Shown: piece after piece, positions 1 to 64,000 of the stretch | How positions within the stretch are numbered: the first letter of the stretch is position 1 | How the letters are laid out: each line of letters starts with the position of its first letter | Assembly (NCBI GenBank): GCA_035717985.1 | Contig: DASTHW010000016.1 | Coordinates: 1,859 to 65,858 of the forward strand | Reading direction: 5' to 3' | Source of the DNA: Candidatus Saccharimonadales bacterium | GTDB lineage: Bacteria; Patescibacteriota; Saccharimonadia; Saccharimonadales; UBA10212 | DNA length: 64,000 bases | The notes under the pieces: generated by a model | The model's database searches: none | Seen by the model: only the letters and a program-made list of their open reading frames with translations | Told to the model about the DNA's origin: nothing | Made by a program: the position numbers and the translations under genes

Positions 1-146
1 GTTTCTACGCCTTCATCTGTGCGGGCCGCCCCAACAACGTAGGCACCGTGCTCACCCAGATCCAAAGCGATAGCCTCACCAATGCCCCTGTTTGCTCCTG
101 TCACCAACGCCACCCGCTCCGAAAACTCGCTACTCTTAACAGCCAT
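1..146 (-). CDS. short-chain dehydrogenase/reductase (SDR, FabG-like), N-terminal part only; the gene runs off the left edge
   Basis: My own reverse-strand translation from the ATG at 146-144 gives MAVKSSEFSERVALVTGANRGIGEAIALDLGEHGAYVVGAARTDEGVE. It contains the SDR Rossmann motif TGxxxGIG. It is truncated, so it is absent from the ORF track. Confidence 0.6.
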   Translation of the reverse strand, partial: MAVKSSEFSERVALVTGANRGIGEAIALDLGEHGAYVVGAARTDEGVE

Positions 147-258
147 AAAACTCCTGCTTTTAAATCAATTCACCATATTTTTATACTAAATTGCCAAATA
201 GTCAAGAAGCGGCTGGCTTTTATTTGCTTTAATTACTAAAAATTATATAGTTAGCTTA

Positions 259-1170
259 ATGAGCACAGGAATTATTAGGGCAGGGGTCTACCCTGATCTA
301 CCGCCAGAACTAATGAGCGAGGCTCAAGTAGAATCTTTGATGGCTTTTCAAAATATCGACGAGCTAAGGGAGCTAATTATCGATTCATTTGGCCTAGACT
401 CGAATAGTCCGTACCTTTTAACTGACGCCGATCTAAAGGCATGGCATGAGCATCAAGAGAGCCTACGCGAAGACCAGCACCGCACCCGCAGTACTCATGA
501 ACTTGGCAGACAGGTGTTAGCGACTGTGTCTGAAATGGAAGAAGAATTCGGACGACAAACTCTACTTGATATTGGTTGCGGAGAAGGACGCTTTGGCGAG
601 GCCATGGCCCGTAACGCTAAAGCAAAAGTTACTTTTTTAGATCGCGACCCCGTGCAATTAACGCGTATCTCCAAGAGGGCTGGGAATATAGTGTTAGGTA
701 GCGGCCAAGAGCTACCTTTCGAGGATGAGTCTTTTAGTCGAGTCATGCTGGCATACTCGTCCTTATACTGGGCGGAGACGCCGCTAGAAGCCGCCCAGGC
801 TCTGAATGAAGCTATAAGGGTAACCGAAGTTGACGGTACGGTCATAATCATCCCTTTAACGCATACTATCAGCCAGCGCCGAAGGCTTTTGCCGCTGATG
901 GCTCAGATAAGGGACAAGCTAGGCGACCTAGACGAGCGCGACCGCTATGAAGCAGTTGCATCACTACGAGACTTAACGATAATAAGAGGTCTTTTCAAGC
1001 TCGCCGAACGCCGGCTGGTATCTGTAACCTGGACTAACTTCGTCGGGCCTTCTGTAGTTCCCGGAATTTCATTGGAGAACTATTCAGCTATCATTGATAA
1101 ACACCGGTCTGTCCCGCCGGAAATCTATGAAGATAATCAAAACTACGCTAAACAGTTAATAAAAGTCTAG
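259..1170 (+). CDS. class I SAM-dependent methyltransferase
   Basis: 303-aa ORF with SAM-binding motif I, LLDIGCGEGRFG, followed by a VTFLDRD acidic loop. Substrate unknown. Confidence 0.75.
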   Translation: MSTGIIRAGVYPDLPPELMSEAQVESLMAFQNIDELRELIIDSFGLDSNSPYLLTDADLKAWHEHQESLREDQHRTRSTHELGRQVLATVSEMEEEFGRQTLLDIGCGEGRFGEAMARNAKAKVTFLDRDPVQLTRISKRAGNIVLGSGQELPFEDESFSRVMLAYSSLYWAETPLEAAQALNEAIRVTEVDGTVIIIPLTHTISQRRRLLPLMAQIRDKLGDLDERDRYEAVASLRDLTIIRGLFKLAERRLVSVTWTNFVGPSVVPGISLENYSAIIDKHRSVPPEIYEDNQNYAKQLIKV

Positions 1171-1215
1171 CTTTACTTGCATTAAAGGGTTTAAAGAGTG
1201 GCGATAAAAACAAAA

Positions 1216-1233
1216 AAGACCCCGAGGGGTCTT
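1216..1233 (+). terminator. stem-loop after the methyltransferase gene
   Basis: aagacccc-ga-ggggtctt, a perfect 8-bp stem, preceded by an A-run and followed by taatttgt. Confidence 0.5.
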
Positions 1234-1520
1234 AATTTGTCGGCCGATTTCTCCCGAGGGAGACCTCGGCCCCGAGTTGGCCATTTCTGGCTTTTCTCGT
1301 CGGCCACCTCACAGTGGCTAACTACCAATATAGGCTACGCTCTGATTTGGGTCAACAATAAAACCGGCTAAGTCGGGACTCAAAAATCCACACATTACCA
1401 AAACCAGATAGCCGCTTGTGGTTAAGCTGTGTAATAAATTGTGGACAGCCCTAAATGGCTAGACAAAGTCGCCTCCGGCTCTTATTGTTATTTACAAGCT
1501 TTACCGGTCGGTGAAGTTAG

Positions 1521-1792
1521 GATTGTAGCTGGACCCACTCGATACTCTTTTGGCTAGCCAAGAGAGGGAAGGAGAAAGAGAATGCCTCACGGAGCCCACG
1601 GCAGTGCCCACAAGGCCCGGGGCCGCTTCAAGTACAAGAAGGCGCCTCACGGCCGTAGCGCCCGCATGGGCGACCAGACCAGACGCGCCGGCAAGAACCA
1701 CAAGTAGGCCGCACGGCCGGGAGGGAACACTGGGGCCGGCTCTTGCGAGCCGGCCCGGCCCCTCCCCGGCACCCCAGCGTCCAGCTACAATC
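1521..1792. repeat. perfect 14-bp inverted repeat pair bracketing a GC-rich insert
   Basis: gattgtagctggac at 1521-1534 and its exact reverse complement gtccagctacaatc at 1779-1792 enclose 244 bp. Confidence 0.7.
1582..1707 (+). CDS. hypothetical 41-aa Lys/Arg/His-rich peptide in GC-rich islet 1
   Basis: My translation: MPHGAHGSAHKARGRFKYKKAPHGRSARMGDQTRRAGKNHK. A strong SD (ggaaggaga) lies just upstream of the ATG. I counted 85 G+C in 126 nt (67%), with codon third positions mostly G/C. A GC hairpin at 1734-1755 lies downstream. Confidence 0.4.
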   Translation: MPHGAHGSAHKARGRFKYKKAPHGRSARMGDQTRRAGKNHK

Positions 1793-1898
1793 TACATTCC
1801 TTGTCATTGCCCATAGTAGCCGCCTTTATAGCTTAAAATCTCACAGAAAAAATGCCGGACCGTATTTAGTATTGCAAGTATAAATAGCAGGAGAGCGG

Positions 1899-2282
1899 AT
1901 GGAAGGTAAGGACGGACCGGTTAGTCCATTTCGGGGTTTGGTAAAAGTCCAGCGGGACTTAGATGATATGTTTTCAAGTATGTTTATTCAGCCGGCTGTG
2001 CCGCTTTATGGAGTTTCTGATCAGCAGTTTGTAGCCGAAATGTATTTACCAGAGTTCTCCCCGGAGGATGTGCAGATTAAGGTTCAAGATAACGTGCTGG
2101 AGATTGATGGTCAAAAAGACCGATTTAATCTGAGCGGGCCAAGTTCGGAGCGCTTTTACAGGATTATTGCCCTGCCGGACAGCGTTGACCCAGACAACAT
2201 TGACGCCAGCTTTGACGAAGGAATTTTACGGGTAGAAGTACCGTTCCGCGTCAGGAGTTGGGGCCGCCGAATTTCAATCTAG
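1899..2282 (+). CDS. Hsp20/alpha-crystallin family small heat-shock protein
   Basis: 127 aa with alpha-crystallin domain features (FVAEMYLPEFSPEDVQIKVQDNVLEIDG ... ASFDEGILRVEVP). Confidence 0.85.
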   Translation: MEGKDGPVSPFRGLVKVQRDLDDMFSSMFIQPAVPLYGVSDQQFVAEMYLPEFSPEDVQIKVQDNVLEIDGQKDRFNLSGPSSERFYRIIALPDSVDPDNIDASFDEGILRVEVPFRVRSWGRRISI

Positions 2283-2283
2283 A

Positions 2284-3981
2284 TTAGAAGCTTTGGCGGA
2301 TGCGGCTCATGGAAAAGTCCCAATCAGCCGTAGCTTTTTTATGTGGATTGAAAATGCCGCTGGGGTCCATGATGTTTTTGGCCTGGCGAAATAGATCAAC
2401 TATTTCTTTGCCGTACATAGCTTCCAGCCAGGGGCCGCGGATAAGCCCGTCATTATGCTCGGCCGTGATTGAACCATGGTAATGCAGTACTAGGTCATTA
2501 ACCTCGCGCATAGCCGGCTCTAGCTTGGCCCGCTCACGCGGGTCTTCTATCTTCATCAGGGGGATAACATGAAAGTTGCCATCGCCCATGTGGCCGGCGA
2601 TAGTGGCAAACAGGCTATATTTTTTGATAATGACTCGGAGTTTAGGCAAAAACTCTGTAAGATATGGCGGATTGACAATAAAATCATCGATAAACGGCGC
2701 CGTATGCTTATCTTTAACCTTGCTCCGCAGAAGCTGGAAGCTATAGCGGCGCATAATCCAAAACTTTTCACTTTTACCTTCGGTGGCGTCTTCTTCAAAG
2801 CCGTTTATCTCATAGCGGGCCCGCAGGTGGCTTAAATCGCCGTGCAGGCTTTTAATTTTGGTTCTGACCTCATCTTCGGTCTGGCCGTCAAACTCAACCA
2901 TCAAAATTAATTTAGGCACGCCGCGAAGTAGCTGGAGCCCGTCCGGTATCAAGCTAAACAGCAGATGAATAAATTTACGAAGTCCCAGCAGTTTAAGGAA
3001 ACTAGGCATAAAACGGATGGATAACCACAGCGTCTGATCGTCAAAACTTTCAAAGGTGGCCGGATGATGCTCTAGGACTTTATTAATTAGCTCACCCAGA
3101 TCGTCAATGTCGCGCAGGAAAAGTACCAGCAGACCGTTATGCGGCTTAGCTGGCACCAATTTGAAGTTAATATCGGTAACAAAGCCTAGCGTACCCTGGG
3201 CACCAGCAATTAATTGGGTCAGGTCAAAAACACCTTTTTCTCTATCCCAAACGTCCCATAGGTAATAGCCGGCCGAATTTTTAGATACATGCGGTTTGGC
3301 GGCCTTAATCTTCTCGTAGTTACCGTCAATCAGCTTAAAAAGCTGGCTATAAACTTGGCCTTCAAAGTCGTCTTGGGCCATTTTGGCATCCAGCTCGGCC
3401 TTTGTTAGGGGTTTGACGGTCCGCTCTATGCCGTCGCTAAAAACAAACTTTAGCTCGTTAATAAAATTCTGAGTTTTGCCGAATTCTAATGATTTTTCGC
3501 CGCCGGAATTGTTATTAACCATACCGCCCACGCTGGCTAAATCGCGGCTAGCCGGGTATGTAGGCATTAGGGCGCCGGCTTTAAGAGTCTCTACCTCAAA
3601 ATCTCTATAAAGCACGCCGGGTTGAACTTGGGCAGACTCAGCCGACACTTGCTCGATAGCCGTAAAATAGCGTCTAAAATCAACAATGACTGACTCATTG
3701 ATGGCGCCGCCGCTCATGTCGGTGCCGGCACTGCGGGCCGTTAGACTAAGGCCTGGGATCTGCGGGCGCGCTTCATTGACGGCAGTCACCAATCTAGAAA
3801 TATCGGCTGAATTTTTAGGAAAAACCACTACCTGGGGCATTAGTTCAAACAGCGAGGCGTCGTGGCTATAAAACTGGCGCGTGGCGTCGGAAGTATCAAT
3901 ATCACCCTCAAAGCCTTTTTGTTTGAGCAGGTTATAGAAGGGTTCCATCCCCGGTAGTGAGCTTTCGAGATTATCCGGCAC
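2284..3981 (-). CDS. FAD-binding oxidoreductase (GlcD / D-lactate dehydrogenase-like, FAD_binding_4 family)
   Basis: 565 aa. The N-terminal FAD-binding region reads PQVVVFPKNSADISRLV ... LTARSAGTDMSGGAI, and the C-terminal FAD-oxidase region contains GDGNFHV and GSITAEHNDG. Confidence 0.8.
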   Translation of the reverse strand: MPDNLESSLPGMEPFYNLLKQKGFEGDIDTSDATRQFYSHDASLFELMPQVVVFPKNSADISRLVTAVNEARPQIPGLSLTARSAGTDMSGGAINESVIVDFRRYFTAIEQVSAESAQVQPGVLYRDFEVETLKAGALMPTYPASRDLASVGGMVNNNSGGEKSLEFGKTQNFINELKFVFSDGIERTVKPLTKAELDAKMAQDDFEGQVYSQLFKLIDGNYEKIKAAKPHVSKNSAGYYLWDVWDREKGVFDLTQLIAGAQGTLGFVTDINFKLVPAKPHNGLLVLFLRDIDDLGELINKVLEHHPATFESFDDQTLWLSIRFMPSFLKLLGLRKFIHLLFSLIPDGLQLLRGVPKLILMVEFDGQTEDEVRTKIKSLHGDLSHLRARYEINGFEEDATEGKSEKFWIMRRYSFQLLRSKVKDKHTAPFIDDFIVNPPYLTEFLPKLRVIIKKYSLFATIAGHMGDGNFHVIPLMKIEDPRERAKLEPAMREVNDLVLHYHGSITAEHNDGLIRGPWLEAMYGKEIVDLFRQAKNIMDPSGIFNPHKKATADWDFSMSRIRQSF

Positions 3982-4177
3982 TTCTTGGAGCCCCTAGCTC
4001 GCCAGTTAAATAAATTTGAGATGAAAATATACCCCGTAGATTCAGCTTACGCGCCGAATAATGGCGTCCACGGAGGGCGGGCTGGCTCGAAAGTCTACTA
4101 CCGGGCATTACTCTTAAGCTTAGCATAAAAAGCTGTTTTAGCCGTAGAGCGCTAAGCCGGTATATAATGGATTAACT

Positions 4178-5095
4178 ATGAGGCAATACCTGGAGCTACT
4201 GGAAGATATTAAACGAAATGGCGTCAAAAAAAGCGACCGCACCGGTGTAGGCACAATCAGCGTCTTTGGCCGCCAGCTAAGGTTTGATTTGGCCGAAGGC
4301 TTTCCGGCCATGACCACTAAAAAACTTTTTATGCGCGGCATTATTCACGAGCTGATTTGGTTTTTAGCCGGCTCGACCAACATCAAATACCTAGTTGATA
4401 ACGACGTGCATATTTGGGATGAGTGGCCGTATCGGCATTATTTGATGGAGCAAGGTAAAAACGTGCCCGATAGCAATAGCCAGCAGTGGAAGACGGGTAT
4501 CAAAGAATTTACGGAAAAGATTAAAGCCGACGATGATTTTGCTAAAAAATGGGGCGAGCTGGGGCCGGTTTACGGCTATCAGTGGCGCCGCTGGCCCACG
4601 CCCGACGGCGGCCATATTGATCAAATAGCCAATGCCGTCGACTTGATAAAAAATAATTCCGACTCACGGCGGATTATTGTTTCAGCCTGGAATACTGCCG
4701 ACATTGAGCAGATGAGCAGGGCCGGTCTACCGCCGTGCCATCTACTGTTCCAGTTTTATGTGGCCGACGGTAAATTGTCCTGCCAAATGTACCAGCGCAG
4801 TGCCGATACTTTTTTGGGCGTACCATTTAACATCGCCAGCTACGCGCTTTTGACGATGATGATGGCCCAAGTCTGCGGCCTAAAACCGGGCGAGTTTGTA
4901 CATACTTTTGGCGACACGCACCTATACTTGAACCACCTGGAGCAGGTGGATGAACAATTGAAGCGCAAACCCAGGCCTCTGCCGACTATGAAAATTAACC
5001 CCAAAGTTAAGTCGATAGACGATTTTAAATTTGAAGACTTTGAGCTGGTGGGCTATGATCCTCACCCGGCGATAAAGGCACCAATAGCAGTTTAA
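4178..5095 (+). CDS. thyA: thymidylate synthase
   Basis: Contains RRIIVSAWN and the catalytic-Cys motif [12 protein letters not shown], plus DTHLYLNH. At 305 aa it is a long-insert form. Confidence 0.95.
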
Positions 5096-5110
5096 GGGCA
5101 GACGGGTAAA

Positions 5111-5605
5111 ATGATTCTTTCTTTGATCGTAGCCGCCGCTGAAAACGATGTTATCGGCAAAGACGGGCAGATGCCTTGGCGTCTGCCGGATGAGTCGGCT
5201 TATTTTAGGCAGACCACTCTTGGCCACCCGGTAATTACCGGCCGCAAGAATTACGAGGCCATGGGCCGGCCTCTGCCCGGCCGGCTTAATATCGTCATTA
5301 CCCGGCAGGCCGGCTATAAAGCGGCAGATGGCGTAGAGGTTGTAAACTCCTTAGAATCAGCACTGGCCCTGCCCGAGGTAAAATCGGCAGACGAAGTTTT
5401 TATAATTGGCGGCCAGCAAATTTATGAGATGGCCATGGCTAAAGCCGATCGCCTGTACTTAACCATAGTTCACACAACCATTGCCGGCGGCACGGCCTTT
5501 TTCAAATATGACCCCACTCAGTGGCGGGAGGCCCGCTCAGATTTTCATAAAGCTGACCGAGATCATAAATATGCCTTCACCATTAAACTGTTTGAGCGCA
5601 TTTAA
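5111..5605 (+). CDS. folA: dihydrofolate reductase
   Basis: 164 aa with the DHFR signature VIGKDGQMPWRLPDESAYFRQTT and GRKNYEAMG. It lies immediately downstream of thyA. Confidence 0.9.
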   Translation: MILSLIVAAAENDVIGKDGQMPWRLPDESAYFRQTTLGHPVITGRKNYEAMGRPLPGRLNIVITRQAGYKAADGVEVVNSLESALALPEVKSADEVFIIGGQQIYEMAMAKADRLYLTIVHTTIAGGTAFFKYDPTQWREARSDFHKADRDHKYAFTIKLFERI

Positions 5606-5645
5606 CCATTAGCTTTTTAAGAACCATCTAGCTAAAATTAAGCTT

Positions 5646-6227
5646 ATGCGTAAATTTCTGGCAGGCGGGGAGTTCAGGCTTTGGCTAGCTATCGCCGGCT
5701 CAGTTACTTTAGCCATCGGTGCGGCCTACGCTATGGCCCAGCAGTCCACCAGATTGAGCGCCGATGATTTGCCTCTAACTAACGCCCAAACGGCCAAGGC
5801 CGAGTTGGAATCGGGTGCCACACCAGACGCGGTGGTTCCAGCCCAGATTATTAATCTAGCCAGTAACTATAACCCGTTTTTGATAATAACCGACGGCTCG
5901 CACCATGTACTGGCCAGTTCGGCTAGCTTAAACGGCCAGACACCCTTGCCGCCAGCTGGTACTTTTGACTTCACGGCCATTAACGGCACAGATCACTTTA
6001 CCTGGAAGCCAGCTAACAATGTACGGCTGGCTACTCGTTTGATGAGCTGGAATTATAAAGATAATCACGGTTACATCATTTCCGGTCAATCGCTAAAACC
6101 GTATGAAGACCGCGAGAACATATATCTTGCGACAGCGGTGCCGGCTTGGGCGGCGGCCCTTATTTGGTCTTATATCTTCTTGCTTTTGCCAAAAGCGCCG
6201 GCGGCTAAAAGCCGCCGGGCTAAATAA
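5646..6227 (+). CDS. hypothetical membrane-anchored protein
   Basis: 193 aa with an N-terminal hydrophobic segment (LWLAIAGSVTLAIGAAYA) and a C-terminal one (AVPAWAAALIWSYIFLLL). No recognisable motif. Confidence 0.5.
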   Translation: MRKFLAGGEFRLWLAIAGSVTLAIGAAYAMAQQSTRLSADDLPLTNAQTAKAELESGATPDAVVPAQIINLASNYNPFLIITDGSHHVLASSASLNGQTPLPPAGTFDFTAINGTDHFTWKPANNVRLATRLMSWNYKDNHGYIISGQSLKPYEDRENIYLATAVPAWAAALIWSYIFLLLPKAPAAKSRRAK

Positions 6228-7197
6228 TCAGCATAGCGTCGCCAAAAGAGTAAAAGCGGTACTTTTGAGTTATGGCGTGCTGGTAAATTTTGTGCAGTTC
6301 GTCAACTGAACCAAGGAAAGCCGCCACCAGCATTAAAAGAGTCGAGCGGGGTAGGTGAAAATTAGTTACTAGCGAGTCTACGTTCTTAAATTTATAACCG
6401 GGCGTTATAAAAATGTCTGTCGAGCCGCTAGCCTCGGTAAAAGGCCTATTTATGCTTTCAAGACAGCGAAGCGAGGTGGTACCGACGGCCGTAAGATGGC
6501 TCGACTTATTCAGCTGACTGGCCGCCTTAGCCGACAAAAAATAGTCCTCGGAATGCATCTTATGCTGGGAAATATCGTCAGACTTTACCGGCGCGAAAGT
6601 ACCCAGGCCAACGTGCAAAGTTAACCTAATGATATTGAACCTCCCGCCAAGCTCGGCTAATTGCCGACGCGTAAAGTGCAAGCCGGCCGTCGGCGCCGCC
6701 TTACTTCCTTGTGCCCGGGCGTAAACCGTCTGGTAGTCGGCGGCCAGTGATTCATCCGGCTTAATATAAGGCGGCAAGGGTGTTTGACGGTACTTATCCA
6801 GATCCGGGTCACCTAGCTCTTTACTCAGCTTTAAAGTGCGTACACCGTCGGCGTCTACGGCTAAAGTCTCCACTCTAAGAGCGCTGGCCGGTCGGGTGGT
6901 TTTACCGGGCAGGAACTCCTTGCCAGGGCGCACCAGCGCCCGAACAGTAAAATTATCGAGCGTTTCCAGAACAAAGACTTCAGTTGATCCAAAGCCTAGG
7001 CGGCACTTTTCAACTTTAGAATCATTCAGCACTAAACTGGTTTTATCCACTAAATATTTATCTAGATTATAAAAATGCTCATCTATGATCCGGCGGGTCT
7101 TGCGGTTGTAAACCAAAAGCCGGGCATGGTCTCTGGGGCGAACCGGCCGCTGGGCTATCAATCCGGCTGGCAGTTCAAAATCGAAATCGCTAAGCAT
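6220..7197 (-). CDS. queA: S-adenosylmethionine:tRNA ribosyltransferase-isomerase
   Basis: 325 aa. The N-terminus MLSDFDFELPAGLIAQRPVRPRDHARLLV and the motif TAGLHFT are typical of QueA. Confidence 0.9.
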   Translation of the reverse strand: MLSDFDFELPAGLIAQRPVRPRDHARLLVYNRKTRRIIDEHFYNLDKYLVDKTSLVLNDSKVEKCRLGFGSTEVFVLETLDNFTVRALVRPGKEFLPGKTTRPASALRVETLAVDADGVRTLKLSKELGDPDLDKYRQTPLPPYIKPDESLAADYQTVYARAQGSKAAPTAGLHFTRRQLAELGGRFNIIRLTLHVGLGTFAPVKSDDISQHKMHSEDYFLSAKAASQLNKSSHLTAVGTTSLRCLESINRPFTEASGSTDIFITPGYKFKNVDSLVTNFHLPRSTLLMLVAAFLGSVDELHKIYQHAITQKYRFYSFGDAMLII

Positions 7198-7457
7198 CTA
7201 GTAAGTAGTATATAAAACACCCTTAACCAGCCGGCAATTAAGTTATACTAGCCGGCTATAAATTTGAGTTATTGCATAGCCCCTAAATAGGACTATTATA
7301 AAAATTAATTGTTAATGCTAGTTCTCGCAAAAGCATTGGCTAGTACATCCTGGGAGAAAGGGGGTGATTTCGCTTTAGCCTTTGGGCGCTAAGTAACGTG
7401 CCCAGGGGTAGTTTCAAAAAAACAGCTCGGCAGTACCCGCTTGAAAGGGGGTCTACT

Positions 7458-7649
7458 GTGAACGGCAAAGCGGCCAAGGAGCTCCTCGACATCGAGGAGG
7501 CCGACGCCTGGCACGAATACCTCGAGGCCACCCACGGACAAGGCGAAGCTCGCTACCGCGAGATCGAGCCCTGGGCCTGGGCCCGGCTGAACAATCGCCT
7601 GCGGGCGATCCGTCAGCGCCGCACCAGGCTCAGCCCGGCGGCCGCCTAG
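7458..7649 (+). CDS. hypothetical 63-aa protein in GC-rich islet 2
   Basis: GTG start 6 nt after the SD gaaaggggg, in frame with track ORF 7398..7649. I counted 134 G+C in 192 nt (70%), with strongly G/C third positions. Sequence: VNGKAAKELLDIEEADAWHEYLEATHGQGEARYREIEPWAWARLNNRLRAIRQRRTRLSPAAA. Confidence 0.45.
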   Translation: MNGKAAKELLDIEEADAWHEYLEATHGQGEARYREIEPWAWARLNNRLRAIRQRRTRLSPAAA

Positions 7650-7667
7650 AAGCACCCGTTCCCCCAG

Positions 7668-7740
7668 CCATGCCCGGGCGTGCTGAAACCAGCACGCCCG
7701 GGCATGGCGCCCGCCTCTACTTACATGTAGAGGCGGGCGC
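7668..7740 (+). terminator. two tandem perfect GC-rich hairpins after the islet-2 ORF
   Basis: The first is an 18-bp perfect stem, ccatgcccgggcgtgctg / cagcacgcccgggcatgg, with loop aaac (7668-7707). The second is a 12-13-bp perfect stem, gcgcccgcctcta / tagaggcgggcgc (7707-7740). Neither has a U-tract. Confidence 0.55.
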
Positions 7741-7771
7741 AATCTTACCATTTCTGCGATAATAGCCATTG

Positions 7772-10700
7772 ATGAACCAAAAATTTGAGGCGGCCTGGCG
7801 CCAGCTTAACCCTAAGCAAAAGCAAGCTATTAAACTCTTAGACGGCCCGGTTTTAGTGGTGGCCGGCCCTGGCACCGGTAAAACCCAGCTTTTAAGTATG
7901 CGGGTGGCCCATATCTTGCGCGCCACCGACACCAAGCCGTCCAATATTTTATGCCTGACTTTTACCAATAAGGCCGCCGTCAATATGAAAGAGCGCATCA
8001 TCACGTTGGCCGGTCCGGCCGGTGCCAAAGTGCAGGCTAGCACCTTCCATAGCTTTTCGGCTGAGATTATGAGTCTTTACCCGGACTATTTTTGGAATGG
8101 CGCCCGGCTGTCTACGGCGCCTGATTCCATCCAGCTGGACATTATTGAATTAATCCTAAAAAGACTGCCGCTTGATAACCCGCTGGCTCTAAAATTTGCC
8201 GGCAAATACACGCTGTTGTCCGATGTTCAGCAGGCTATAAAATTAACCAAAGAAGCCGGTTTAACACCGAAGGGCTTGCGCCTGATAATTGAAGCCAACC
8301 TAGCCTACTTAGATGTAATTGAAAGTCCGCTAACCAAGATTTTAAACAAAAAACTGAGCCCCCGGACCTTGCCGGCCCTGCGAGAAGCCGTCAATAAACT
8401 GCCAAAACAGGAAATTAATCAGTTTGTCTACCCGCTGACGTCACTGTCCAGCGTACTTCTTGAAAGCCTGGACGCCGCTATTAGCCAGGACGAGGACACC
8501 GGTAAGTGCGCCAATACCAGTAAATGGAAGAGTCGGTGGATGCAAAACGAGCGCGGCCAAAAGGGTACGCATAAAGAGCGGGCCAGAAATCTATGGTGGC
8601 TGGAGCTAGCCAGCCTTTACGAACTCTATCGAGACGAACTACACCAAAAAGGTTTTTATGATTACGCCGACATGTTAGTAGAAGTCATCGCCCAGCTGGA
8701 GGCCAAACCAGACCTGCTAGCCGACATCCAAGAGCGTTTTAACTACGTTTTGATTGACGAATTTCAAGACACCACGCCGGCCCAAATGCGCCTGGCGCAC
8801 CTTGTGTCCGGCCGGTTTGGCAATGAGGGCCGGCCCAACTTAATGGTTGTTGGCGATGACGATCAGTCAATTTTTAAATTTAACGGCGCCGAGCTAAATA
8901 ATATGCTGAGATTTAAGGAGGCTTACCCTGGTACTGAAATTATCATTCTGACCGGCAATTACCGCTCTACCCAGAAAATACTAGACACCGCCGAAAAGAT
9001 AATCGACCAGGCTGAAAGCCGGCTAGTCAACAGCGATCCCACGCTGATTAAAAAATTAAAAGCGCTAAATCCGCCGGCCGGGGCCAGCCAAATTGCCGCT
9101 AGGGCCTACCCGTCTCAGGAATTAGAGATGTCGGTCACGGCCCGCCAAATTAAAAAGGCCTACAAACCGGGCAGGGAGATTGCCGTGCTGGCCCGCGGCC
9201 ACGACAGCTTAATTAAAATGGCCGGCCTACTGAAAGCTATCGATGTACCTGTACGCTATGAGCAGGCCAGCAATATCTTGGAGCATGAGATTATCAATCA
9301 GGTTTATCTAATAGCTAAGCTGATTTCAGCCATCTCAGTCGGGGACCAGCGGGCTAGCGATTTAATCCATCAAATCATCCGCTGGCCGGCCTGGGGACTC
9401 CAGCCCACCGAGCTTTGGGAACTGGCTACCGGGAATTATCCAGATAAAAATTGGCTAAGATCGCTAATTAACAGCGAGCGGCCGCAGTTAGCCCAAATCG
9501 GCCAGTGGTTTATGGATCTAGCCGCCCAGGCCGACAATCAGCCGCTTGCCATTACTATCGAGCAAATTTTGGGCCTCAGGCCCACCGGCCAGTTCACCTC
9601 GCCGGTCAAAGACTATTTTGCGTTAGCAAGCCGCGCTTACACTAACCGCTATTTTCACGGCCTATCGGCTATCCAGCTACTGCGGGCCATGGTGCACGAA
9701 TTTAGCGCCGGCAGTGAGCCAACCGTAAATGACTTAGCCCGCTTTATTGAAGTTAATAAAGATAATCAAATAATCGTAGCCGACGAGTCGCCATTTATTA
9801 CCGGCGAGGGCGGCGTCCACTTACTAACTGTTCATAAGGCCAAGGGGTTGGAGTTTGACGAAGTCTATATCATTGACGCCATAGAGGATAATTGGCGGGC
9901 CAAAAGCGAGCGCCGAAAGCCACCAGCCAACCTGCCTCTGCGCCCGCCTCTGGATGACTTTGATGATTATGTGCGGCTAATGTACGTGGCTGTTACGCGG
10001 GCTAAATCCTCACTATTTATTATCGCTCACTATCAAGATCACAGCGGCAAGGATGTGGCGCCATCGGCTATTGCTCAGGCCGCTGTGGCGTTTAAGCGGG
10101 AAACTGAAGACGATCCTAAAAAGCTGATAACCGTTCTGGAAGAGAATCTACGCTGGCCGGATCTTGCCGGCGGGGCCGAAAAGCAGATGCTAAAAGCCCG
10201 GCTGGAAACTTATAATTTGTCGGTTACCCACCTGATTAACTTTTTAGACGTAACTCGCGGCGGCCCGCAATATTTTAAAGAGCGCGATTTGCTTTATCTG
10301 CGCGAGGCCAGAACTCCCAGCCTAGCTTATGGATCGGCCATGCATAGTGCCCTTGATTTAGCCCAAAAATTAACTAACCAAGACGGCTTTAGCCTGGCGG
10401 CCGTTAAAAAGCAATTTGAAAAAGCTCTGCGCGATGAGCAGTTAATGTCAAGCGACTACCAACGCTGGAGCACGCGCGGCGACCAAACTCTAGATAGACT
10501 ATTTAGTGATTTTAAATACCCGTTAGCTAGCGGCAGTCTGAGTGAACAATATCTGCGCGATATCCGGGCCGGGCGGGCAGTCATCGGCGGCAAGCTGGAT
10601 AGGGTAGATTCCGCCGGCGGACATCATAAAATTATTGATTATAAAACCGGCAAACCGCTTATCAGCTTTGATACCCGCGATAAAAACCAGGCTATGAGAG

Positions 10701-10981
10701 CCTATAAACATAAACTGCAGTTAATCTTTTACGCCTTAATTTTAAGCGAGTCGGGGCAGGCTAAGGCTGGCCAGATAGAAGGCCAGATGATTTACGTAGA
10801 TGCTGATAATCAGAAAGATTTAATCCGAACCTATACGCCGACTGCGGCCGATATTGATGAGATGAGGCGCCTAGCTAGCGCTGTCTGGCAGAAGATCGTT
10901 AACGTTGATTTGCCGGATGTAAGCGCCTACAGCCAGGACTTAGACGGAATCAAAGCTTTTCAGGCCGACCTGCTGAAATAA
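7772..10981 (+). CDS. UvrD/PcrA/AddA-type SF1 helicase fused to a C-terminal PD-(D/E)XK (RecB-like) nuclease domain
   Basis: Walker A VVAGPGTGKT, motif II LIDEFQDT, and GDDDQSIF. The C-terminus carries GKLDRVD ... IIDYKTGK, which is nuclease-like. The track starts at a TTG at 7769; the ATG at 7772 is more likely. Confidence 0.85.
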   Translation: MNQKFEAAWRQLNPKQKQAIKLLDGPVLVVAGPGTGKTQLLSMRVAHILRATDTKPSNILCLTFTNKAAVNMKERIITLAGPAGAKVQASTFHSFSAEIMSLYPDYFWNGARLSTAPDSIQLDIIELILKRLPLDNPLALKFAGKYTLLSDVQQAIKLTKEAGLTPKGLRLIIEANLAYLDVIESPLTKILNKKLSPRTLPALREAVNKLPKQEINQFVYPLTSLSSVLLESLDAAISQDEDTGKCANTSKWKSRWMQNERGQKGTHKERARNLWWLELASLYELYRDELHQKGFYDYADMLVEVIAQLEAKPDLLADIQERFNYVLIDEFQDTTPAQMRLAHLVSGRFGNEGRPNLMVVGDDDQSIFKFNGAELNNMLRFKEAYPGTEIIILTGNYRSTQKILDTAEKIIDQAESRLVNSDPTLIKKLKALNPPAGASQIAARAYPSQELEMSVTARQIKKAYKPGREIAVLARGHDSLIKMAGLLKAIDVPVRYEQASNILEHEIINQVYLIAKLISAISVGDQRASDLIHQIIRWPAWGLQPTELWELATGNYPDKNWLRSLINSERPQLAQIGQWFMDLAAQADNQPLAITIEQILGLRPTGQFTSPVKDYFALASRAYTNRYFHGLSAIQLLRAMVHEFSAGSEPTVNDLARFIEVNKDNQIIVADESPFITGEGGVHLLTVHKAKGLEFDEVYIIDAIEDNWRAKSERRKPPANLPLRPPLDDFDDYVRLMYVAVTRAKSSLFIIAHYQDHSGKDVAPSAIAQAAVAFKRETEDDPKKLITVLEENLRWPDLAGGAEKQMLKARLETYNLSVTHLINFLDVTRGGPQYFKERDLLYLREARTPSLAYGSAMHSALDLAQKLTNQDGFSLAAVKKQFEKALRDEQLMSSDYQRWSTRGDQTLDRLFSDFKYPLASGSLSEQYLRDIRAGRAVIGGKLDRVDSAGGHHKIIDYKTGKPLISFDTRDKNQAMRAYKHKLQLIFYALILSESGQAKAGQIEGQMIYVDADNQKDLIRTYTPTAADIDEMRRLASAVWQKIVNVDLPDVSAYSQDLDGIKAFQADLLK

Positions 10982-11012
10982 AAAAAGCTCCGGGCGTGCC
11001 CGGAGCTTTTCT
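10981..11012. terminator. bidirectional intrinsic terminator between convergent genes
   Basis: A-run, then stem agctccggg, loop cgtg, stem cccggagct, then a T-run. Confidence 0.75.
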
Positions 11013-11025
11013 CTAGAATCTATTT

Positions 11026-11694
11026 TTAAGCTTTGGCTTTGACTCTTTTAACTACTCTAGCGGGCCGTACACCTCCCCAGATGCCGGCAAACAAGATGTT
11101 ATAGAGGTTAACACCAATCAAACCGCCGGCCAGCGGGCCAACGATATAGGCGGCGTTAAAGCTCCTTAGACCTAAGGCTACAGCCGGGTTCAAAATACCA
11201 GCAGAAGCCGTAGCGGCTACCAGCACACCCACAAATAGAGTGGCGCCGATAGTCAAAGCTGACTGCAGAGAGTCAAGCTTCTTGTGTGCGGCGGCGGCAT
11301 AGCCAACAGCCACGATGGCTGTACCTACCAACTCAGCCAGCCAAACCCGTGCATCGGTGTGGGCGCCGGTCCTGGAGGCGATAGTGTGGTTAGTAAAGTA
11401 GTCATACAACTGCCAAGATGCTAGACCACCAATCAGCTGGGCAATGATGTAAGACACGCCCCGAACCGTGCTGATAGCCCGGGTGGTCCATAGACCAAAG
11501 GTTACAGCTGGGTTAAAATGGGCGCCGCTAAACCAGCCAAACAACATGTAGCTTACCCCAAGAGCCACAGCTACGCTGGTGGCGATAAAGTAAGATACGG
11601 CCGTAGTCTCGCTTAGAACTAGTGCTACATAAGTCCAAATAGCCGCGCCGAGGAACTCGGCCGCCAGAGGGCTTACTTTCGCTCTGGTTAACAT
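11026..11694 (-). CDS. MIP-family channel (aquaporin/glycerol facilitator type)
   Basis: 222 aa, hydrophobic throughout, with the two NPA boxes (HFNPAVTF and ILNPAVAL). Confidence 0.85.
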   Translation of the reverse strand: MLTRAKVSPLAAEFLGAAIWTYVALVLSETTAVSYFIATSVAVALGVSYMLFGWFSGAHFNPAVTFGLWTTRAISTVRGVSYIIAQLIGGLASWQLYDYFTNHTIASRTGAHTDARVWLAELVGTAIVAVGYAAAAHKKLDSLQSALTIGATLFVGVLVAATASAGILNPAVALGLRSFNAAYIVGPLAGGLIGVNLYNILFAGIWGGVRPARVVKRVKAKA

Positions 11695-11807
11695 TTTTCG
11701 TTTTCCTCCTTTTAGTTATACCTAACGCCCACTATAGTACCCGAGAAGTCAAAACGCAAAGCTTATTGTTACTTTTATAGGAAGTTCTAATCTGTTAAAA
11801 TGGAGGT

Positions 11808-12065
11808 ATGGCAGACACGCAAAACGTTACCATTTATAGCGCGCCGTGGTGCGCCTTTTGCCATATGGCCAAGCGTTATTTAGATGAGAAGGGCGTTAAA
11901 TATAAAGACATTGACGTCGACAGTGACTCAGCCGCCGCCCAAGAACTGGTCCGCAAAACCGGCCAGGCCGGCATACCGGTGCTGGAAATTGGCGATGAGA
12001 CAATCATCGGTTTTGACCGTCCCCGGATAGACCTGGCACTACGCGCCAACCACTTAGTCAAATAG
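11808..12065 (+). CDS. glutaredoxin-like protein (NrdH/YruB type)
   Basis: 85 aa with the redox motif CAFC near the N-terminus and GIPVLEIG, consistent with a thioredoxin fold. Confidence 0.75.
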   Translation: MADTQNVTIYSAPWCAFCHMAKRYLDEKGVKYKDIDVDSDSAAAQELVRKTGQAGIPVLEIGDETIIGFDRPRIDLALRANHLVK

Positions 12066-12104
12066 TGGCAAGCGCCGGCTTAGCTAGCCTATAATAAGTT
12101 AGCT

Positions 12105-12674
12105 ATGGCGTTTGAGGATTATAAAACCAAGAAATCGGTAGTTTTAGTTTATACCGGCGAAGGTAAGGGCAAGACCAGCGCCAGCGTTGGCCTGCTGGCC
12201 CGGGCGCTGGGCAATGGCTGGAGCGCCGCTTACGTGCAGTTTATAAAGACCTGGAACGTCGGCGAACATGACTTTATCAATAAAATTCAGCCAGTGTTTG
12301 GTAAAAAACTGCTGTTTTATAAAGGCGGTAAGGGCTTTTACGATGCCGGCGATTTGTCGGCTAAAGACGTCTCTGAGGCTGAACACAAGAAAGCGGCGGC
12401 TAGTACCTACAAGGTAGCTTATAAGGCGGCCACCAGCGGCAAATATGACCTGGTGATATGCGATGAAATCAATAATGCCGTCCATCATGGTCTAATCCCA
12501 ACTGACAGCATTGAAAAGCTAATAAACGACCGCGCCAGCAATACTAGCCTCTGTCTGACCGGCCGAGATTTCCCTAAGAAATATTTAAAATACGCCGATA
12601 TCGCTACCAACATGACCAAAATCAAGCACCATTTTGATAAGAAGTTCTTAGCTAATAAAGGCATAGATTTTTAA
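12105..12674 (+). CDS. cob(I)yrinic acid a,c-diamide adenosyltransferase (CobA/CobO/BtuR family)
   Basis: 189 aa with P-loop YTGEGKGKTSA, YDLVICDEINNAV, and a TGR motif. Confidence 0.8.
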   Translation: MAFEDYKTKKSVVLVYTGEGKGKTSASVGLLARALGNGWSAAYVQFIKTWNVGEHDFINKIQPVFGKKLLFYKGGKGFYDAGDLSAKDVSEAEHKKAAASTYKVAYKAATSGKYDLVICDEINNAVHHGLIPTDSIEKLINDRASNTSLCLTGRDFPKKYLKYADIATNMTKIKHHFDKKFLANKGIDF

Positions 12675-12739
12675 TCTACATTGACTTTGCTCTTTGGGTG
12701 GGTTAGCCAGTAGGCGTAACTTGCTTTAAAATCATTATT

Positions 12740-13585
12740 ATGGCTAAAGTGCCGGTCATGGCTGTTATCCCAGCCTATAACGCCGCTAAAACATTGCCAA
12801 AGCTGTTAGAGCAAATTTTACTTCAGGGTTATGATGGCATTTTCGTATTAGACGATGCTTCAACCGACAGGACTGTCAAAATTGCTGAAAAGTATTCTCC
12901 CCGAGTCAAAGTTATAAAAGGCAAAACTAATGTTGGCGCCGGCGCCAACCGTAACCGCATAATCGGGCAGGTAGCCCCAGACGTAATCATTCACTTTATC
13001 GACGCCGACGTACGGTTAGTGTCCAAAAATAACCCGGCCATTATCCGAGGTCTTGAGTGGAAAGCGGATACAGCTTACTACGGCGGGCTATTGCGCAACC
13101 CGGCCGGCGAACAAAATCCTTTTAACTTTGGCCCGCGGCCGTGCCTTGCCACCAGCCTGTCTTCCTCAATTCAGTACGGCCTCTGGCAGTTGTCTTATCG
13201 AGCGCCAAAACTGGCTAAAGTTTTAAGAAGCTCCCTTAATTTTTATTTAAAAAGTTGGCCCAATATTTTTAAACAACAAAAATTGCGGCAGGTTTTCTGG
13301 ACGGCCGAGTCAAATCTAATAATTAAAGCCGGCTTATTCCGGGAGCTGGGCGGTTATGATCCGCAGTTTCGCTACGGCGAGATTAATGATCTGGGGCTAC
13401 GGTTAGAGAAAGCCGGCTATAAAAGCTGGTTTTTACCCCAAGTGGATCTCCTACATACCTCGACCGACAACGTATATCTGCACATCAATGATAAAAGGAT
13501 AGCCCGGCGGCAATTAGTTAAAAAATACGGCCATACGATGTCTCTCTGGCCGTGGCTTTATAAAAAGAGATTGAATATTAAATAG
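12740..13585 (+). CDS. family 2 glycosyltransferase
   Basis: N-terminus VIPAYNAAKTL and VLDDASTD (DxD-type), typical of the GT-A fold. Confidence 0.8.
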   Translation: MAKVPVMAVIPAYNAAKTLPKLLEQILLQGYDGIFVLDDASTDRTVKIAEKYSPRVKVIKGKTNVGAGANRNRIIGQVAPDVIIHFIDADVRLVSKNNPAIIRGLEWKADTAYYGGLLRNPAGEQNPFNFGPRPCLATSLSSSIQYGLWQLSYRAPKLAKVLRSSLNFYLKSWPNIFKQQKLRQVFWTAESNLIIKAGLFRELGGYDPQFRYGEINDLGLRLEKAGYKSWFLPQVDLLHTSTDNVYLHINDKRIARRQLVKKYGHTMSLWPWLYKKRLNIK

Positions 13586-13590
13586 ATTTT

Positions 13591-13667
13591 CCGCACGGGG
13601 CGCTCCCGGCTGGGGCGCTAGCCCGTGCGGCGGTGGACGGAAGCCGAAGGTCCCTGCTTCCGTCCAC
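13591..13667. terminator. GC-rich hairpins between the GT2 gene and the islet-3 ORF
   Basis: ccgcacggg at 13591-13599 pairs with cccgtgcgg at 13622-13630. A perfect 11-bp stem, gtggacggaag / cttccgtccac, spans 13633-13667. Confidence 0.5.
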
Positions 13668-13710
13668 GTCTCGCTTTCCAGAGTGATGCCCGCTCGGCAG
13701 GGAGCTAGTG

Positions 13711-14079
13711 CTAGCGGCAATAGCTCTTATCGCGCCGGGCCCAGAGGCTAGCTTCCAGCGCCTGGCCTACCATGTCGGCCAGGTATTGGACCGTCATGGA
13801 GCTGTAGTGCTCGGGCGCTAGCCAGATCTCGAAGGGGTCCGAGTCACTGGCGGCCGGCCGGTGATGCAGTGAGCCCCAGCCGAACTCGGACTTCAGCTCG
13901 TACTCCATCTCCCGCCGTCGAAATTCATCCAACCGGTGGTCACCATTCAGGTGGACCCTCAGGATGATCGACGGCGGATGGAGGAACCGGTCCTTCAGAC
14001 GCTCCCAAGCGCCTACCGGCGGGTCGGGCTTGTCGACTTCGATAGTGAAGCCGCCGAAGTTGTACTCACGAATGACCAC
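13711..14079 (-). CDS. hypothetical 122-aa protein in GC-rich islet 3
   Basis: GTG start preceded by the SD ggaggtg. Codons are strongly G/C-ending. A 100-nt sample (13741-13840) has 63 G+C. No motif recognised. Confidence 0.55.
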   Translation of the reverse strand: MVIREYNFGGFTIEVDKPDPPVGAWERLKDRFLHPPSIILRVHLNGDHRLDEFRRREMEYELKSEFGWGSLHHRPAASDSDPFEIWLAPEHYSSMTVQYLADMVGQALEASLWARRDKSYCR

Positions 14080-14173
14080 TTGGGGGCCACCTCCTTACAG
14101 CCGAATAACTGCGTACCTTCCACAACTTGCTCTGTAAGCAGTATTATTTTAACATAAATTCTATTTTTTAGCA

Positions 14174-14776
14174 ATGACCCAGTATAGTAATGTTATGAAA
14201 TTTCACTGCCGTAAAAGCCTTAATTTAGCGATATTTATCTTGCTCTTAATTTTAATTGTAATTACGCAGTCTGGCTGGTTGGCTAGCCCGGCTAGAACTG
14301 TCAACCAGAGCCAGCCGGGCTTTTACAGCATTAGCCACTTTATAGACGGCGATACCATAGCCGTAAATATGAACGGTCAAATTGAAACTATCAGGATGAT
14401 AGGAGTTGATACGCCGGAGACTCACCGGCCCAATACGCCCGTGCAATGCTTTGGGCCGGAGGCGGCTAGCTATACTAAATCGCTGATTGGTGATAATCGG
14501 GTGCGCCTGCAGGCTGACCCGCTGGACACTAACCGGGACCGTTACGGCCGGCTACTACGCTATGTTTATCTGCCGGACGGCACAATGGTGGAGGATAAGC
14601 TAATAAGTCAGGGCTATGGTTTTGCTTATCTGGATTTTCCATTCAGCCAAAAGGCCCGCTTTGCCAGCGAGCAAAGCGCCGCCCAAGTTAAAAGAGCCGG
14701 CCTATGGGGCAAATGCAAGCCGATTGTTAACGATTACGGCGGCTGGACATCTAATCCGGCTTATCAAACTAATTGA
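14174..14776 (+). CDS. thermonuclease (staphylococcal nuclease-like) with N-terminal membrane anchor or signal
   Basis: SNase motifs DGDTIAV ... IRMIGVDTPE ... DRYGRLLRYVY. The hydrophobic N-terminus is LNLAIFILLLILIVI. The start may instead be the ATG at 14198. Confidence 0.8.
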   Translation: MTQYSNVMKFHCRKSLNLAIFILLLILIVITQSGWLASPARTVNQSQPGFYSISHFIDGDTIAVNMNGQIETIRMIGVDTPETHRPNTPVQCFGPEAASYTKSLIGDNRVRLQADPLDTNRDRYGRLLRYVYLPDGTMVEDKLISQGYGFAYLDFPFSQKARFASEQSAAQVKRAGLWGKCKPIVNDYGGWTSNPAYQTN

Positions 14777-16011
14777 TTTAGAAAATCAGCTAGTTTTTTA
14801 GTTTGGGCCTTCTCTGAGAAGGTTTCGGCCCGGCGGCGCGCCTCTTGACCGTAAGCGGCAAGTTGAGCCCGATTTTCTAGCAAAGTAGTGACGGCCTGGC
14901 CATACGCTTTTGGTTCATTTATGGCTTTTAGGCCGGTTTTTTTATTTACCAAAATGGGGTTCAGCCCCGGCTCGTCGCACCATACAAGCGGCAGGCCGGC
15001 TAGTGCCGCTTCGTTTAGCACTAGAGCTTGGCAGTCAGTTAGAGAAGGAAAGGTAAAAATATCCGCTAATGCGTAGACGGCGCCCAGCTCCTGCCGGCTT
15101 ACTTGGCCAGCAAAAATAATGCGCTCTTTATATTTACCGGCGGCGGCTTTTGCTTCTAGATGTTTGCGGTGCTGAAAATCGCCCACCAGCAGGAGTTTGG
15201 CCTTGGGCCTTTTCGTGCCAATGGTGTCAAATGATTCAATTAATACGCCTAGATTTTTTTCAATGCTCAGCCGGCCGGCATAAAGAATAATTTCATCCTC
15301 TTCAGTGAGGCCGTACTTAGTCATAAATTGTTTCTTAAATTCACTGCTAGCCGGCAGGGAATCCACGCCGGTGGGGATTACGGCAATATTTTGGGCAATC
15401 GGCCACTGCTTTAATTTTCCGGCAATTTTTTCAGATGGGGCAATAACCGCCTCAGCCCGCTCATGCAGGGCCGACAGCATGTGCCGCGTTACATAGCGGT
15501 ACCAGCCTAGGCGCTTGGGGTAGGGACCAAAGTAGCCGCGGTAAAGCTGGCCAATTTCGTTCCAGCTCATCCTCAGCAGGTACGGGGCCAAAACCGCCGA
15601 ACCCAGCAGGCCGCCAATAACAGTAGGTTTATACATGGCCCCGTATTCTTCCAGGTCGGTGCCGTAGTGGATGACGTAAGGAATGCCTAGCTGGACGGAG
15701 GCATAGGCGCCAAGCCCGCCAATATAAGAAGGAGTAAAAGCAATAATGACGTCTAAATTCAGTTCTTTTATCTTTTTTAGCTGGCGCGGCGGCCAAAAAA
15801 AACTATTAAATTGGTCTTGATAAAAAAGACCTCGCAGTGCCCGGTAGCGAATCACTCTGGGCTCGCGGGGCAGGTGCCAGCGCCAGTCTTTCGGTGCCAC
15901 TACCCAGACATCGTGACCCTCGGCTACTAGGTCGCGCCGTAAAATCTCGATGACGTAGCAAATGCCGTTAGCCACCGGTAAATAGGTGTCAGTAAAAAGC
16001 CCGATTCGCAC
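14764..16011 (-). CDS. family 4 glycosyltransferase (GT-B fold)
   Basis: 415 aa with YAGRLSIEKNLGVLI and FPSLTDCQALVLNEAALAGLPLV (the GT4 E-x7-E region). Confidence 0.8.
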   Translation of the reverse strand: MRIGLFTDTYLPVANGICYVIEILRRDLVAEGHDVWVVAPKDWRWHLPREPRVIRYRALRGLFYQDQFNSFFWPPRQLKKIKELNLDVIIAFTPSYIGGLGAYASVQLGIPYVIHYGTDLEEYGAMYKPTVIGGLLGSAVLAPYLLRMSWNEIGQLYRGYFGPYPKRLGWYRYVTRHMLSALHERAEAVIAPSEKIAGKLKQWPIAQNIAVIPTGVDSLPASSEFKKQFMTKYGLTEEDEIILYAGRLSIEKNLGVLIESFDTIGTKRPKAKLLLVGDFQHRKHLEAKAAAGKYKERIIFAGQVSRQELGAVYALADIFTFPSLTDCQALVLNEAALAGLPLVWCDEPGLNPILVNKKTGLKAINEPKAYGQAVTTLLENRAQLAAYGQEARRRAETFSEKAQTKKLADFLNQLV

Positions 16012-16036
16012 CCCTCAATGCTAGCACTCTCTAAAA

Positions 16037-17109
16037 CTACTGAGCAAATGACCGAAAGGCCGTTTGGGCGTTAGCCAAATTTTCCATAGCCGGATGATAA
16101 TGGCCTGGCCAAATTACCGTTTTAGCCACTACTAAGCGGCTGGCATTGAGCACTTTGCCGGCCAGTTTAGTCCACTCGGCTGAAGCTACACCGTCACGGT
16201 CGCCGGTAGCTAAAGTTACTGCTAAATCCTGAATCTCACGTTCTCGGACTGTATCAAGTATGCACTGGACATCACCGCCGCGGCGCATGCCATGCACAGT
16301 GGCGCCTAGGTGGGTGGAAAACCTGGTAGCTAGCCTAGTCGGTAATGTTAGCGGGCCAAAATCTGGGCCAAGGTTCGGATATTGGTTGTAAGGATTCTCG
16401 GCGGTGTATTGCTTAAAGTGGTCACTACCATGTAGCATAAAGTTCTTTCTAAAGGTGAACCACCCTTGAGCCTCCAGGCCGACTTCTTGAGCCAGGCCCA
16501 GGGCGCTTACTCTTATACTAGGAGGGGCAGACGCCAGCAGGCCAACAGCGTTGACGCTTCCTTGGGAATTACCGCTCAGCACAAAGTCGTACCCTCTTAT
16601 TAGCTCATCAACCTTCTCAGTATTTTTAACTTGGTTAAGTAGCTCGGTCCGCATAGCTTTATCGATAGCTTGCCACTGCTGGCCGGCTATCAGGCTAAAG
16701 TCTTGATTGTTTAGACTCTCTCTCTCTGTTTATCAGTCATTGCGTGGCTAGTTAAAAAAGTACCCGGAAAACTGACGCCTATTACCGCCAACCGGCTGTT
16801 GTCGTCAGCAATCAGTGCTTCGCGTAGAGCTTCAAAACCTCTGCCGGGATGATCCGACCAAGCCATAGCTTTTACCAAAACTGTTTTAGCGCTGGCCAAA
16901 TCGCCGCTAATCAGAACGCTGTATTTTGAGTTACCGCTGGTATCTTCTACTTCTATAGCTGGATGATTCTCCCGAGCTATTGTCTCCAGCCCGTCAGGCA
17001 TTTCACCGTAGTAAACCACGCTGGTTTGGGCGACTTTTCTATCTATTTCTTCACCGAGCAAGGGTTTAGCGCCATCAATATAAGGCTGAAATTGCTCATG
17101 GTTAGACAT
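16037..17109 (-). pseudogene. alpha/beta-hydrolase-like gene split into two ORFs by a frameshift at a (CT)6 tract
   Basis: ORFs 16711..17109 (132 aa) and 16037..16654 (205 aa) lie on the same strand. The downstream frame stays open upstream through the repeat (my reading: TERESLNNQDFSLIAGQQWQAIDKAMRTE). The second part has a nucleophile elbow (GNSQGS), GDRDG and GHYH. Removing one 2-nt unit would fuse the frames. Confidence 0.5.
16716..16727. repeat. (CT)6 dinucleotide repeat, (GA)6 on the coding strand
   Basis: ctctctctctct read directly at 16716-16727, exactly at the frame break. Confidence 0.9.
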
Positions 17110-17168
17110 ACTCCAACGATACCATCTTTTTATATCTTACGCAAGTCGTGATAACATTAGCGTAATTA

Positions 17169-18335
17169 ATGCCTGGCAAAAAAGAGCATAGATCACACCA
17201 CCCCAAACACCAGGCCCACCACCATAAAAAATCAAAAGTAAAAGCGGCGGGCTGGTGGCCGCTGATATCATTTGGGCGGGCCTGGCGGCGCCTGCGTAAG
17301 TCCCGCTGGTGGATACGTTGGCCAGCTTATATCATCATCGCTTATGCCGTTATTGTTTCTGTTAGCTGGCTAGTTGACGAGGCTATGCCCAAGGTGAAAG
17401 ACCCGCAGTTTGGCGTCAGCTTTTCTATAGAGTACGCCGAGGAGCTAGGTAATAACTGGCGGGCCAATTACCAAGCTCTGCTTAACGACTTAGGCTTTAA
17501 GCGCCTGCGTTTAATGAGCTATTGGGAACTAGTTGAGCCCCAAAAAGGCAAATACGACTTTAAGGATCTGGATTGGCAGTTTGCCCAGGCCAATGCGCAT
17601 CACGCCAAGATAACCTTAGCCATCGGCCTGCGCCAGCCGCGCTGGCCGGAGTGCCACGAACCCAATTGGGCCAAGGCCGACCCCATTGAAAGTGCCGCCT
17701 GGAAGGCCAACCTTTATTCATTTATCACTACCGTAGTTAACCACTACAAAAATAACCCGGCGCTAGAGAGCTACCAGCTGGAAAACGAGCCGGAGAACAA
17801 TTGGTTTGGCGGTTGCCGAGAGGGTGCCGCGCCTAAGAGCCGGCTTAGCTATGAGTTCAACATGGTTAAAAAGCTGGACCCATCTCACCCGGTTTGGATG
17901 AGCCTGAGCGACGAGCACGGTCTGCCGCTGGGTAAGCCAGTGCCGGACGCCTACGGCTTTTCTATTTACCGGGTAGTTTATAGTACCAACACGCCTATTC
18001 ACTTTTATATAACTTACCCGATAACCGACTGGTATCACCGCCTGCGCGTCTGGCTGATAAAAGAGATCCAGCACCGCCCCGTATACGTGCACGAGCTTCA
18101 GCTGGAGCCATGGGGCTCTAAGCCGACCGAAGATCTGACCATTGCTCAGCAGAATAAATCAATGAGTGTAGCCCAAATCCATAAAAGCATTGCCTATTCA
18201 GAGAAAACCGGTATACGCCTGCAATATATGTGGGGCGGCGAGTGGTGGTACTGGCGCAAGACCCACTTTAATGACTCCGGCCCCTGGAACGCCATCAAAG
18301 AAGAGTTAAAAGCCGCCCAAGCAAACAGTAATTAA
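17169..18335 (+). CDS. membrane-anchored glycoside hydrolase, clan GH-A (GH5-like TIM barrel)
   Basis: 388 aa with a His/Lys-rich N-terminus, then a TM segment (YIIIAYAVIVSVSWL). The acid/base-type motif LENEPEN follows NHYKNNPALESYQ. The family call is tentative. Confidence 0.6.
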   Translation: MPGKKEHRSHHPKHQAHHHKKSKVKAAGWWPLISFGRAWRRLRKSRWWIRWPAYIIIAYAVIVSVSWLVDEAMPKVKDPQFGVSFSIEYAEELGNNWRANYQALLNDLGFKRLRLMSYWELVEPQKGKYDFKDLDWQFAQANAHHAKITLAIGLRQPRWPECHEPNWAKADPIESAAWKANLYSFITTVVNHYKNNPALESYQLENEPENNWFGGCREGAAPKSRLSYEFNMVKKLDPSHPVWMSLSDEHGLPLGKPVPDAYGFSIYRVVYSTNTPIHFYITYPITDWYHRLRVWLIKEIQHRPVYVHELQLEPWGSKPTEDLTIAQQNKSMSVAQIHKSIAYSEKTGIRLQYMWGGEWWYWRKTHFNDSGPWNAIKEELKAAQANSN

Positions 18336-18376
18336 CTAAGTAGCAAGTAGGCCCGCACAGCGCTTATACTATTTCT

Positions 18377-18832
18377 ATGGCTAAAAAGACTAAGCCGGAC
18401 AAGAGAATCGTCAACCGAAGGGCCCGCTACGACTACGAGCTGGGTGATTCTTTAAGTGTGGGCTTAGTTTTAAGTGGGGCCGAGACTAAGGCTCTGCGCC
18501 TAGGCCACGGCCAACTGCGCGGCGCCTTTGTGACCATCAAAGACGGAGAGCTGTGGCTTACCGGTGCCCAAATTAACCCGGCGCCCGGCATTTATATCAC
18601 CCCAGATGATCAAGTCCGTTCGCGTAAGCTTTTGGCTAAAAAGAGAGAGATAGACCAGCTGACGGCGGCCCGCAAGGAGGGCCGCACGATTGTGCCGCTA
18701 GAGATACAGACCGGCGGCCGGTATATCAAGCTTAAAATTGCCATCGGCAAGGGCAAGCGCCGCTATGACAAACGCGAGACGATTAAGCGCCGCCAACAGC
18801 AACGCGATATCGCCAGAGAAGGTAAAATATAA
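18377..18832 (+). CDS. smpB: SsrA-binding protein
   Basis: 151 aa with NRRARYDYEL and GAETKALR, and a basic C-terminal tail. Confidence 0.9.
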   Translation: MAKKTKPDKRIVNRRARYDYELGDSLSVGLVLSGAETKALRLGHGQLRGAFVTIKDGELWLTGAQINPAPGIYITPDDQVRSRKLLAKKREIDQLTAARKEGRTIVPLEIQTGGRYIKLKIAIGKGKRRYDKRETIKRRQQQRDIAREGKI

Positions 18833-18896
18833 GAGCTATGAATAAATTCGCATTTGAAATTTATGCAAGGCGACGGCGACCAGCGGAGCGAGCTGT

Positions 18897-19793
18897 ATGA
18901 ATAAATACAGTGAGCGAGCACCGCAGCCGACAACGAAGCAGAAACTCGAAAGTCTTACCGGTGCGACCGGCTCTGCCGGGCGGCAGGGGAAGACGGTGCG
19001 GATTTATTCATGGAATGTTAATGGAATTAGAGCCGTAGTTAGAAAAGGCGCTCTGCAAGAATTTATGGCCCAGTGCCAGCCGGACATCCTCTGCCTGCAG
19101 GAAACTAAAGCCCAGCAAGGCCAAGCCGAAATTGACTTTGGGGGTTATGAGGAGTATTGGAATAGCGCCAGCAAATTAGGCTACTCCGGCACGGCCATTT
19201 TTACTCGTATCAAGCCGCTGAAAGTTATTAACGGCTTTCCAGAAGGTTTTGCTAAAAAATATGACTTCGTAGATGACAAAACCCGCGACGCCGCCAGCGA
19301 GGGCAGGGTGCTAACGGCCGAGTTCGACAAATTTTATCTAGTCACCGTTTATACCATCAATGCCAAAGACGACCTATCGCGCTTAGACCTTAAGTACAAG
19401 CACTGGGACCCAGCCTTTTTGGCCTACGTGAAACAGCTTGAAAAGACAAAACCTGTCATATTCTGCGGTGACTTAAATGTGGCCCACACTGAAGACGACC
19501 TAGCCAACCCCAAGCCCAACCGCGGTAAAAAAGGCTTTACCGACGAGGAGCGCGAAGGCTTTCAAAACTATCTGGACAATGGCTTTATAGATACTTTTAG
19601 ATTGTTCAAACAGGGCAATGGTTATTACAGTTGGTGGAGCCACTTTGCCAACGCCCGGGCCCGTAATGTAGGCTGGCGGATTGATTATTTTTTGGCTAGC
19701 GCCGGTTTAAAGGGCAAGATAAAATCAGCTGATATTCACCCCAAATTTATGGGCTCCGACCACTGCCCAATCAGCCTCGAACTAGACATATGA
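18897..19793 (+). CDS. xth: exodeoxyribonuclease III
   Basis: Contains SWNVNGIRA, LCLQETK, GDLNVAH and GSDHCP. The first 33 codons are non-conserved, and the GTG at 18996 is an alternative start. Confidence 0.85.
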   Translation: MNKYSERAPQPTTKQKLESLTGATGSAGRQGKTVRIYSWNVNGIRAVVRKGALQEFMAQCQPDILCLQETKAQQGQAEIDFGGYEEYWNSASKLGYSGTAIFTRIKPLKVINGFPEGFAKKYDFVDDKTRDAASEGRVLTAEFDKFYLVTVYTINAKDDLSRLDLKYKHWDPAFLAYVKQLEKTKPVIFCGDLNVAHTEDDLANPKPNRGKKGFTDEEREGFQNYLDNGFIDTFRLFKQGNGYYSWWSHFANARARNVGWRIDYFLASAGLKGKIKSADIHPKFMGSDHCPISLELDI

Positions 19794-20347
19794 GAACGGT
19801 AGCTATTATCCCCGGCTGGTCAGAGGGAAATTGGCACATAAATCAGTTTGCTAAGGCTCTACCGGATGGCTGGGAGCTTGCTAGTGAGCCAGATAAAGCA
19901 GATATTGTCATTGCTCACTCCTCTGGTTGCTATAGCCTACCTAAACTGGGCAAAACTAATCTGACTATATTAATAGGCCCGCCCTATGACCCAGGGCGGT
20001 CGATATTTATGTGCATCTGGCAAAATATCATCGGCGATTTGCCCAGCCAGCTAAGGTGGTGGGGCCTAGCCAAGCTGGTGCGCGTGCGGCTGGCTAACTG
20101 CTGGTATGCGCTAAGGTATCCTCTGCGTCATATAAAAATTTGGCGGTCACTGCGCCAAACGTTTTTAATCGCCGTTGAAAATAGCGAAACTCTAGTCATT
20201 AGAAATAACTCGGATGCATTCTGCAGTGAGCAGATCAAAATTTTAGTGAAGGATTATAAGAATATCCGTCTAGTCGAGCTGGCCGGCCTGCACGAGGACT
20301 GCTGGATACACCCGAAAACTTATGTAGCCCTGCTGGCTCGATTTTAA
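19790..20347 (+). CDS. putative serine hydrolase (YdeN/RBBP9-like small alpha/beta hydrolase)
   Basis: 185 aa with the motif VIAHSSGC, resembling the family GHSxGC nucleophile elbow. It overlaps xth by 4 nt (ATGA). Confidence 0.45.
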   Translation: MRTVAIIPGWSEGNWHINQFAKALPDGWELASEPDKADIVIAHSSGCYSLPKLGKTNLTILIGPPYDPGRSIFMCIWQNIIGDLPSQLRWWGLAKLVRVRLANCWYALRYPLRHIKIWRSLRQTFLIAVENSETLVIRNNSDAFCSEQIKILVKDYKNIRLVELAGLHEDCWIHPKTYVALLARF

Positions 20348-21084
20348 GCTGTTTTCCGCCTGATGCTGGCGGCTCCAAGTAGTAGTGAGGCAATGACGAA
20401 AGAAGCTACTACGACGCTGTCGCGCCAAAAGAAAGTTCCCGCCGGGCTGGCTTTTTGAGCGATAAGCTGTAAGGCTTCTACGCCGTAGGTCAGGGGCAAA
20501 ATTTCCGACAGTCTATAAAGCCAGTGGGCCATCTGCTCTCGTGGTAGCAATAGCCCGCATAATAAGAACTGCGGCATTATGACTGCCGGCAAAAACTGTA
20601 CGGAATGGAATTCAGTCTTAGCATAGGCGCTGACGAAAAGGCCCATAGCCATGCCGAGTATGCCATCTAATATGCAAATTAGGACTACTAGCGGCTGGGG
20701 ACCGGCAACGTGCAAATTCAAAAGATACAGAGCGACAGCCGACACCAAGATAGCCTGGATGATAGCCATGATGGTAAAAGCTATAGCGTAGCCTAAGACA
20801 AACTCGGCTTTATTTATCGGTGTCACAAGCAGTCTATCAAGCGTGCCCCGAGTCCGTTCCCTAAGTGTCGCGACCGAAGCCACAACAAACATCATCACCA
20901 GCGGAAAAATACCGAGCATGGGGGCCCCGACTTTATTGAACATGGCAGAGTTATGGAGATACATGAATTTTAAAATAACTTCCAGCATAATCGGCACCAT
21001 CACAATGAGAGCGATGGACGGCTTGTCGTGACGGAGTTGCGCCAGAACACGGCTAGCAGTAGCTAGAAGCCTGCGCGCCTTCAT
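20344..21084 (-). CDS. ABC-2 type transporter permease
   Basis: 246 aa with six hydrophobic segments. It is translationally coupled to the upstream ATPase by a 4-nt overlap. Confidence 0.75.
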   Translation of the reverse strand: MKARRLLATASRVLAQLRHDKPSIALIVMVPIMLEVILKFMYLHNSAMFNKVGAPMLGIFPLVMMFVVASVATLRERTRGTLDRLLVTPINKAEFVLGYAIAFTIMAIIQAILVSAVALYLLNLHVAGPQPLVVLICILDGILGMAMGLFVSAYAKTEFHSVQFLPAVIMPQFLLCGLLLPREQMAHWLYRLSEILPLTYGVEALQLIAQKASPAGTFFWRDSVVVASFVIASLLLGAASIRRKTA

Positions 21085-21797
21085 GCCCCTGCGCCTTCTA
21101 ATTTCAGAAACACTTCTTCCATTGATTTTGATCCCGTACTTTCAAGTAGGTACGCTGGCCTTTCATAGGCCAAAATCTGCCCGTTCTTTATCAGCATTAC
21201 TCGGTCACAGTGCATAGACTCCGTCAAGTCATGGCTGGATACTAAGAAGGTCGCCCCTTGGCTGGCAAGGTGCCTGAAATAACGCCACAATTCGATCCGC
21301 AAGATTGGATCTAGACCGCTAGTCGGCTCGTCAAGCAAGATGAATTCCGGCCGGCCCAAAAGGGCTATAGCCAGCGAAATCCGAGCTTGCTGACCACCCG
21401 ACATATCCGCCAGAAGTTGGTCGGAATGGTCAGCCATATTGAGTTGTTCGAGTAGCTCCTTTGACTGCATTGCGGGCGCGTTAACGATCCTGCCAAAATA
21501 TTTTAAATTCTCATAACCAGTCAGGTCGGTATAATAACCGTGATTCTGAGACATGTAGCTGACTAAGTTACGAGCCCTCAAAGTGCCGCTGTGGTGGTGG
21601 AGAATATGAATGGAGCCAGACTTTATTTTCTGCAAACCGATGAGCGATCTAATTAACGTGGTTTTGCCTGCACCAGAAGGTCCAAAAAGACCGACTATCT
21701 CTCCACTCTCAATTTCAAAATTAATGTCACTTAGGATGGTTCTATGCTTTCGGTCAACTCTTAAGTTATGGACGTTCACGGCCGAATGCATAAGCAT
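21081..21797 (-). CDS. ABC transporter ATP-binding protein
   Basis: Walker A GPSGAGKTT, signature MSGGQQ, and Walker B ILLDEPTSGLD. Confidence 0.9.
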   Translation of the reverse strand: MLMHSAVNVHNLRVDRKHRTILSDINFEIESGEIVGLFGPSGAGKTTLIRSLIGLQKIKSGSIHILHHHSGTLRARNLVSYMSQNHGYYTDLTGYENLKYFGRIVNAPAMQSKELLEQLNMADHSDQLLADMSGGQQARISLAIALLGRPEFILLDEPTSGLDPILRIELWRYFRHLASQGATFLVSSHDLTESMHCDRVMLIKNGQILAYERPAYLLESTGSKSMEEVFLKLEGAGA

Positions 21798-21872
21798 AAT
21801 TCTAGCATGATCACTTCTTACCTTAGAATCTGACCCTCTTTGGACTTCACCCGAAACTGCTACAATCGGAGT

Positions 21873-22592
21873 ATGAGTGAAGTTAGGAAATTTGCAGTAT
21901 TTGATATAGACGGAACATTAATTAGGTGGCAGTTATACCACGCCCTGGCTGATCAACTAGTTAAGCTAGGCCATATTGATTCCTCGGCCTTTCAATCTAT
22001 AAGCGAGGCGCGAATGGATTGGAAACGCCGCGAGCGCAGTGATTCTTTTAAACTCTATGAGACAAAACTAGTAAAGCTATACAGCAAGGCGATGAGCCAG
22101 ATAACGCCGGCCCAGTTCGACCAGGCCGCCGAGCAAGTGTTCGAAGAATATAAGGACCAAGTTTATACCTATACCCGGCAGTTAATAAAAAAACTGAGAA
22201 CTAAGGGTTATCTACTATTCGCAATTTCCGGCTCGCAGGTGGAATTAATCAGTAAAATTGCTGATTACTACGGCTTTGACGACTTTGTCGGTACGCAGTA
22301 TGTGCGTCGCGGCGGCAAATTTACTGGCGAAGTTAAGGCGCCCCTAGGTAAAAAAGACCAGGTTCTAAAAGAGATGGTTAAACAGCACGGTGCCAGCTGG
22401 GCCGGGTCTATTGGTGTTGGAGACAGCCAGGGTGATATCAAAATGATGTCGGCCACAGAGCGGCCGATCGCCTTCAACCCGGAGCGTGAGCTGTTTGAAC
22501 ATGCCAAAGCCCACGGCTGGCCGATAGTAATTGAGAGAAAAAACATGTTTTACGAGCTGGAGACTAAGGGTGAATCCTTCGTATTGGCATAA
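21873..22592 (+). CDS. HAD-IB family hydrolase (SerB-like phosphatase)
   Basis: Motif I FDIDGTL, motif III/IV GVGDSQGDIKMM. The start is moved to the ATG at 21873; the track starts at a TTG at 21840. Confidence 0.75.
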   Translation: MSEVRKFAVFDIDGTLIRWQLYHALADQLVKLGHIDSSAFQSISEARMDWKRRERSDSFKLYETKLVKLYSKAMSQITPAQFDQAAEQVFEEYKDQVYTYTRQLIKKLRTKGYLLFAISGSQVELISKIADYYGFDDFVGTQYVRRGGKFTGEVKAPLGKKDQVLKEMVKQHGASWAGSIGVGDSQGDIKMMSATERPIAFNPERELFEHAKAHGWPIVIERKNMFYELETKGESFVLA

Positions 22593-23367
22593 ACAGACAG
22601 TCGACCAGCCGCTGTTTGACCAGCTGATTTGGAGCAAGCCGGAAAATAAGAAGCAAGCCGGCAAACTGCTGATTGTCGGCGGCAATGTTCACTCTGTCAC
22701 GGCGCCGGCACTAGCCTACCAGGCGGCCGTACACGCCGGTATCGGCAGTGCCCGGGTAATCTTGCCCGACGCCATCGCCAAAACCATCGGTAAAAACTTT
22801 GAGGAGGGCTCGTTTGCGTTTAGTACACCATCGGGCAGTTTTGCCAAGACAGCCGTCAACCGCGTACTGGAAGAGCGGGATTGGGCTGAGGCTGTTTTGT
22901 TAGCCGGCGATTTTGGCCGCAATAGTGAGACGGCTATATTTTTAGAGCAGTTACTGGAAAAGTATAAAGGTCCGCTAGTCATGGCCCAGGACAGCCTCGA
23001 TTATTTCACCCAAGACATAGATAAGATGATAAAGAGACCAGATACTTTGATGGTCGCCAGCATGAGTCGACTGCAAAAGATGACCAGAGCCGGCATGCCC
23101 TCCATAATCATCCGCCACTCCATGACCCTGCACGCCCTGGTGGGCCTGCTAAACAGCTGGACCCGAGAAAGTGGCGCTAAAATTCTGACCTACCATAATG
23201 ACAACTTTATCTATGCCGAAGCCGGGCAGGTAAGTACGACTCTAAAAGCCGGTGCCGAAAACTGGGAAGTGCCGCTGTCCGCTTATGCTAGCGTCTGGCG
23301 GATTCAGCACGCCGCCAAAGGCTTTGAAGCCGTCACCACCGCCATCTGGGACTACGCCAGAGATTAA
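22570..23367 (+). CDS. YjeF C-terminal / ribokinase-like fold protein (tentative)
   Basis: KLLIVGGNVHSVTAPALAYQAAVHAGIGSARVILPD resembles the N-terminus of the NAD(P)HX-dehydratase domain, but no C-terminal GxGD motif is seen. The start is set to the GTG at 22570, which follows GGAG. Confidence 0.4.
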   Translation: MNPSYWHKQTVDQPLFDQLIWSKPENKKQAGKLLIVGGNVHSVTAPALAYQAAVHAGIGSARVILPDAIAKTIGKNFEEGSFAFSTPSGSFAKTAVNRVLEERDWAEAVLLAGDFGRNSETAIFLEQLLEKYKGPLVMAQDSLDYFTQDIDKMIKRPDTLMVASMSRLQKMTRAGMPSIIIRHSMTLHALVGLLNSWTRESGAKILTYHNDNFIYAEAGQVSTTLKAGAENWEVPLSAYASVWRIQHAAKGFEAVTTAIWDYARD

Positions 23368-23379
23368 TATGTAGAGTTT

Positions 23380-23760
23380 TTAGGGCTTTTTTGACCAGGC
23401 TAAAGCCCGTCGAGACGAGTGCCGCCTTTTGACCCTATGTTTGATTTTGCGATGCTCCTCCATCTGCGCATAAGTAAAACTGGCTCCGGCTAAAGCCGCG
23501 GCCACCATAGCCATAAAAAGATAGGTTTCAATTTCAGCCCCGAAGACATGAATATTTAAAACGTGCTGGGGATGATAATTCCAAGCTCCCCAGCGCCTAG
23601 CAAAATATTCAAATACAGTAATGGGTAGGGTAATGATTACAAAAACTGCAATGTACTTCCAGTGGCGTTTAAGGAAGCCGCCGTGGCGATACCAGATCCG
23701 AAAGTTTCCAATACCAGCGAAGAAAATCGTTGTGTAGAGATATAGCCAGTGACTATTCAT
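23380..23760 (-). CDS. lycopene-cyclase-domain-like membrane protein (second subunit)
   Basis: 126 aa from the ATG at 23760, in a TGAgATG junction with the upstream ORF. It has three TM segments and GAEIETYLFMA, which is weakly like the PxEE motif. Confidence 0.4.
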   Translation of the reverse strand: MNSHWLYLYTTIFFAGIGNFRIWYRHGGFLKRHWKYIAVFVIITLPITVFEYFARRWGAWNYHPQHVLNIHVFGAEIETYLFMAMVAAALAGASFTYAQMEEHRKIKHRVKRRHSSRRALAWSKKP

Positions 23761-23761
23761 C

Positions 23762-24094
23762 TCAAAATTTCCATTTCTTGATGAACCGATGCCTGAAAAG
23801 AAGAGCCAATGAAACAATATAGATTGTGAAGGTTATCATAAAAAATACTTCTTCCCAGGGAATATTTCCTAAATGCCCAGCAATGCAACAGCCGGCCGGG
23901 AAATACCAGGTTTTTGACCAGACCGCAAACCAATCCCAAGGGATAGCTAAAATCAAGACAATAATGATGCACCTTATGAAGGTTCTGGGATATTTAGATA
24001 GGATTTTATAAAAGAATAGCCAAAGTATGACGGTGGGCACCCAGCAAAACCAAAACAATACTTCAATGTATGGATGTGTTATCAAAAAGTGCAT
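23762..24094 (-). CDS. lycopene cyclase domain-containing membrane protein
   Basis: 110 aa with three TM segments and the motif GNIPWEEVFFMITF, matching the cyclase-domain hPhEE signature. Confidence 0.55.
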   Translation of the reverse strand: MHFLITHPYIEVLFWFCWVPTVILWLFFYKILSKYPRTFIRCIIIVLILAIPWDWFAVWSKTWYFPAGCCIAGHLGNIPWEEVFFMITFTIYIVSLALLFRHRFIKKWKF

Positions 24095-24149
24095 TTTTGT
24101 TTTTATTTATGCTTAAGCTAAGTTAACTATACCCGACAGGTAGAGTCAA

Positions 24150-24896
24150 TCAACATCGGCTAGAGCGCCGCCGGCGATCGCGCACAATCTGCCTTGCCGC
24201 TCTGAAAAGCAGATTCAACGAAGTAGAGAGTCCTATTTCTTTTACTCCTTCAAAGATGTCTGGCGCCATGTTCCGCGCCATCATGAGCCTGTTCTTAGCC
24301 GATGGCTCGACAGACACCAAGCCTTCGTCATAATCAGCTTTAATGTCGGCGATGGCATCAATACCGGTTGAAAGACGCCCAGCATGCCTAAAGAAGAGCG
24401 TAAAATCACGGAAATTTGCCTGCCGCCTATCATTGGGGGTAACGATCTGTAGAAACATGGTAGCCTGCATTTGGCCGATTAACCGAGCCTTGCGGGCGTA
24501 TTCTTTGGGGTCTTGAGTCTCGCGCCAGCTGTCGCAAACCTTCATAATCTGTAATCCCTTACGAAGGAAAATATCGGACTGTTCGTCAGAGATAGAGTTT
24601 CTTAGTGCCAAGCCGTGCGCCAGTGCCTGATCGCCAAGAGCCATATTTCTATCGCCGCCACAACTGACGGGACCGAAAATAGTTCTCAGGTTGTTGGCTA
24701 CTGTTTCGGCCGGTACTAAACCGCTATCAAGGGCCTTGTCGACGTAATATATAAGAAGATTGGCATGCTTCCAGGCTGTAATCGTCTCCGGGCTGAAAGC
24801 TACGCCGTGAGTTTTTAGTGCTAGCTCTCCGGAGAAATCTATAACTTTCTCATACATCTCAAGAGCACTAGCTTCAAGGCGCTCACTACTTATCAT
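24150..24896 (-). CDS. squalene/phytoene-synthase-like class 1 isoprenoid enzyme (tentative)
   Basis: 248 aa, predicted all-helical, with two Asp-rich segments (YYVDKALD and AIADIKADYDEG) at spacing reminiscent of trans-isoprenyl diphosphate synthase head-to-head enzymes. Confidence 0.4.
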   Translation of the reverse strand: MISSERLEASALEMYEKVIDFSGELALKTHGVAFSPETITAWKHANLLIYYVDKALDSGLVPAETVANNLRTIFGPVSCGGDRNMALGDQALAHGLALRNSISDEQSDIFLRKGLQIMKVCDSWRETQDPKEYARKARLIGQMQATMFLQIVTPNDRRQANFRDFTLFFRHAGRLSTGIDAIADIKADYDEGLVSVEPSAKNRLMMARNMAPDIFEGVKEIGLSTSLNLLFRAARQIVRDRRRRSSRC

Positions 24897-24985
24897 AGTA
24901 GCATATTCTACAACTTTATGTATAAAATGTCAATGTGTAGGCTGGCTTGGAGGGCTATGAAAAATACCTATTGAAGAACATTTGA

Positions 24986-25070
24986 TGGTGGGTGAGGAGG
25001 GAATCGAACCCTCAATCCGTAAGGAACACGATTTTGAGTCGTGCGCGTATACCAGTTCCGCCACTCACCC
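24986..25070 (-). tRNA. tRNA-Leu (anticodon CAA), CCA encoded
   Basis: I folded it by hand. Acceptor GGGTGAG/CTCACCC, anticodon stem CACGA/TCGTG, loop CTCAAAA, long variable arm, T-arm GAGGG-TTCGATT-CCCTC, 3' ACCA. Confidence 0.9.
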
Positions 25071-25145
25071 GGATGTGCTAGAAAACTTACAGTAACAGGG
25101 TAATAACAGGTGTTATTGTACAATAAACTATAGAATTATCTAAAT

Positions 25146-26366
25146 ATGGACGACACCTATAAGCTCACCAATGACGCTCAATTACCTCTGCCTGGGCCGG
25201 GAGGCTCTGCCGGCAATGCCGATAGCGGCCAAGACCAGGCCGTGGAGCTTATCCGGAAAAAAATTAATAGTCTTTACGCTAGCGAGCCACCGGCCGTAGA
25301 CGAAAAGCAGGATTTAGCTAAAATCACGCCTGAGGCCACCCCGTCTAAGCATCAAGACTTCATCCGGCATTTGCTATCCAGCGGTAAGCCCCTGGAAACT
25401 ATCCAGACCGAGTGGCATGAATACTATTTGGGTCTTAGTGATGTTGATAAACACCAGGTTTGGCAGGAATTTTATAATATCCATAACCAAGCCGCTCGCT
25501 GGCGGCCAAGTGAGCCACAGATGGCGCCGGGCGCGAAACCAGCTGTTTTACCCCGGCCTAAGCCGTCTACCTCAAAAACTGTAGCTGACGTTTTAGAAGC
25601 CGCCGGCATTGAAAGCTTGCGGCACAAACTGCCTAAGGCCATTGCTGGCCGGCGCCTTAGCCTAAAAGAGCACTTGCAATCGCTAGCATACGGCCTAAGT
25701 GTGGGTTGTTTAGTGATAGTTGTTTTAATGTTTAGCTTTTTTAACCAGAAATTTATCGCGCCATTAATCCAGCCCAGCCGGGATGTTACCAACATCCCGC
25801 TGATTGTCTCCGGCACTGTCGGCAGTAAGCCGGAGCTGATTGTACCTAAAATTAATCTAGAAGTACCGGTTATCTACAGAGTGGATACGATTAATGAGCA
25901 GGCTGTCCAAAATGCGCTGGAGAGCGGCGTCGTTCACTACGCCGACACGGCTATGCCCGGCCAAGACGGTAACCTGGTCATTGTCGGCCACTCGTCCAAC
26001 AATATTCTTAACCCAGGGCGGTTTAAGTTTGCCTTTGTGCTATTGCATGACCTGCAGGTAGGTGATACCTTTTTCATCCAAAAAGACGGCAAACGCTACA
26101 CTTATCAGGTTTACGAGCGTAAAATCGTTAGCCCGACCGATGTATCAGTGCTGGGCCCAGCCGATAAACCGGCTACCGCTTCATTAATTACCTGCGATCC
26201 GCCAGGCACCAGCAATAACCGCCTGGTGGTCATCGGCCAGCAAATCAGCCCTGACCCATCCTCAAACATTGCCGCCAACGCTCATCAAAACAGCCTGGCC
26301 GTTACCAGTCAAACTATTCCCGGCAATTCACCCAGTTTGTGGTCAAGAATCACTAGCGGCTTATAG
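25146..26366 (+). CDS. sortase family transpeptidase with long N-terminal cytoplasmic region and one TM segment
   Basis: Catalytic-domain motifs NLVIVGHSS and ASLITCDPPG (TLxTC-type Cys), plus NRLVV. The TM segment is LSVGCLVIVVLMFSFF. Confidence 0.8.
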   Translation: MDDTYKLTNDAQLPLPGPGGSAGNADSGQDQAVELIRKKINSLYASEPPAVDEKQDLAKITPEATPSKHQDFIRHLLSSGKPLETIQTEWHEYYLGLSDVDKHQVWQEFYNIHNQAARWRPSEPQMAPGAKPAVLPRPKPSTSKTVADVLEAAGIESLRHKLPKAIAGRRLSLKEHLQSLAYGLSVGCLVIVVLMFSFFNQKFIAPLIQPSRDVTNIPLIVSGTVGSKPELIVPKINLEVPVIYRVDTINEQAVQNALESGVVHYADTAMPGQDGNLVIVGHSSNNILNPGRFKFAFVLLHDLQVGDTFFIQKDGKRYTYQVYERKIVSPTDVSVLGPADKPATASLITCDPPGTSNNRLVVIGQQISPDPSSNIAANAHQNSLAVTSQTIPGNSPSLWSRITSGL

Positions 26367-26370
26367 CTGG

Positions 26371-27876
26371 TTACTGAGCGCCGTTCTTGGGTAGGTCGGT
26401 GCCGGCGCGCATGTCGACCCGCTCCAGCGTGACTCCAGATGAATTGGGCACGGCTGTAAATGTAATCATCTGTTGATAATTGGCGCTAAAGAAGGCAGGA
26501 CCGCTATAGACGCTAGGAGTTACCATTTGCGGATTAGCATAATCATAGTCGAAGACAAAAACCGAGGTGCCGCTCTGGCCTATCCAGCGGTCGCCGTCCA
26601 TCCAGCTCACCTGGCCACCACTTAAAGGTTGTTTGACTGTGTAGCGGTAGGCCTGTTTGGCTTCAAAATCGTAGACGGCAAAAGTTTGGGCGGCCTCTAT
26701 GCCAATAAAGCGGGCATTGTTAGAGAAGCTAGCTTGCGTGGCCCCTAAATCATCAAAGCCTAAAACAGGTATAGCTTTGCCGATTTTAGGATTAGCGATA
26801 TCACTCAAAGGGTCCTCGTAGATGTTAATTCGGGAGGTGTCACTGCCGGCCACGTAGTACCAGTGGCCGGAATACTGGGCGGCGTTAATTAAGTAATGAG
26901 TGCCGGCTTTAAAGGTATAAAGCGGGTAAGTCTGGCCATTATTCCATATGCGCGCCTGGACCTGGCCTGATGGCATATTTTCGTCGGTGACATAGGTCAT
27001 TAAGCTGTCCCCGTAGGGCTTAAAAGCCAGCACGTGCTTTAAAAAGGCGGGGGCTAAGACATTTTGAGTGGTGTCAGCTACCTGCAGAGTCTGGGCCGAG
27101 CCATCATACAAATACAGCTGGTCAACACTTTTATTGCGCAGGGCCACCTGGGTGGGATTAATCTTGAAAAGTTTATTGATATTAAAGGACTTAGTTGGAT
27201 CCGTCCGGTCAAAAACAATAAACTCCTGACCGCCGGCGTAGTCATGTTCTAAAAGAAGGTGCTTATTGTCGCTGGACCATTCAACGACCTTTAGGGTCGA
27301 CGCTGACGAATCGGCGTCAGTTAATAAGTCGGCCGGCAAGTTTAGAACCAGCGGCTGGGCCGCTAAATTGCTGGTATCAAACTCATCGAACGACACGGTG
27401 GCGCTAGTGGAGGCGGGCTGTTCAACGATCAGCCAATGGTAATCAGGCGTTTGGGTTACCAGTGCCGGCAAGCTGTCATAGTCTTTCAGATCAAAAGTCC
27501 GCGGCTGGGTGGGGAACAAAAAAGGATAATCATAACGCTCAATGGCGTGAGCATTGAGTATAAAAGACCTTTGCCAACTGCGGTAGCCAGCTTTCTTCAG
27601 CGTTAGCGTATATTTTTTAGCCGGAAGGACAAAACGGGCACTGGTAGTAGAGCTTTGCAGTTTGCCATTTAGGTAAATTTGGGCGCCGCCTGGCTGAGAC
27701 CCGACAAACAATAAACCATTTTCGATAATCTGACCGGTCTTGGTATTTATACCGTAACCATAAGCGCCGTAGACCAAAATCAGCGTAGCCAGCACTAGCA
27801 CACAGCCCGTCAAAAAATAACCCACCATCAGGCGGATTTTATAGGCTCTTTGTTTTCTGGGGTCTAAATAATCCAT
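26371..27876 (-). CDS. PEGA domain-containing surface protein
   Basis: An N-terminal TM segment, then a PEGA-like segment (GGAQIYLNGKLQ ... YTLTLKKAGYRSWQRSF), then a large beta-rich C-terminal region. Confidence 0.7.
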   Translation of the reverse strand: MDYLDPRKQRAYKIRLMVGYFLTGCVLVLATLILVYGAYGYGINTKTGQIIENGLLFVGSQPGGAQIYLNGKLQSSTTSARFVLPAKKYTLTLKKAGYRSWQRSFILNAHAIERYDYPFLFPTQPRTFDLKDYDSLPALVTQTPDYHWLIVEQPASTSATVSFDEFDTSNLAAQPLVLNLPADLLTDADSSASTLKVVEWSSDNKHLLLEHDYAGGQEFIVFDRTDPTKSFNINKLFKINPTQVALRNKSVDQLYLYDGSAQTLQVADTTQNVLAPAFLKHVLAFKPYGDSLMTYVTDENMPSGQVQARIWNNGQTYPLYTFKAGTHYLINAAQYSGHWYYVAGSDTSRINIYEDPLSDIANPKIGKAIPVLGFDDLGATQASFSNNARFIGIEAAQTFAVYDFEAKQAYRYTVKQPLSGGQVSWMDGDRWIGQSGTSVFVFDYDYANPQMVTPSVYSGPAFFSANYQQMITFTAVPNSSGVTLERVDMRAGTDLPKNGAQ

Positions 27877-28060
27877 GAGCTAAAAAGGTTATGATTTAAG
27901 CCGAACGAACTATTAATGTGTTCGAGTTGTTAGCGGCGGCCGCCTTTAATTGTCGCATAAAGAAAAGTGAACAGCAAAATGAGTCATAAGCCTATTGCTA
28001 GGCGGGGTCGGGGAGGTGTAATATTAGCTTTAGCAAAAGTTAAAAGGGACGTAGCCAACT

Positions 28061-29104
28061 TTGAGTAGAACGAGCAGTATAGTCGAAGTCAACGGTAACC
28101 GCTATGACGCTTTTACCGGCCAACTGCTAAACTCACCTAGGGCTATCAAATCAGCCGTCAGTTCATCGGGAAGAAAGATGATTGACGGCTTTGTTATAGG
28201 GCCGCACCAAAAGACGCCTGCCCGAGCCGGCCGGCCGGCCACTAAAGCCTCCAGCCTGCACCAAGCCCCGCAGAAAACCCGTACACTGATGCGCCAGGCC
28301 GTAAAAAAGCCGCTTAAAACGACGATTGATTCGACTAAACAGCTGAAATCGCCGATTAAAACTGATCCAGCCCGTGAACTGAGAGCCAAGACCGTAGGCC
28401 TGCACTCTAAGGTTAATCGGTTTGGCTTAATGCCAAATGCCGTGAAGCCTCAGCCGCTAAAAATGGTCGCTAAGGTTGTGGCCCGGCCGCGCTCGGATCA
28501 CGCAGTAGCACCCGCCCGCGTCCCCAGCATGGTCACAAGTGCCTCGCATCAGCACTTAGAAAGACTACTGGATGAGGCTTTAGTACAAGCTGACGCTCAT
28601 AAACATATCTTGAAATCATCCGGCCGGACCCGCCGGCTAAAGCGGACTCATAAATGGCTGATTTTAGGATTAGTCAGCCTGGCTATAATTGTGGTGGCCG
28701 CCATTTTAGTATGGGAGAATCTGCCCAGTGTAGCAATGCGGGTAGCCGACCTAAGAGCCCATGTAGCGGCCAGCGTGCCGGCTTACACGCCGCCTGACTA
28801 CAGCTTTGCCGGACCGGTCAGTTACCACGGCGGCGCTGTAACTATGATTTATAAAAATAAGGTTAACTCCGGACTAAAATTTTCACTAACTCAGCAATCG
28901 TCTAGCTGGGACAGCCGGTCACTGGAGGCCAATTATCTGCCACCGAACACGTCTGTGCAGACATCACAGGTTAACGGCACCACGGTTTATATCTACGGTA
29001 GCGCAGGTAACGCCGCCTGGGTAAATAACGGCGTATTTTATAGTCTGAAAAATCGCGCCCATTTGACCTCGGATCAAGTCCTAAAAATCGTCCAAAGCCT
29101 TTAG
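28061..29104 (+). CDS. hypothetical single-pass membrane protein (basic N-terminal region, extracytoplasmic C-terminal domain)
   Basis: 347 aa with the TM segment WLILGLVSLAIIVVAAILVW. The C-terminal roughly 130 aa resemble DUF4367-type domains. The TTG start is uncertain. Confidence 0.45.
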   Translation: MSRTSSIVEVNGNRYDAFTGQLLNSPRAIKSAVSSSGRKMIDGFVIGPHQKTPARAGRPATKASSLHQAPQKTRTLMRQAVKKPLKTTIDSTKQLKSPIKTDPARELRAKTVGLHSKVNRFGLMPNAVKPQPLKMVAKVVARPRSDHAVAPARVPSMVTSASHQHLERLLDEALVQADAHKHILKSSGRTRRLKRTHKWLILGLVSLAIIVVAAILVWENLPSVAMRVADLRAHVAASVPAYTPPDYSFAGPVSYHGGAVTMIYKNKVNSGLKFSLTQQSSSWDSRSLEANYLPPNTSVQTSQVNGTTVYIYGSAGNAAWVNNGVFYSLKNRAHLTSDQVLKIVQSL

Positions 29105-29168
29105 GCGCTCTCAAGCAAGCTAATTTTCTCTTTTCAGGTATACGCCTTTAGCCTTAGACTATGGTGGT

Positions 29169-30635
29169 ATGAGCAGTTCTGAAAAACCAGTTAGGACGCG
29201 GTTTGCGCCCAGCCCAACCGGCTTTTTACACGTTGGCGGTATCCGCACGGCGCTTTTTGGCTGGCTGGTCGCTCACCAGGCCGGTGGCCAGTTTATTCTG
29301 CGGCTAGAAGACACCGACAAGGCCCGCGAGGTAGCCGGCGCTGACGAACATATTATCAAGAGCTTGCGCGCCCTAGGGCTAGACTACGACGAGGGCCCAG
29401 ACAAAGGCGGACCTTACGCGCCCTACCGGCAAAGCCAGCGGCTAGATAGTTATAAGGCATGGGCCCAAAAACTTATTGACGCCGGCCGAGCCTACGGCGA
29501 CCCGCTTAGCCCAGCCGAGGTTCAAGCCCTACGCGATCGGGCTCGTGCCGCTAAAAAACCTTTCCTATATAGAGATTATCGGCCAGCCAACCCGCCAGCC
29601 TGGGACGGCGCTCGTCCGCTCCGCTTTAAATCCGAGCCCAAGGCCTACAAATGGCACGACGAGGTAATGGGAGATTTATCTACCGGGCCAGAAGTAATTG
29701 ATGATTTTATTTTGATTAAATCTGACGGTTACCCAACTTATAATTTTGCTCACATTGTTGACGATGCCGAGATGAAAATTAGTCACGTCATCCGCGGTCA
29801 GGAATTTCTAGCCAGCGTACCAAACTACTTGAATTTATATGAAGCCTTGGGCTTAGAGCGCCCGCGTTTAGCCACCATGCCGCATATCCTAGGCCCAGAC
29901 GGTAACAAAAAGTTATCAAAGCGTGACGGCGCCAAAGACGTATTGGACTATATCCGCGACGGCTACTTGCCGGACGCACTGGTGAACTTTATCGCCAGCT
30001 TGGGCTGGAACGACGGCAGTGAACAAGAGATTTTTAGCCGGGAAGAATTAATCAAAAAATTCAGTCTTAGCCATGTCCAAAAAAGCGGTGCCCGCTTCGA
30101 TGAGCGGCGGCTGGAGTGGATGAACGGCCACTACATACGCCAGATGGGAGTAGAGCAGTTGTCTGATCTGCTTAATAAATCGCCGAACGATTACTGGGGC
30201 AAAGGTAAGTCGGCTGAGCCAACCTATAAAAAAGCCGTACTAGCTCAAGTTATCGATAGATTAAAATATTTGTCCGAACTGCCCCAGCTGACAGGCTTCT
30301 TCTTCACCAAGCCATCCAACCAAAGCGTCCGCCAGTTATATGAGGCGCCCGAAGACAGGTTGTTGAAGGACATGCCGAAAGGGCAAATGGGTAGCTTGCT
30401 AAAAGCCGCCAGCCAGAAACTCCACACCTCCCAGTTCGACCCTGATAACCTGCAAGCCTGCTTAAACAGTCTCCTAGAAGAGTTAGAGACTAAGCCGGGA
30501 GTACTCTTTCCAATTATCCGCATTGCCCTAAGCGGTGCGCAGTCAACGCCCAGCTTGCCGGGCGTGCTTAGCGTGCTTGGTAAGAGCGAATCTCTAGCCA
30601 GAATGGCTTCAGCCGAAAAAATCCTGGAGTCTTAA
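29169..30635 (+). CDS. gltX: glutamate--tRNA ligase
   Basis: RFAPSPTGFLHVGG (HIGH motif) and KLSKR (KMSKS motif). Confidence 0.95.
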   Translation: MSSSEKPVRTRFAPSPTGFLHVGGIRTALFGWLVAHQAGGQFILRLEDTDKAREVAGADEHIIKSLRALGLDYDEGPDKGGPYAPYRQSQRLDSYKAWAQKLIDAGRAYGDPLSPAEVQALRDRARAAKKPFLYRDYRPANPPAWDGARPLRFKSEPKAYKWHDEVMGDLSTGPEVIDDFILIKSDGYPTYNFAHIVDDAEMKISHVIRGQEFLASVPNYLNLYEALGLERPRLATMPHILGPDGNKKLSKRDGAKDVLDYIRDGYLPDALVNFIASLGWNDGSEQEIFSREELIKKFSLSHVQKSGARFDERRLEWMNGHYIRQMGVEQLSDLLNKSPNDYWGKGKSAEPTYKKAVLAQVIDRLKYLSELPQLTGFFFTKPSNQSVRQLYEAPEDRLLKDMPKGQMGSLLKAASQKLHTSQFDPDNLQACLNSLLEELETKPGVLFPIIRIALSGAQSTPSLPGVLSVLGKSESLARMASAEKILES

Positions 30636-30643
30636 AGCACTCC

Positions 30644-32458
30644 ATGGATTACCTGCACGCCCTGCTTAACTTGCCAGCAGTGGCAGGGCCAGCCGTATCG
30701 CCCAATCGCCGCTGGGTAGCTTGGACTTGGCTAAATGTCGGCCCTACGGCCGACGTCTATCTATCACCCTGCGACGGCTCGGCGCCGCCAAGTCGGCTCA
30801 CTAATACCGGCGAAAATACCTGGATAAATTCTTGGCTGGCTGACAGTTCCGGGCTGGTTATTTCTCATGATCATAACGGCAATGAAAAAGACCAGCTTTT
30901 TTTGCTCAGGCTAGATGAGCCGGAAAAGCTAAAACCGCTAACTGAGAAAAACCCGCCTTATTACATCCGCGGAGGCAAACTTCACCCCCACGAGCCTTGG
31001 CTGTTTTATTCGGCTAACTATGATTTTAAAAGTAAGCGCCTGCTGGAGCCGGCTTGGCTTTATCGTCATAATGTACAGACCGGTGAAAAAAAGGTCCTAG
31101 CAAGGCCTAAAAAGCCAGGCGCCTACGCCCCAAAGTTAAACATCCAGGGCAGTTATATACTTTATCCGCGCAGTGACCGCGATCCGGCCGGCGAGCAAAT
31201 CTGGCTCGTCGATATTGACGGCCGGCAAGACCGAGAAATAATCAATCTAGGCGACAAGACCAAGGTTAGAGCCAGCTGGTGCCCAGACGGCCAAACGGCC
31301 GTAGTGGTGGCTGAGGCCGAGAACTACCGCCGGCTGGGGTTATGGTCTTTAAAAACCGACCGGCTGGAGTGGCTGATTGATGACCCAGACAGAAACATTG
31401 AATACGCCTACATGCCGCTTGGTGCCGAGCAAATAGTAGTTGAGGAGATTAAGCAGGCACGCTCCATATTTAGTTTGTTGAATCCAAGGACCTTAGAAGA
31501 AACGCCTTTTTTAAATGCTGGTGGTGGCACTTTTACGCCACTAGCGCCGCTGGCGGACGGGCGCTGGCTAGGTATAAGCTATAGCTCGACTCAGCCGCGC
31601 GATTTAGTGGTTAGCGCGCCGGGCCAATTGGTTAGCCTAACTAATGTTTTGGCTAAGGCGGGGATCAGCAAAGACCAGCTAGTACCGGCTGAGGATTTTT
31701 GGTGGCAATCGGCCGACGGCCGTAAAATCCAAGGCTGGCTCTACCGCACGCCATATCAGCCAAAAGGCACAATAATCTGCGCCCACGGCGGGCCGTCGGC
31801 CCACAGCGAAGACGCCTTAGACCCAGAAACCCAATACTACCTGTCGGTCGGTTTTAACGTGCTGGACCCAAATTATCGGGGAAGCACCGGTTTCGATCTA
31901 GATTTTCAGGAGGCAATTAAAAAAGACGGCTGGGGCGGGGCAGAGCAGGAGGATATTGCCAGCGGTATCAGGGCGTTGATAGACGCCGGTATTGCCAAGG
32001 CCGGCAAGGTGGGCATTACCGGAACCTCTTACGGCGGCTACTCGGCTTGGCACGCTATAACTCATTTTCCGCTGGATATAATCTCGGCCGCGGCCCCGGT
32101 TTGCGGCATGACCGATTTAATCATCGATTATGAGACTACCCGCCCGGATCTTAGGCCCTATTCTGAAGAAATGATGGGCGGCAAGCCGGTAGACCTACCG
32201 GAAAAATATAAACAGCGCTCGCCGATTAACTTTGTCAGTAATATCAAAGGTCAGTTGATGATTGTTCAGGGTTTAAATGACCCGAATGTAACCCCGGCTA
32301 ACGTCAAAGAAGTTGAGACCGCCCTAAAAGCCGGCGGTATAAAATATCAAAAACTGCTGTTTAAAGACGAAGGTCACGGAATAGCCAAGCCAAAAAATAA
32401 ATTAACCCTATATAAAAAACTGGCAGAATTTTTCGAACAGGCCTTTGCCGGTGAATAA
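30644..32458 (+). CDS. S9 family serine peptidase (prolyl oligopeptidase / dipeptidyl aminopeptidase type)
   Basis: An N-terminal beta-propeller-like region, then a C-terminal hydrolase with the nucleophile motif GTSYGGY, and later NDPNV and DEGHG. Confidence 0.85.
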   Translation: MDYLHALLNLPAVAGPAVSPNRRWVAWTWLNVGPTADVYLSPCDGSAPPSRLTNTGENTWINSWLADSSGLVISHDHNGNEKDQLFLLRLDEPEKLKPLTEKNPPYYIRGGKLHPHEPWLFYSANYDFKSKRLLEPAWLYRHNVQTGEKKVLARPKKPGAYAPKLNIQGSYILYPRSDRDPAGEQIWLVDIDGRQDREIINLGDKTKVRASWCPDGQTAVVVAEAENYRRLGLWSLKTDRLEWLIDDPDRNIEYAYMPLGAEQIVVEEIKQARSIFSLLNPRTLEETPFLNAGGGTFTPLAPLADGRWLGISYSSTQPRDLVVSAPGQLVSLTNVLAKAGISKDQLVPAEDFWWQSADGRKIQGWLYRTPYQPKGTIICAHGGPSAHSEDALDPETQYYLSVGFNVLDPNYRGSTGFDLDFQEAIKKDGWGGAEQEDIASGIRALIDAGIAKAGKVGITGTSYGGYSAWHAITHFPLDIISAAAPVCGMTDLIIDYETTRPDLRPYSEEMMGGKPVDLPEKYKQRSPINFVSNIKGQLMIVQGLNDPNVTPANVKEVETALKAGGIKYQKLLFKDEGHGIAKPKNKLTLYKKLAEFFEQAFAGE

Positions 32459-32497
32459 AAACCGTTAAACGCTAGAGCTTTGCTATAATTCATCTGA

Positions 32498-33763
32498 ATG
32501 ATAGATGATATCCGGCCGCCCCGGCCGCCAAAACCAAAAGAGCCAAATCTGCCCCCGCCGCCTCCTCCGGTTGCCCCGGCCGCACCGTCGGCGCCAGACC
32601 CCAGCTTACCGGAACCGGAAGCCACTATAGATTTACCCGCTGAGGGCGAGCCGGCTAAAAAACGCGGTTTAGGCAGGGTCCGCCATCACTGGTATAATTT
32701 CAGCCGGCTGGAAAAAATTTCGGCTCTAGTGGGCCTTTTGATTATTTTGGCCGGCATTGGCTTGTCCAGCTATCTACTATTTATCCGCAAATCGCCCCAG
32801 CCGATTACCTATACTTATATTAAAAAGGTGAAACCGGCACCCAAGCCGGTCACTACACCATCGCCCTTAACTGGCCTGCCGGTTGATCCAGCTCTAGCTA
32901 AGCGGCCGGTAACCGGAGTCATGATAGAAAATACGCCGCCCGCCCGGCCGCAGTCCGGTCTACAGGACGCCGGCGTAGTCTTTGAAGCCATCGCCGAGGC
33001 CGGTATTACCCGCTTTTTGGCACTGTTTCAGGATACTCAGCCCCAATACGTAGGCCCTGTTAGAAGCCTCAGGCCGTACTATATTGATTTTGCCACACCG
33101 TTTGACGCCAGTATCGCCCACGTCGGCGGTAGCCCTGACGCGCTGAGTCAGATCCGCTCTGGCGGCAAAGATTTGGACCAGTTCTTTAATGCCGGCGCGT
33201 ATTGGCGTATTTCGTCGCGGGCGGCACCGCATAATGTCTACACCAGCTTCGCTAAGCTAGACGCTCTTAATGCCGCCAAAGGCTACACCAGCTCGCAGGT
33301 GCAAAGCTGGCCCCGCAAAGCCGACGCCCCTCTAAAGACACCGACCGCCAAATCCATCAATTTCAACCCCTCCTGGGACGACTACAAGGTTCATTATGAT
33401 TACGATAAAGCCTCCAACTCTTATTTGCGTAGTGAGGGCGGGGCGCCGCATAAAGACCTGGTCAGCGCCAGCGATACCACCGGTGTTCAACTACATCCAA
33501 AGGTGGTTATCGCCCTGGTTATTGGCCTGTCTAACGGTGCTCTTGACGCCTCCGGCGCCTACTATTCCGACTACCAAGACACCGGTTCCGGTACAGCCTA
33601 TGTCTTTCAAGACGGCGGCGTGATAGAGGGTAGTTGGAGCAAGGCCGACCGGGCTAGCCAGTTCAGCTTTACCGATAGCACCGGCAAACCCATAAAATTA
33701 GACGCCGGCCAAACCTGGCTGACATTAGTCGGTCGGGCCAGCCAAGTCAGCTATTCACCTTAG
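32498..33763 (+). CDS. DUF3048 domain-containing protein (YerB-like), Pro-rich N-terminus and TM anchor
   Basis: PVTGVMIENTPPARPQSGLQDAGVVFEAIAEAGITRFLALF is characteristic of DUF3048. Confidence 0.7.
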   Translation: MIDDIRPPRPPKPKEPNLPPPPPPVAPAAPSAPDPSLPEPEATIDLPAEGEPAKKRGLGRVRHHWYNFSRLEKISALVGLLIILAGIGLSSYLLFIRKSPQPITYTYIKKVKPAPKPVTTPSPLTGLPVDPALAKRPVTGVMIENTPPARPQSGLQDAGVVFEAIAEAGITRFLALFQDTQPQYVGPVRSLRPYYIDFATPFDASIAHVGGSPDALSQIRSGGKDLDQFFNAGAYWRISSRAAPHNVYTSFAKLDALNAAKGYTSSQVQSWPRKADAPLKTPTAKSINFNPSWDDYKVHYDYDKASNSYLRSEGGAPHKDLVSASDTTGVQLHPKVVIALVIGLSNGALDASGAYYSDYQDTGSGTAYVFQDGGVIEGSWSKADRASQFSFTDSTGKPIKLDAGQTWLTLVGRASQVSYSP

Positions 33764-33818
33764 CATGGACTCCACACCTCTGTTCCTGATACAATTTTCT
33801 CTGTTCTTTGTGCGATGA

Positions 33819-33893
33819 GGCGCCATCGTCTAGCGGCTAGGACACCAGGTTCTCATCCTGGCAACCGGGGTTCGATTCCCCGTGGCGTCACCA
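33819..33893 (+). tRNA. tRNA-Glu (anticodon CTC), CCA encoded
   Basis: Hand fold: acceptor GGCGCCA/TGGCGTC, anticodon stem CCAGG/CCTGG, loop TTCTCAT, T-arm CGGGG-TTCGATT-CCCCG, ACCA. Confidence 0.9.
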
Positions 33894-33904
33894 AATATCA
33901 AATT

Positions 33905-34492
33905 ATGGTAAACACCAAAATACGCTATCTGCTTTTTAGCAATTATCTGAACCTGCTCGGCTTTTCGATATTCACACCGCTATTTGCTATTTTCGTTTTA
34001 AATTTAAGAAATGACCCGTCACTGGTGGGCCTAGCCTGGGGCGTCAATTTGTACGCCGCGGCACTAATGATTCTGCTGTTTGGAAAATATGAAGACCGCT
34101 GGCGCCATAAAGAACAGCTGGTGGTGATTGGTTTTTTCTTACTGGCCGCCGGCGGGGCCGCCTACTTATTAGTGCATAGCATTTGGCAGTTATTTGCCAT
34201 TCAGGCCTTTAATGCTATCGGTACCGGCGTTTTGACGCCGGCATGGCGGACAGTCTATGCCAAAAGCGAAGATAAGGGAAGGGAGACACTAGAGTGGTCT
34301 TTTGTCGACGGCGGTGCAAAATTTTTTAGTGCTACCGGTGCCGTAATTGGCGGGCTAATCTTAAAGTTTTATAGCTTTAGAGCCATCTTCATATTGATTT
34401 GTTTAATACAACTATTGGCGGGCATTGTCGCGCTAAGCCTGCTCAAAAATAAATCTAAAAGAGAGGCCGAAATCAACCTCTCTTTATCTTAA
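33905..34492 (+). CDS. MFS-like six-TM membrane protein
   Basis: Track ORF 33815..34492 overlaps tRNA-Glu, so I trimmed it to the ATG at 33905 (MVNTKIRYLLF...). It is hydrophobic with about six helices. The family call is weak. Confidence 0.5.
   Translation: MVNTKIRYLLFSNYLNLLGFSIFTPLFAIFVLNLRNDPSLVGLAWGVNLYAAALMILLFGKYEDRWRHKEQLVVIGFFLLAAGGAAYLLVHSIWQLFAIQAFNAIGTGVLTPAWRTVYAKSEDKGRETLEWSFVDGGAKFFSATGAVIGGLILKFYSFRAIFILICLIQLLAGIVALSLLKNKSKREAEINLSLS
34458..34485. terminator. bidirectional hairpin shared by the MFS-like gene and the minus-strand KGG operon
   Basis: aaagagagg, a 10-nt loop, cctctcttt. On the minus strand a U-rich run follows. Confidence 0.5.
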
Positions 34493-34502
34493 AATTCAGC
34501 CT

Positions 34503-34622
34503 CTACTGATTGTCAGAACTAGTTTTTTTTCGACCTCGCCGGCTGGCTCGGCCGCCCATGGCGGCTATTTCACTGCGGCGTTTTGGATCCATGGCCGCAA
34601 AACCTCTTTTACTGTTTGCCAT
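34503..34622 (-). CDS. small KGG-repeat stress-induced protein (39 aa)
   Basis: Below the track cutoff. My translation: MANSKRGFAAMDPKRRSEIAAMGGRASRRGRKKTSSDNQ. The pattern GFAxMDPxxxxEIAxxGG is typical of KGG/GsiB-type repeats. Confidence 0.55.
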   Translation of the reverse strand: MANSKRGFAAMDPKRRSEIAAMGGRASRRGRKKTSSDNQ

Positions 34623-34627
34623 ATAGC

Positions 34628-34765
34628 TTACTCCCTACTATTGCGCCGGCGCCGGCCACCACCACTGGCTTTACCGCCTTCGCGGGCGACCCTCTCTCTG
34701 GTTTCTCTATCTGCGTCTGCTAAACCCCGATTAGAGTTAGAATCTGAATCATCCCTGTTAGCCAT
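34628..34765 (-). CDS. small KGG-repeat stress-induced protein (45 aa)
   Basis: My translation: MANRDDSDSNSNRGLADADRETRERVAREGGKASGGGRRRRNSRE. A strong SD (aaggaggtg) precedes the ATG. Confidence 0.55.
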   Translation of the reverse strand: MANRDDSDSNSNRGLADADRETRERVAREGGKASGGGRRRRNSRE

Positions 34766-34789
34766 GATTCACCTCCTTCTTAATTTACT

Positions 34790-35005
34790 TTACCGATTGT
34801 TGGAACGGCGACCACCGTGACTGTTCTTGCCACCCTCTACCTTGGCTGAACGCGGCTGAGCCTCGGCGCCTTTTTTACCGGCCTCACTCGGGTCGGCGCC
34901 GCCGGGCTTTCCAAACTGGCCTGGGCTGTTTCTGCCGCCCTCGCGGGCCGCTTCTTCGGTGTCGTCCCGGTTACCAAACTGGCCTGGGTTATTGCTGTCT
35001 GCCAT
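34790..35005 (-). CDS. KGG-repeat general stress protein (71 aa)
   Basis: Repeated NPGQFG / SPGQFG and EAGKKG / AREGG motifs, with the SD aaggaggg. Confidence 0.7.
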   Translation of the reverse strand: MADSNNPGQFGNRDDTEEAAREGGRNSPGQFGKPGGADPSEAGKKGAEAQPRSAKVEGGKNSHGGRRSNNR

Positions 35006-35516
35006 AGTCCCTCCTTATTCATTAATGGCATTATCATGGTAAGTCTGATGGGGAGTGAATGGATATAAGTATATTCACCGTACTCATGTAACATTCCTCA
35101 CAGAGGTTAACTGGTAGGCGGCCAGCGCTATGACCAGCGGGCCAGCCAGCACATAAACCAGCCATTAATTCTAGTTGAAGAGCCGGCCCAGCTAGCCTAA
35201 AATTTGAATTAGCCATATGCGGGCTGGGGCTTTTAAAAAGCTACTTCCTCCGTATAGACTTATAAAACTTCAAGCTTTAATTTAAAGCTTTCACCGGTAG
35301 CTGAGGAGCTTTCTTCGGCAAGCCGTACTCTAGCACTAGCTAGCCTTTAGGTTAAAAGGGTAAACCGGGAACGGTGGTCTACTCAGACTAAACTAGCTAA
35401 CTCTTCTAAAAAAGCCGTTTACCCGCAAAAGATTTTTAATCCTCGGCGGGTTCGCCAGCATCAAGTTTTTAGATGATTGGCCCTCTTTTTATAACTTTAA
35501 ATCAAGGAGAACTGCT

Positions 35517-35816
35517 ATGGAAAACACAGTTGAAATTAATAAAGACGTCAGCGTGGCGGCCTACTATTTCCGCAGTGCCGGCGAGCGCCTGCGTTGCTTC
35601 CCTAAAAGAATCGAGTGGGAGGGCGGCCAAGTAAACTTCACCGAGACTGGCCTGCGTCACCCGACCAAAAAAGGCCAGCGGATGGTACATGTTTTCGACA
35701 TGACTGATGGCAAAGCCGATTATCGTCTGGAATTTGACGCCCAAGCGCTGACTTGGAAGCTAATAGCTATCAGCGATATGCACTACCCAGCGGGCGCCTC
35801 TTTGGCCACGGCCTAA
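35517..35816 (+). CDS. hypothetical 99-aa protein, upstream partner of dinB
   Basis: Has the SD aaggaga and ends 17 nt before the dinB ATG. No motif recognised. Confidence 0.5.
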   Translation: MENTVEINKDVSVAAYYFRSAGERLRCFPKRIEWEGGQVNFTETGLRHPTKKGQRMVHVFDMTDGKADYRLEFDAQALTWKLIAISDMHYPAGASLATA

Positions 35817-35833
35817 AAAGGACTCTAAAGCTT

Positions 35834-37102
35834 ATGCCTAAATACGGCTTAGATCTACCTATCAATAAGGCTCGGCCCAAGGTGATGCATATCGACTTAA
35901 ATTCCTGCTTTGCCACCGTAGAACAGCAGGCTAGGCCACTACTGCGGGGCCGGCCGGTGGGCGTTACCAACCGCAAAACCAAAAACGCCTGCGTGGTGGC
36001 CGCCAGCTATGAGGCCAAGCGCCTGGGCGTACGTGTCGGCATGACATTTAGTGAAGCTCGCCTGCATGCACCGGATTTGATTTTGGTAGAAACCGACCCG
36101 CCGAAATATCACTACGTCTATCAAAAGCTGGTTAATATCATGAAGAGCTACTCGCCGGACATTACTATGAAAAGTATCGACGAAGGCATCATTAATTTCG
36201 CCGGCACTGAGCGTATTAATAAAAGACCGCTGACAGACATCGGCCGGGAAATTAAGCGGCGGCTAAAGGACGATGTGGGCAGTTGGATGACCTGTAATAT
36301 CGGCATTGCCCCCAACCGTTTTTTGGCCAAAACCGCCGCCTCCTTACATAAACCCGACGGGCTGGATCTTATTGACCACACCAACCTGCGCTCCCTGCTG
36401 GCCGGACTGGAACTAACTGATTTGACCGGTATTGCCAGCCGTAATGAAGCCCGCCTAAATTCAGCCGGCATTTACAGTGTAAGCCAGTTTTTGGACGCCC
36501 CAGCCGACCTCTTGCGCCAGCGGGTATTTAAAAGCGTTTGCGGCGAAGATTGGTATAAGCGTTTGCGGGGCTGGGAAGTGGACGATTTTGATACTAGCGT
36601 CAAAAGCGTTGGCCGCCAGTACGTGCTGGATGAATGGCGCCCCAGTGAAGAAACTCTGCGGGCCCGGCTTAGCTATTTATGCGAGACTACAGCCATGAAA
36701 CTGCGCTATAAAGGCCTTGCCGCCAGGGGCGTAATCTTGTCTTTACATTTTGCCGGCGGCGACTATTGGTACGAGCGCAAAATCTTCAATCAGCCCTTTT
36801 TTACTAATGCCGACGTATTAACCCGGGCTAGCCTGCTGTTTAACCGCCGCCCCAAAGACGACTGGGTAAGGCAAATGAGCATTGCCTGCTATAACTTAGT
36901 GCCATCTAATGCTAATCAGGTCAGCCTGCTGGAAGAAATCAACCGCGAAGCCTGGTTGACCACCGCCATGGATACTATCAATGGCCAGTTTGGCGAGTTT
37001 ACTATAACTCTAGCCGCCAGCCTGCCGGCCAAAGGCCTAGTCAAACAAAAGATACCGTTTGGCACTACCCGCTACTTTGAACTGCTGTGTAGTCATGCTT
37101 AG
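35834..37102 (+). CDS. dinB: DNA polymerase IV (Y-family)
   Basis: Contains HIDLNSCFATVEQ and MKSIDEGIINF. The start is set to the ATG at 35834, because the track start at 35753 overlaps the upstream ORF. Confidence 0.9.
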   Translation: MPKYGLDLPINKARPKVMHIDLNSCFATVEQQARPLLRGRPVGVTNRKTKNACVVAASYEAKRLGVRVGMTFSEARLHAPDLILVETDPPKYHYVYQKLVNIMKSYSPDITMKSIDEGIINFAGTERINKRPLTDIGREIKRRLKDDVGSWMTCNIGIAPNRFLAKTAASLHKPDGLDLIDHTNLRSLLAGLELTDLTGIASRNEARLNSAGIYSVSQFLDAPADLLRQRVFKSVCGEDWYKRLRGWEVDDFDTSVKSVGRQYVLDEWRPSEETLRARLSYLCETTAMKLRYKGLAARGVILSLHFAGGDYWYERKIFNQPFFTNADVLTRASLLFNRRPKDDWVRQMSIACYNLVPSNANQVSLLEEINREAWLTTAMDTINGQFGEFTITLAASLPAKGLVKQKIPFGTTRYFELLCSHA

Positions 37103-37298
37103 CGCCTAGGCCAACGCCACCTGAGCCGGTTGTCATCGAAATCTCGGCAGGTAGCCGAAAAAAAATAGTGTAGTAACAAAGTAGTCCAGCCTAAAAGCAC
37201 ATCACCAAAAAAGCTGTTATTACGGGAAGTAGTATTAAAGCTAAGATATCTTATTTTTTGTTTGTGCATTTTTTCAGCTTCAGAATAACATAATCGGA

Positions 37299-38600
37299 TT
37301 GAAAAAATATCTGTTACAACGGATAATAAGAGCATTCCAAAAGGCAGACATCCGGTGGGCAAATAAAATGCAAATTTTTCAAAAGAAAGCGGCCGAGCCG
37401 GCCGCGGCTAGCGGCGGCTCGGCCGTTACTAGCCAATTCTTAAAAGACGAGCACTCCAGCTCCTTTATTTTAGGCGCCATCGATGACGGCGTGGTTATTT
37501 TTGACCGCCAGAATATCATTCATTTATTTAACCGCGGGGCCGCCAATCTGCTGGGCTGGGCGGCCAACGAGGCCGTTGGCCAGGACTTTAATAAAGTAAT
37601 GCCCCTGTTTGACGCTAAAGGCACGGCCCTACCGCCAGAGCAAAACCCTTTTACCCAGGCCCTGGTAACCGGCCAGACGGTTAGAAACAACGACTGCGTG
37701 ATGAACTCTAAAAACGGACGCCAGATGGCCGTATCCATCACCGTCTCGCCCATCATCGAACAGGCCGATCGCTTGCCGCAAACAGCCGTAGCCGTTTTTC
37801 GCGATATTACCGTCCAAAAACAACAGGAACAGCAGAGGTCGGATTTTATCAGCACCGCCAGCCACGAAATGCGCACGCCGATTGCCGCCATCGAAGGCTA
37901 TTTATCACTGGTGCTAAACGAGAAAGTGACCAAGATTGACGACAACGCCAGAAAGTATTTGATGAAGGCTCAAGCCGCCACCAAGCACCTAGGTCAGTTG
38001 TTTGCCGACCTCTTAACCAGCTCTAAAGCCGATGATGGCCGCCTATCTAGTAATCCGGTGGTGATAGAAATTGGCGAACTATTAGGCCAAGTGGTTGAAG
38101 CCGAGCAGTTCCACGCCGAGCAAAGCAATCTTGAGCTCAAATATGTACTTAGCAATAATGACGTCGCCGGCGGGCACGTGGTACGGCCGATTTACTATGC
38201 CTTTGTTGACCCCACCCGTATGAACGAAGTTTTTCAAAATATTATTGATAACGCCATTAAGTACACGCCCCAGGGCTCGGTCACTGTAAGGCTAACGGGC
38301 GACCTGGAAACTATCCAGGTCCAGGTTCAAGACACTGGGCCGGGCATCCCATCAGAAGACATCCCGCACCTTTTTCAGAAGTTTTACCGGGTGGACAATT
38401 CAGCCACCAGGACAGTTGGCGGCACCGGCTTAGGACTCTATATATGTAAGATAATTGTTGAACTTTATAAGGGGCGCATTTGGGTCGAGAGCCAGCTAGG
38501 TAAGGGGAGCACCTTCTTCATCAATCTGCCGCGATTAACCACCGATAAGGCGCTGGAGCTTCAAAAGAATCAGGCCAGCGTAGTTAGCCCAACGGGGTAA
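37299..38600 (+). CDS. cytoplasmic PAS-domain sensor histidine kinase
   Basis: H-box FISTASHEMRTPI, N-box NIIDNAIKYTP, G1 DTGPGIP, G2 GGTGLGL. A PAS-like region precedes these and there is no TM segment. The ATG at 37368 is an alternative start. Confidence 0.85.
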   Translation: MKKYLLQRIIRAFQKADIRWANKMQIFQKKAAEPAAASGGSAVTSQFLKDEHSSSFILGAIDDGVVIFDRQNIIHLFNRGAANLLGWAANEAVGQDFNKVMPLFDAKGTALPPEQNPFTQALVTGQTVRNNDCVMNSKNGRQMAVSITVSPIIEQADRLPQTAVAVFRDITVQKQQEQQRSDFISTASHEMRTPIAAIEGYLSLVLNEKVTKIDDNARKYLMKAQAATKHLGQLFADLLTSSKADDGRLSSNPVVIEIGELLGQVVEAEQFHAEQSNLELKYVLSNNDVAGGHVVRPIYYAFVDPTRMNEVFQNIIDNAIKYTPQGSVTVRLTGDLETIQVQVQDTGPGIPSEDIPHLFQKFYRVDNSATRTVGGTGLGLYICKIIVELYKGRIWVESQLGKGSTFFINLPRLTTDKALELQKNQASVVSPTG

Positions 38601-38646
38601 TTGAAAATGAGCCGGCAGTGCTTTATAGTTAGCATAAGGATTATCA

Positions 38647-39471
38647 ATGCCTACTATTATTCCTAAAATTTTACTCGTCGAAGACGACAACAACCTGCGC
38701 GAAATTTTTGAAATGCGCCTGAAGGCCGAGGGCTACGACACCGTCACTGCCAGCGACGGTGAAGAAGCTCTAGTTACGGCTATGAAAGAAAAGCCGGACC
38801 TGATTATTGCCGACGTTATGATGCCTAAACTATCTGGTTTTGAAATGTTGGAGACACTTCGGGCTACCCCCGAAATGGCCGCCACCAAAACCATCATGAT
38901 GACGGCTCTTGGCCAGGCCGAGGATAGGGCTCGCGGTGAGCGGCTGGGCGTGATAAAGTATTTGGTGAAATCCCAAGTAACCTTGGAAGATTTCGTGCGT
39001 GTAGTCCGCGAGGTTATGGCGCCCTCATCAGAAGCGGCACCAGCTCCCGCTGTAAACAGCCCGGAGTCTAACCAAGCACAAAATAATAAAGAAAGCGAGG
39101 CCAAAGTGCCAGAAGATACATCAACTAACCCGCAGGCTGGGGACAACGCCAGCCAAGGTGTAAACCCAATGAGCGGCGCTCCTGCTGACGCTGGAGGCGA
39201 ATCAGCCGCCCAAGAACAAAGCGAGGTTCAAAGCCAAATTGATAATTTTGCGGCTAGCTCAAATGCTGGTGCCGCCGATGATACAGCGGCTCCCGCCGGT
39301 AGCGCTACAACTCCCGGCACCGATAGCGCCGCCCCGACAGGCGACTCCGGAACCGGCACAGACACAACCGGTCAGCCAGCCGTACCGCCGGTCACTCCAC
39401 CGGCCGATCCGGCTCCTCAGCCGCCAGCCGACTCAGGCCAGGCTCCAACCGACCAGGGCGGAACTATCTAA
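38647..39471 (+). CDS. response regulator receiver domain with long low-complexity Pro/Ala/Thr/Gly-rich tail (no DNA-binding domain seen)
   Basis: LLVEDD ... DLIIADVMMPKLSG ... KYLVK. The C-terminal roughly 150 aa are compositionally biased. Confidence 0.85.
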   Translation: MPTIIPKILLVEDDNNLREIFEMRLKAEGYDTVTASDGEEALVTAMKEKPDLIIADVMMPKLSGFEMLETLRATPEMAATKTIMMTALGQAEDRARGERLGVIKYLVKSQVTLEDFVRVVREVMAPSSEAAPAPAVNSPESNQAQNNKESEAKVPEDTSTNPQAGDNASQGVNPMSGAPADAGGESAAQEQSEVQSQIDNFAASSNAGAADDTAAPAGSATTPGTDSAAPTGDSGTGTDTTGQPAVPPVTPPADPAPQPPADSGQAPTDQGGTI

Positions 39472-39490
39472 ATAAAAGCGAAGTTCAACT

Positions 39491-39528
39491 AAAACGGGCG
39501 CGAAAGGGAAAACCCGGCGCCCGTTTTT
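39491..39528 (+). terminator. intrinsic terminator after the response regulator gene
   Basis: aaaacgggcgc, loop, gcgcccgttttt. Confidence 0.7.
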
Positions 39529-39558
39529 AAATAGTCTAATCAGGTTATAATACGGAAG

Positions 39559-40872
39559 ATGAATTCAAAGGCGCCGATCGTGGCCATTGTCGGGCGGGCC
39601 AACGTTGGTAAATCCAGCTTATTTAATGCTGTTTTAAATCGCCGGGAGGCCATAACAGCTGACGAGCCGGGAACTACCCGCGACTCAGTGATGGCCCGGA
39701 TAGACTGGGCTGGCAAGCAGTTCTGGTTATGCGACACAGCCGGCCTAAAACCAGCCGAAGATGATTTTGAGCTATCGATCCAAAGCCAAATCAGTGAGGC
39801 CGTCGCCTCGGCTGATTTAATTATGGTTGTCATTGAGGCCGATGTGCCGATAACCGAGGAGGATCGCCGGGTGGCCAAAATGGCCCTTAAAAGCACTAAG
39901 CCGGTCGTATTAGTAGTCAATAAAATTGATAAAGACCGCCGGGTAGACCTAGGCCAGTTCCGCCGGCTGGGTATTAAAGACATTTTAACCGCCAGTGCCA
40001 CCCAGAAAACCGGCATTCCTAATCTGTTAGATAATCTGGCCGGTAGCTTGCCGGCCGGCCAAATCAATGAAGCGGCTGACCGCTTAAAAATTGCCATTTT
40101 GGGCCGGCCAAATGTTGGCAAGTCATCGCTATTTAATAATTTAGCTAAAAAACAGCAGGCCATTACCGCTAGCCGGGCCGGCACTACCCGTGATGTGAAC
40201 CGCCTGATACTGCGCTATAAGGGCCGTGAACTAGAGATTATGGATACGGCCGGCATTCGCCGTAGCGGCAAGATAGAGCAGGGGGTTGAGCAATTTAGCG
40301 TTATGAGGTCCTTAGCGGCCATAGAGGAGGCTGACATCTGCCTAGTTTTAATGGACGCCGGCGAGTTAAATGTACAGCTGGATCAAAAAATAGCCGGCCT
40401 AGTCAAAGACGCCGGCAAAGGCTTAATTTTAGTGGTTAGTAAATGGGACAGCCTCGATAAAGAGTCTACAAACCAAGGCGCCATTACCGGCAGAATAGCT
40501 GACGAGTTTGCCTTCGTGCCTTGGGCGCCGCTGGTACTAACCAGCTCTGTTACCGGCCAAAACGTCACTAAGATTTTTGAATTGGCGCTGGAGATAGACG
40601 CGGCCAGGCGCCTGCGGATTCAAACGGCCCAACTAAATTCATGGCTAGGCGAAGTCACCCGCGAACATCCGCCGGCTGGCCTAAAAAACCGTTCACCCAA
40701 GCTTAACTATATGGTTCAAGAGGATGATCAATCCTTTCCCAACTTTAAAATTTTTGGCGCCCATACCAAATTTTTACACTGGAGCTATAAACGCTATTTA
40801 GAGCGAAAATTTCGCGAGCAGTGGCCACTTGCCGGTACGCCGATAAAGTTCTGGTTTATCGAAAAGCACTAG
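39559..40872 (+). CDS. der: ribosome-associated GTPase Der (EngA)
   Basis: Two tandem G domains (GRANVGKSSLFN and GRPNVGKSSLFN, with DTAG twice) and a KH-like C-terminus. Confidence 0.95.
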   Translation: MNSKAPIVAIVGRANVGKSSLFNAVLNRREAITADEPGTTRDSVMARIDWAGKQFWLCDTAGLKPAEDDFELSIQSQISEAVASADLIMVVIEADVPITEEDRRVAKMALKSTKPVVLVVNKIDKDRRVDLGQFRRLGIKDILTASATQKTGIPNLLDNLAGSLPAGQINEAADRLKIAILGRPNVGKSSLFNNLAKKQQAITASRAGTTRDVNRLILRYKGRELEIMDTAGIRRSGKIEQGVEQFSVMRSLAAIEEADICLVLMDAGELNVQLDQKIAGLVKDAGKGLILVVSKWDSLDKESTNQGAITGRIADEFAFVPWAPLVLTSSVTGQNVTKIFELALEIDAARRLRIQTAQLNSWLGEVTREHPPAGLKNRSPKLNYMVQEDDQSFPNFKIFGAHTKFLHWSYKRYLERKFREQWPLAGTPIKFWFIEKH

Positions 40873-40928
40873 GCCGCCTGCCGGCGAAGGCAATGGACTT
40901 TTAACGGCTTCTGGCTTTAGACTTCTTT

Positions 40929-41564
40929 ATGGCTTTATTTCAGAAAAAACCGGTAACCAGCTCCAGCCTGCCGCTTTACACGGTGGGAGCCAATAAAACG
41001 GTGCTTATTATCGGCCTTGGCAATATTGGCGATAAATATAAAAACACCCGCCATAACGTAGGCTTTATGGTACTTGATGATTTTGCTAAACGTAATGATT
41101 TTCCGGCGTGGACAAATAAAAAAGATCTGTACTGCCAACTCACTAACCAGCAGATGGGGCAGGCTAACGTTATTCTCTGTAAGCCAACGACACTAGTTAA
41201 TAACAGCGGCCAGGCGGCGAGTGCCGTCCAGCGCTTTTATAGGATTTATAACCAGACTACGCTGGCAGTTTATGACGAGCTGGCTATTCCATTTGCCAGC
41301 TTGCGCACTCGGCGGGGCGGCTCAGACGCCGGCCATAACGGCATTAAGTCACTAATCGCTCATATCGGTGGTGATTTTGGCCGGCTCCGCATTGGTATCG
41401 CCAGCGAGCAAGCAGGAAAATCGAAGGCGGCTGATTTTGTGCTGGCCAAATTTTCCAAAGACGAATTAGATAAGCTACCAGCCGTCATTAAAGAAGCAGG
41501 GGTCCTGCTGACCGAGTACATTTTCGGCGGCGAACTGAACCACGAGACCCGTAGCACTCTATGA
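40929..41564 (+). CDS. pth: peptidyl-tRNA hydrolase
   Basis: LIIGLGNIGDKYKNTRHNVGF and GHNGIKS. It carries an N-terminal extension of about 20 aa. Confidence 0.9.
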   Translation: MALFQKKPVTSSSLPLYTVGANKTVLIIGLGNIGDKYKNTRHNVGFMVLDDFAKRNDFPAWTNKKDLYCQLTNQQMGQANVILCKPTTLVNNSGQAASAVQRFYRIYNQTTLAVYDELAIPFASLRTRRGGSDAGHNGIKSLIAHIGGDFGRLRIGIASEQAGKSKAADFVLAKFSKDELDKLPAVIKEAGVLLTEYIFGGELNHETRSTL

Positions 41565-41615
41565 AGCGCTAACGCAAAAGAGCCATTAGGGCATTCTAAA
41601 AGACAGCAAGAAACT

Positions 41616-42069
41616 AAAAAGACTTCCGGAGGGGGTGGGCACCGCCGGAAGCCTTTTCAGGGGACGATCCGCCAGCCGGCGTATCATCCCTTAAATACAC
41701 CCTTCAACCCACCTTAAGCGAAGCTGTCCGGAGGCTCATTTGAGCTGGTTCCGCGCCGGTCATAAAGGACCATCTTTTACGACTCGCCGACCCACATTGA
41801 TCGGGGTCCCCATAACCTAGCGAAGCTAGGTTATGGGGGCGTAAGTTAAAGGGGTTAGTTTGTTTAAGAGTCTTGCACCACAGCTCACTGGTTTTTGGCG
41901 ATTGCCGACTTAGCAATAGCTATTTATACTAAAACCAGTCAGACGCGGCGCAAGATGCCGGCCATAAGTGGAGGGTAAACAACTTAATGAGCCGGTCCTC
42001 TTAAACAATCTAACTAAAAGTTAGAATAGGGGGTATAAGGTACGTAAGTACATGAAACTGTACTTACAA
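41616..42069 (-). ncRNA. roughly 450-nt highly structured non-coding RNA of unresolved class (RNase P RNA is one candidate); strand inferred from promoter and terminator
   Basis: 555-bp gene-free gap. Minus-strand promoter TTGACA-17-TAAAAT (42104-42076). Terminator stem 41623-41629/41645-41651, followed on the minus strand by UCUUUUU. Perfect 14-bp hairpin at 41808-41838. A 9-bp helix pairs 41887-41895 with 41931-41939. A terminal helix pairs 41686-41703 with 42025-42040. Three helices have G-U pairs on the minus strand that become A-C mismatches on the plus strand. Confidence 0.5.
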
Positions 42070-42075
42070 GTTGCG

Positions 42076-42104
42076 ATTTTAGCAAAAAAGTGTCTTGGTG
42101 TCAA
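42076..42104 (-). promoter_or_regulatory. sigma-70-type promoter driving the minus-strand ncRNA
   Basis: Read on the reverse strand: TTGACA (42104-42099), a 17-nt spacer, then TAAAAT (42081-42076). Confidence 0.5.
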
Positions 42105-42119
42105 CACTAGAAAATATTT

Positions 42120-42983
42120 ATGACAAAAGTCAATAGCCTTAAGCGAAATAGCCCTAACTATCCTGAAATTTTAAAGCACATCGATCCGCCGCCGAAACAG
42201 CTTTATTTTAGCGGCTTGGCGCCGGAAACCTGGCTGGGCCGGCCAAAAGTAGCCATCGTCGGTAGTCGAAAGGCCACGGCTTACGGGCTGGGCGTTACGG
42301 ATCAGCTGGCCGGCACTCTTGCCAAGCAGGGCATTGTCATTATTAGCGGACTGGCTTACGGCATCGATAAAGCGGCCCACCAGGCGGCTATGGCGGCCGG
42401 CGGGCTCACCGTGGCTGTTCTGCCAACCAGCCTGCAATCAATCTATCCGGCTGGCCACCTAAACCTGGCAGTTCAGGTAGCTGGGCAGGGTACCCTGATT
42501 AGCGAATACGGGCCGAACGACCCTGTCTATAAATTAAACTTCACTCAGCGTAACCGGATAATTAGCGGTCTAGCCGACGTCGTGATTATAACCGAGGCGG
42601 CTGTCAAAAGCGGTAGCCTAGTGACTGCCCGGTTCGCCCTAGAGCAAGGTAAAACGGTCATGGCTGTACCGGGAAATATAAATAGCGAGAACAGCCAAGG
42701 GGCCAACAACCTCATTAAAAGCGGCGCCGTGCCGGTAACTGAGGCCGGTGATGTTTTATTTGCCCTTAATATAAGGCCGTCAAAGACCAGGGCTAAGCAG
42801 ACTTTCAAGGGCAGTGCCGACGAAGAAAGAGTTTTAAAAATGATAATCGACGGCGTTAACGACCAAGAAGAGCTGGCGCTAAAAGCTCAATTAGACGGTG
42901 GCCAGACATCAGCAATCTTGACTAGTCTAGAAATCACCGGGCACATCCGGCCGGCCGGTAGCGGCCGGTGGGTCTCATCCTAA
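42120..42983 (+). CDS. dprA: DNA-processing protein DprA (Smf)
   Basis: VAIVGSRKATAYG and IISGLAYGIDKAAHQAA, with a winged-helix-like C-terminus. Confidence 0.9.
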   Translation: MTKVNSLKRNSPNYPEILKHIDPPPKQLYFSGLAPETWLGRPKVAIVGSRKATAYGLGVTDQLAGTLAKQGIVIISGLAYGIDKAAHQAAMAAGGLTVAVLPTSLQSIYPAGHLNLAVQVAGQGTLISEYGPNDPVYKLNFTQRNRIISGLADVVIITEAAVKSGSLVTARFALEQGKTVMAVPGNINSENSQGANNLIKSGAVPVTEAGDVLFALNIRPSKTRAKQTFKGSADEERVLKMIIDGVNDQEELALKAQLDGGQTSAILTSLEITGHIRPAGSGRWVSS

Positions 42984-43058
42984 AAAAGTTAACGAACAGC
43001 AGTTAGTGAAAAAGCCGTTTGCATATATTAAGCTCGACTTTTAAACTTGAAGGCTAGT

Positions 43059-45344
43059 ATGGCAAAAAACCTTGTGATTGTGGAAAGCCCAGCCAAAGCC
43101 AAAACTATTGCCCGCTATCTAGGTGAAGATTTCGAGGTTAAAAGTAGTTTCGGCCACATCCGCGACTTACCTAAAAAAGACCTGGGTGTTGATATTAATA
43201 ATAATTTCCAGCCCACTTATCAAATTAGCCCTGATAAAAAGAAGGTGGTATCCGAGCTAAAGAAGGCGGCCGCCGGCCACACCGTCTGGCTGGCGAGCGA
43301 TGAAGACCGCGAAGGCGAAGCCATTGCCTGGCATATCTGTGCGGCTCTAGGACTAGACCCCCAAACAACCAATCGAATCGTTTTTCATGAGATTACCAAG
43401 CCGGCTATCGAGAAAGCCGTAGCCAATCCCCGGCACGTTGATAAACAGTTGGTTAATGCCCAGCAATCACGCCGAGTGCTGGATAGGCTGGTTGGTTATG
43501 AACTTAGCCCAATTTTGTGGCGCAAAATCCGCACCGGCCTGTCAGCAGGGCGGGTTCAGAGCGCGGCCGTCCGCTTAACAGTCGAGAGGGAACGCGAAAT
43601 CCGCGACTATCAGCCAGAGATAAACTTTAAAGTATCAGCCGATTTTACGGCCAGCGGCCAAAGCCTGCCAGCCGAGCTAGACCGGCGCCCAGCCGGGGCC
43701 GAGCAGGCCAAAGAGCTTTTAGAATATTTAGCTAAAGCAGACTTTACGGTCGCCGGCGTAGACCAAAAGCCGGGAACCAGAAGTCCCAGCCCGCCGTTTA
43801 CTACCAGCACCCTGCAACAAGAAGCCTCCCGCCGGCTAGGCTTTAGCGTCCGTCAGACTATGGTGCTGGCTCAAAGGCTCTATGAAAACGGCCATATTAC
43901 TTATATGCGTACTGACAGCACAATTTTATCTTCTTTAGCCATCAGTGCCGCCGGGACCTTAATTAAACAGAAATACGGCGCAAATTATGCTCAAAACCGG
44001 CAATATAAGACTAAAAGTCAGTCAGCGCAGGAAGCTCACGAGGCCATTCGGCCGACTAATTTTTCGCTCGAGTCCGCCGGCGCCGACGACGGTCAAAAAA
44101 AGCTCTATCAGCTAATTTGGCGGCGGGCGCTGGCTAGCCAAATGGCGCCGGCGGCCATCCAGCGCACCCTGGTTATGATTGATATCTCCGGCCGGCCGGA
44201 AAAGTTCACGGCCTCCGGAGAGGTTTTAACCTTCGATGGCTTTTTAAAGGTTTACGGCGGCGGCAAAGACGACGTTATTTTACCGGCCATAAAGGTTGGC
44301 GACCACTTAGAGCTAAAAAGGGCTCAAGCACTGGAAACCTATTCTAAGCCGCCGGCCCGTTATAGCGAGGCTTCTCTGGTCAGACAGCTAGAACAGCTGG
44401 GCATCGGTCGGCCCAGTACTTATGCCCCGACCATTGGCACTATTCAGGACCGCGGCTACGTTGAGAAAAAAGACGTTGAGGGCCAGCCCCGTGAATTGAA
44501 AGAAGTAGTCTTAGCCGACGGCAAGGTAACAGAAAGCGTTCAAACTGTAGTCGCCGGCGCCGACAGATCAAAACTCCAGCCGACGCCGCTAGCAGAAGTG
44601 GTGACAGACTTTTTAATAAAATACTTCAGCGACATTTTAAATTATGATTTTACAGCTCGAGCCGAAGCTCAACTTGATGAAGTAGCCGACGGCAAATTAG
44701 CCTGGCAGACCATGCTCAAAGAGTTCTACGATAAATTTCACCCACTGGTCGAAAAGTCAGCTAAGGCTGATCGGGCTGAAGCCGCCCAGGCCCGGACGCT
44801 GGGCACTGACCCCAAGACCGGCAAGCCGGTTATCGCTCGTTACGGGCGCTACGGGCCTATGCTTCAGCTTGGCGAGGCGGCCGACAAGGATGATCCAAAA
44901 CCAGATTTCGCCCCCCTGCCGCAAGGCGCTAGTCTGGATGATGTCACTCTAGAACAGGCCCTGCCGATGTTCGATCTACCCAGAAAAGTCGGCCAAACCG
45001 AGGAGGGCGAAGAGATTTTAGCTAACATCGGCCGCTATGGACCTTACCTAAAAGTGGGTAAAAGATCGGTCAGCATTAAGGGCCAGGATCCCCTCACTAT
45101 TACTGAAGCTGTAGCCCGTCAGACGATAGCCGAAAATGCGAAGGCTAAGGCCAATCGGGTAATTGCCGACTTTGGCGCCGTTAAAATTTTGCGCGGTCCA
45201 TATGGTCCTTATGTCACCGATGGTAAAACCAACGCTCGGATACCTAAAAAACAAAATCCCGAAGAGTTAGACGAGCAGGCGGCCAAAGATTTACTGGCTA
45301 GAAAACCGGCCCGCCGGGGTTCGCGCGCCAAAAAGCTTAATTAA
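43059..45344 (+). CDS. topA: DNA topoisomerase I
   Basis: TOPRIM domain LVIVESPAKAKTI, active-site ITYMRTDS. The C-terminus has three GxxGPY repeats and no Cys4 zinc ribbons. The ATG at 43059 is preferred over the TTG at 43047. Confidence 0.95.
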   Translation: MAKNLVIVESPAKAKTIARYLGEDFEVKSSFGHIRDLPKKDLGVDINNNFQPTYQISPDKKKVVSELKKAAAGHTVWLASDEDREGEAIAWHICAALGLDPQTTNRIVFHEITKPAIEKAVANPRHVDKQLVNAQQSRRVLDRLVGYELSPILWRKIRTGLSAGRVQSAAVRLTVEREREIRDYQPEINFKVSADFTASGQSLPAELDRRPAGAEQAKELLEYLAKADFTVAGVDQKPGTRSPSPPFTTSTLQQEASRRLGFSVRQTMVLAQRLYENGHITYMRTDSTILSSLAISAAGTLIKQKYGANYAQNRQYKTKSQSAQEAHEAIRPTNFSLESAGADDGQKKLYQLIWRRALASQMAPAAIQRTLVMIDISGRPEKFTASGEVLTFDGFLKVYGGGKDDVILPAIKVGDHLELKRAQALETYSKPPARYSEASLVRQLEQLGIGRPSTYAPTIGTIQDRGYVEKKDVEGQPRELKEVVLADGKVTESVQTVVAGADRSKLQPTPLAEVVTDFLIKYFSDILNYDFTARAEAQLDEVADGKLAWQTMLKEFYDKFHPLVEKSAKADRAEAAQARTLGTDPKTGKPVIARYGRYGPMLQLGEAADKDDPKPDFAPLPQGASLDDVTLEQALPMFDLPRKVGQTEEGEEILANIGRYGPYLKVGKRSVSIKGQDPLTITEAVARQTIAENAKAKANRVIADFGAVKILRGPYGPYVTDGKTNARIPKKQNPEELDEQAAKDLLARKPARRGSRAKKLN

Positions 45345-45449
45345 ATCAGCTTTTTAGCTATTTACACTTATATTTCATAAGTGGCTATCATTAATATTTA
45401 GTGCGCAGGCGTCGAATTAGTGATAAAATAAATTTAGCGTGAGGGGAGC

Positions 45450-45478
45450 TTGACTTTTAAAAATTAACGTTTTATAAT
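45450..45478 (+). promoter_or_regulatory. near-consensus sigma-70 promoter upstream of the sigma-region-4/HARE-HTH gene
   Basis: TTGACT (45450-45455), a 17-nt spacer, then TATAAT (45473-45478). The -10 element is flanked by two AACGTT hexamers. Confidence 0.6.
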
Positions 45479-45515
45479 AACGTTATTGTTTTAATAACTT
45501 AAGGAAGTTAATTTA

Positions 45516-46556
45516 ATGGAAGAGGCCGAGGCCAGCCAGAAGTTGAATCTCGACAAAGTCATCCAAGACATCTTGGGGACTATCGAGCGTGAGCGTGAGA
45601 GAGAAATCGTTTCGCGCCGGTTCGGCCTGTACGACCGCCGGGAAACACTGGAACAGATTGGTGAACTTTTGGGCATAACCCGCGAGCGGGTCCGCCAGCT
45701 GGAGAAATCAGTCGTCACTCGCCTGCGGACCGGCGCCGAGAAGGATTTGCCGCACATTAAAGAAGTTGAGGCGGTCTTATCGGCTCATCTAAAGAGCATG
45801 GGTAATGTGGCCCGGATTAGTGATGTCTCCGAAAAAATTAAACCTAAGTCCACTAAAGTAGATCAGGCCCGGGTCGCCTTTTTGTCGCATTTGAGCCCAG
45901 GCGTAGCTGTTATCGACGATAATGACCACTTTTATCATTCAATCGGTCTGGCTGAGCTCCATAACGAGCGGGCCATTCGCGATCACGTGGGCAAGATTAT
46001 CGACACCGTCAATAAAATTGGCGAGCCAACCAGTATAGAAAATCTAGCCAAACAGTATGGCTCAAAAGATACTAAGCACGTCGAGGCCTTGGCTGGCATC
46101 TCTAAGAACCTGGCTAATTTACATGGCCGCTGGGGGCTGACCAAATGGCCAATGGTTAATCCTAAAAATATCCGCGATAAAATCTATGTGATTTTGCATG
46201 ATAGCGGTAAACCAATGCATTTTTCGGAGATTTCTCAGGCTATCAAGCAGAGTGACTTTCGACGAAAGGATGTCACTACTCAAGCCATCCATAACGAGCT
46301 AATCAAAGACAAGCGGTTTGTTCTAATCGGTCGTGGCATTTATGCACTGCGTGAATGGGGCTATAAGAAAGGCACTGTGGCCGATGTAATTGCCGAAGTT
46401 CTACGCAAAGAGGGCGGCCCCCTGCACAGAGATGAAATTGTCCGGCGGGTACTAAAAAACCGCCAGGTCAAAGAAACTACTATTTTATTAAACTTGCAGG
46501 GCAAGCCCCAGTTTAAACGCGTCGCTAAAGCTACCTATAACCTAGCCGAAGCTTAA
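45516..46556 (+). CDS. sigma-70 region-4-like HTH protein with C-terminal HARE-HTH-like winged helix
   Basis: The N-terminus REREIVSRRFGLYDRRETLEQIGELLGITRERVRQLEKSVVTRL matches a sigma region 4.2 pattern. The C-terminal IYVILHDSGKPMHFSEISQAI resembles HARE-HTH. Regions 2 and 3 are absent. Confidence 0.6.
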   Translation: MEEAEASQKLNLDKVIQDILGTIEREREREIVSRRFGLYDRRETLEQIGELLGITRERVRQLEKSVVTRLRTGAEKDLPHIKEVEAVLSAHLKSMGNVARISDVSEKIKPKSTKVDQARVAFLSHLSPGVAVIDDNDHFYHSIGLAELHNERAIRDHVGKIIDTVNKIGEPTSIENLAKQYGSKDTKHVEALAGISKNLANLHGRWGLTKWPMVNPKNIRDKIYVILHDSGKPMHFSEISQAIKQSDFRRKDVTTQAIHNELIKDKRFVLIGRGIYALREWGYKKGTVADVIAEVLRKEGGPLHRDEIVRRVLKNRQVKETTILLNLQGKPQFKRVAKATYNLAEA

Positions 46557-46610
46557 ACCAGCTAGTTAATACTTCCGCCAAAACAGCCAGGCCTACTTGG
46601 CTGTATAATA

Positions 46611-49235
46611 ATGAGTGGATTTATGCAGCGATTAAATAGGGGTAAAACCAGCGGCCAGGCCAGGCAGGAAGAAGTCCTGCTTATGCTGGAGGTTCCACGG
46701 ACCAACGACAAGAAGGAGCTGGCGGCCGAACAGATGCTAGCCGCCCTGCACGGAATACTGAGGCCAAAGCGCGAACTTCGGGCCAGCGGTAGCATGCAGG
46801 AGCATATCAGCCTGGAGATAGTAGCCATGGCTCAGCGCATTAGATTTTATATTTGGACGCCCCGGCATCTGCAAGCTTTCGTAGAAGGCCAGATTTACGC
46901 TCAGTACCCAACGCTTCAGATTCACGAGCAGACTGAGGATTATTCACAACGTAAGCTCCACCAAACCGTAATCCACACTTCTGAACTCGAATTAACAGAT
47001 AATGAAACTTTGCCGATTAAGACCTTTCCCAGCTTTGAAGTTGACCCGCTGGCCGCCATCACGGCAACTTTAGCGAAACTGGATAAAGAAGATGAAGAAA
47101 TGTGGATTCAGATCTTAGCGCGGCCAATCCCGGATGATTGGCACCGCAAAGGTCAGCGCATGGCCAGCCGCATTAAAGGGGGCAGGGGACTGCTGGGCGG
47201 CAGTGGCTCGCTAGGTTACATTGGCGAGGCTATTGCCGCCCTAGCTAGGCCGCCTCAAGCCGGTGCCGCCAAGCCGGAATTATCAGAAAGGGACAAATCC
47301 CGTGTCTCAGCCATAGAAGAGAAGAGCAATAAACTAGGTTACCGGGTTAAGATTCGCTTGCTCTATGCCGGACACGACCAACACACCGCCCGCCTGCGCA
47401 TGCAGGCTCTTGTTGGCACCTTTAAGCAATTTAATACCACCAACCTAAATGGTTTTAAGGCCGCCCGCGCCAGCTTTAACCGCGAAAAACAGATTGAATT
47501 TGAGACCCGCTTTTTTATTGATAACGGCTTTATCTTAAACATTGAAGAGCTAGCCAGCCTGTTCCATTTGCCGCATACCACAGTAGAGACGCCCAATATC
47601 GTCTGGTCAACTACCAAAACGGCCGAGCCGCCGCCAAATGTACCGATTTTAGTCAAAGGCCAGGAAGACGAAATCAGCTTGCTGGGAGTGACTAATTTTC
47701 GCGGTGACAATACGGTCTTTGGTCTCCGGCGGGAGGACCGCGGCCGCCACACATACATTCTGGGTCAAACCGGCACTGGTAAATCCGGCGTGCTAGAGCT
47801 ACTCACCATATCTGATATTTATTACGATCAGGGCTTTGCTGTCATCGATCCGCACGGGGATTATGCCCAACACGTGCTGACTTTTATACCTAAGCGTCGG
47901 TTGGACGACGTCGTTTACTTTAACCCGGCTGACACCGAGCATCCTATCGGCTTTAACCCGCTAGAGATTACTGATAAGACCCTAAAGGGCCACATCAGTT
48001 CAGAGATGGTTGGTGTTCTCAAGCGGCTGTTTGCCGAGAGCTGGGGACCACGCCTGGAATACATACTGCGTTATAGTTTGCTGGCTCTGCTTGATTATCC
48101 TAATTCAACCCTGCTAGATATTACCCGGCTTTTGACAGATAAGAAATTCCGAGCCCAGGTCATAAAGTATATCGACGACCCGGTAGTTAAAAACTTCTGG
48201 GTAACCGAATTTGCCAGCTGGAATGATAAATTTGCCTCCGAGGCCGTAGCACCAGTGCTCAACAAAGTTGGCGCCTTCACAGCCAATCCTATGATTAGAA
48301 ATATTATCGGCCAGCCCAAGAGCACCTTTAACCTTCGGAAAATTATGGATGAAGGCAAAATTTTAGTGGTAAACCTTAGCCGCGGGTTAATGGGGGAGGA
48401 CAATGCCGGGATCCTAGGCGCCATGATGGTGACAAAAATACAACTGGCGGCCATGGGCAGGGCAGACCTGCCGGAAGCTAAGCGCCGGCCGTTTTACCTC
48501 TATGTAGACGAGTTTCAAAACTTTGCTACCGACTCATTTGCCACAATTTTGTCAGAGGCCCGCAAATACGCCCTTAACCTAACCGTTGCCAATCAATACA
48601 TTTCGCAGATGGCGGAACCGGTCCGTGATGCCGTATTTGGCAATGTCGGGACAATAATGAGCTTTCGGGTCAGCCCCGATGACGCACCGTTTTTACAAAA
48701 ATACTTTGAGCCGCAGTTCGAGGCGGCTGATTTAATCCAACAGCATTCACGCTATTTCTTTTTAAGTATGATTATTGACGGTGAAAAGGCCCCGCCGTTT
48801 TCAGCCAAGACTCTAAACTTGCCGGAGGCACCGGAAGACCTTACTACTGAGATAATTAAGCTATCGCGCGATAAATATTCCGGCGATCTGGCTAGCGTCG
48901 AGGCTATGATTAGACGTAATACATTGTCCGGCAATGAATCGATCGCTGAGCCGCCGCCTCAGCAGAAACTTCCTAGCCCCAGTCACCGAGTTGGCCGGAT
49001 GGCTACCAGCCTAGTTCAGACCGGCATTATTGATAAAGTTGAGACATATAAAGAGTCCTCTCCAGACGGCACAGATCCTGCACCCGTTAAAAAGAAACGT
49101 ACCCGCCGCGGTGGCCGAGGCAGAAAGAAACAGCCTATCAGCCTGCCTACGCCAGAAGCTGTTCGGGCTAAGCAGGCGCCGGAAACGGTTAGCAAAGACG
49201 CTGATAGCGACGAATTTGTAATTCATCTGCGTTAA
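46611..49235 (+). CDS. large P-loop NTPase of the TraD/VirD4/TrwB coupling-protein-like (DUF87/HerA-related) type
   Basis: 874 aa with Walker A ILGQTGTGKSG, Walker B FYLYVDEFQNF, and a basic C-terminal tail (KKKRTRRGGRGRKK). No TM segments noted. Confidence 0.7.
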   Translation: MSGFMQRLNRGKTSGQARQEEVLLMLEVPRTNDKKELAAEQMLAALHGILRPKRELRASGSMQEHISLEIVAMAQRIRFYIWTPRHLQAFVEGQIYAQYPTLQIHEQTEDYSQRKLHQTVIHTSELELTDNETLPIKTFPSFEVDPLAAITATLAKLDKEDEEMWIQILARPIPDDWHRKGQRMASRIKGGRGLLGGSGSLGYIGEAIAALARPPQAGAAKPELSERDKSRVSAIEEKSNKLGYRVKIRLLYAGHDQHTARLRMQALVGTFKQFNTTNLNGFKAARASFNREKQIEFETRFFIDNGFILNIEELASLFHLPHTTVETPNIVWSTTKTAEPPPNVPILVKGQEDEISLLGVTNFRGDNTVFGLRREDRGRHTYILGQTGTGKSGVLELLTISDIYYDQGFAVIDPHGDYAQHVLTFIPKRRLDDVVYFNPADTEHPIGFNPLEITDKTLKGHISSEMVGVLKRLFAESWGPRLEYILRYSLLALLDYPNSTLLDITRLLTDKKFRAQVIKYIDDPVVKNFWVTEFASWNDKFASEAVAPVLNKVGAFTANPMIRNIIGQPKSTFNLRKIMDEGKILVVNLSRGLMGEDNAGILGAMMVTKIQLAAMGRADLPEAKRRPFYLYVDEFQNFATDSFATILSEARKYALNLTVANQYISQMAEPVRDAVFGNVGTIMSFRVSPDDAPFLQKYFEPQFEAADLIQQHSRYFFLSMIIDGEKAPPFSAKTLNLPEAPEDLTTEIIKLSRDKYSGDLASVEAMIRRNTLSGNESIAEPPPQQKLPSPSHRVGRMATSLVQTGIIDKVETYKESSPDGTDPAPVKKKRTRRGGRGRKKQPISLPTPEAVRAKQAPETVSKDADSDEFVIHLR

Positions 49236-49504
49236 AGCGATTTATAAACCATCAGGGCATTCCCTATTGCAGGCTCTCTGCACTGATGGCTCTATAAAAA
49301 TGCTAAGGAATGCAAGCCGAACGTTTTACGAACATGGTAGACTACGTCTGGATTTTCAGCAAGGCCAACCCGAAAGGCAATTTGCCATGCGGGCAAGGAA
49401 ACAAATAGATAGTTTAATAAAAAAATAAATTAAAAAATTAGAAGTGGAGCAGAAAAATCTTAGTGAAACGCGGGAGGGTAAAGCAAATTCCAGCCATAGA
49501 CTAT

Positions 49505-49532
49505 ACGTCGCACAATGTATATTTTGCGACTT
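49505..49532. other. candidate dif-like Xer recombination site
   Basis: acgtcgcacaa-tgtata-ttttgcgactt. The 11-nt arms match at 9 of 11 as an inverted repeat (core 9-mers at 8 of 9). The 6-nt spacer is identical to the E. coli dif centre TGTATA. It lies in the AT-rich gap where plus-strand and minus-strand gene blocks converge. Confidence 0.4.
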
Positions 49533-50110
49533 ACTATAAGGAGCTCAGGTTGATTAACTATCCCCCTGGCATAAGGGGACTTCTACTAAGACTCCGCCAA
49601 TTATTGGCAATTATTTGTTCTGCCTTGCGTATTATTCCTTGGTTTATTCCTCAGCCTGCCTAGACTGTCTTGTAAAGTCACCTAAAGTTATCCACAGCTT
49701 TATTCAGTTCGACTGTTTGCTTTTTTCCACTTTCATATTTTTATATATTTTTCCCCTTTTCTGCCCGATTATATTTATTATTTCACATTTAGCTAAACTA
49801 CACCTGGCTCCCTGCTCTAACGGCCAGTTAATTAAAAACGCTTAACTGAACAAATAGCGAACTAGAGCGGGTAATGCACTTATCTAAGTTATTAAATAGA
49901 GATAATTACTAATATTATGTCGTTACTATATGTCATTTGTTTCTGTCCTCTCTTTTAGCTACACTTGCTTCAGCCCTTGCCCCGCTGGTAACAATGTCGG
50001 CTAGAAAAAAAACGAAATAGTGAATTTAATTGTTCATGCACAGGCTAGACCACTAATAACACCTTACGAAATACTGACTGCACACTGTTATCCACGGCTG
50101 TGATTATTGT

Positions 50111-50890
50111 TCAACTAGCCAGCTTTTTGGCTAAAAATTGGGCATTTTCGACAGCTTTGGCACTTTTATCATTGTTGAAATAGCCGTAGACAGCTTTACA
50201 ATCACCGGTGTTATTTTTAATAAAACTGGCCCATTTAGATAACTCTTTATCAGAATAAGAGTCGGCATATAGACGCTTAGCCCCATGCCAGCGCAGATAT
50301 GCAAAGTCGGCCGTTACTCTGCAATCAGTCGGCCAAATATCCGGCGCACTATTAATGACGAAGGCTATATTTAGAGAACTCAAAAGTGCAAATATTTTAT
50401 CCGTTATCCAGCTAGCATGGCGGCACTCTAGGGCGATAGGGAAAGCTTGGCCGTATCTGTTTTCTGCCTTTTTGAACTGCATGATTAAATTTACAACCTT
50501 CTCTTCACTAGCCGGAAAACTAGCCGGTAATTGTACTAAAACTACCGCAAATTTAGACTCCAAAAATCTAGCTCTTGAACAAAATAAATCAATGCCGTGG
50601 TTAGTTTGATCATCGGTCTTTAACCTTTTAATATGTGTTAAAAACCGGCTGAGTTTAACCGCAAATTTAAAGCCGTCCGGAGTCAACTTACGCCAGTTTT
50701 CAAAAGCTTTTTCGCTGGGCAAGCGGTAAAAACTGTTGTTAATCTCAACGGTCGGAAAATGCTCGGCGTAAAAACTAAGTTTCTCGGTATTTTGCATTTT
50801 TGGCGGATAAAAACGTTTGGCCCAATCTTTATATATCCAGCCGCTGGTACCAATTAAATATTTAGTCGAGGTGAGCGAGGACTTTTTCAA
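50111..50890 (-). CDS. DUF72 (UPF0759, YecE-like) protein
   Basis: GWIYKDWAKRFYPPKM ... LSFYAEHFPTVEINNSFY is characteristic of DUF72. It overlaps the ligD 3' end by 29 nt. Confidence 0.8.
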   Translation of the reverse strand: MKKSSLTSTKYLIGTSGWIYKDWAKRFYPPKMQNTEKLSFYAEHFPTVEINNSFYRLPSEKAFENWRKLTPDGFKFAVKLSRFLTHIKRLKTDDQTNHGIDLFCSRARFLESKFAVVLVQLPASFPASEEKVVNLIMQFKKAENRYGQAFPIALECRHASWITDKIFALLSSLNIAFVINSAPDIWPTDCRVTADFAYLRWHGAKRLYADSYSDKELSKWASFIKNNTGDCKAVYGYFNNDKSAKAVENAQFLAKKLAS

Positions 50891-53300
50891 TATCTATCCC
50901 CTTGCCTATCACCGGCTGCCAAATGTCACCAATATCCTTAAGCCTGCGGCCCATATTTTTAATGTTAAATTCAGCTGGGTTCAGTCGGCTATTAACTTCC
51001 TTCCAGTCGATAGGCGCAGAAACACTAGCAGACGGCGTAGGCCGCACACAGTAAGGTGCCGCCAAAGTCTGGCCTTTTCGATTTTGCAGATAATCTAAAT
51101 AAACCTTGCCCTGGCGCTTTTTAGGGCTCCGCTCTAGACTGGTTGTTTTAGGTAACCTCTGATGGACTAGGTTGGCAAGTAACTGAGCAAATTGTTTAGT
51201 CTGTTCGTAGTTATATTTTGCGGCCAGCGGAATATAAATATGAATACCAGTTTTACCCGAAGTTTTAGCTAAATTTACTATATTTAACTCCTTACATACT
51301 TGATTTACAGCTTTGGCCGCTTGAATAACTTCACTAAATGAAATTCTCTCTGGATCCAGGTCTATGACGCACCAATCCGGATTATCTAAGTGTTCTATCT
51401 TGGAGTTCCACGGATTAATTTCAATACAGCCTAATTGGACCATATATAGCAGGCTGTCCATGGAGTCGGCTACCAGATAATTGATATCTTTTTTATTCGA
51501 TTCAGAGTAAATAGCTTTAGTTTTTACCCAATCCGGCGGCGAATAATTAACATCCTTTTGGAAAAAAGAGTCGCCATCAATACCATTAGGCTGGCGCAGT
51601 AGCGAGTGAGGTCGATCTTTTATATAAGGTAGAATATATTCCCCTACATCTTGGTAATAGTTAACTAGATCGCCCTTTGTAGTACCGGCCGAGGGGAAGA
51701 AAATCTTATCTAAATGGCTAAAATCGACCCGGCTAGCCGGGTTTTTTTTAGCCGGTTTAGATGCTACCGCCTTCGTCTTTAAAGGCATTTCTCTAACAAC
51801 TTGTTTGGGCTTTTTATCGTCGCGCAGACCTTTAAAAATTGGCTGGCGCATATGACCGGTTGAAGTCCATTCGCTAAAAGAAACCTCACAGACCATAGAC
51901 GGCTTTAGCCAGTGGGCTGGTGCATTGGGTTTAAAACTTTCACTAAAAGGTGATTTAGAAACTTCCAGTTTTTCTAAGGACTGCCTTAGAAGTCTCAACT
52001 GCGACGAGGGGATACCGCCACCGGTGTGGCCAATGTAATGAAGGCGCCCGTCAGAGCCGTAAACACCCAAAATTAAAGCGCCAATATGTTTTCTCGAACC
52101 GCTGGGCTCGGTAAAGCCGCCAATTACCGCCTCTTGGCGTAGCTCCGTCTTAATCTTCAGCCACTGTTTACTGCGCCTCCCACAGTGATATTTGCTGTCA
52201 GCTTTTTTAGCGATAATACCTTCTAGATTTTGGCTTTTAGCCAGACTATAAAAATCATTGCCAGCACCATCTATATGGTCGCTATAGTGAATCAACCCGA
52301 CATTGCCAAGTTGAGCCAAAATTTCCTTTCGGCGGCTAAGCGGCAGGCCGGTTAAATCATGGCCATCACACCAAAGAATATCGAAGACGTAGTAAACTAG
52401 CTGGCCCTTTGGCGCCCTGCCGTAATCTTGTAGCCAGCCAAAGTTAGCCTTACCTTGAGCGTCTACGGCTACTACCTCACCGTCAAGCACTACTTTATGC
52501 TCAAGACGACGCAGTGACTCTAAAATTGGCTTATAGTGGCTAAAGCCATTACCCTGGCGTGAATAGAGGCGGGCCGAGCGGCCATCCCACTGACCCAGTG
52601 CCCGGTAGCCATCCCATTTAATCTCAAACAGCCACCCAACATCGTCAAATGGCTCATCAGTCAGCGTGGCTAACTGAGGCCTGACGTTTTTGGGCATACC
52701 TGCTTTGGGCGCAGACGATAAATCAATCTTATCCTGAGACAGCTCCTCTACCCTTCGGCCGCTAACAACAGATTGATCCTGGCCGGTTACATCGATATCA
52801 CCGGCATAGCGGTCCTTCTTTTTGACTAACAGCCAGGCATTATCCCCCATCGACGGACTTTTGATTAGACCAAATTCACCGTTTAATTTTTGACCTCTCA
52901 ACACAATGGTCAGTCGGCCGCGCTTTAACTGTTTTAAAAGGTATTCCTCCTTACTATCAGTTTTCTGCCGAGGCTCGTACGTGCCGCGGTCCCAAATAAT
53001 TACATTACCGGCACCGTAGCTTTTTTTAGGGATAACCCCTTCAAATTTTCGATAATCATAAGGGTGATCTTCAACCATCATAGCTAGCCTTTTATCGCTA
53101 GGATTTAGCGATGGGCCCTTGGGCACAGCCCAGCTTTTTAGCACGCCGCCCATCTCTAGGCGAAAATCATAATGCAGGTGGCTGGCGTGGTGCTTGTGAA
53201 CTACAAATTCTAGGCTAGCTGATTTTTCTTTACCCTTGGCCGGCGTGGGCTCTGGTGTTTTAGTAAAGTCGCGCAGGCTTTTATATCTAGTGAGGCTCAT
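50862..53300 (-). CDS. ligD: multidomain ATP-dependent DNA ligase LigD (phosphoesterase-ligase-polymerase order)
   Basis: N-terminal PE domain FVVHKHHASHLHYDFRLE. Adenylation motif EIKWDGYR (KxDG). C-terminal primase-polymerase domain (FPSAGTTKGDLVNYYQDV, LLRQPNGIDGDSFFQKD, IDLDP). Confidence 0.9.
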   Translation of the reverse strand: MSLTRYKSLRDFTKTPEPTPAKGKEKSASLEFVVHKHHASHLHYDFRLEMGGVLKSWAVPKGPSLNPSDKRLAMMVEDHPYDYRKFEGVIPKKSYGAGNVIIWDRGTYEPRQKTDSKEEYLLKQLKRGRLTIVLRGQKLNGEFGLIKSPSMGDNAWLLVKKKDRYAGDIDVTGQDQSVVSGRRVEELSQDKIDLSSAPKAGMPKNVRPQLATLTDEPFDDVGWLFEIKWDGYRALGQWDGRSARLYSRQGNGFSHYKPILESLRRLEHKVVLDGEVVAVDAQGKANFGWLQDYGRAPKGQLVYYVFDILWCDGHDLTGLPLSRRKEILAQLGNVGLIHYSDHIDGAGNDFYSLAKSQNLEGIIAKKADSKYHCGRRSKQWLKIKTELRQEAVIGGFTEPSGSRKHIGALILGVYGSDGRLHYIGHTGGGIPSSQLRLLRQSLEKLEVSKSPFSESFKPNAPAHWLKPSMVCEVSFSEWTSTGHMRQPIFKGLRDDKKPKQVVREMPLKTKAVASKPAKKNPASRVDFSHLDKIFFPSAGTTKGDLVNYYQDVGEYILPYIKDRPHSLLRQPNGIDGDSFFQKDVNYSPPDWVKTKAIYSESNKKDINYLVADSMDSLLYMVQLGCIEINPWNSKIEHLDNPDWCVIDLDPERISFSEVIQAAKAVNQVCKELNIVNLAKTSGKTGIHIYIPLAAKYNYEQTKQFAQLLANLVHQRLPKTTSLERSPKKRQGKVYLDYLQNRKGQTLAAPYCVRPTPSASVSAPIDWKEVNSRLNPAEFNIKNMGRRLKDIGDIWQPVIGKGIDIEKVLAHLD

Positions 53301-53309
53301 AAAAGACCC

Positions 53310-54080
53310 TTAAGCTTTTTGGGATTCAAGGCTAGCTTTGAGGGTGCTCATCAGGTCTTTAACCTTGGTCGGCCGAGGTTCAGAGCCATGAGTTTTGGGT
53401 TCATGGCCTTTGGCTTTTTGCTCAATAATTTCTTCTAGCTCTTCGGTATAAGTGTCATGCCAGTCTTCGGCTATAAACGGTTTGGTAAGCTGATCAATTA
53501 AAGCTAGGGCCATCTTTAGCTCCGCCTCACCTACTTCGCTGTCCGGTAAATTTAAATCAGTTGGCCGCCTGACATCAGCCGGAAAACGCATTTGATTTAG
53601 CACCAGCGCATGGCCGATTGGCTTAACAGCCCCCATATTATCCCGCGCCCGCATAGCGTACTTTACTAGGGCCACTTTGCCCGATTTTTTTAAAGCCTCA
53701 TGTAGGAGCCGGTAGGCTTGCTCTGCTCCCCTGCCCGGCTCTAAATAGTACGGCTTGTCATAATAGCGGCTGTCAATTTCTGACTCATCAGCAAATTGCC
53801 TAATTTCTAGGGTTTTCGTCTTCCGGGCGTCGGCTTTTTTAAAATCTTCACTACTAAGAGTTATGTAGTCGCCGTCTTGATATTCATATCCCTTAACAAT
53901 CTCGTCATAGGGGATTTCTTTGCCGTCACGGCGGCATATCCGGGCGTATCTTATGGGCGAAGAATCAGCTTTATGAAGCATGTGAAGATCCAGCCCGGCC
54001 CGGCTCTCACTGCCGCTATACATTTTGACCGGTATGTTAACTAAGCCAAAACCTATGGAACCTGTCCAAATTGCCCGCAA
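53310..54080 (-). CDS. ku: Ku DNA end-binding protein
   Basis: N-terminus RAIWTGSIGFGLVNIPVKMY. 256 aa with a TTG start about 10 nt after the SD aaggag. Confidence 0.9.
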   Translation of the reverse strand: MRAIWTGSIGFGLVNIPVKMYSGSESRAGLDLHMLHKADSSPIRYARICRRDGKEIPYDEIVKGYEYQDGDYITLSSEDFKKADARKTKTLEIRQFADESEIDSRYYDKPYYLEPGRGAEQAYRLLHEALKKSGKVALVKYAMRARDNMGAVKPIGHALVLNQMRFPADVRRPTDLNLPDSEVGEAELKMALALIDQLTKPFIAEDWHDTYTEELEEIIEQKAKGHEPKTHGSEPRPTKVKDLMSTLKASLESQKA

Positions 54081-54160
54081 GATTAATAATCTCCTTACTT
54101 CTTAAGAGTATAAGGATATAGGGACACTAAAACTGTTAACATCTTTACAGGTTGTTCTGG

Positions 54161-54745
54161 TTAAATTTCTGGCGGCCGGCCGGCAAGATGGATAAATTCT
54201 TCTACGAAGCCTTGCCGGCGCTCCCACCAGTAAGTTTTCAGGGCATCGAGTACCTTATTTAGGGCTTCTAGACCAATCTCCTCGGCATTGATGACAATGC
54301 TTTCAATGTCAATGTTTTCCATAGTTTCAATGGTCGTTTTATCATCTTCAAACAAATTGCGGGCTACCCTAAAGGCGGTGTCACCATCGGCCGCCAGGCC
54401 GGCCATAACAAATTCCCTAGCCTGCTCTCTTATCTGGGGGTTCGGATGAGCACTCATGCACTCCACTAATGCCGCCGCCTGGGCGGCACCGTCGCTAGAA
54501 GTGGTACGAAAGGCATAGGCTTCAATCAAATCATAAAAGCCTTGATCAGGATCATCCGCCTGACTATCAAAAGCGCCGGCGTAAGCATCAACCACCGGCC
54601 GCCAGTACTCGGGGCTTTTAGCGCCAACAAAAACCGCCAGAGGCGGTTTTTCAGTTTCACTTTGTCTCTGTTTTACATCGGCACCAGCAGTAAACTGGTG
54701 GGCTTCCATATCAGCAATATACTCCGCCCCTGGCGGTGATGACAA
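54161..54745 (-). CDS. hypothetical acidic protein, first large ORF of the Ku/LigD operon
   Basis: 194 aa, rich in D/E, with no motif recognised. The start is uncertain (TTG at 54745 or ATG at 54709). Confidence 0.5.
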   Translation of the reverse strand: MSSPPGAEYIADMEAHQFTAGADVKQRQSETEKPPLAVFVGAKSPEYWRPVVDAYAGAFDSQADDPDQGFYDLIEAYAFRTTSSDGAAQAAALVECMSAHPNPQIREQAREFVMAGLAADGDTAFRVARNLFEDDKTTIETMENIDIESIVINAEEIGLEALNKVLDALKTYWWERRQGFVEEFIHLAGRPPEI

Positions 54746-54767
54746 TAGTAATTCTTGTGCTTAAGTT

Positions 54768-54929
54768 TTAATCGTCGTTCGGATTCTCGGGCGCTTTGCC
54801 GCCCTCACGCCGGGCTTCGCTCAAGCCGACTGCAATGGCCTGCTTTTTATTCTTGAAGCGGCCTTGGTGTTTGTGCTCGTGCATTTTTTCTTCGACTTTC
54901 TTTTGAGCTTTTGGTCCATATTTAGCCAT
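54768..54929 (-). CDS. small basic protein, DUF6496-like (53 aa)
   Basis: Below the track cutoff. My translation: MAKYGPKAQKKVEEKMHEHKHQGRFKNKKQAIAVGLSEARREGGKAPENPNDD. The SD is gaaggaggg. Confidence 0.5.
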   Translation of the reverse strand: MAKYGPKAQKKVEEKMHEHKHQGRFKNKKQAIAVGLSEARREGGKAPENPNDD

Positions 54930-54993
54930 AATCTACCCTCCTTCGGCTACCAGTTTACAAGCCAATCCAGATAAGAGGCTGTTAAATTTTTGA

Positions 54994-55866
54994 TTATTTA
55001 TAGAATATCCGGCCGCTGACCCGTACATCCAAATACTGATCTGGCCGAATATTTTTTTGTTTAAAATCATTCCTAGCGGCCAAAAATTGGCCAATCTGAT
55101 CTTTAGGGTCGCCCGATAAGTAAAACTTAACCATGTAAGGCTGATCGGTGGTTCGAAGATCTAGCTCCTGAGGCGTATCGCTTAAGACTAGAGACTTTAT
55201 AGGCACGCCGCTTTTTTTGGATTGATTAATTAAATCGGTAATAAACAGTACGTTAGCCGTACTAAGAACTTGCTTACCCAGAGAAACTGGCAGGCCGGCA
55301 GAGTCAATGACTTCAGCCAGTTTAGCCCTTTGGTATAGGCTTTTAGGCCCCACTGCCCGGCCGTCGCTGTCAACTACGTACTCTTTGTCGCCACTTTTTA
55401 AGAAAAAGGCTGGCCCGGCAATAGACAGCCTTATGACCGGTTTGGAACTAAAAACCGGCAATTCCACACTAACGGCATTAACCTCCGGGTAGTCCCGCTT
55501 AAAATCGGCGGATAGACTGTTTTCATCAAAGGTGATTTTGGAGCGGTCGCGAAAAGTGCCTAGATAATTTCGAGCCGAATCTCTGTAATTAGTTAAAGAA
55601 TGATAAAAGGTGCTACCAGCAATTATTTTTGGTTGGGAATCCAAGGATAGGCTCTTTACCAAAATCACTACTAAGCCGGCAATCACAATTACATCGGCTG
55701 ATTTTATAAGCATTTTTTTAAAGCCGCTAGTCTTTTTTCTCTTTTTAACAAAGGGACTCGAGGTACTCGTCTGTCTGGCTCCGCTCTGGTAATAACCGCT
55801 GAGCGGCGGGCGCGGACTAGCACTCAGTCTATTTCTAGGCCGATTATTTGAACGTTTTTTCATCAT
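54994..55866 (-). CDS. FtsQ/DivIB-like cell division protein
   Basis: A basic N-terminus, one TM segment (VIVIAGLVVILV), then a POTRA-like region. Its position after murG in the dcw cluster supports the call. Confidence 0.65.
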   Translation of the reverse strand: MMKKRSNNRPRNRLSASPRPPLSGYYQSGARQTSTSSPFVKKRKKTSGFKKMLIKSADVIVIAGLVVILVKSLSLDSQPKIIAGSTFYHSLTNYRDSARNYLGTFRDRSKITFDENSLSADFKRDYPEVNAVSVELPVFSSKPVIRLSIAGPAFFLKSGDKEYVVDSDGRAVGPKSLYQRAKLAEVIDSAGLPVSLGKQVLSTANVLFITDLINQSKKSGVPIKSLVLSDTPQELDLRTTDQPYMVKFYLSGDPKDQIGQFLAARNDFKQKNIRPDQYLDVRVSGRIFYK

Positions 55867-57017
55867 TGCTCGGCTAACTTTAAAATTATTTTAGCTAGTT
55901 CCTGGCTGGCCCCCGGCTTAGCCAGGGCATGCAGGTTAGCGGCCAGCTCCGCCCGTCGGGAGCTGTCGGCTAAAAGTTCATTTATAACTCCGGTAAGCTC
56001 GTCAGCTGACAGCGATTCGCTAAGCACCACAGCGGCGTCTTTACCGGCTAGAGACTGGGCATTTTTTAATTGATGGCCACCGGCCAAAAACGGGCTGGGA
56101 ATGATTACGCAAGCTTTGGCTTGAGTAGCAAATTCGGCGATTGCCGTAGCACCGGCGCGGCTGATTATTAAGTCAGCCGCGCCGCTATATTCATATAGAT
56201 TAGTTACATAATCAAACACCTTCACTCGGTCAAGCTGGTCTTTTGGCAAAGCCTTATGATAACTGTGATCAACTTCTGATAAATGCTGAGCGCCGGTTAT
56301 GTGGGCAATGAAAATATCCGGATAGGCCGTAAGCAGATCTGGGGCTGAGGCTAAAAGTAGGTCGTTTAGCCTTTTAGAGCCATTGCCACCACCAGCCAGT
56401 AAAATCAGCCGGCTGGCTGGTGGCACACCTATCAACTGTTTATATTTTTCTTGGTCAGCTGAATTTACTAGCTGAACACTAGCGTTTAGTGGTATGCCCA
56501 CATAGCGGGCGCCGTGGGCCGGCATGCCAGAGGTCTTAACTGTCGCAAAGCGGCCGATTATCCGGTTAGCTAGGCCGCCGATAACATCAGAATCATGGGT
56601 GACTATGGGAATCCGCCTGAGACGGCCAGCTAGCCCTACCGGTACAGCCACAAAACCACCTTTCGAAAAAATTACGTCCGGCTGGGTGCGCGCTAAAATC
56701 CGGTAGGCCGAGCCTATCGATTTTAAAACTCTAAAAAAGTCGCGGATATTTAGGCCGATAGTCTTAAAATCGGTCAATTGACGCCAAAGTCTCTCGCCGT
56801 GGTAGCGCCTAAATTTGCCGGCGTTAATAAAAACCATAAAATCAAAATCGTGATTGCCGGCCCGCAGGCTGTCTACTTGGTCGCCCTTAAAGCCAATATA
56901 AATTATCTGGCAGTTAGGTTCTTTGGCTTTAAGTTCGCGGGCGAGTGACAAGAGAGGGGTTATGTGGCCGCCGGACCCTCCGCCCGTCAAAACTACCGCT
57001 GGAAATGGGTGCTTCAT
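55863..57017 (-). CDS. murG: UDP-N-acetylglucosamine--N-acetylmuramyl-(pentapeptide) pyrophosphoryl-undecaprenol N-acetylglucosamine transferase
   Basis: N-terminus VVLTGGGSGGHITP, GT28 architecture. Confidence 0.9.
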   Translation of the reverse strand: MKHPFPAVVLTGGGSGGHITPLLSLARELKAKEPNCQIIYIGFKGDQVDSLRAGNHDFDFMVFINAGKFRRYHGERLWRQLTDFKTIGLNIRDFFRVLKSIGSAYRILARTQPDVIFSKGGFVAVPVGLAGRLRRIPIVTHDSDVIGGLANRIIGRFATVKTSGMPAHGARYVGIPLNASVQLVNSADQEKYKQLIGVPPASRLILLAGGGNGSKRLNDLLLASAPDLLTAYPDIFIAHITGAQHLSEVDHSYHKALPKDQLDRVKVFDYVTNLYEYSGAADLIISRAGATAIAEFATQAKACVIIPSPFLAGGHQLKNAQSLAGKDAAVVLSESLSADELTGVINELLADSSRRAELAANLHALAKPGASQELAKIILKLAEQ

Positions 57018-58191
57018 CTGGGTTAATATCTGGCTCGATTACTCTGTAACTAGTATAACGTGAAACCTGGAAAACAATGCCCAGGGCGGCCGCCAGAAAG
57101 ACCAGGCTGGTGCTCCCCTGACTGATCAGCGGCAAAGTGATTCCCTTAAGCGGTAGCAGACCGACCATGGCTCCGACATTGATTATCATCTGGGTGCTGA
57201 ACCAAGCCAGCACTCCTACTACCATCAGTCGGCTAAATGGGTCAGCTGTGCGCTCGATGATTTTTTTGAGTCTAGTAATTAAGCCGCCGTAGATAACAAT
57301 TATCAAAAAACTGCCGATGAAGCCGAATTTCTCGGCCATGATAGCGAAAATCGAGTCGTTGGCTGGTTCCGGTAGATAGCCATAAGCCTGCACGCTATTA
57401 CCAAGCCCTAAGCCCAGCACGCCGCCGGAGCCTACTGAAATCAGCGCCTGACACTCCTGATAACCACTTCCCTGACAATTACTACCCGGATGTAGATAAG
57501 TAGCCAAGCGCTCCCGGCGGTACCCACTACTGGCTATCGCTAAAATTAGGATTACCAGCACGATGCCAGAAAACATGGCGATTTTTTTTAAGGGCAAACC
57601 AACCGAAAAAGCCGCCGCCCCAATCATAACAATCATGACGCCGGCCGAACCTAAGTCGCTTTGTAGTTTAGCCACCACCGCCGCCAGAATCAGTAGGAGT
57701 ATCAAAAGCGGCCTAATAGTGCGCTTAAAATCATTCAAGAGTCCCCGCCTCCATTGGGTGGTTAAAAAGGCCGCCAGCTGGACTAAAAGAGCCAGTTTTA
57801 TAAGCTCAGCCACCTGGAAGGAAAATCCGCCTAGCCGGATCCAGCGGTGGGCCGGATAATTGGCGTTAATCGGCGTCACCATAACAATCGCACAGCCGAT
57901 AATCGCTATCAGGCTAAGGGTCTTGGCGTGCTGGCGCCAAAAACTAATCGGTAAATGCGCGGCAATACCAAAACCAACTATTCCCAAAGCTACGGCAATC
58001 AACTGCTTGGTAATAAAATAGCTTTGGCTGACGTGCTGGTTGGCCGCTAGCCCCGGGCTAATCGAATAAACAACTACTAGGCCAATAGTCACTAACAGGC
58101 AGGATAAAACTAATAGCCAATGATCCGGCTTGTGGCGCCGGGCGCCAGCGACAGCTGATTCTATCGGGGAGCGTCTAGGGCGAGCATTCAA
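56929..58191 (-). CDS. ftsW: SEDS family peptidoglycan polymerase FtsW
   Basis: 420 aa with about 10 TM segments and family motifs (GGFSFQVAELIKL, PEPANDSIFA). The 3' end overlaps murG by 89 nt. Confidence 0.9.
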   Translation of the reverse strand: MNARPRRSPIESAVAGARRHKPDHWLLVLSCLLVTIGLVVVYSISPGLAANQHVSQSYFITKQLIAVALGIVGFGIAAHLPISFWRQHAKTLSLIAIIGCAIVMVTPINANYPAHRWIRLGGFSFQVAELIKLALLVQLAAFLTTQWRRGLLNDFKRTIRPLLILLLILAAVVAKLQSDLGSAGVMIVMIGAAAFSVGLPLKKIAMFSGIVLVILILAIASSGYRRERLATYLHPGSNCQGSGYQECQALISVGSGGVLGLGLGNSVQAYGYLPEPANDSIFAIMAEKFGFIGSFLIIVIYGGLITRLKKIIERTADPFSRLMVVGVLAWFSTQMIINVGAMVGLLPLKGITLPLISQGSTSLVFLAAALGIVFQVSRYTSYRVIEPDINPDEAPISSGSFDGRRVRRPHNPSLVTRPRT

Positions 58192-59228
58192 CTAAAGCCC
58201 CCTAGGACAAAAACGATTAGACCGATGAAGGCGGCTACCTCGCCGAGTACCCAAAAGCGCATAGTCACTTTAGTCTCTGGCCAGCCTAGCGCCTCAAAAT
58301 GGTGATGTATCGGGCTAGATAAGAAAATTTTCTTGCCTTGGCGCATTTTTTTGCTGGCAATTTGGATAATTACCGAGCCGGTCTCAACCACAAAAACCAG
58401 GCCAATAATCGGCAAAAGCAAAACCGTATTGGTTAACATGGCCACGACACCAAGTGCCGTTCCAAGGGCAAACGAGCCCACGTCCCCCATAAAAAAACGC
58501 GCCGGATAGATATTGAACCACGTGTAAGATAGCAGTGTGCCGACAATAGTCATGCAAAAACCGGATAGAGCGTACTTTTTTTCAATCAAACTAATGACAG
58601 CGTAAGCCCCAAAGGCAATGACGCTTAGCCCCCCGGCTAAGCCATCCAGCCCGTCAGAAATATTAACGGCGTTAGCCGTGGCGTAGACTACCAATATAAA
58701 TAACGGAATAATCCAAAGCCCGATATGCCAGGTGTGATAAAACGGGATATGCAAGCTGTCAAAGCCGAGTTTGTCATAAAACCACCAGCCGCCAATCAAA
58801 GCAATAATAAACAGGAGCAAGGATTTCATTTTGGCGCGCATGCCGGCAATACCGCCGCCGATACCGCGCACATTGATAACATCGTCAATTAGGCCGATGG
58901 CGCCGGCGCCGGCCATAGCGGCCATCGGTAGCCAGGTTTCCGACCGCACCAGATTGCCAGGTAAAGTCACGATGGCGGTCGCTAGAACAAAAATAATGCC
59001 GGCCATCGTCGGGATATTGCGGGTATGTTTGGCGGCGTGCAGTTTTTGATAAACCGTAGCTTTCTCGCCAGTCACAGTAGTCGTACGGGCTCGCTTCCAC
59101 CATTTACCAGAGAAAGCGGCGGCTGTATAGAGCGGTGTCAGCGCCATGGCCGCCACAAAACTAAGGAATGCAAAAATAAAAATTTGTTCGATAGTATGCG
59201 AGCTGGCGGAAATTTGTAAACTGCTCAT
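58188..59228 (-). CDS. mraY: phospho-N-acetylmuramoyl-pentapeptide-transferase
   Basis: NAVNISDGLDGLAGG, MGDVGSFALG and SPIHHHFE. Confidence 0.95.
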   Translation of the reverse strand: MSSLQISASSHTIEQIFIFAFLSFVAAMALTPLYTAAAFSGKWWKRARTTTVTGEKATVYQKLHAAKHTRNIPTMAGIIFVLATAIVTLPGNLVRSETWLPMAAMAGAGAIGLIDDVINVRGIGGGIAGMRAKMKSLLLFIIALIGGWWFYDKLGFDSLHIPFYHTWHIGLWIIPLFILVVYATANAVNISDGLDGLAGGLSVIAFGAYAVISLIEKKYALSGFCMTIVGTLLSYTWFNIYPARFFMGDVGSFALGTALGVVAMLTNTVLLLPIIGLVFVVETGSVIIQIASKKMRQGKKIFLSSPIHHHFEALGWPETKVTMRFWVLGEVAAFIGLIVFVLGGFS

Positions 59229-59262
59229 GTCTGTTTTGGCTAAGCCCTCATATTATACCAGC

Positions 59263-61059
59263 TTATGAGCCGGTTTTGGGTGTTACGTTATAGTCATTTA
59301 TGAGCATATGCGCCAGGTCGGAAAATAGCGGCATAGCGGCCGTGGTTCCGGCGTAGCCGCCGATGTGCGGCTGGTGAATAGCCACCATGATGACATACTG
59401 AGGCTTGTCGCCGCCAACATAGCCGATAAAGGTTCCGTTAAAGCGATCATCGTAGTAGCCGCCGGCCGGACTGGCAATTTGGGCGGTGCCGGTCTTGCCG
59501 CCGACCATGTAGCCAGCCGGGAACCGCATATACGGGAACCCCTGCTCTACTTTGGTTTGGACTACACCCACCATTAAATTTGCCAGCTCCTGGCCGACTT
59601 TTGGCGAGGCAACATCGCGGCGGACTACCCTTGGTTTTATGGTGGTAACCGAACCATCAGGATTAGTAATTTGATCAACCAGCCGTGGCTTATAGTAAGT
59701 GCCACCGTTTAATACCGAGGACAGAGCCGCCGCCATCTGCAGTGGCGTGGCCGTCATAGCCTGACCAAAAGCAGTGTTAGCATATGTCAGCTGTAGTCCG
59801 TAGCCGCTGTCAGGCGGCGGTACGTAGCCGCCGGATTCATAGCCTTGGTCTATGCCGGTTAGCTTGCCGAATTGATAATGATTAACCATGTAGTCATGCC
59901 AGGCATCGCGGGCTTTTTGATTTACTACGCCGGTCTGGTGGCCCATCTGCATTAGCTCCCAAGTGGCGCCGGTATTCATCGATAGGTTCAAAAGTTTGGC
60001 TATACTGCTGGGGCCGGCGCCGCCGTCTTCTTCCACATTTTTAACAATTGAACCATCCAGCTTCCACTGGCCGGGGTCATAAAAAGTGGTGTCCGGCGTA
60101 ATCACGCCTTGGTCAAGAGCGGCCGCCGTAGTTAGAGTCTTCATAATCGAGCCCGGCTCAAACGGATCACTGACGGCGGCATTATTAAAGATGCCCGGAT
60201 TAGTAACTTTATAAAACTGCGACGGATCATAGGTTGGATAATTGGCCATAGCCTTCACCGCCCCGGTATTGATATCCATTATCAGGGCGCTACCCAGCTG
60301 GCTTTTAGCGTGTTTTACGTCTTGGGCTAGATAAGTCTCCAGCTGTTTCTGCATGCCCATATCAATTGTCAAAACCACGTCATCACCGGATTTAGGCGCA
60401 ATTTGGATATTGCCGGGGCTAGCGGCCAGCGGTACGCCATTTACATCAGTAATGGCCTTCAACATGCCGGGGGTACCGGCCAGCTGTTTATTTAAAGCCT
60501 GTTCAACCCCGTAGGTACCCACTCCGTTATCATTGACGAAGCCAAGTAGCTGAGAAGCCAAATCACCGTCCGGGTAAGTCCGGTAGTCCTGGCCCTGCGT
60601 ACCGATGCCGGCCAACTTGAGAGATGTTATTTTGTCGCTCTGGGATTGGCTGAGCCTTTTACCGAGTACTACATAGCGGGTGTTTTTGGTCTTTAGTTGG
60701 CCGGTATATTTGTCGGCGCTACCGCCAATGATCTTAGCAATTTTCTGGCCGTCGCCATCAGCATTCTTGACCAGCGTCGGGTCGCCGTAGAGAGTATAAA
60801 GTTTTTGATTTAAAACTATCGGAACAATTCCGCCAGCAGAATGAGCCGAGATCGTGCCTCGATCCGCTGGGATGGAGTACTGCCGGAGCTGGTCAGCCAG
60901 CGCCGCCCTTTGATAATAATCATGTTTGACAATTTGTATCCAAAACAGGCGCCCGACAATAACAGCACAAATAAAAAGCAAGGTGCCATACCACAGATAT
61001 AACCGATGGTTGGCGCTAGTCTTCGAGCCTCTTTCACGGCGTGCTTCACTGCCAAACAT
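59263..61059 (-). CDS. ftsI: class B penicillin-binding protein (FtsI-type transpeptidase)
   Basis: SxxK (GSIMKT), SxN (LSMNTG) and KTGT (GGKTGTAQ), with an N-terminal TM anchor. Confidence 0.9.
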   Translation of the reverse strand: MFGSEARRERGSKTSANHRLYLWYGTLLFICAVIVGRLFWIQIVKHDYYQRAALADQLRQYSIPADRGTISAHSAGGIVPIVLNQKLYTLYGDPTLVKNADGDGQKIAKIIGGSADKYTGQLKTKNTRYVVLGKRLSQSQSDKITSLKLAGIGTQGQDYRTYPDGDLASQLLGFVNDNGVGTYGVEQALNKQLAGTPGMLKAITDVNGVPLAASPGNIQIAPKSGDDVVLTIDMGMQKQLETYLAQDVKHAKSQLGSALIMDINTGAVKAMANYPTYDPSQFYKVTNPGIFNNAAVSDPFEPGSIMKTLTTAAALDQGVITPDTTFYDPGQWKLDGSIVKNVEEDGGAGPSSIAKLLNLSMNTGATWELMQMGHQTGVVNQKARDAWHDYMVNHYQFGKLTGIDQGYESGGYVPPPDSGYGLQLTYANTAFGQAMTATPLQMAAALSSVLNGGTYYKPRLVDQITNPDGSVTTIKPRVVRRDVASPKVGQELANLMVGVVQTKVEQGFPYMRFPAGYMVGGKTGTAQIASPAGGYYDDRFNGTFIGYVGGDKPQYVIMVAIHQPHIGGYAGTTAAMPLFSDLAHMLINDYNVTPKTGS

Positions 61060-61065
61060 TACTCA

Positions 61066-61413
61066 TTACTGGCTAATTACTCCCGAAGGCGTAACGCTGA
61101 CCAGATTCTTAGCCGTTTGGCTGGAGGCCACCCGGTCTAGAGACTGCAAGCGAGCGGCGGCCACTTCTAAACTGGCTTTTTCGTTTTTGAGATTGGTTTG
61201 TTGTTCTTGCAAAGCATTAATAGTATACCCAAAGCCGTTGGTTTTGGTCACCTGTGTTAAATACAGCAGGCCGACCAGACAAGCCAGGATGATCAAAATA
61301 ATCGTGTTGCTGACAGGCCCTAGCGATCGGGCTGAGCTAATGAACGTAACGGAGTTTTGATTGCGCTTTAGGCCGCCTCGGCGGCTCATGGCGACGGAAC
61401 TAGAATATGTCAT
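61066..61413 (-). CDS. FtsL-like septum formation protein
   Basis: 115 aa with one TM segment (IILIILACLVGLLYL) followed by a coiled-coil-like segment. It sits between rsmH and ftsI. Confidence 0.5.
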   Translation of the reverse strand: MTYSSSVAMSRRGGLKRNQNSVTFISSARSLGPVSNTIILIILACLVGLLYLTQVTKTNGFGYTINALQEQQTNLKNEKASLEVAAARLQSLDRVASSQTAKNLVSVTPSGVISQ

Positions 61414-61575
61414 ATTTTTGTTTTATTTTGGTACTTATTTTTGTGGTGGCGGCGCTTTTTATTAGGGCCGAGCGCCGCCATGCTTTTAATCCTTATCTAG
61501 GGGCCTACTCGGACTTGAACCCTATATGCCCTAGGATTTTTGTACTTTACCGTTATCGGCATTAAAAGTACCGTC

Positions 61576-62490
61576 TTAACCCTTTCTTTTTGTTTTTATT
61601 TTTGCGGCGGCTCGCAGTTTAGCACTACGGGCACGCGGATTGGAAACTATTTCTTGAGCCTTAGGCGTCAGTGGTTTTTTGGTCAATGTCAGAAGTTCAG
61701 CATCATATCGGTCGCCAGCGTGCTCGGCAAAGAATCGCTTAACTAGCCGGTCTTCCAGACTGTGAAAGCTGATGACAGCCAGCCGTCCGCCGGGGGCTAT
61801 CAGCTCTAGCCAAAGTGGTAAAGCCTGCTCTAGCTGATTAAGCTCGTCGTTAACAGCTATCCGCAGAGCTTGAAAGGTTTTGGTGGCTGGGTGAATTTTG
61901 CGGCGGCCAAACCGCCTGGGGCTTGCGCCTTCAATCACCTGTGCCAGCTCTAGCGTTGAGCTTAGGGGTCTAGCCTCGACTATTGCCTTGGCAATTCGGC
62001 CGGCTCTTGGCTCTTGCCCAAACCTGCTGATTATGTCGGCTAGTTCGGCCTGGCTGGATTTGTTAACCAGCGCGTAAGCGGTTAAGCTCTGCCGCTGATC
62101 CATTCGCATATCCAGCGGTCCTTCCCTGCCAAACGAAAAACCTCTGCCCGGTTCGTTAAGGTGCGGTGAACTTGTGCCCAAATCTGCCAAAACCATATCA
62201 AAGCGCCTTTCCTCCTCTACCAGCCGCCGGCTGGCCGATAAAAAATCGGCGTGCACTATATCGGCAGTGGTAAAGACGGCCCGCAGGCTGGAAATAGCCT
62301 GCTCGTCGCGGTCTACTAAAACCACGGCGGACAATTTACCGGCCGCGGCTCTAATGGCCGAGGCGTGGCCTCCGTAACCGGCAGTTAAATCCAGATAGGT
62401 TTCGCCGGCCTTCGGTGAAAGGCAAGCTATGACCTCGCTGGTCATTACCGGTTGATGCTTTGGCGCCTGCATTTGTTTTTGTTTTGGCAT
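61576..62490 (-). CDS. rsmH: 16S rRNA (cytosine1402-N4)-methyltransferase
   Basis: HQPVMTSEV, DLTAGYGGHA, DLGTSSPHL and FHSLEDR. Confidence 0.95.
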   Translation of the reverse strand: MPKQKQMQAPKHQPVMTSEVIACLSPKAGETYLDLTAGYGGHASAIRAAAGKLSAVVLVDRDEQAISSLRAVFTTADIVHADFLSASRRLVEEERRFDMVLADLGTSSPHLNEPGRGFSFGREGPLDMRMDQRQSLTAYALVNKSSQAELADIISRFGQEPRAGRIAKAIVEARPLSSTLELAQVIEGASPRRFGRRKIHPATKTFQALRIAVNDELNQLEQALPLWLELIAPGGRLAVISFHSLEDRLVKRFFAEHAGDRYDAELLTLTKKPLTPKAQEIVSNPRARSAKLRAAAKIKTKRKG

Positions 62491-62527
62491 TTTTGTTTTT
62501 GTTAGCAGGGGTTTCCCTGCCTTGCAA

Positions 62528-62765
62528 GGTCACCTAATCAGCAGTCAGCTTTTTGTTTTTGGTTTGTTTTTTGTTTTTGTTAGAGGGAGCTTACCTGCGC
62601 GTCTGAAGCTAAAAGCCCAGCCTTACCGGTGAGCTCCGAGTAAAAGTTCTTTTGAGAGACTTTTAAAGTGAGGTGGAGTTTTGGGAGGTGTTACTAATGT
62701 AAGGTGCAAGGGTTTTGATAACGGTGGGCCCTGATGACCACCGGCTGACTGCCAATTAGCTGACC
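62528..62765. repeat. 22-bp imperfect inverted repeats bounding a roughly 194-bp insert between mraZ and rsmH
   Basis: ggtcacctaatcagcagtcagc (62528-62549) matches the reverse complement of gctgactgccaattagctgacc (62744-62765) at 19 of 22. An internal 10-bp helix pairs 62586-62595 with 62628-62637. Confidence 0.55.
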
Positions 62766-62840
62766 TCTGAGTAATGAGACCTTTGATTCACTAATTGGCG
62801 GTTTTCGAGCACTTAATTGTTAAATTACTAAGCCTATAAA

Positions 62841-63197
62841 CTAACTTTTGGCTATTAGCCGCCAGTATCGGCCGGCCCTCACCGCTATGATTTCCCGGTC
62901 TATGCCGGCGTACTCACAGAGGTGCTGAGGAAGCGGAATTCTGCCCTGTTTGGCATCAATTTCACTCTCGGTCTTGCCCATTCGGAAGCGAACATTTAGA
63001 TCGGCGGTGGCCTCGTCTAGAATATTTCCCGAGAGCGCCGGCTCCACTAGCTCGTCCCACACGGACTTAGGATATAGGTGCAGGTAACGATCAAAGCCTT
63101 GGGTTATAACTACGCCGCTGGCAAACTCGGCCCGAAGCTCGGCTGGTATTGTCAGCCGCCGCTTATCATCTAGCCTGCGCTCGAAGTAGTCTCCCAT
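62841..63197 (-). CDS. mraZ: transcriptional regulator MraZ (short form, 118 aa)
   Basis: Two SpoVT/AbrB-like repeats carrying LDDKRRLTIP and DAKQGRIPLP. It is the first gene of the dcw cluster. Confidence 0.85.
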   Translation of the reverse strand: MGDYFERRLDDKRRLTIPAELRAEFASGVVITQGFDRYLHLYPKSVWDELVEPALSGNILDEATADLNVRFRMGKTESEIDAKQGRIPLPQHLCEYAGIDREIIAVRAGRYWRLIAKS

Positions 63198-63259
63198 AAT
63201 CTCTTCTATAATTACCTTGCTATTTTTTTGTTTTGTGGTGGGGGTTAGCTGTTTTGGCT

Positions 63260-63306
63260 ACCCACTTTTACCCACTGCTGTCACTATACAACCCACTTTT
63301 ACCCAC
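63260..63306 (-). promoter_or_regulatory. putative MraZ operator: four GTGGGT boxes in two identical 16-nt units
   Basis: acccacttttacccac occurs at 63260-63275 and again at 63291-63306. On the coding strand this reads GTGGGTAAAAGTGGGT, so the boxes are 10 nt apart. Confidence 0.6.
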
Positions 63307-63312
63307 ACGCAA
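63283..63312 (-). promoter_or_regulatory. candidate mraZ (dcw) promoter
   Basis: Reverse strand: TTGCGT (63312-63307), an 18-nt spacer that contains one box pair, then TATAGT (63288-63283). Confidence 0.5.
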
Positions 63313-63323
63313 GGGTTTTATTG

Positions 63324-63354
63324 AAAAATCTGCCCCCAGTCAGAGCAGATTTTC
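63324..63354 (-). terminator. intrinsic terminator of the upstream gene, just before the mraZ promoter
   Basis: A 9-bp stem, aaaatctgc / gcagatttt, with an 11-nt loop. On the reverse strand the U-run continues as UUUUUC. Confidence 0.55.
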
Positions 63355-63423
63355 CACAGTTTTTCAAGAAGTGTGACAATTACACAATATATGGTGGCGG
63401 GCACGCCGGCAAAGGCGCTAAAC

Positions 63424-63795
63424 TTAACCGCCGTAATTAGGGGTCTGGGTAGTAATTACTACGCTCTCGGTCCCGCCGTAGTGGCTGGGGTCTGGCCGCT
63501 GTTCGGTATGAGTCTTAGTTATGATAGTCGGGTTTGCCACATGCTCGAAGCGGTGCACAAAATATGGCACAGCCGGCACAGCCAAAATGACTGCGCCAAT
63601 ATAAGGAGCTAGGCCCTTCATACGGCGCAAGAGACTAGCATTATCCTCAGGAGCAGACGCTAAACTGTCTAAGGCGGCTAGATGTTCATCAACGCTGGCT
63701 AAAGCAGAGTCTACGTCTTCTGTGTCGGCCCGGCCAAAGTGTTCATTGCGAGCTTGCTCGGCAGTTTTGTCTAGTGTTGGTCTTAATAAAGCCAT
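63424..63795 (-). CDS. hypothetical protein with one TM segment
   Basis: 123 aa with an acidic N-terminal half and the TM segment APYIGAVILAVPAVPYF. Confidence 0.45.
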   Translation of the reverse strand: MALLRPTLDKTAEQARNEHFGRADTEDVDSALASVDEHLAALDSLASAPEDNASLLRRMKGLAPYIGAVILAVPAVPYFVHRFEHVANPTIITKTHTEQRPDPSHYGGTESVVITTQTPNYGG

Positions 63796-63832
63796 GCCAA
63801 TATACTAGCATAAAGTGTTAAAATGGTCAAGC

Positions 63833-64000
63833 TTATTCTTTGGTAGCCATTCCCTTAAGGTAGGCTTTGGAGTGTCTCAGCCTGGCCACCTGCTCGCCAA
63901 ACCATTTAGCGCTGGGCCGTAGCTTACGTTTCATAGTCCGTCTATCTACTTCTACCAGGCCGAATTTGGGCCACCAGCCCATAGCCCATTCAAAATTATC
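63833..64000 (-). CDS. 3' end (55 codons) of an unidentified gene running off the right edge
   Basis: My translation: ...[55 protein letters not shown], with the stop at 63833-63835. The frame is open to the window edge. Confidence 0.4.

Follow-up and report, generated by a model that had tools for sequence, protein, structure and literature searches.

A GC-rich orphan mini-gene bracketed by a perfect 14-nt inverted repeat in a Saccharimonadales genome

Compositionally atypical ORFan islets that stem from horizontal transfer are a general concept, and MITEs—Correia, RUP, and ERIC among them—are small intergenic elements that bear terminal inverted repeats and encode no transposase. Inverted repeats also flank invertons, regulatory segments that a recombinase flips; more than 75% of the 10,983 catalogued cases are shorter than 300 bases (PMC11602134). 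On the level of RNA, the hbs mRNA of Bacillus subtilis bears a fully complementary 14-nt interaction between its 5′ and 3′ UTRs, which was validated by compensatory mutation and which restricts the cleavage of the leader by RNase Y as well as slowing decay from the 3′ end (PMC5737220; Braun, Durand & Condon 2017). In the icaR mRNA of Staphylococcus aureus, a 3′ UTR sequence pairs with the 5′ UTR of that mRNA, affecting RNase III cleavage and translation (PMC3868564).

Here, we describe a locus in a window of 64,000 nucleotides—the whole stretch of DNA that was analysed, and whose positions are used throughout—from the genome of a Candidatus Saccharimonadales bacterium. The locus, islet 1, is an ORFan islet whose composition is foreign and for which a long-range RNA pairing is predicted; it is a singleton. 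It shares the marks of ORFan islets attributed to horizontal transfer—a GC content and a codon usage far removed from those of the host genome, a position where synteny breaks, and the lack of any homologue in the searches made—and several such islets occur in this genome; it is, however, unusually small, a single 41-codon gene accompanied by a hairpin of its own and enclosed by a perfect repeat.

The predicted pairing resembles that of hbs in several respects. In hbs, 14 fully complementary nucleotides join the 5′ leader, just past a 5′ hairpin, to the 3′ untranslated region, and in islet 1 they are predicted to do so; the hbs mRNA and the putative mRNA of islet 1 are both short, encode a small basic protein, and carry a strong Shine–Dalgarno sequence; and the duplexes are of comparable energy, with −19 kcal/mol for hbs and −25 kcal/mol for islet 1. 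However, hbs is conserved and has a housekeeping role, whereas islet 1 carries an orphan gene whose composition is foreign; the 3′ arm of hbs is located upstream of the terminator, whereas the right arm of islet 1 follows 8 nt downstream of a strong hairpin; and the hbs interaction is proven by compensatory mutations, whereas that of islet 1 is a prediction. In icaR, the motif in the 3′ UTR masks the Shine–Dalgarno sequence, whereas the left arm of islet 1 lies 35 nt upstream of a Shine–Dalgarno sequence that stays about 50% accessible.

Locus, signals, and coding evidence

The window has an overall GC content of 49.7%, against which the maximal-scoring GC-rich segment at 1584–1785 stands out with 73% GC—the second-strongest GC islet of the window and the compositionally foreign core of islet 1. 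On one side lies a gene for a class I methyltransferase (259–1170); on the other, hsp20 (Hsp20/α-crystallin, 1899–2282, plus strand), which is of native composition and has no close homologue, is followed by a gene for an FAD-linked oxidase on the minus strand (2284–3981). The islet is enclosed by a perfect inverted repeat that had been noticed in an earlier note on this DNA and that a repeat search confirmed: the left arm, GATTGTAGCTGGAC, occupies 1521–1534 of the plus strand, and the right arm, GTCCAGCTACAATC, 1779–1792, where the GC-rich segment ends on its 3′ side. All 14 positions of the arms are complementary, and the 244 nt between them bring the whole unit to 272 bp.

Going from 5′ to 3′ on the plus strand, a promoter-like site, TAGACA-17-TATTGT, is found at 1460–1488. 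It matches 9 of 12 consensus positions, would place the transcription start near 1495, and is the sole sigma-70-like match on this strand between the methyltransferase gene and hsp20; no promoter-like site falls within 1793–1898, the stretch from the islet to hsp20. The site is a consensus match only, and little is known of promoters in this phylum; in the region as a whole, three such sites were found against 1.1 expected. A small hairpin with a 9-bp stem (1497–1518) appears in the RNA fold of 1495–1600 directly 5′ of the left arm. Further downstream, a near-perfect palindrome, CTCTTTTGGCTAG/CTAGCCAAGAGAG (1545–1566, 92%), forms a 9-bp hairpin in RNA folds just 5′ of a Shine–Dalgarno sequence (AAGGAG, 1569–1574), which itself stands 7 nt 5′ of the ATG of a 41-codon open reading frame (ORF) at 1582–1707, hereafter pep41. 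The Shine–Dalgarno sequence and the ORF are present within the repeat, as the earlier note had described them.

Past the stop codon follows a compound GC hairpin (1716–1770) with an outer stem at 1716–1725/1760–1770. For its interior, a 9-bp hairpin at 1734–1755 had been proposed; a perfect inner stem is indeed present, but its arms are 10 nt long and occupy 1733–1742/1747–1756. The segment 1700–1795 folds with a minimum free energy of −51 kcal/mol (z = −3.5). The compound hairpin does not qualify as a canonical intrinsic terminator: the stem is followed by GCACCCCAGCGUCC rather than a U tract, and the terminator scan did not call it. Native terminators with a U tract occur in the window, for example at 1216–1233 (minus strand) and at about 39.50–39.53 kb.

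The pep41 ORF encodes the 41-aa peptide MPHGAHGSAHKARGRFKYKKAPHGRSARMGDQTRRAGKNHK (MPHGAHG...NHK), which contains six lysines, seven arginines, and six histidines. Contrary to the earlier view that such a peptide falls below normal gene-calling cutoffs, GenBank carries it as hypothetical protein VFP35_03905 (HET9850734.1), annotated by PGAP on a contig of 132,681 bp. GC content at the three codon positions amounts to.63,.56, and.85 (26, 23, and 35 of 41; Fisher p = 0.004 for the third position against the first two), and this codon-phase asymmetry is found within the ORF and is gone past the stop codon. All 16 two-fold degenerate codons—six AAG, five CAC, and one each of AAC, CAG, GAC, TTC, and TAC—have G or C at the third position, for which P = 1e-6 if native codon usage is assumed; in native genes, the same measure has a mean of 0.44 and a per-gene maximum of 0.57. 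Judged by its sequence, the evidence that pep41 is a real gene is moderately good: it looks translated and is compositionally foreign. The peptide is strongly cationic and probably disordered, and our guess would be a polycation that binds nucleic acids or ribosomes and is co-expressed with the stress chaperone.

By the searches made, pep41 appears to be an orphan. Among 5.8 billion clustered proteins it matched itself alone, as it did among 1.84 billion representatives under full HMMER scoring. Back-translated scans of viral and metagenome contigs and tblastn against phage and plasmid records returned nothing; Pfam, NCBIfam, PHROGs, and PADLOC gave no match at E ≤ 1 and the PDB none at E ≤ 10. 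A kinship with small basic proteins had been considered, but no relative emerged from any collection searched: no curated profile matched that would make pep41 one of the known small basic proteins, such as ribosome-associated peptides or KGG stress proteins, and it bears no likeness to a 54-aa basic peptide in L063.

For a comparison with relatives, 80 Saccharimonadales loci were collected via the adjacent FAD oxidase gene. Gene order is conserved among these on the UvrD side only, and none of the 80 contains the methyltransferase gene, pep41, or hsp20; in the closest relative, whose oxidase is 81% identical, a cyo operon takes the corresponding position. Close relatives of hsp20 and the methyltransferase were found neither in the protein database nor in the JGI metagenomes. 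On this comparison, islet 1 appears to be part of a strain- or species-specific, non-syntenic segment, which no retrieved relative keeps. In an independent Logan k-mer assembly of SRR25158356, the right junction and its flanks are 100% identical to the window—an agreement that argues against an assembly chimera and shows no variation. Breaks in the Logan contigs, which agree with the window at 100% identity, fall at 1332 and 1754. We rejected them as a sign of polymorphism, since they match neither the arms nor a simple deletion. Low coverage at the GC hairpin accounts for these breaks equally well.

The inverted repeat and its predicted RNA pairing

A perfect 14-mer inverted repeat had been expected well under once per window, which turned out to be overstated. 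In second-order Markov simulations of the window, perfect 14-nt inverted repeats with loops of up to 400 nt occur at a mean of 0.37, with at least one in 18% of the simulated windows. Real DNA behaves similarly: five long-range inverted repeats of at least 14 nt were counted in about 1.05 Mb of Saccharimonadales sequence, or about 0.3 per 64 kb. The repeat might be coincidental, leaving the GC-rich orphan mini-gene and its hairpin as the only biologically meaningful parts. This reading gains from the background rate of 0.3–0.4 per 64 kb in simulated as well as real related DNA, from a 13-nt inverted repeat (2131/2524) nearby in adjoining coding DNA, from the other GC islets of the window, whose bracketing repeats reach 5–6 nt only, and from the fact that the pattern was picked post hoc by a reader seeking such patterns.

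The position of the repeat points the other way. When a segment of 180–400 nt was placed at random, a bracketing inverted repeat of at least 14 nt appeared in 1 of 4000 placements, and the trend at 10–13 nt extrapolates to about 1e-4 per islet, or less than 1e-3 for all islets jointly. The arms are not GC-rich, so that this chance is not inflated by the composition of the islet. Among the long-range inverted repeats in 1.05 Mb, islet 1 is unique in enclosing a GC-enriched segment (+0.18). The repeat by itself is hence not rare; its location around the GC islet is the improbable part. It is probably a genuine property of islet 1, though not a general property of such islets, and we regard mere coincidence as unlikely.

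If transcribed, the two arms are predicted to find each other with ease. They pair with a probability of at least 0.99 in all six transcript contexts that were folded, from 1495–1800 through 1460–2290, which bears out the co-folding check suggested earlier on the level of prediction. The duplex, a stem of 15 bp when a terminal G-U pair is included, has a ΔG of −25.1 kcal/mol; with the right arm shuffled, the fold is about 12 kcal/mol less stable, the left arm stays unpaired in folds that lack the right one, and the whole element folds with z = −4.85. This long-range stem dominates the folds thermodynamically, and as modelled it would be compatible with the data but unproven. The earlier proposal that such a stem sequesters the whole mini-gene survives in its first half: the stem is predicted to be strong, but the Shine–Dalgarno sequence of pep41 remains about 50% unpaired in the fold ensemble. 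An RNA thermometer or a masked Shine–Dalgarno sequence for hsp20 was considered and rejected, the leader being unstructured (z = 0.26); the accessibility of the hsp20 Shine–Dalgarno sequence is 0.36 with the cassette present or absent.

For islet 1, we tentatively favour the horizontal acquisition of a lineage-specific orphan mini-gene, with a 5′/3′ clamp of the hbs type closing its transcript; most likely, the islet lies within the present leader of the orphan hsp20 gene. About 200 bp of high-GC DNA would have been acquired, carrying a Shine–Dalgarno sequence, a 41-codon ORF, and a very stable hairpin without a U tract. The promoter-like site at 1460–1488 would start a transcript that passes through this U-less hairpin. 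As this hairpin has no U tract and hsp20 is not directly preceded by a promoter-like site, read-through into hsp20 is plausible, in which case the right arm would be transcribed too; hsp20 would then probably depend on the same upstream promoter as pep41. In such a transcript, the 14-nt arms could pair and close the mini-cistron as a panhandle, and the resulting clamp might—as in the hbs mRNA of B. subtilis—protect both the 5′ leader and the 3′ end against ribonucleases. Alternatively, the clamp might act as a processing site that splits the pep41 RNA from the hsp20 message. The start of transcription, read-through, translation of pep41, and any influence of the stem on how stable the RNA is or how it is processed are inferred.

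Two considerations weigh on the clamp. U-less hairpins are reported to terminate transcription in some high-GC bacteria; if the compound hairpin terminated here, the right arm would never be transcribed and the clamp could not form. In addition, GC-rich orphan mini-genes elsewhere in this genome lack a bracketing repeat, which speaks against the clamp as a general need of such genes.

Competing explanations

The arrangement also invites a reading as a non-autonomous mobile cassette—MITE-like or a mini-IS—whose 14-bp terminal inverted repeats would be recognised by a transposase from another locus and which would carry the mini-gene along; we consider this doubtful. As with MITEs, the unit is small (272 bp), intergenic, and without transposase, and its 14 of 14 matching arms are what terminal inverted repeats should look like; they edge a compositionally foreign unit in a variable, non-syntenic spacer. 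Excising 1521–1792 would leave the promoter-like site at 1460–1488 with a 132-nt hsp20 leader, and the cassette would on this account have inserted between hsp20 and its promoter, an event that we likewise hold to be improbable. Unlike MITEs, islet 1 contains a complete, translated-looking gene and a foreign interior, and the MITE-like insertion proposed in the earlier note found no support at its junctions: there is no direct repeat of 2–10 nt at them and none of 3–9 nt within an offset of 3 nt, hence no target-site duplication. Nor does the left "terminus" fall on the compositional boundary: it lies 50 nt outside it, and the 60 nt inside the left arm are native-like in GC.

Further copies of the 14-mer pair, which mobility would lead one to expect, were not encountered. 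Elsewhere in the window, the 14-mer has one chance-level match with two mismatches; it is absent from the 80 related loci (0.95 Mb), and as a pair it is absent from viral contigs. However, the visible part of this genome comprises about 66 kb, or about 6% of roughly 1 Mb, so that there may be further copies in the remainder. Searches with blastn of the element against phages and plasmids gave no meaningful match, and no transposase or recombinase is encoded within −2 kb/+10 kb of islet 1. With the other islets it has neither termini nor sequence in common—nothing beyond chance words of 9–13 nt, and no tandem repeat.

Decidedly unlikely, in our estimate, is a non-coding islet—a structured RNA or inert captured DNA—in which the ORF is a by-product of high GC content. 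Indeed, a 41-codon ORF in DNA of 73% GC is expected by chance; four open frames span islet 1, and an antisense ORF at 1647–1772 likewise has a GC3 of 0.85. The strong predicted structure of the whole element would suit a structured RNA, and as the peptide is without homologue, there is no sign of selection on it. Against this stand the codon-phase asymmetry that ends with the ORF, the ideal spacing between AAGGAG and ATG, and the uniformly GC-ending two-fold codons. An RNA family is not indicated either: Rfam gave nothing at the gathering threshold and, at E ≤ 10, noise only, namely miRNA models at 15–17 bits.

Very unlikely is an inverton, in which a recombinase would flip the 244-bp segment and uncouple pep41 from the upstream promoter as an on/off switch: the geometry matches, with inverted repeats around a short segment (less than about 300–750 bp; PMC11602134) in an intergenic position upstream of a stress-related gene, but no recombinase is encoded in the vicinity searched, 1535–1778 carries no promoter-like site on either strand and is foreign coding DNA instead of a promoter, the right junction has the same orientation in both assemblies with no orientation variant seen, and the ends of the Logan contigs lie off the arms, unlike what orientation polymorphism predicts. 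An integron cassette and a retron were rejected, the former for want of an RYYYAAC...GTTRRRY core pair in 1400–1950 on either strand and of an array or integrase nearby, the latter for want of a reverse-transcriptase domain among the Pfam matches of neighbouring genes and of any Rfam match.

Related islets, origin, and significance

Islet 1 has counterparts of the same style. An intergenic Shine–Dalgarno sequence, an ORF with a GC3 of 0.78–0.85, and perfect GC hairpins are combined again in islet 2 (7458–7743), in islet 3 (13591–14079, minus strand), and in a further islet located 2 kb beyond the left end of the window. Hence, four compact orphan mini-genes of 66–73% GC are found within about 66 kb of this 50%-GC genome, compared with about five GC islets per 950 kb in relatives, where they are about ten times rarer. 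No homologues were found for the ORFs of the other islets, a 122-aa ORF and the 63-aa ORF of islet 2 both being orphans; six viral matches of the 122-aa ORF were dismissed as spurious, as they come down to one common motif, WERLKDRF(L), in phage proteins that are otherwise dissimilar. A literature search on GC-rich islets in Saccharibacteria yielded nothing on point.

Judging from composition and codon usage, horizontal acquisition from an unsampled high-GC source would be the simplest reading, with no donor that could be named; the lack of a homologue for any islet ORF is awkward for a recent transfer. At 50.8–54.1 kb, the window encodes proteins that we take, by eye, to be Ku- and LigD-like, and these would be compatible with a capture of fragments that leaves no target duplications. 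There is a slim chance that the islets form a series of footprints, in which epibiotic Saccharimonadales repeatedly captured short stretches of DNA of a high-GC partner, for instance an actinobacterial host or that host's phages. DNA uptake and end-joining by Ku/LigD would have been the route, with the pieces surviving as minimal expressed genes, each made up of a Shine–Dalgarno sequence, an ORF with GC-rich third positions, and a U-less hairpin, and the inverted repeat of islet 1 would be a joining scar from snap-back or templated fill-in that later came to serve as an RNA clamp—details to which we assign the same slim chance. Capture by uptake and end-joining would account for the absence of both target-site duplications and common termini.

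If the peptide is made, it would be a new, extremely cationic micro-protein, encoded next to a stress chaperone gene, from a phylum in which small proteins are essentially unexplored. Should the stem function as proposed, islet 1 would provide a second natural 14-nt 5′/3′ clamp of the hbs type, in a lineage very distant from that of B. subtilis. A more promising lead than islet 1 alone, however, is that one CPR genome contains several islets of this kind: the multi-islet pattern could mark gene flow from high-GC hosts to epibiotic CPR bacteria and might thus give a clue to the identity of the host.

Further GC-rich islets of the genome

Islet 2 (window 7398-7760, 72% GC) is intergenic, flanked by QueA on one side and a UvrD-like helicase on the other. 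It carries an ORF of 63 aa with a GTG start at 7458, and the corresponding frame (ORF 7398-7649) shows a GC3 of 0.78. Two strong hairpins lie 3' of this ORF—one at 7667-7708 with 19-nt arms of 100% complementarity, the other at 7704-7743 with 17-nt arms of 94%. The islet is devoid of a bracketing repeat, and homologues of the 63-aa ORF are absent from viral contigs, from phage and plasmid records (tblastn), and from PHROGs.

Islet 3 (13580-14079, minus strand) encodes the 122-aa ORF HET9850747.1, which has a GC3 of 0.80 and precedes a perfect hairpin of 12 bp at 13633-13667. In a search against 5.8 billion proteins, HET9850747.1 matched only itself. Its apparent viral matches stem from one WERLKDRF(L) motif that also occurs in phage proteins dissimilar to it elsewhere.

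A further GC-rich islet lies outside the window, approximately 2 kb to the left of its first position, at 1-400 of locus L082. Two small minus-strand ORFs of approximately 39 and 76 aa are found here, both with hydrophobic stretches and with strong Shine-Dalgarno sequences upstream. The Logan contig, from an independent k-mer assembly, starts within this islet.

Other small genes in GC-rich DNA

At 34628-35005 on the minus strand, two small proteins of 45 and 71 aa are encoded in tandem, each gene bearing its own Shine-Dalgarno sequence. Both proteins are hydrophilic and rich in Gly, Arg, and Asp, and they resemble KGG-type stress proteins. As GC3 reaches only 0.57, the GC-richness of this segment stems from amino acid composition. 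In another Saccharimonadales genome of 49% GC, a GC-rich gene for a 54-aa basic, Gly/Gln-rich peptide adjoins rplK (locus L063, 8435-8660). Every Lys codon of this gene is AAG, and a 17-bp perfect hairpin comes after it. In style, the gene is like that of pep41—the 41-aa basic peptide of islet 1—while sequence similarity between the two peptides is absent.

Candidate sRNA and inverted repeats

Between the methyltransferase gene and islet 1, the minus strand of 1205-1355 harbors a candidate sRNA of approximately 100 nt. Four hairpins lie downstream of a promoter-like TTGACC-17-TATATT (10/12 match), as does a terminator—a stem at 1233-1216 plus a T run—that is the only canonical one of the region. 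Its fold has an energy of −59.4 kcal/mol (z = −5.4, MFE frequency 0.33). The sole Rfam match is Atu_C8 at a sub-threshold 19 bits, and no counterpart is present among the 80 related loci.

A 13-nt perfect inverted repeat at 2131-2143/2524-2536 spans the hsp20 and FAD-oxidase coding regions with a loop of 380 nt; it is almost certainly due to chance and illustrates the background frequency of such repeats. In a related genome (locus L076, 2163-2300), a 23-nt perfect inverted repeat with a 92-nt loop is far above this background in length, and may represent a genuine structured or mobile element.

A Ku/LigD-like gene pair

Two adjoining ORFs, one LigD-like (812 aa) and the other Ku-like (256 aa), were recognized by eye from the translations of the minus strand at 50862-54080. 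Their GC3 of 0.45-0.47 lies below that of the remainder of the window. Judged from these translations, this small CPR genome would carry a putative non-homologous end-joining pair.

Follow-up and report, generated by a model that had tools for sequence, protein, structure and literature searches.

Gene content and organization of the islet

The GC-rich islet described here lies in a 64-kb stretch of DNA (the window) of a Candidatus Saccharimonadales MAG, where Pfam identifies its neighbors as cobA, GT2, SNase, and GT4. It contains a solitary gene, whose product of 122 amino acids (p122) is identical in sequence to HET9850747.1 of NCBI; the coordinates of the gene and the associated signals are compiled in Table 1. 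A first-pass annotation of the same DNA had noted a minus-strand ORF with a GTG start, a Shine–Dalgarno sequence, and GC3-rich codons, wedged between a glycosyltransferase and a nuclease gene from which it diverges across a 94-bp spacer. The ORF was found exactly as described: the glycosyltransferase (GT2) matches PF00535, the nuclease matches PF00565, and the distance to the ATG of the nuclease gene is indeed 94 bp. The GTG start coincides with Met1 of all relatives in the alignment (see below).

Table 1. Coordinates of the p122 islet and the adjacent features within the window
Feature	Position	Strand	Remarks
Left islet boundary	13582..13590	+	9-mer ATAGATTTT, identical to the final 9 coding bases of cobA (12663-12671)
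Hairpin 2	13591..13630	-	9-bp perfect outer stem (13591-13599/13622-13630) plus inner stem; abuts the islet boundary
Direct repeat GGGGCGCT, first copy	13597..13604		
Direct repeat GGGGCGCT, second copy	13612..13619		
Hairpin 1	13633..13667	-	12-bp perfect stem GTGGACGGAAGC/GCTTCCGTCCAC (13633-13644/13656-13667), 11-nt loop
p122 gene	13711..14079	-	122 aa, GTG start; NCBI label: hypothetical protein VFP35_03970
Shine–Dalgarno sequence AAGGAGGTG	14083..14091	-	8 nt before the GTG of p122; read from the sequence
Predicted promoter	14146..14174	-	TTGCTA, 17 nt, TG-extended TAAAAT
SNase-family nuclease gene	14174..14776	+	PF00565 (E 7e-21); N-terminal hydrophobic (membrane/signal) segment; syntenic core gene outside the cassette

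The GC content of the p122 ORF is 0.62, with values of 0.64, 0.42, and 0.80 for the first, second, and third codon positions. The mean GC3 of the long ORFs in the window is 0.539 (sd 0.045, n = 46), which places p122 at a z-score of about +5.9 and makes it the only ORF of the window with a GC3 above 0.68. This compositional anomaly exceeds what is expected by chance and recurs, together with the hairpin module and the protein, in homologous islets elsewhere. The GC-rich islets of the window have no sequence in common, and the 64-kb window contains no paralog of p122. A known RNA as the explanation of the GC-rich stretch was ruled out by the empty results of Rfam and ARAGORN at the locus: the region 13400–14300 yielded nothing credible in Rfam at E ≤ 10, and ARAGORN found no tRNA or tmRNA in the GC-rich stretch of the islet. 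At the gathering threshold of Rfam, the whole window contained two tRNAs only.

Downstream of the gene, the 3' region of 141 nt has a folding energy of −66.1 kcal/mol (z = −4.0), a stability reached by 1 in 200 shuffled sequences. Two perfect-stem hairpins are present where GC hairpins had been annotated at first pass, although the stem that had been given as 11 bp measures 12 bp. Neither hairpin is followed by a U-tract, and a terminator scan called none; the native terminators of the window differ in that they consist of an A-tract, a stem, and a T-tract (e.g., 10983–11010). The predicted role of the two hairpins is probably to terminate transcription and insulate the unit against the convergent cobA and GT2 genes, and to stabilize the mRNA. 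Both copies of the direct repeat in the first-pass annotation are there as well; they lie inside hairpin 2, and no separate meaning is attached to them.

A rare protein family without known relatives

An exhaustive phmmer search among 1.84 billion representative proteins retrieved only three relatives of p122, namely P0002 (43% identity, E = 9e-16), P0003 (30% identity, E = 8e-9), and P0004 (30% identity, E = 1e-7), so that the protein first described as an orphan is more precisely a near-orphan. A word-indexed search of 5.8 billion clusters formed at 90% identity returned p122 itself as the sole match. Profile searches brought in P0005 and the paralog g147 (P0006; 147 amino acids), which is located in tandem beside P0004; a wider profile that included g147 found no further members, and a metagenome scan recovered the same contigs of P0003 and P0005 but no additional proteins. 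Close variants (P0007–P0009) were taken from cluster tables. The phmmer, profile, and cluster searches together delimit a family of about six proteins (the P family).

All members of traceable origin belong to Saccharimonadales. Several of the homolog contigs are short and unbinned, and their origin from Saccharimonadales was deduced from synteny (L040 and L047) and from a single NrdR cluster (L048). The NrdR of L048 shares a cluster (≥90% identity) with proteins that are listed under Ca. Saccharimonadales by NCBI, which, together with synteny and the database searches, indicates that on present data the whole P family is endemic to Saccharimonadales.

The family alignment is full-length from Met1 and comprises 16 invariant residues (F11, V15, P18, W25, F32-L33-H34-P35, L44, R55, L62, E65-F66-G67, W86, and Y92), most of which are aromatic, aliphatic, proline, or glycine. 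In at least six lineages, down to 30% identity, the ORF is intact, similar in length, and begins with the same Met. All members show a coding pattern of GC1>GC2<<GC3, with GC3 values of 0.80–0.87. P0003 and P0005 differ in 28% of their nucleotides without any indel over 354 nt, whereas the adjacent intergenic DNA contains indels. The alignment from Met1, the coding pattern, the lack of indels, the purifying selection in a close pair of sequences, and the predicted fold (see below) establish p122 as a genuine gene of a tiny, lineage-restricted, and fast-evolving family.

The AlphaFold2 model of p122 is a compact α/β fold (β-β-α-β-α-(β)-β-α), with a pLDDT of 69.6 for the single sequence and a pLDDT of 77.4 (pTM 0.67) when five sequences were used. 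It matches no known family or solved structure. Foldseek searches against PDB and BFVD yielded no significant structural match to the model, and a sequence profile search of PDB produced nothing below E 0.5. Pfam matches of P0001–P0005 at E ≤ 1 included no inhibitor or immunity family (Barstar, NuiA, colicin-immunity, Imm/SUKH), and the paralog g147 has no Pfam match at all; NCBIfam and PADLOC had no match for P0001, the sole member scanned, and PHROGs had none for the members scanned. In view of these uniformly negative searches, p122 does not belong to any well-known family. A weak but recurrent fold likeness to α/β proteins resembling type III secretion chaperones (T3SS; class I: CesT/ExsC/SrcA), with TM-scores of 0.38–0.44, is at most a lead. 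The protein is soluble and mildly acidic (pI 5.8; 4.9–5.8 across the family) and has no N-terminal membrane or signal segment.

Two other identities were considered and rejected. An HUH (Y1) transposase of the IS200/IS605 or PATE kind is contradicted by the presence of only one invariant histidine (in FLHP) and no HUH motif; there is also no Pfam match to Y1_Tnp and no TnpA or RAYT among the Foldseek hits, and conserved hairpins occur at the 3' side only. A type II toxin–antitoxin pair is contradicted by the solitary occurrence of p122 in the window and the lack of toxin–antitoxin domains, and is further disfavored by partners that vary between islets (g92 and g94; g147; a basic 32-aa ORF plus g93).

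Islets between cobA and the nuclease gene

With the SNase of the window as a probe, 39 loci were fetched from the species representatives of GTDB, 38 of which match at 49–73% identity. In 37 of these 38 SNase-ortholog loci, the synteny of the neighboring genes identifies them as Saccharimonadales-type; the 39th locus (L039; 43% SNase identity, labelled Spirochaetaceae) shows no synteny. The common gene order is helicase – MIP – grx – cobA – gap – SNase – … – o388, and the gap between cobA and SNase varies from 15 bp to 2.8 kb, with unrelated contents across the 39 genomes. None of the 39 loci contains a relative of p122 (best tblastn E = 0.84).

The closest relative, P0002, is nevertheless encoded in this very slot, within a GC-rich islet of two to three genes. 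The gene order in L040 is cobA→ ←P0002 ←g92 ←g94, followed by the divergent SNase→; the three small genes have a GC content of 0.64 and a GC3 of 0.82–0.85, compared with a background of 0.45–0.52 in the flanks. L047 is a strain variant of L040 from the same assembly, whose islet holds only g92 and P0007; the difference in g94 is bounded by a repeat of about 25 nt that spans the region of the Shine–Dalgarno sequence and start codon. The islet is absent from L005 and L009, whose cobA genes are 81% identical to that of the window, but present in the more distant L040 (72%), a distribution that favors gain by transfer or many losses.

The comparison with the same-slot islets of L040 and L047 also located the left boundary of the window islet (Table 1). 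The 9-mer ATAGATTTT has only two copies on the forward strand of the 64-kb window, and the copy at 13582 overlaps the stop codon of GT2 and directly abuts hairpin 2. In L040 and L047, by contrast, it is cobA that directly abuts the hairpins. Together with this layout, the two copies of the 9-mer imply that the GT2 segment (approximately 12672–13590) came to separate cobA from an islet that was already there. In the simplest reading, the islet would have been located first against cobA, as in L040, and the GT2 segment of about 0.9 kb would have been added subsequently, accompanied by a 9-bp duplication or microhomology. In other genomes, genes related to the window GT2 occur downstream of SNase.

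A second slot with occupied and empty sites

P0003, P0004 (with its paralog g147), and P0005 are located in a second slot (slot B), which has the gene order g156–trx89–IleRS (–L21); no SNase is present on the contigs of these three members. In L048–L051, whose trx89 genes are at least 90% identical, g156 and trx89 are only 78 bp apart and thus represent empty sites. Where these loci have the 78-bp spacer, L043 has an insert of 1,040 bp, which holds P0005, a basic 32-aa ORF, g93, and two hairpins. The islets contain one to three genes, and the P-family gene is the sole gene common to all. Because the native GC3 of the slot-B genomes is high (0.73–0.78), the P family is only mildly deviant there; it is strongly deviant in the genomes of the window and L040, which have a GC content of about 50%.

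Conserved signals at both ends of the islets

The 3' regions of the islets in the window and L040 have the same layout, consisting of the stop codon, about 35–45 nt, hairpin 1, a spacer of 2–4 nt, hairpin 2, and the islet boundary, and the tandem hairpin module is present in all complete islets. The hairpin 1 stem of L040 (GCGGACGGAGG/CCTCCGTCCGC) is homologous to that of the window, with compensatory changes, and the core of the hairpin covaries (T:A↔C:G and A:T↔G:C). Among 577 kb of fetched sequence, matches to the core GYGGACG…CGTCCRC are confined to the window, L040/L047, and L043/L044, in each case at the 3' end of the P-family islet, compared with a chance expectation of 0.34 matches as determined from shuffles. 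In L042, the stem is of a related kind (GGGCGGAAGC), and hairpin 2 is 96% identical to that of L043. On the opposite side, the extended −10 motif TGTTnTAAAAT[AT] is found upstream of every islet, including those of L040, L041, L042, and L043. Both signals are predicted, and the comparison shows that the promoter motif and the hairpin stem travel with the islet unit. Since the stem sequence is kept across slots, the hairpins may also act as a recognition site.

These observations make it probable that the islet represents an accessory unit of transcription, complete in itself and exchanged among related Saccharimonadales at a few hot spots. Such a unit would combine an extended −10 promoter rich in AT with a strong Shine–Dalgarno sequence, one GC3-rich ORF, and tandem hairpins, and a small set of homologous GC-rich mini-islets would be acquired, lost, and passed on among Saccharimonadales of soil and rhizosphere. 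The hot spots would lie between conserved genes; in the window, this would be the place where the 3' end of cobA faces SNase. As the islet is not accompanied by a recombinase, transfer is proposed to occur probably by DNA uptake and recombination. The locus combines an anomalous composition, a patchy distribution, occupied and empty sites, and a dS that is discordant with the flanks, the last of these subject to a caveat of codon bias (see below). The genomes of the ultra-small, epibiotic Saccharimonadales (TM7) are reduced, and the contents of their few variable slots should therefore be informative about the lifestyle of these bacteria; the p122 islet provides a well-bounded example of a tiny, endemic family that moves with its own promoter and hairpins between genomes and slots.

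Evolutionary rates and evidence for exchange

The P gene evolves much faster than its surroundings. Between L041 and L043, the pair P0003/P0005 has a dS of 0.46, a dN of 0.335, and a ω of 0.73, and the adjacent trx89 has a dS of 0.48, a dN of 0.015, and a ω of 0.03. The equal dS values indicate that the two P genes are of the same age as trx89 and descended vertically in that clade; at non-synonymous sites, the P gene has changed about 20 times faster. Its ORF (71.5% nucleotide identity) also diverges faster than the conserved non-coding stretches on either side. The ω of P0003/P0005 is not significantly below 1 (p = 0.22) and fits relaxed constraint and diversifying selection alike, the two not being separable. 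It amounts to about 0.5 in the N-terminal half and to 0.8 or more in the C-terminal third; in a sliding-window analysis, a single window (residues 73–97, ω 2.3) exceeds 1, and a claim of positive selection at these residues was dropped because the counts are too small. In the closer pair P0002/P0007 (L040/L047), ω is 0.32 (p = 0.03; p = 5e-4 when g92 is added), which represents significant purifying selection on the P gene.

The ω values of 0.5–0.75 in the deeper comparisons, including the one that does not differ significantly from 1, would also suit a decaying, functionless remnant of foreign high-GC DNA, in which the scarcity of stop codons would have left an ORF open by chance. The loss from the window copy of the companion genes that are present in L040 and the lack of known domains in the protein point in the same direction. 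The interpretation as a remnant is nonetheless improbable, given that the reading frame is intact from the same Met in so many and such divergent lineages, that its invariant residues are of the kind found in protein cores, that indels occur in the flanking non-coding DNA but not in the ORF, and that the close pair shows significant purifying selection. Moreover, the AlphaFold2 fold is confident for so shallow an alignment, and both the strong Shine–Dalgarno sequence and the promoter motif have been kept.

Between L040 and L047, the islet has a dS of 0.10 (14/144 sites), significantly lower than the 0.26–0.43 of the flanking cobA and SNase genes (41/158 sites; p = 3e-4), which suggests that the islets share a more recent ancestor than their flanks, i.e., that they were exchanged. 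A low dS of the islet could, however, result also from the strong GC3 bias, which weakens the argument for a recent exchange; a persistently high GC3 and a lowered dS could both be the outcome of GC-biased gene conversion or of selection for particular codons. The same processes are central to an alternative explanation, according to which p122 is a native, vertically inherited gene that was lost repeatedly and owes its high GC3 and low dS to such conversion or selection. The islets of the window and L040 do share the same slot, orientation, and hairpin module, and the dS of P0003/P0005 attests to vertical descent at least within that clade. Purely vertical inheritance is still unlikely: it calls for many independent losses, as 39 out of 39 other loci, including closer relatives, lack the gene, and for a mechanism that holds GC3 about 0.3 above the background over saturated divergence, and it has to accommodate a second, unrelated slot that carries the same unit. 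If the islets of the window and L040 stemmed from one ancient insertion, their undiminished GC3 would be left without an explanation.

Origin of the GC-rich DNA

The first-pass annotation had looked to Actinomycetota for homologs of p122, but none were found outside Saccharimonadales-type contigs among the 1.84 billion representatives searched. A recent capture from a high-GC host (e.g., a member of Actinomycetota) via the competence system of an epibiont would be in line with the GC3 of 0.80, which fits a donor with a GC content of about 62–66%, and with the hairpins that lack U-tracts. Hairpins of this type have often been described for high-GC Actinobacteria. Such a capture is very unlikely when the lack of external homologs (which extends to the 5.8 billion clusters at 90% identity) is considered together with the presence of the family in several Saccharimonadales, some of which have a native GC3 of 0.73–0.78, and with the inclusion in the unit of an AT-rich promoter motif common to all Saccharimonadales islets.

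There is also no sign of a viral or plasmid source. Searches of phage and plasmid collections with tblastn detected no homologs of the P family, and the islet is not accompanied by any integrase, transposase, or phage gene. A scan of IMG/VR returned one match (L046), the tail-collar motif TWERLKDRFL in a 259-aa ORF resembling a tail fiber; a viral origin via L046 was rejected, as the match covers 33 residues and is due to chance. We infer that the donor was a higher-GC gene pool of Saccharimonadales or a putative mobile element of their own; local GC-biased conversion is the main alternative for the origin of the GC richness. A full-text search of the literature on horizontal gene transfer and GC islands in Saccharibacteria found nothing specific to islets of this kind.

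Relationship to the nuclease and possible function of p122

The divergent arrangement with SNase had led to the speculation that p122 is an inhibitor or immunity protein of the nuclease. In its strictest form, this would be a dedicated partner of the adjacent secreted SNase, the two genes being co-regulated by a divergent promoter region within the 94 bp between them. A divergent orientation with a short spacer is common to the window, L040, and L047, and p122 is small, acidic, and cytoplasmic, as are inhibitors of the barstar type. The distribution of the genes argues strongly against such a link: no relative of p122 accompanies SNase at any of the 39 orthologous loci, and the members in slot B occur without SNase, so that the reading as an immunity protein is not supported and no specific coupling of the two genes is apparent. 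Their adjacency in the window, L040, and L047 is explained instead by insertion at one common hot spot, which is located where cobA ends (3' side). In addition, g92 and g94 intervene between the P gene and SNase in L040 and L047, no profile of the inhibitor families named above matched at E ≤ 1, and SNase has an N-terminal membrane or signal segment, whereas p122 has none. A dedicated inhibitor of SNase is therefore highly improbable.

The P gene is common to all islets and solitary in the window, which indicates that p122 should act alone. The most likely mechanism, which is speculative and can be put forward only tentatively, is that p122 is a cytoplasmic protein that binds or neutralizes a variable partner, in the manner of orphan immunity or other anti-conflict proteins. 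A role of this kind would explain the fast evolution of the surface, the tandem paralog, and the patchy distribution. The protein resembles orphan immunity proteins in being small, soluble, and mildly acidic, with a conserved hydrophobic core and a fast-changing remainder. Orphan immunity genes likewise encode small, acidic, cytoplasmic proteins with fast non-synonymous change and tandem paralogs (as in P0004 and g147), are arranged in variable arrays, spread horizontally, and lack a cognate toxin in cis. The analogy is functional only, in that p122 differs from these proteins in matching no immunity family by sequence or fold.

Comparison with known accessory elements

The p122 islet can be classed as an ORFan cassette of the accessory genome that occupies a hot spot, with a moron-like architecture and a protein family without known relatives. 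Phage morons, reportedly described by Hendrix and colleagues, are independent units of promoter, ORF, and terminator with a deviant composition that are situated between conserved genes. The islet resembles them in having one small ORF with its own predicted promoter and hairpin terminator(s) and a GC3 z-score of +5.9, and in being present or absent among relatives at a position between conserved, syntenic genes. It differs from them in its location at a hot spot of a bacterial chromosome with no phage genes nearby, and in that INPHARED, PHROGs, and BFVD contain no match and the sole match in IMG/VR is fortuitous.

Integron cassettes share with the islet a short ORF followed by an inverted repeat, a variable number of units, and, in the case of g94, gain or loss bounded by short repeats. 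By contrast, the p122 unit has its own promoter, and its hairpins have perfect stems, unlike those of the attC type with their extrahelical bases. The GTTRRRY core is absent at both boundaries of the islet, and Pfam identified no intI among the seven neighboring proteins scanned. The missing core, the promoter motif, and the lack of intI among these neighbors rule out an integron attC cassette.

A bolder proposal is that the GC3-rich mini-islets constitute a new cassette system of Saccharimonadales, in which the GYGGACG…CGTCCRC hairpin is the recognition or recombination site. This is rather unlikely, but candidates may be found in islet 3 (the P gene), islet 2 (the 'EPWAW' gene), and the array g94–g92–P0002 of L040. 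Units comprising a promoter, one or more ORFs, and tandem hairpins would insert at the 3' ends or junctions of core genes and shuffle as modules, and their cargo would be fast-evolving small proteins for conflicts between symbiont and host or among symbionts. Should p122 prove to function in conflict or immunity, or the hairpin to be a site of recombination, the islets would point to a route of cassette movement within the candidate phyla radiation (CPR).

The islet also resembles flexible genomic islets, given the variable gap between cobA and SNase, the existence of occupied and islet-free versions of both slots, and an exchange that requires no mobility gene. The difference is that the p122 unit carries conserved non-coding ends into two slots, which is not predicted by flank-mediated replacement. 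Slot B is where alleles with an empty site were directly observed.

A second islet and the cobA–SNase hot spot

The architecture of the islet that carries p122, the 122-aa ORF at 13711-14079 (-), is matched by that of a second GC-rich islet in the window (7398-7760; GC up to 0.715 per 200 nt), where a small GC3-rich ORF is likewise followed by two tandem hairpins (see the table). The start of a helicase gene lies about 25 nt beyond the end of this module. A homolog of the islet ORF (42% identity over 50 aa) is present at 4055-4432 of L009, a locus from a related genome, where it is convergent to cobA and occupies the same hot spot as p122 in the window.

Coordinates of small features in the window and in loci of related genomes
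Feature	Position	Property
Small GC3-rich ORF, product '…EYLEATHGQGEARYREIEPWAWARLNNRLRAIRQR'	window 7398/7458-7649	GC3 0.79
First tandem hairpin after this ORF	window 7667-7708	19-bp perfect stem
Second tandem hairpin after this ORF	window 7704-7743	17-nt stem
Basic ORF (41 aa) in patch 1501-1850	window 1582-1707	GC3 0.86
Single GC hairpin in patch 1501-1850	window 1733-1756	10 bp
Basic ORF (32 aa)	L043 1112-1210; L041 about 6690-6785	
Repeat (~25 nt) at g94	L040 525-549 and 820-844; L047 2979-3003	

The 9-bp direct repeat ATAGATTTT occurs on the plus strand of the 64 kb only at 12663-12671 and 13582-13590. These two copies bracket the segment with the glycosyltransferase gene (GT2), which suggests that an insertion of GT2 separated cobA from the p122 islet. 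Relatives of GT2 are located downstream of SNase in three related loci (L002, L022, and L047).

Companion genes in related islets

A very basic ORF of 32 aa (MARTPRESKKALRDAIVQQGYKKAKRKRRKKR) lies directly downstream of the p122 relatives P0005 and P0003. Its copies in L041 and L043 share ~94% nucleotide identity and are far more conserved than the adjoining P gene; the L041 copy has a 1-nt indel near its start, which makes the start position ambiguous. Another small gene, g94, is present in the islet array of L040 but absent from L047. It is delimited by a repeat (GAAAGGAnnnnnATGGCAACGA) covering the SD together with the initial codons, and the difference looks like the gain or loss of a modular cassette by recombination between ribosome-binding/start regions.

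Signals between p122 and SNase

The first ATG of the SNase ORF (14174) overlaps the predicted -35 element of the p122 promoter. Since the alignment with SNase orthologs begins only at residue 8-15, the true start may be Met8 (14195), in which case the signal/anchor would be MKFHCRKSLNLAIFILLL…. Within the predicted 5'UTR of p122, where the two segments concerned lie at 14091-14100 and 14132-14141, CUGCUUACAG can pair at 9 of 10 positions with the SD-containing CUGUAAGGAG, which could represent either a translation-masking stem or a chance match within a short region.

The sole match in IMG/VR, a 259-aa tail-fibre/tail-collar-like ORF (L046, 7587-8366), has the motif TWERLKDRFL in common with residues 24-33 of p122. 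It was rejected as a relative and the short match attributed to chance, a case illustrating that scans with degenerate patterns can mislead.

Other GC-rich patches

The patch at 39151-39500 (GC 0.695) is not an islet: it belongs to a response-regulator-like ORF (38647-39471), whose C-terminal tail it forms, a low-complexity stretch rich in Ala, Pro, Thr, and Gly. A third GC-rich patch (1501-1850; GC up to 0.70 per 200 nt) is situated directly upstream of an Hsp20 gene (1899-2282); it yielded no match in an Rfam search and no convincing ORF, only several overlapping Arg/Pro-rich frames and the 41-aa basic ORF. A further GC-rich patch contains two adjoining small ORFs (34628-35005 (-); 45 and 71 aa) rich in Gly, Arg, and Asn, whose products contain '…GGRNSPGQFGKPGG…GGKNSHGGRRSNNR' and, judged from their sequences, look like putative KGG-repeat stress-protein-like peptides.

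Follow-up and report, generated by a model that had tools for sequence, protein, structure and literature searches.

What does the gap between pth and dprA encode in the genome of a member of the Saccharibacteria (TM7, Patescibacteria)? In the window, i.e., the whole stretch of 64,000 nucleotides analysed here, these genes are separated by 555 bp (41565-42119) without a credible open reading frame. The initial annotation of the gap, made from the sequence alone, had proposed a structured RNA of about 450 nt on the minus strand, which could be either a divergent RNase P RNA (rnpB) or an undescribed large RNA. The evidence presented below favours the second option: the gap probably holds a gene whose product is a large structured non-coding RNA, not described before and found across the Saccharibacteria lineage. 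Few bacterial RNAs are both large and intricately folded, and, to our knowledge, every class of them discovered until now (RNase P, tmRNA, group I/II introns, OLE, ROOL, GOLLD, HEARO) has led to new biochemistry.

A predicted minus-strand transcription unit

A near-consensus promoter of the sigma-70 type with an extended -10 box precedes the RNA on the minus strand (Table 1). It has 11 of 12 matches (TTGACA, 17 bp, TAAAAT) and an upstream TG, and it is conserved across 76 homologs: at least five of the six positions match in 70 of them for the -35 box and also in 70 for the -10 box, the TG is found in 72 and the 17-bp spacer in 65. The position of the -10 box places the predicted 5' end at about 42071 (±3), whereas the 3' end would fall in the U-tract at about 41614-41620. 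With its promoter, the whole gene would thus occupy 41614-42104. The U-tract follows the terminator hairpin in 77 of the 78 homologs, and in most species it is present only in the direction of the RNA. The modelled base pairs show a strong asymmetry between G-U and A-C combinations (388:43). Since promoter, terminator U-tract and this asymmetry all agree, we assign the RNA to the minus strand, which the initial annotation had also favoured, from the promoter, the terminator and the G-U versus A-C asymmetry of three of four helices. These signals define a predicted independent transcription unit, with its own promoter and its own intrinsic terminator.

We found no sign that this unit is translated. 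The open reading frames of the gap, all on the minus strand, encode 33, 70 and 32 amino acids, and the one of 70 has no match in Pfam. Among the 78 homologs, the stop-free stretches are not longer on the sense than on the antisense strand, and the differences in length are not multiples of three. The gap is therefore rightly described as lacking a credible open reading frame.

Table 1. Predicted features of the RNA gene, in order of transcription (positions are those of the window).
Feature	Position	Strand	Remarks
Promoter	42076-42104	minus	-35 TTGACA at 42104-42099, 17-bp spacer, extended -10 TGCTAAAAT at 42084-42076
RNA	41614-42071	minus	~456-458 nt, ends predicted from sequence signals
P1, 5'-terminal hairpin, GUAAGUACA / UGUACUUAC	42044-42067	minus	formed from differing sequences in 30/30 genome homologs
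C-rich element 1, single-stranded linker ACCUUAUACCCCC	42029-42041	minus	nearly invariant in the alignments
P2, hairpin UCUAACU / AGUUAGA	42009-42025	minus	98% paired
P3, 5' strand UUGUUUAAGAG	41998-42008	minus	pairs with 41860-41870, closes the 5' domain
P4, stem-loop with C-rich element 2, loop UACCCUCC	41958-41995 (loop 41970-41977)	minus	loop invariant
P5, long variable arm	41871-41955	minus	hairpin fold in each species
P3, 3' strand CUCUUAAACAA	41860-41870	minus	followed by the conserved junction ACUAAC (41854-41859)
P6, 5' strand CCCUUUAAC + UUAC	41841-41853	minus	pairs with 41700-41712, closes the 3' domain
P7, perfect 14-bp hairpin	41808-41838	minus	variable in length, absent in some species
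P8, small hairpin with conserved UCAAUGUGGGU	41789-41808	minus	double changes at 3/3 modelled pairs
P9-P12, four-way junction	41717-41788	minus	supported by covariation
P9a, GGCGA/UCGCU	41784-41788 with 41717-41721	minus	double changes at 5/5 pairs
P10	41772-41783	minus	double changes at 3/3 pairs
P11	41758-41771	minus	double changes at 3/3 pairs
P9b, GGC/GCU	41755-41757 with 41722-41724	minus	
P12	41725-41754	minus	double changes at 2/2 pairs
P6, 3' strand, inside invariant GGUGGGUUGAAGGGUGU	41700-41712	minus	
P13, optional hairpin ("long form")	41661-41690	minus	in about a third of the homologs
Intrinsic terminator hairpin, then U-tract	41615-41659	minus	stem covaries
C-rich element 3, terminator loop GGUGCCCACCCCC	41631-41643	minus	13 nt, invariant

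Conservation at a fixed chromosomal locus

The homologs, collected from genomes and metagenomes, comprise 78 distinct sequences of 323-560 nt. Searches with nhmmer matched all the 31 Saccharibacteria dprA loci with upstream sequence (E-values down to 1e-46) and none of the four non-Patescibacteria loci, and metagenomes provided about 57 further full-length copies. The metagenome homologs were collected using two of the invariant motifs, so the invariance of these two is meaningful only in the 30 genome-derived sequences. All of the related Saccharibacteria genomes that we examined carry the RNA in the same position, and its homologs span a divergence across which DprA is only 45-60% identical.

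The gene is single-copy and, in nearly all homologs, antisense, at a fixed chromosomal position between pth and dprA/topA; almost every contig shows der, pth, dprA and topA around it. What lies 3' of the RNA on its own strand is the convergent pth gene, and a small open reading frame past the terminator is found in a subset of genomes only, at variable distance. We considered the latter as an obligatory partner of the RNA and rejected it because it belongs to no Pfam family and is present only in that subset. A riboswitch or another cis-regulatory leader would lie upstream of the gene that it regulates and on the same strand; here, pth is convergent and the small reading frame is sporadic. A phage or mobile origin was also rejected: viral contigs yielded five pattern matches, of which a single one (locus L161) is a genuine full-length copy, and this copy is of the chromosomal type, beside an inserted element.

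Two covarying domains and three fixed C-rich elements

The region folds far better than expected by chance (minimum free energy z-score of -11.5 for the minus strand and -9.6 for the plus strand), with 0/100 shuffles folding as well. Since alignments made with MAFFT only were out of register at the small helices, we adopted covariance models for these, the 5' part being modelled as R2 and R3 (R2 with a stricter E-value, leaving out weak matches on the opposite strand). The resulting alignments show strong covariation for about 12 helices arranged in two multi-helix domains. Because such alignments lean towards the modelled structure, we answered this bias with controls in which the partners were slid, and the statistic used is a count over shuffles, not a formal R-scape analysis. 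In the 5' core, 95.6% of the cells pair (31-50% with slid partners) and both sides change at 17 of 23 pairs, which amounts to 83 such cells against 17.5, a value reached in 0/500 shuffles. In the 3' core, the corresponding values are 91.0% paired (33-59% slid), 18 of 30 pairs, and 190 cells against 47, again with 0/500 shuffles. Covariation of the pth-dprA spacers, which had been put forward as a check of the initial annotation, is thus present.

In our model, the 5' domain consists of P1, P2 and P3, the last of which closes a junction with P4 and P5. The basal 6 bp of P1 are paired in 86% of the cells (24-61% when slid) and contain 20 cells with double changes against 7.3 in shuffles (0/500 reach the observed value), although, when pairs are counted instead of cells, the three with a double change do not exceed the shuffles (241/500). 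The linker that follows was searched for a covarying partner and none was found. P2 is formed by compensatory variants in other species (CGGCA/UGCCG, AAAUUC/GAAUUU, UUAACA/UGUUAA), and its tip can carry inserted hairpins of up to ~60 nt. The minimum free energy fold of the single sequence favours another arrangement, in which GUUAG pairs with a downstream CUAAC to extend P3. We largely rejected this extension, of which only about 4 bp are supported, and preferred P2 because it is the upstream partner that compensates when GUUAG changes. P3 itself is 96% paired, with both-side changes at 11 of 13 pairs. In P4, the apical stem (AAGU/ACUU) has double changes at 4/4 pairs and presents a loop that is the same in all homologs. 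P5 measures ~85 nt here and is either 20-40 nt or extended in other lineages, with a semi-conserved motif (UAGUAUA ... GCAAUNGCU).

The modelled 3' domain is closed by P6, whose junction holds P7, P8 and the four-way junction P9-P12, and it is followed by the optional hairpin and the terminator hairpin. P6 is 95% paired and mostly invariant, with compensation from CG to GC/AU at one pair, a change from UG to UA at another, and one inserted A-U pair in three homologs (L030, L036, L026). The terminator hairpin belongs to the conserved RNA as well: its stem shows 9 and 8 pairs with double changes and 50 distinct sequences, whereas its loop is identical in 29 of the 30 homologs not selected by motif, with a single different base in the remaining one (L028). 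This loop is also quasi-palindromic (GGUG..CACC), so that self-association would be possible in principle.

Three candidate tertiary pairings (UAUAC of the linker with GUGUA after P6, ACCUUA of the linker with UAAGGU before P6, and GCCCAC of the terminator loop with GUGGGU) showed no compensatory changes when alignments A1, A5 and A8 were inspected by eye, the partners being invariant or varying independently. Overall, the alignments show helices that evolve by compensatory substitutions and by growth or shrinkage of their tips, while the junctions and the three C-rich elements (UAUACCCCC, UACCCUCC and GGUGCCCACCCCC) stay fixed.

Several elements of the initial annotation can be recognised in this model, namely its 9-bp hairpin at the 5' end (P1), its 14-bp hairpin (P7), a further 9-bp helix (41939-41931/41895-41887) and the terminator with its U-tract. 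Its central proposal, a structured minus-strand RNA gene of ~450 nt, holds given the fold beyond chance, the covariation, the promoter and the terminator. Promoter and terminator signals, conservation across species, covariation and the lack of a coding signal are together what an independent structured non-coding RNA gene is expected to display at the sequence level.

The covariation also bears on whether the locus could be mainly a device acting in cis, in which antisense transcription or a bidirectional terminator insulates der-pth from dprA-topA or controls the dprA promoter, the RNA being incidental. The gene consistently runs antisense between pth and dprA/topA. Its -35 box lies ~15 nt from the start codon of the divergent dprA (42120), so the promoters of the RNA and of dprA must overlap, and in the window pth, on the plus strand, probably uses the terminator hairpin as well. 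Yet an insulator requires no conserved fold, whereas here covariation extends to about 50 base pairs, and the loops do not vary, at a DprA identity of 45-60%. Furthermore, the RNA is retained at loci that lack dprA or carry an inserted mobile element (L152, L149, L039, L116, L141, L161), and in most species the U-tract serves the direction of the RNA only. We thus regard a mainly cis-acting device as highly improbable.

Relation to known RNA families

The scan of both strands against Rfam, including the models of RNase P, tmRNA, SRP and 6S RNA, assigned no family or class to the RNA. At gathering thresholds, the 4227 families of Rfam 15 gave no match beyond tRNAs in the whole window and in 12 homologous loci (140 kb), and at E ≤ 10 they gave only noise on both strands of 41500-42200 (mir-320, BjrC80, sR084).

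The initial annotation leaned towards RNase P, and a highly divergent rnpB, on either strand, would fit the size of ~450 nt and the multi-helix complexity of the RNA. Besides, no other rnpB was found in the window, nor in permissive Rfam scans of two of its other ORF-poor gaps, but the window represents only about 6% of a genome of ~1 Mb. In the E. coli and bacterial consensus, CR-I (AGGAAAGUCC) pairs with CR-V (..ACAGAA..GGCUUA) to form the universal P4 core. The CR-I core has an exact match in 0/78 homologs on both strands (1/78 with one mismatch), the CR-V string ACAGAA has an exact match in 0/78, and the other RNase P core strings occur at chance level only. The terminal P1 helix that joins the ends of RNase P RNA is also absent, because both ends form local covarying hairpins (P1 at the 5' end, the terminator at the 3' end).

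Two further observations had suggested RNase P. The first was a long-range helix, AGAGGACC/GGUCCUUU next to GGCUCA/UGAGCU, likened to P4/P5. The complementarity is there, but its interpretation does not stand: AGAG belongs to the covarying P3, where it pairs with CUCU at ~41870-41867, and the rest consists of stretches that differ freely between homologs. We rejected it as a P4-like helix since it is not conserved and clashes with covarying helices. The second was a series of plus-strand strings resembling E. coli M1 RNA (GGGUAAAC, AAUAGGGGGUAUAAGGUACG). The strings are real, but they are the reverse complements of the conserved minus-strand loop UACCCUCC and linker ACCUUAUACCCCC, while the strand signals fix the minus strand.

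Patescibacteria are known to have divergent RNase P RNAs that fall below Rfam thresholds, and matches to them needed scores as low as 5 bits (PMC8172020), below what a cut-off of E ≤ 10 shows; at this cut-off, RF00010 and RF00011 were silent on both strands of 41500-42200, as they were at gathering thresholds in the 12 homologous loci. Nevertheless, RF00010 recovered all of the divergent RNase P RNAs of the CPR, which "still had many conserved features", and in two complete genomes of Saccharimonadia the RNase P RNA is detectable by this model (PMC8172020). Judged by its sequence and predicted fold, the RNA is not RNase P, and we consider the odds of a divergent rnpB to be minimal.

The strong conserved promoter, the single copy and the lineage-wide presence are typical of housekeeping RNAs, and one could thus suppose that 6S RNA, tmRNA or SRP RNA diverged past the Rfam models, all the more since models often miss 6S RNA in deep lineages. 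Even at E ≤ 10, the gap has no match to RF00013, RF00023, RF04321, RF00169 or RF01854, and the SRP models (helix 8/domain IV) matched neither the window nor the 12 homologous loci. ARAGORN detected two tRNAs and no tmRNA in the window, and the RNA has neither tRNA-like pairing of its 5' and 3' ends nor a tag reading frame. Its two multi-branched domains, in 323-560 nt, are unlike the single bubbled hairpin of ~180-200 nt of 6S RNA or the hairpin of SRP RNA. Such an origin is accordingly very unlikely.

Among the large RNAs of other bacteria, the covariance models of OLE, ROOL, GOLLD, HEARO and raiA in Rfam 15 gave no match, and the neighbourhoods of the first four (oapA/B/C, tRNA or phage loci, IscB) were not seen around the RNA, its neighbours being der, pth, dprA and topA. 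We found no description of this RNA in the searchable literature, which, like Rfam, is incomplete and may leave an existing description unindexed.

Possible functions

The closest parallels are in kind. OLE (RF01071), ROOL (RF03087) and GOLLD (RF01998) also span several hundred nucleotides, combine covarying helices with invariant unpaired nucleotides, and are stand-alone transcripts (as predicted here) of unknown biochemical function. They share no sequence or structure match with the RNA, and their settings differ: OLE is found in Bacillota extremophiles and ROOL and GOLLD are associated with phages or tRNAs, whereas the RNA has a chromosomal locus of strict synteny, seems to occur throughout one lineage of Patescibacteria, and has no oap-like partner genes adjoining it. 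OLE works as a ribonucleoprotein. Contacts between loops let ROOL, GOLLD and OLE assemble into homo-oligomers (PMC12286853); here, the quasi-palindromic terminator loop could in principle play such a part. The likeness to type A RNase P RNA (RF00010) lies in the length, the two-domain multi-helix layout with variable peripheral helices, and the housekeeping locus, present once and equipped with a promoter and a terminator of its own; the RNA lacks the CR-I/CR-V P4 core, the terminal P1, the S-domain consensus and a covariance-model match. The raiA motif (RF03072), HEARO/IscB omega-RNA (RF02033) and smtA motif RNAs are also conserved, complex and independently transcribed (a prediction in our case). 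raiA RNAs are sometimes located near competence genes, as the RNA is near dprA, but the present RNA is about twice as large as raiA, from a different phylum and without a match to any of these models; as for HEARO, no IscB or TnpB nuclease gene adjoins the RNA.

Our best guess is that the RNA serves a housekeeping role, in a ribonucleoprotein or as a scaffold, of the kind represented by OLE, ROOL and GOLLD. The three C-rich elements, one of which is the terminator loop, are invariant and single-stranded and resemble surfaces for interaction. The rigid covarying scaffold would hold them in a defined geometry for binding a conserved partner, which might be a protein or several, a different RNA of the cell, or the same RNA in additional copies. 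It would act in trans as a stable particle, possibly catalytic, rather than as a cis-regulator or a short base-pairing sRNA.

The C-rich elements could also belong to a trans-acting base-pairing regulator or sponge that binds purine-rich targets, in the manner of staphylococcal RsaE-type sRNAs or as a mimic of the anti-Shine-Dalgarno sequence that attaches to ribosome-binding sites. RsaE/RoxS-type sRNAs indeed have invariant unpaired C-rich motifs on hairpin loops and an intrinsic terminator; here, the three elements are apparently unpaired, UACCCUCC contains the anti-Shine-Dalgarno core CCUCC, and, once P6 and P8 form, the RNA offers no remaining G-rich stretch with which they could pair. However, the usual targets of such loops are Shine-Dalgarno sequences, which the organism hardly uses (a similar motif precedes only 6 of the 45 window genes, most of which look leaderless). 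In none of these 45 genes does GGAGGG, GGGGGU or GUGGGC lie 25 nt or less from the start, i.e., purine-rich complements at the ribosome-binding sites were not found among them. In addition, the base-pairing sRNAs known so far are much simpler than an RNA of ~450 nt in which about 12 helices covary, and the RNA is 4-5 times larger than RsaE/RoxS, with a rigid multi-domain fold. We therefore see this reading as improbable.

Returning to the housekeeping or scaffold RNA, that genomes of ~1 Mb have kept it speaks for an important function. A bolder version, which we hold to be unlikely but worth stating, is that of a lineage-defining essential RNA machine, either a new ribozyme or an RNA-only or ribonucleoprotein assembly, with the three C-rich elements positioned by the two-domain covarying scaffold as active site or assembly interface. 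This would be a new housekeeping class on par with RNase P, tmRNA, SRP and 6S RNA, a reading motivated by a chromosomal gene that occurs once per genome and throughout a group of ultra-small epibionts whose genomes measure only ~1 Mb. Such a machine might be linked to largely leaderless gene expression, or to a lifestyle of DNA uptake and competence suggested by the position beside dprA.

Current pipelines miss this gene, which is left unannotated in Saccharibacteria genomes, and a covariance model would mend the gap. The secondary structure supported by covariation and the invariant nucleotides are ready targets for mutation, and should the genetically tractable Saccharibacteria carry the RNA, what it does would be directly testable. 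That it is kept single-copy and syntenic in every related genome examined, despite the small size (~1 Mb) of CPR genomes, implies that the cell needs this RNA.

A conserved RNA gene between pth and dprA

The 555 bp separating pth and dprA in this Saccharibacteria genome (TM7, Patescibacteria) hold only three short ORFs (33, 70 and 32 aa), of which the 70-aa one lacks a Pfam match, in agreement with the initial annotation, which had seen no credible ORF there. The nearest relatives of DprA are in Candidatus Saccharibacteria/Saccharimonadales MAGs. When used as an nhmmer query against dprA loci, the gap sequence matched directly upstream of dprA in all 31 Saccharibacteria loci containing that region (best E-values down to 1e-46) and in none of four non-Patescibacteria loci. 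The gene order der-pth-gap-dprA-topA is preserved, and patches of 20-40 nt of the RNA are 90-100% identical while DprA itself is 45-61% identical.

Metagenome contigs were searched for a pair of invariant motifs (AAGGGT N15-45 GGTGCCCACCCC), which selects homologs on these same motifs. Among the stretches listed (at least 120), a profile from the first alignment recognised at least about 57 full-length homologs, bringing the distinct RNAs to at least 78, of 323-560 nt. These contigs show the RNA in the same antisense position between pth and dprA/topA; a few lack dprA or have a larger spacing, and the RNA is still there. One copy comes from a contig listed among viruses (L161, IMG/VR IMGVR_UViG_3300049064_000004), where dprA on the promoter side has given way to genes for RecT-like and FtsK-like/PD-(D/E)XK proteins and for two DNA methyltransferases (L161:1-7900). 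It looks like a chromosomal RNA gene beside an inserted mobile element, which probably accounts for the viral classification. Two MAGs labelled Limnocylindria (Chloroflexota) carry a Saccharibacteria-type dprA locus with the RNA; one contig (DATHJH010000005.1) also has der and pth upstream, the other (DATLEQ010000074.1) starts inside the RNA, and both are probably mis-binned. In a subset of genomes, but not in the window, a family of ~100-aa proteins without a Pfam match (shared motif ..DG.L.V...AM.SG....HE..I......LG..AAI.AL..) is encoded just downstream of the RNA on its strand.

Features of the pth-dprA region and of homologous loci (L-numbers)
Feature	Positions	Strand	Remarks
Der/EngA GTPase (der)	39559-40872	plus	flanking ORF
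Peptidyl-tRNA hydrolase (pth)	40929-41564	plus	flanking ORF
Terminator hairpin	41659-41615	minus	predicted from sequence; long, G+C-rich, followed by UCUUUUU
pth-dprA RNA	~42071 to ~41614	minus	predicted ends
P5 arm	41871-41955	minus	modelled; long, variable
Promoter	42104-42076	minus	TTGACA-17-TAAAAT, TG before -10; 11/12 consensus positions
DprA	42120-42983	plus	flanking ORF
Topoisomerase I (topA)	43047-45344	plus	flanking ORF
~100-aa downstream proteins	L016:2983-3288, L025:2932-3237, L018:3196-3486, L009:3069-3356, L036:3166-3474	minus	homologous loci

Predicted transcription from the minus strand

The promoter proposed initially is present on the minus strand and is conserved. Among the 76 homologs with enough upstream sequence, 70 agree with TTGACA at five or six of the six -35 positions, 70 agree equally well with TATAAT at -10, 72 have the extended -10 TG and 65 a 17-bp spacer. 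At the other end, at least three U follow the terminator stem in 77/78 homologs; the stem occurs in 50 different sequence versions, with compensatory changes at 8-9 pairs, and its plus-strand side is not U-rich in most species. In the window, CCUUUUC also lies 3' of this hairpin on the plus strand, and the hairpin may terminate pth too. The modelled helices contain 388 G-U cells vs 43 A-C cells (250 vs 43 after dropping constitutively G-U pairs), a count biased towards the minus strand on which the alignments were fitted, and this asymmetry agrees with the direction of promoter and terminator. We therefore take the RNA to be read from the minus strand, the orientation favoured initially. Protein coding is ruled out by the homologs, whose stop-free stretches are alike on both strands and whose lengths do not differ in steps of three. 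A cis-regulatory leader was also rejected: downstream, where its same-strand gene would lie, is the convergent pth.

Covariation defines two structured domains

The sequence between promoter and terminator is far more stable than shuffles on both strands (z = -11.5 minus, -9.6 plus; 0/100 shuffles as stable), and the hairpins listed in the initial annotation all occur in the window copy. With the homologs split at invariant anchors, each variable segment was folded separately; at each position, equivalent hairpins arise from differing sequences. Because MAFFT misregisters small helices, three covariance models were built and every homolog re-aligned with Infernal; such alignments are biased towards the model, which controls with slid partners reduce. 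In the 3' core (helices P6, P8, P9a, P10, P11, P9b and P12; 84 sequences), 91.0% of cells are paired vs 33-59% with partners slid, 18/30 pairs change on both sides, and double-change cells number 190 vs 47 +/- 6 in shuffles. The corresponding values for the 5' core (P2, P3, P4; 67 sequences) are 95.6% vs 31-50%, 17/23 pairs and 83 vs 17.5 +/- 3.4. For both cores, none of 500 shuffles attained the observed values in any of five measures. The semi-conserved six basal pairs of P1 (72 sequences) are paired in 86% of cells vs 24-61%, with changes on both sides at 3/6 pairs and 20 double-change cells vs 7.3; here 0/500 shuffles attained the paired cells, double-change cells or covariation score, and 241/500 the number of pairs with double changes. 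The distal P1 stem varies freely among species.

In the resulting model, P1 is followed by the linker ACCUUAUACCCCC and by P2. A pairing of GUUAG with a downstream CUAAC, the favourite of single-sequence folding, was rejected: when GUUAG changes, the upstream partner compensates (CGGCA/UGCCG, AAAUUC/GAAUUU, UUAACA/UGUUAA). Since some homologs also insert additional hairpins within its loop, P2 is a local hairpin. P3 closes a junction with P4 (loop UACCCUCC) and the predicted P5, whose arm carries, in the window and homologs, a semi-conserved UAGUAUA ... GCAAUNGCU.A.GCUAAAA motif, to our eye reminiscent of a loop-E/sarcin-ricin-type internal loop. After the junction ACUAAC, P6 (CCCUUUAAC/GUUGAAGGG) closes the 3' domain, with a predicted P7, P8 and a four-way junction (P9a/P10/P11/P9b-P12), followed by a predicted optional hairpin, P13, and the terminator hairpin. 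The 13-nt terminator loop GGUGCCCACCCCC is identical in 29/30 homologs found through dprA rather than by motif, the other (L028) being one base off. At least two subtypes of the 3' domain interior exist, and the window copy belongs to the first. In the second (L095, L076, L065, L024, L141, L098, L130, L063, L110), CCCCGCAYU ... UGAGUGGGCC ... CCUUCARGGU replaces the P8-P12 arrangement, with P6 and the terminator loop unchanged. Compensatory changes, and tips that lengthen or disappear, mark the evolution of the helices, while the junctions and three C-rich single-stranded elements (P1-P2 linker, P4 loop, terminator loop) are frozen. The pth-dprA RNA gene is independent, conserved and highly structured.

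Relation to known RNA families

At gathering thresholds, Rfam 15 (4227 families) detected nothing in the window besides two tRNAs. The gap yielded only noise at E <= 10, and 140 kb of homologous loci had no match, so the locus matched no Rfam family. ARAGORN found no tmRNA. Three further stretches of the window lack ORFs of at least 100 aa (33894-35752, 49236-50110, 1171-1898); in the first two, permissive Rfam searches turned up nothing credible.

The initial annotation had offered a divergent rnpB or an undescribed large RNA. The plus-strand strings resembling M1 RNA that pointed to the former are present, but reverse-complementing them gives the UACCCUCC loop and the linker. The CR-I core of RNase P is missing from 78/78 homologs on both strands, with other core strings at chance level, and there is no terminal P1 of the RNase P type because both RNA ends form local hairpins. 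The proposed P4-like helix AGAGGACC/GGUCCUUU fails: its AGAG is part of the covarying P3, and its remainder lies in non-conserved sequence. In candidate-phyla-radiation genomes, two complete Saccharimonadia genomes among them, the divergent RNase P RNAs were all recovered by RF00010 at lowered thresholds, and these RNAs retain many conserved features (Lui et al. 2021, PMC8172020). RNase P keeps a small residual probability. With no Rfam match and no description found in the literature searched (an unindexed one is possible), we rate the pth-dprA RNA as a new class, closest in kind to the ornate large noncoding RNAs of unknown function.

Possible roles

The promoters of the RNA and dprA must overlap back-to-back: the RNA -35 box and the dprA ATG, on opposite strands, are ~15 nt apart (42076-42120), and a -10-like TAGAAA(AT) lies 6-12 nt before that ATG. 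Promoter competition is thus possible. A purely cis role, as competitor or insulator, does not explain ~50 covarying pairs and invariant loops, nor the persistence of the RNA where dprA is absent; the overlap may matter secondarily.

No conserved G-rich segment remains inside the RNA for the C-rich elements once P6 and P8 form, so in the model these elements probably face outward. They could mimic the anti-Shine-Dalgarno (SD) sequence, but by mechanical ORF calls only 6/45 window genes have an SD-like motif and 0/45 a complement of the C-rich loops near the start, which makes SD sites unlikely as targets, within the window at any rate. Many of these genes (starts examined include 4178, 12105, 25146, 32498, 39559, 42120, 46611 and, on the minus strand, 24896) are preceded by a -10-like TAnAAT box that lies 5-12 nt ahead of the start codon. 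This resembles leaderless mRNAs and suggests a genome in which most messages have no leader or a very short one.

The terminator loop is quasi-palindromic (GGUG..CACC) and could mediate self-association of the kind seen with the homo-oligomeric ROOL, GOLLD and OLE RNAs (PMC12286853). We favour a role in trans, in which the covarying scaffold would hold the three C-rich elements in place to bind a conserved partner, and the RNA would serve the cell as a housekeeping RNP or scaffold, stable and possibly catalytic.
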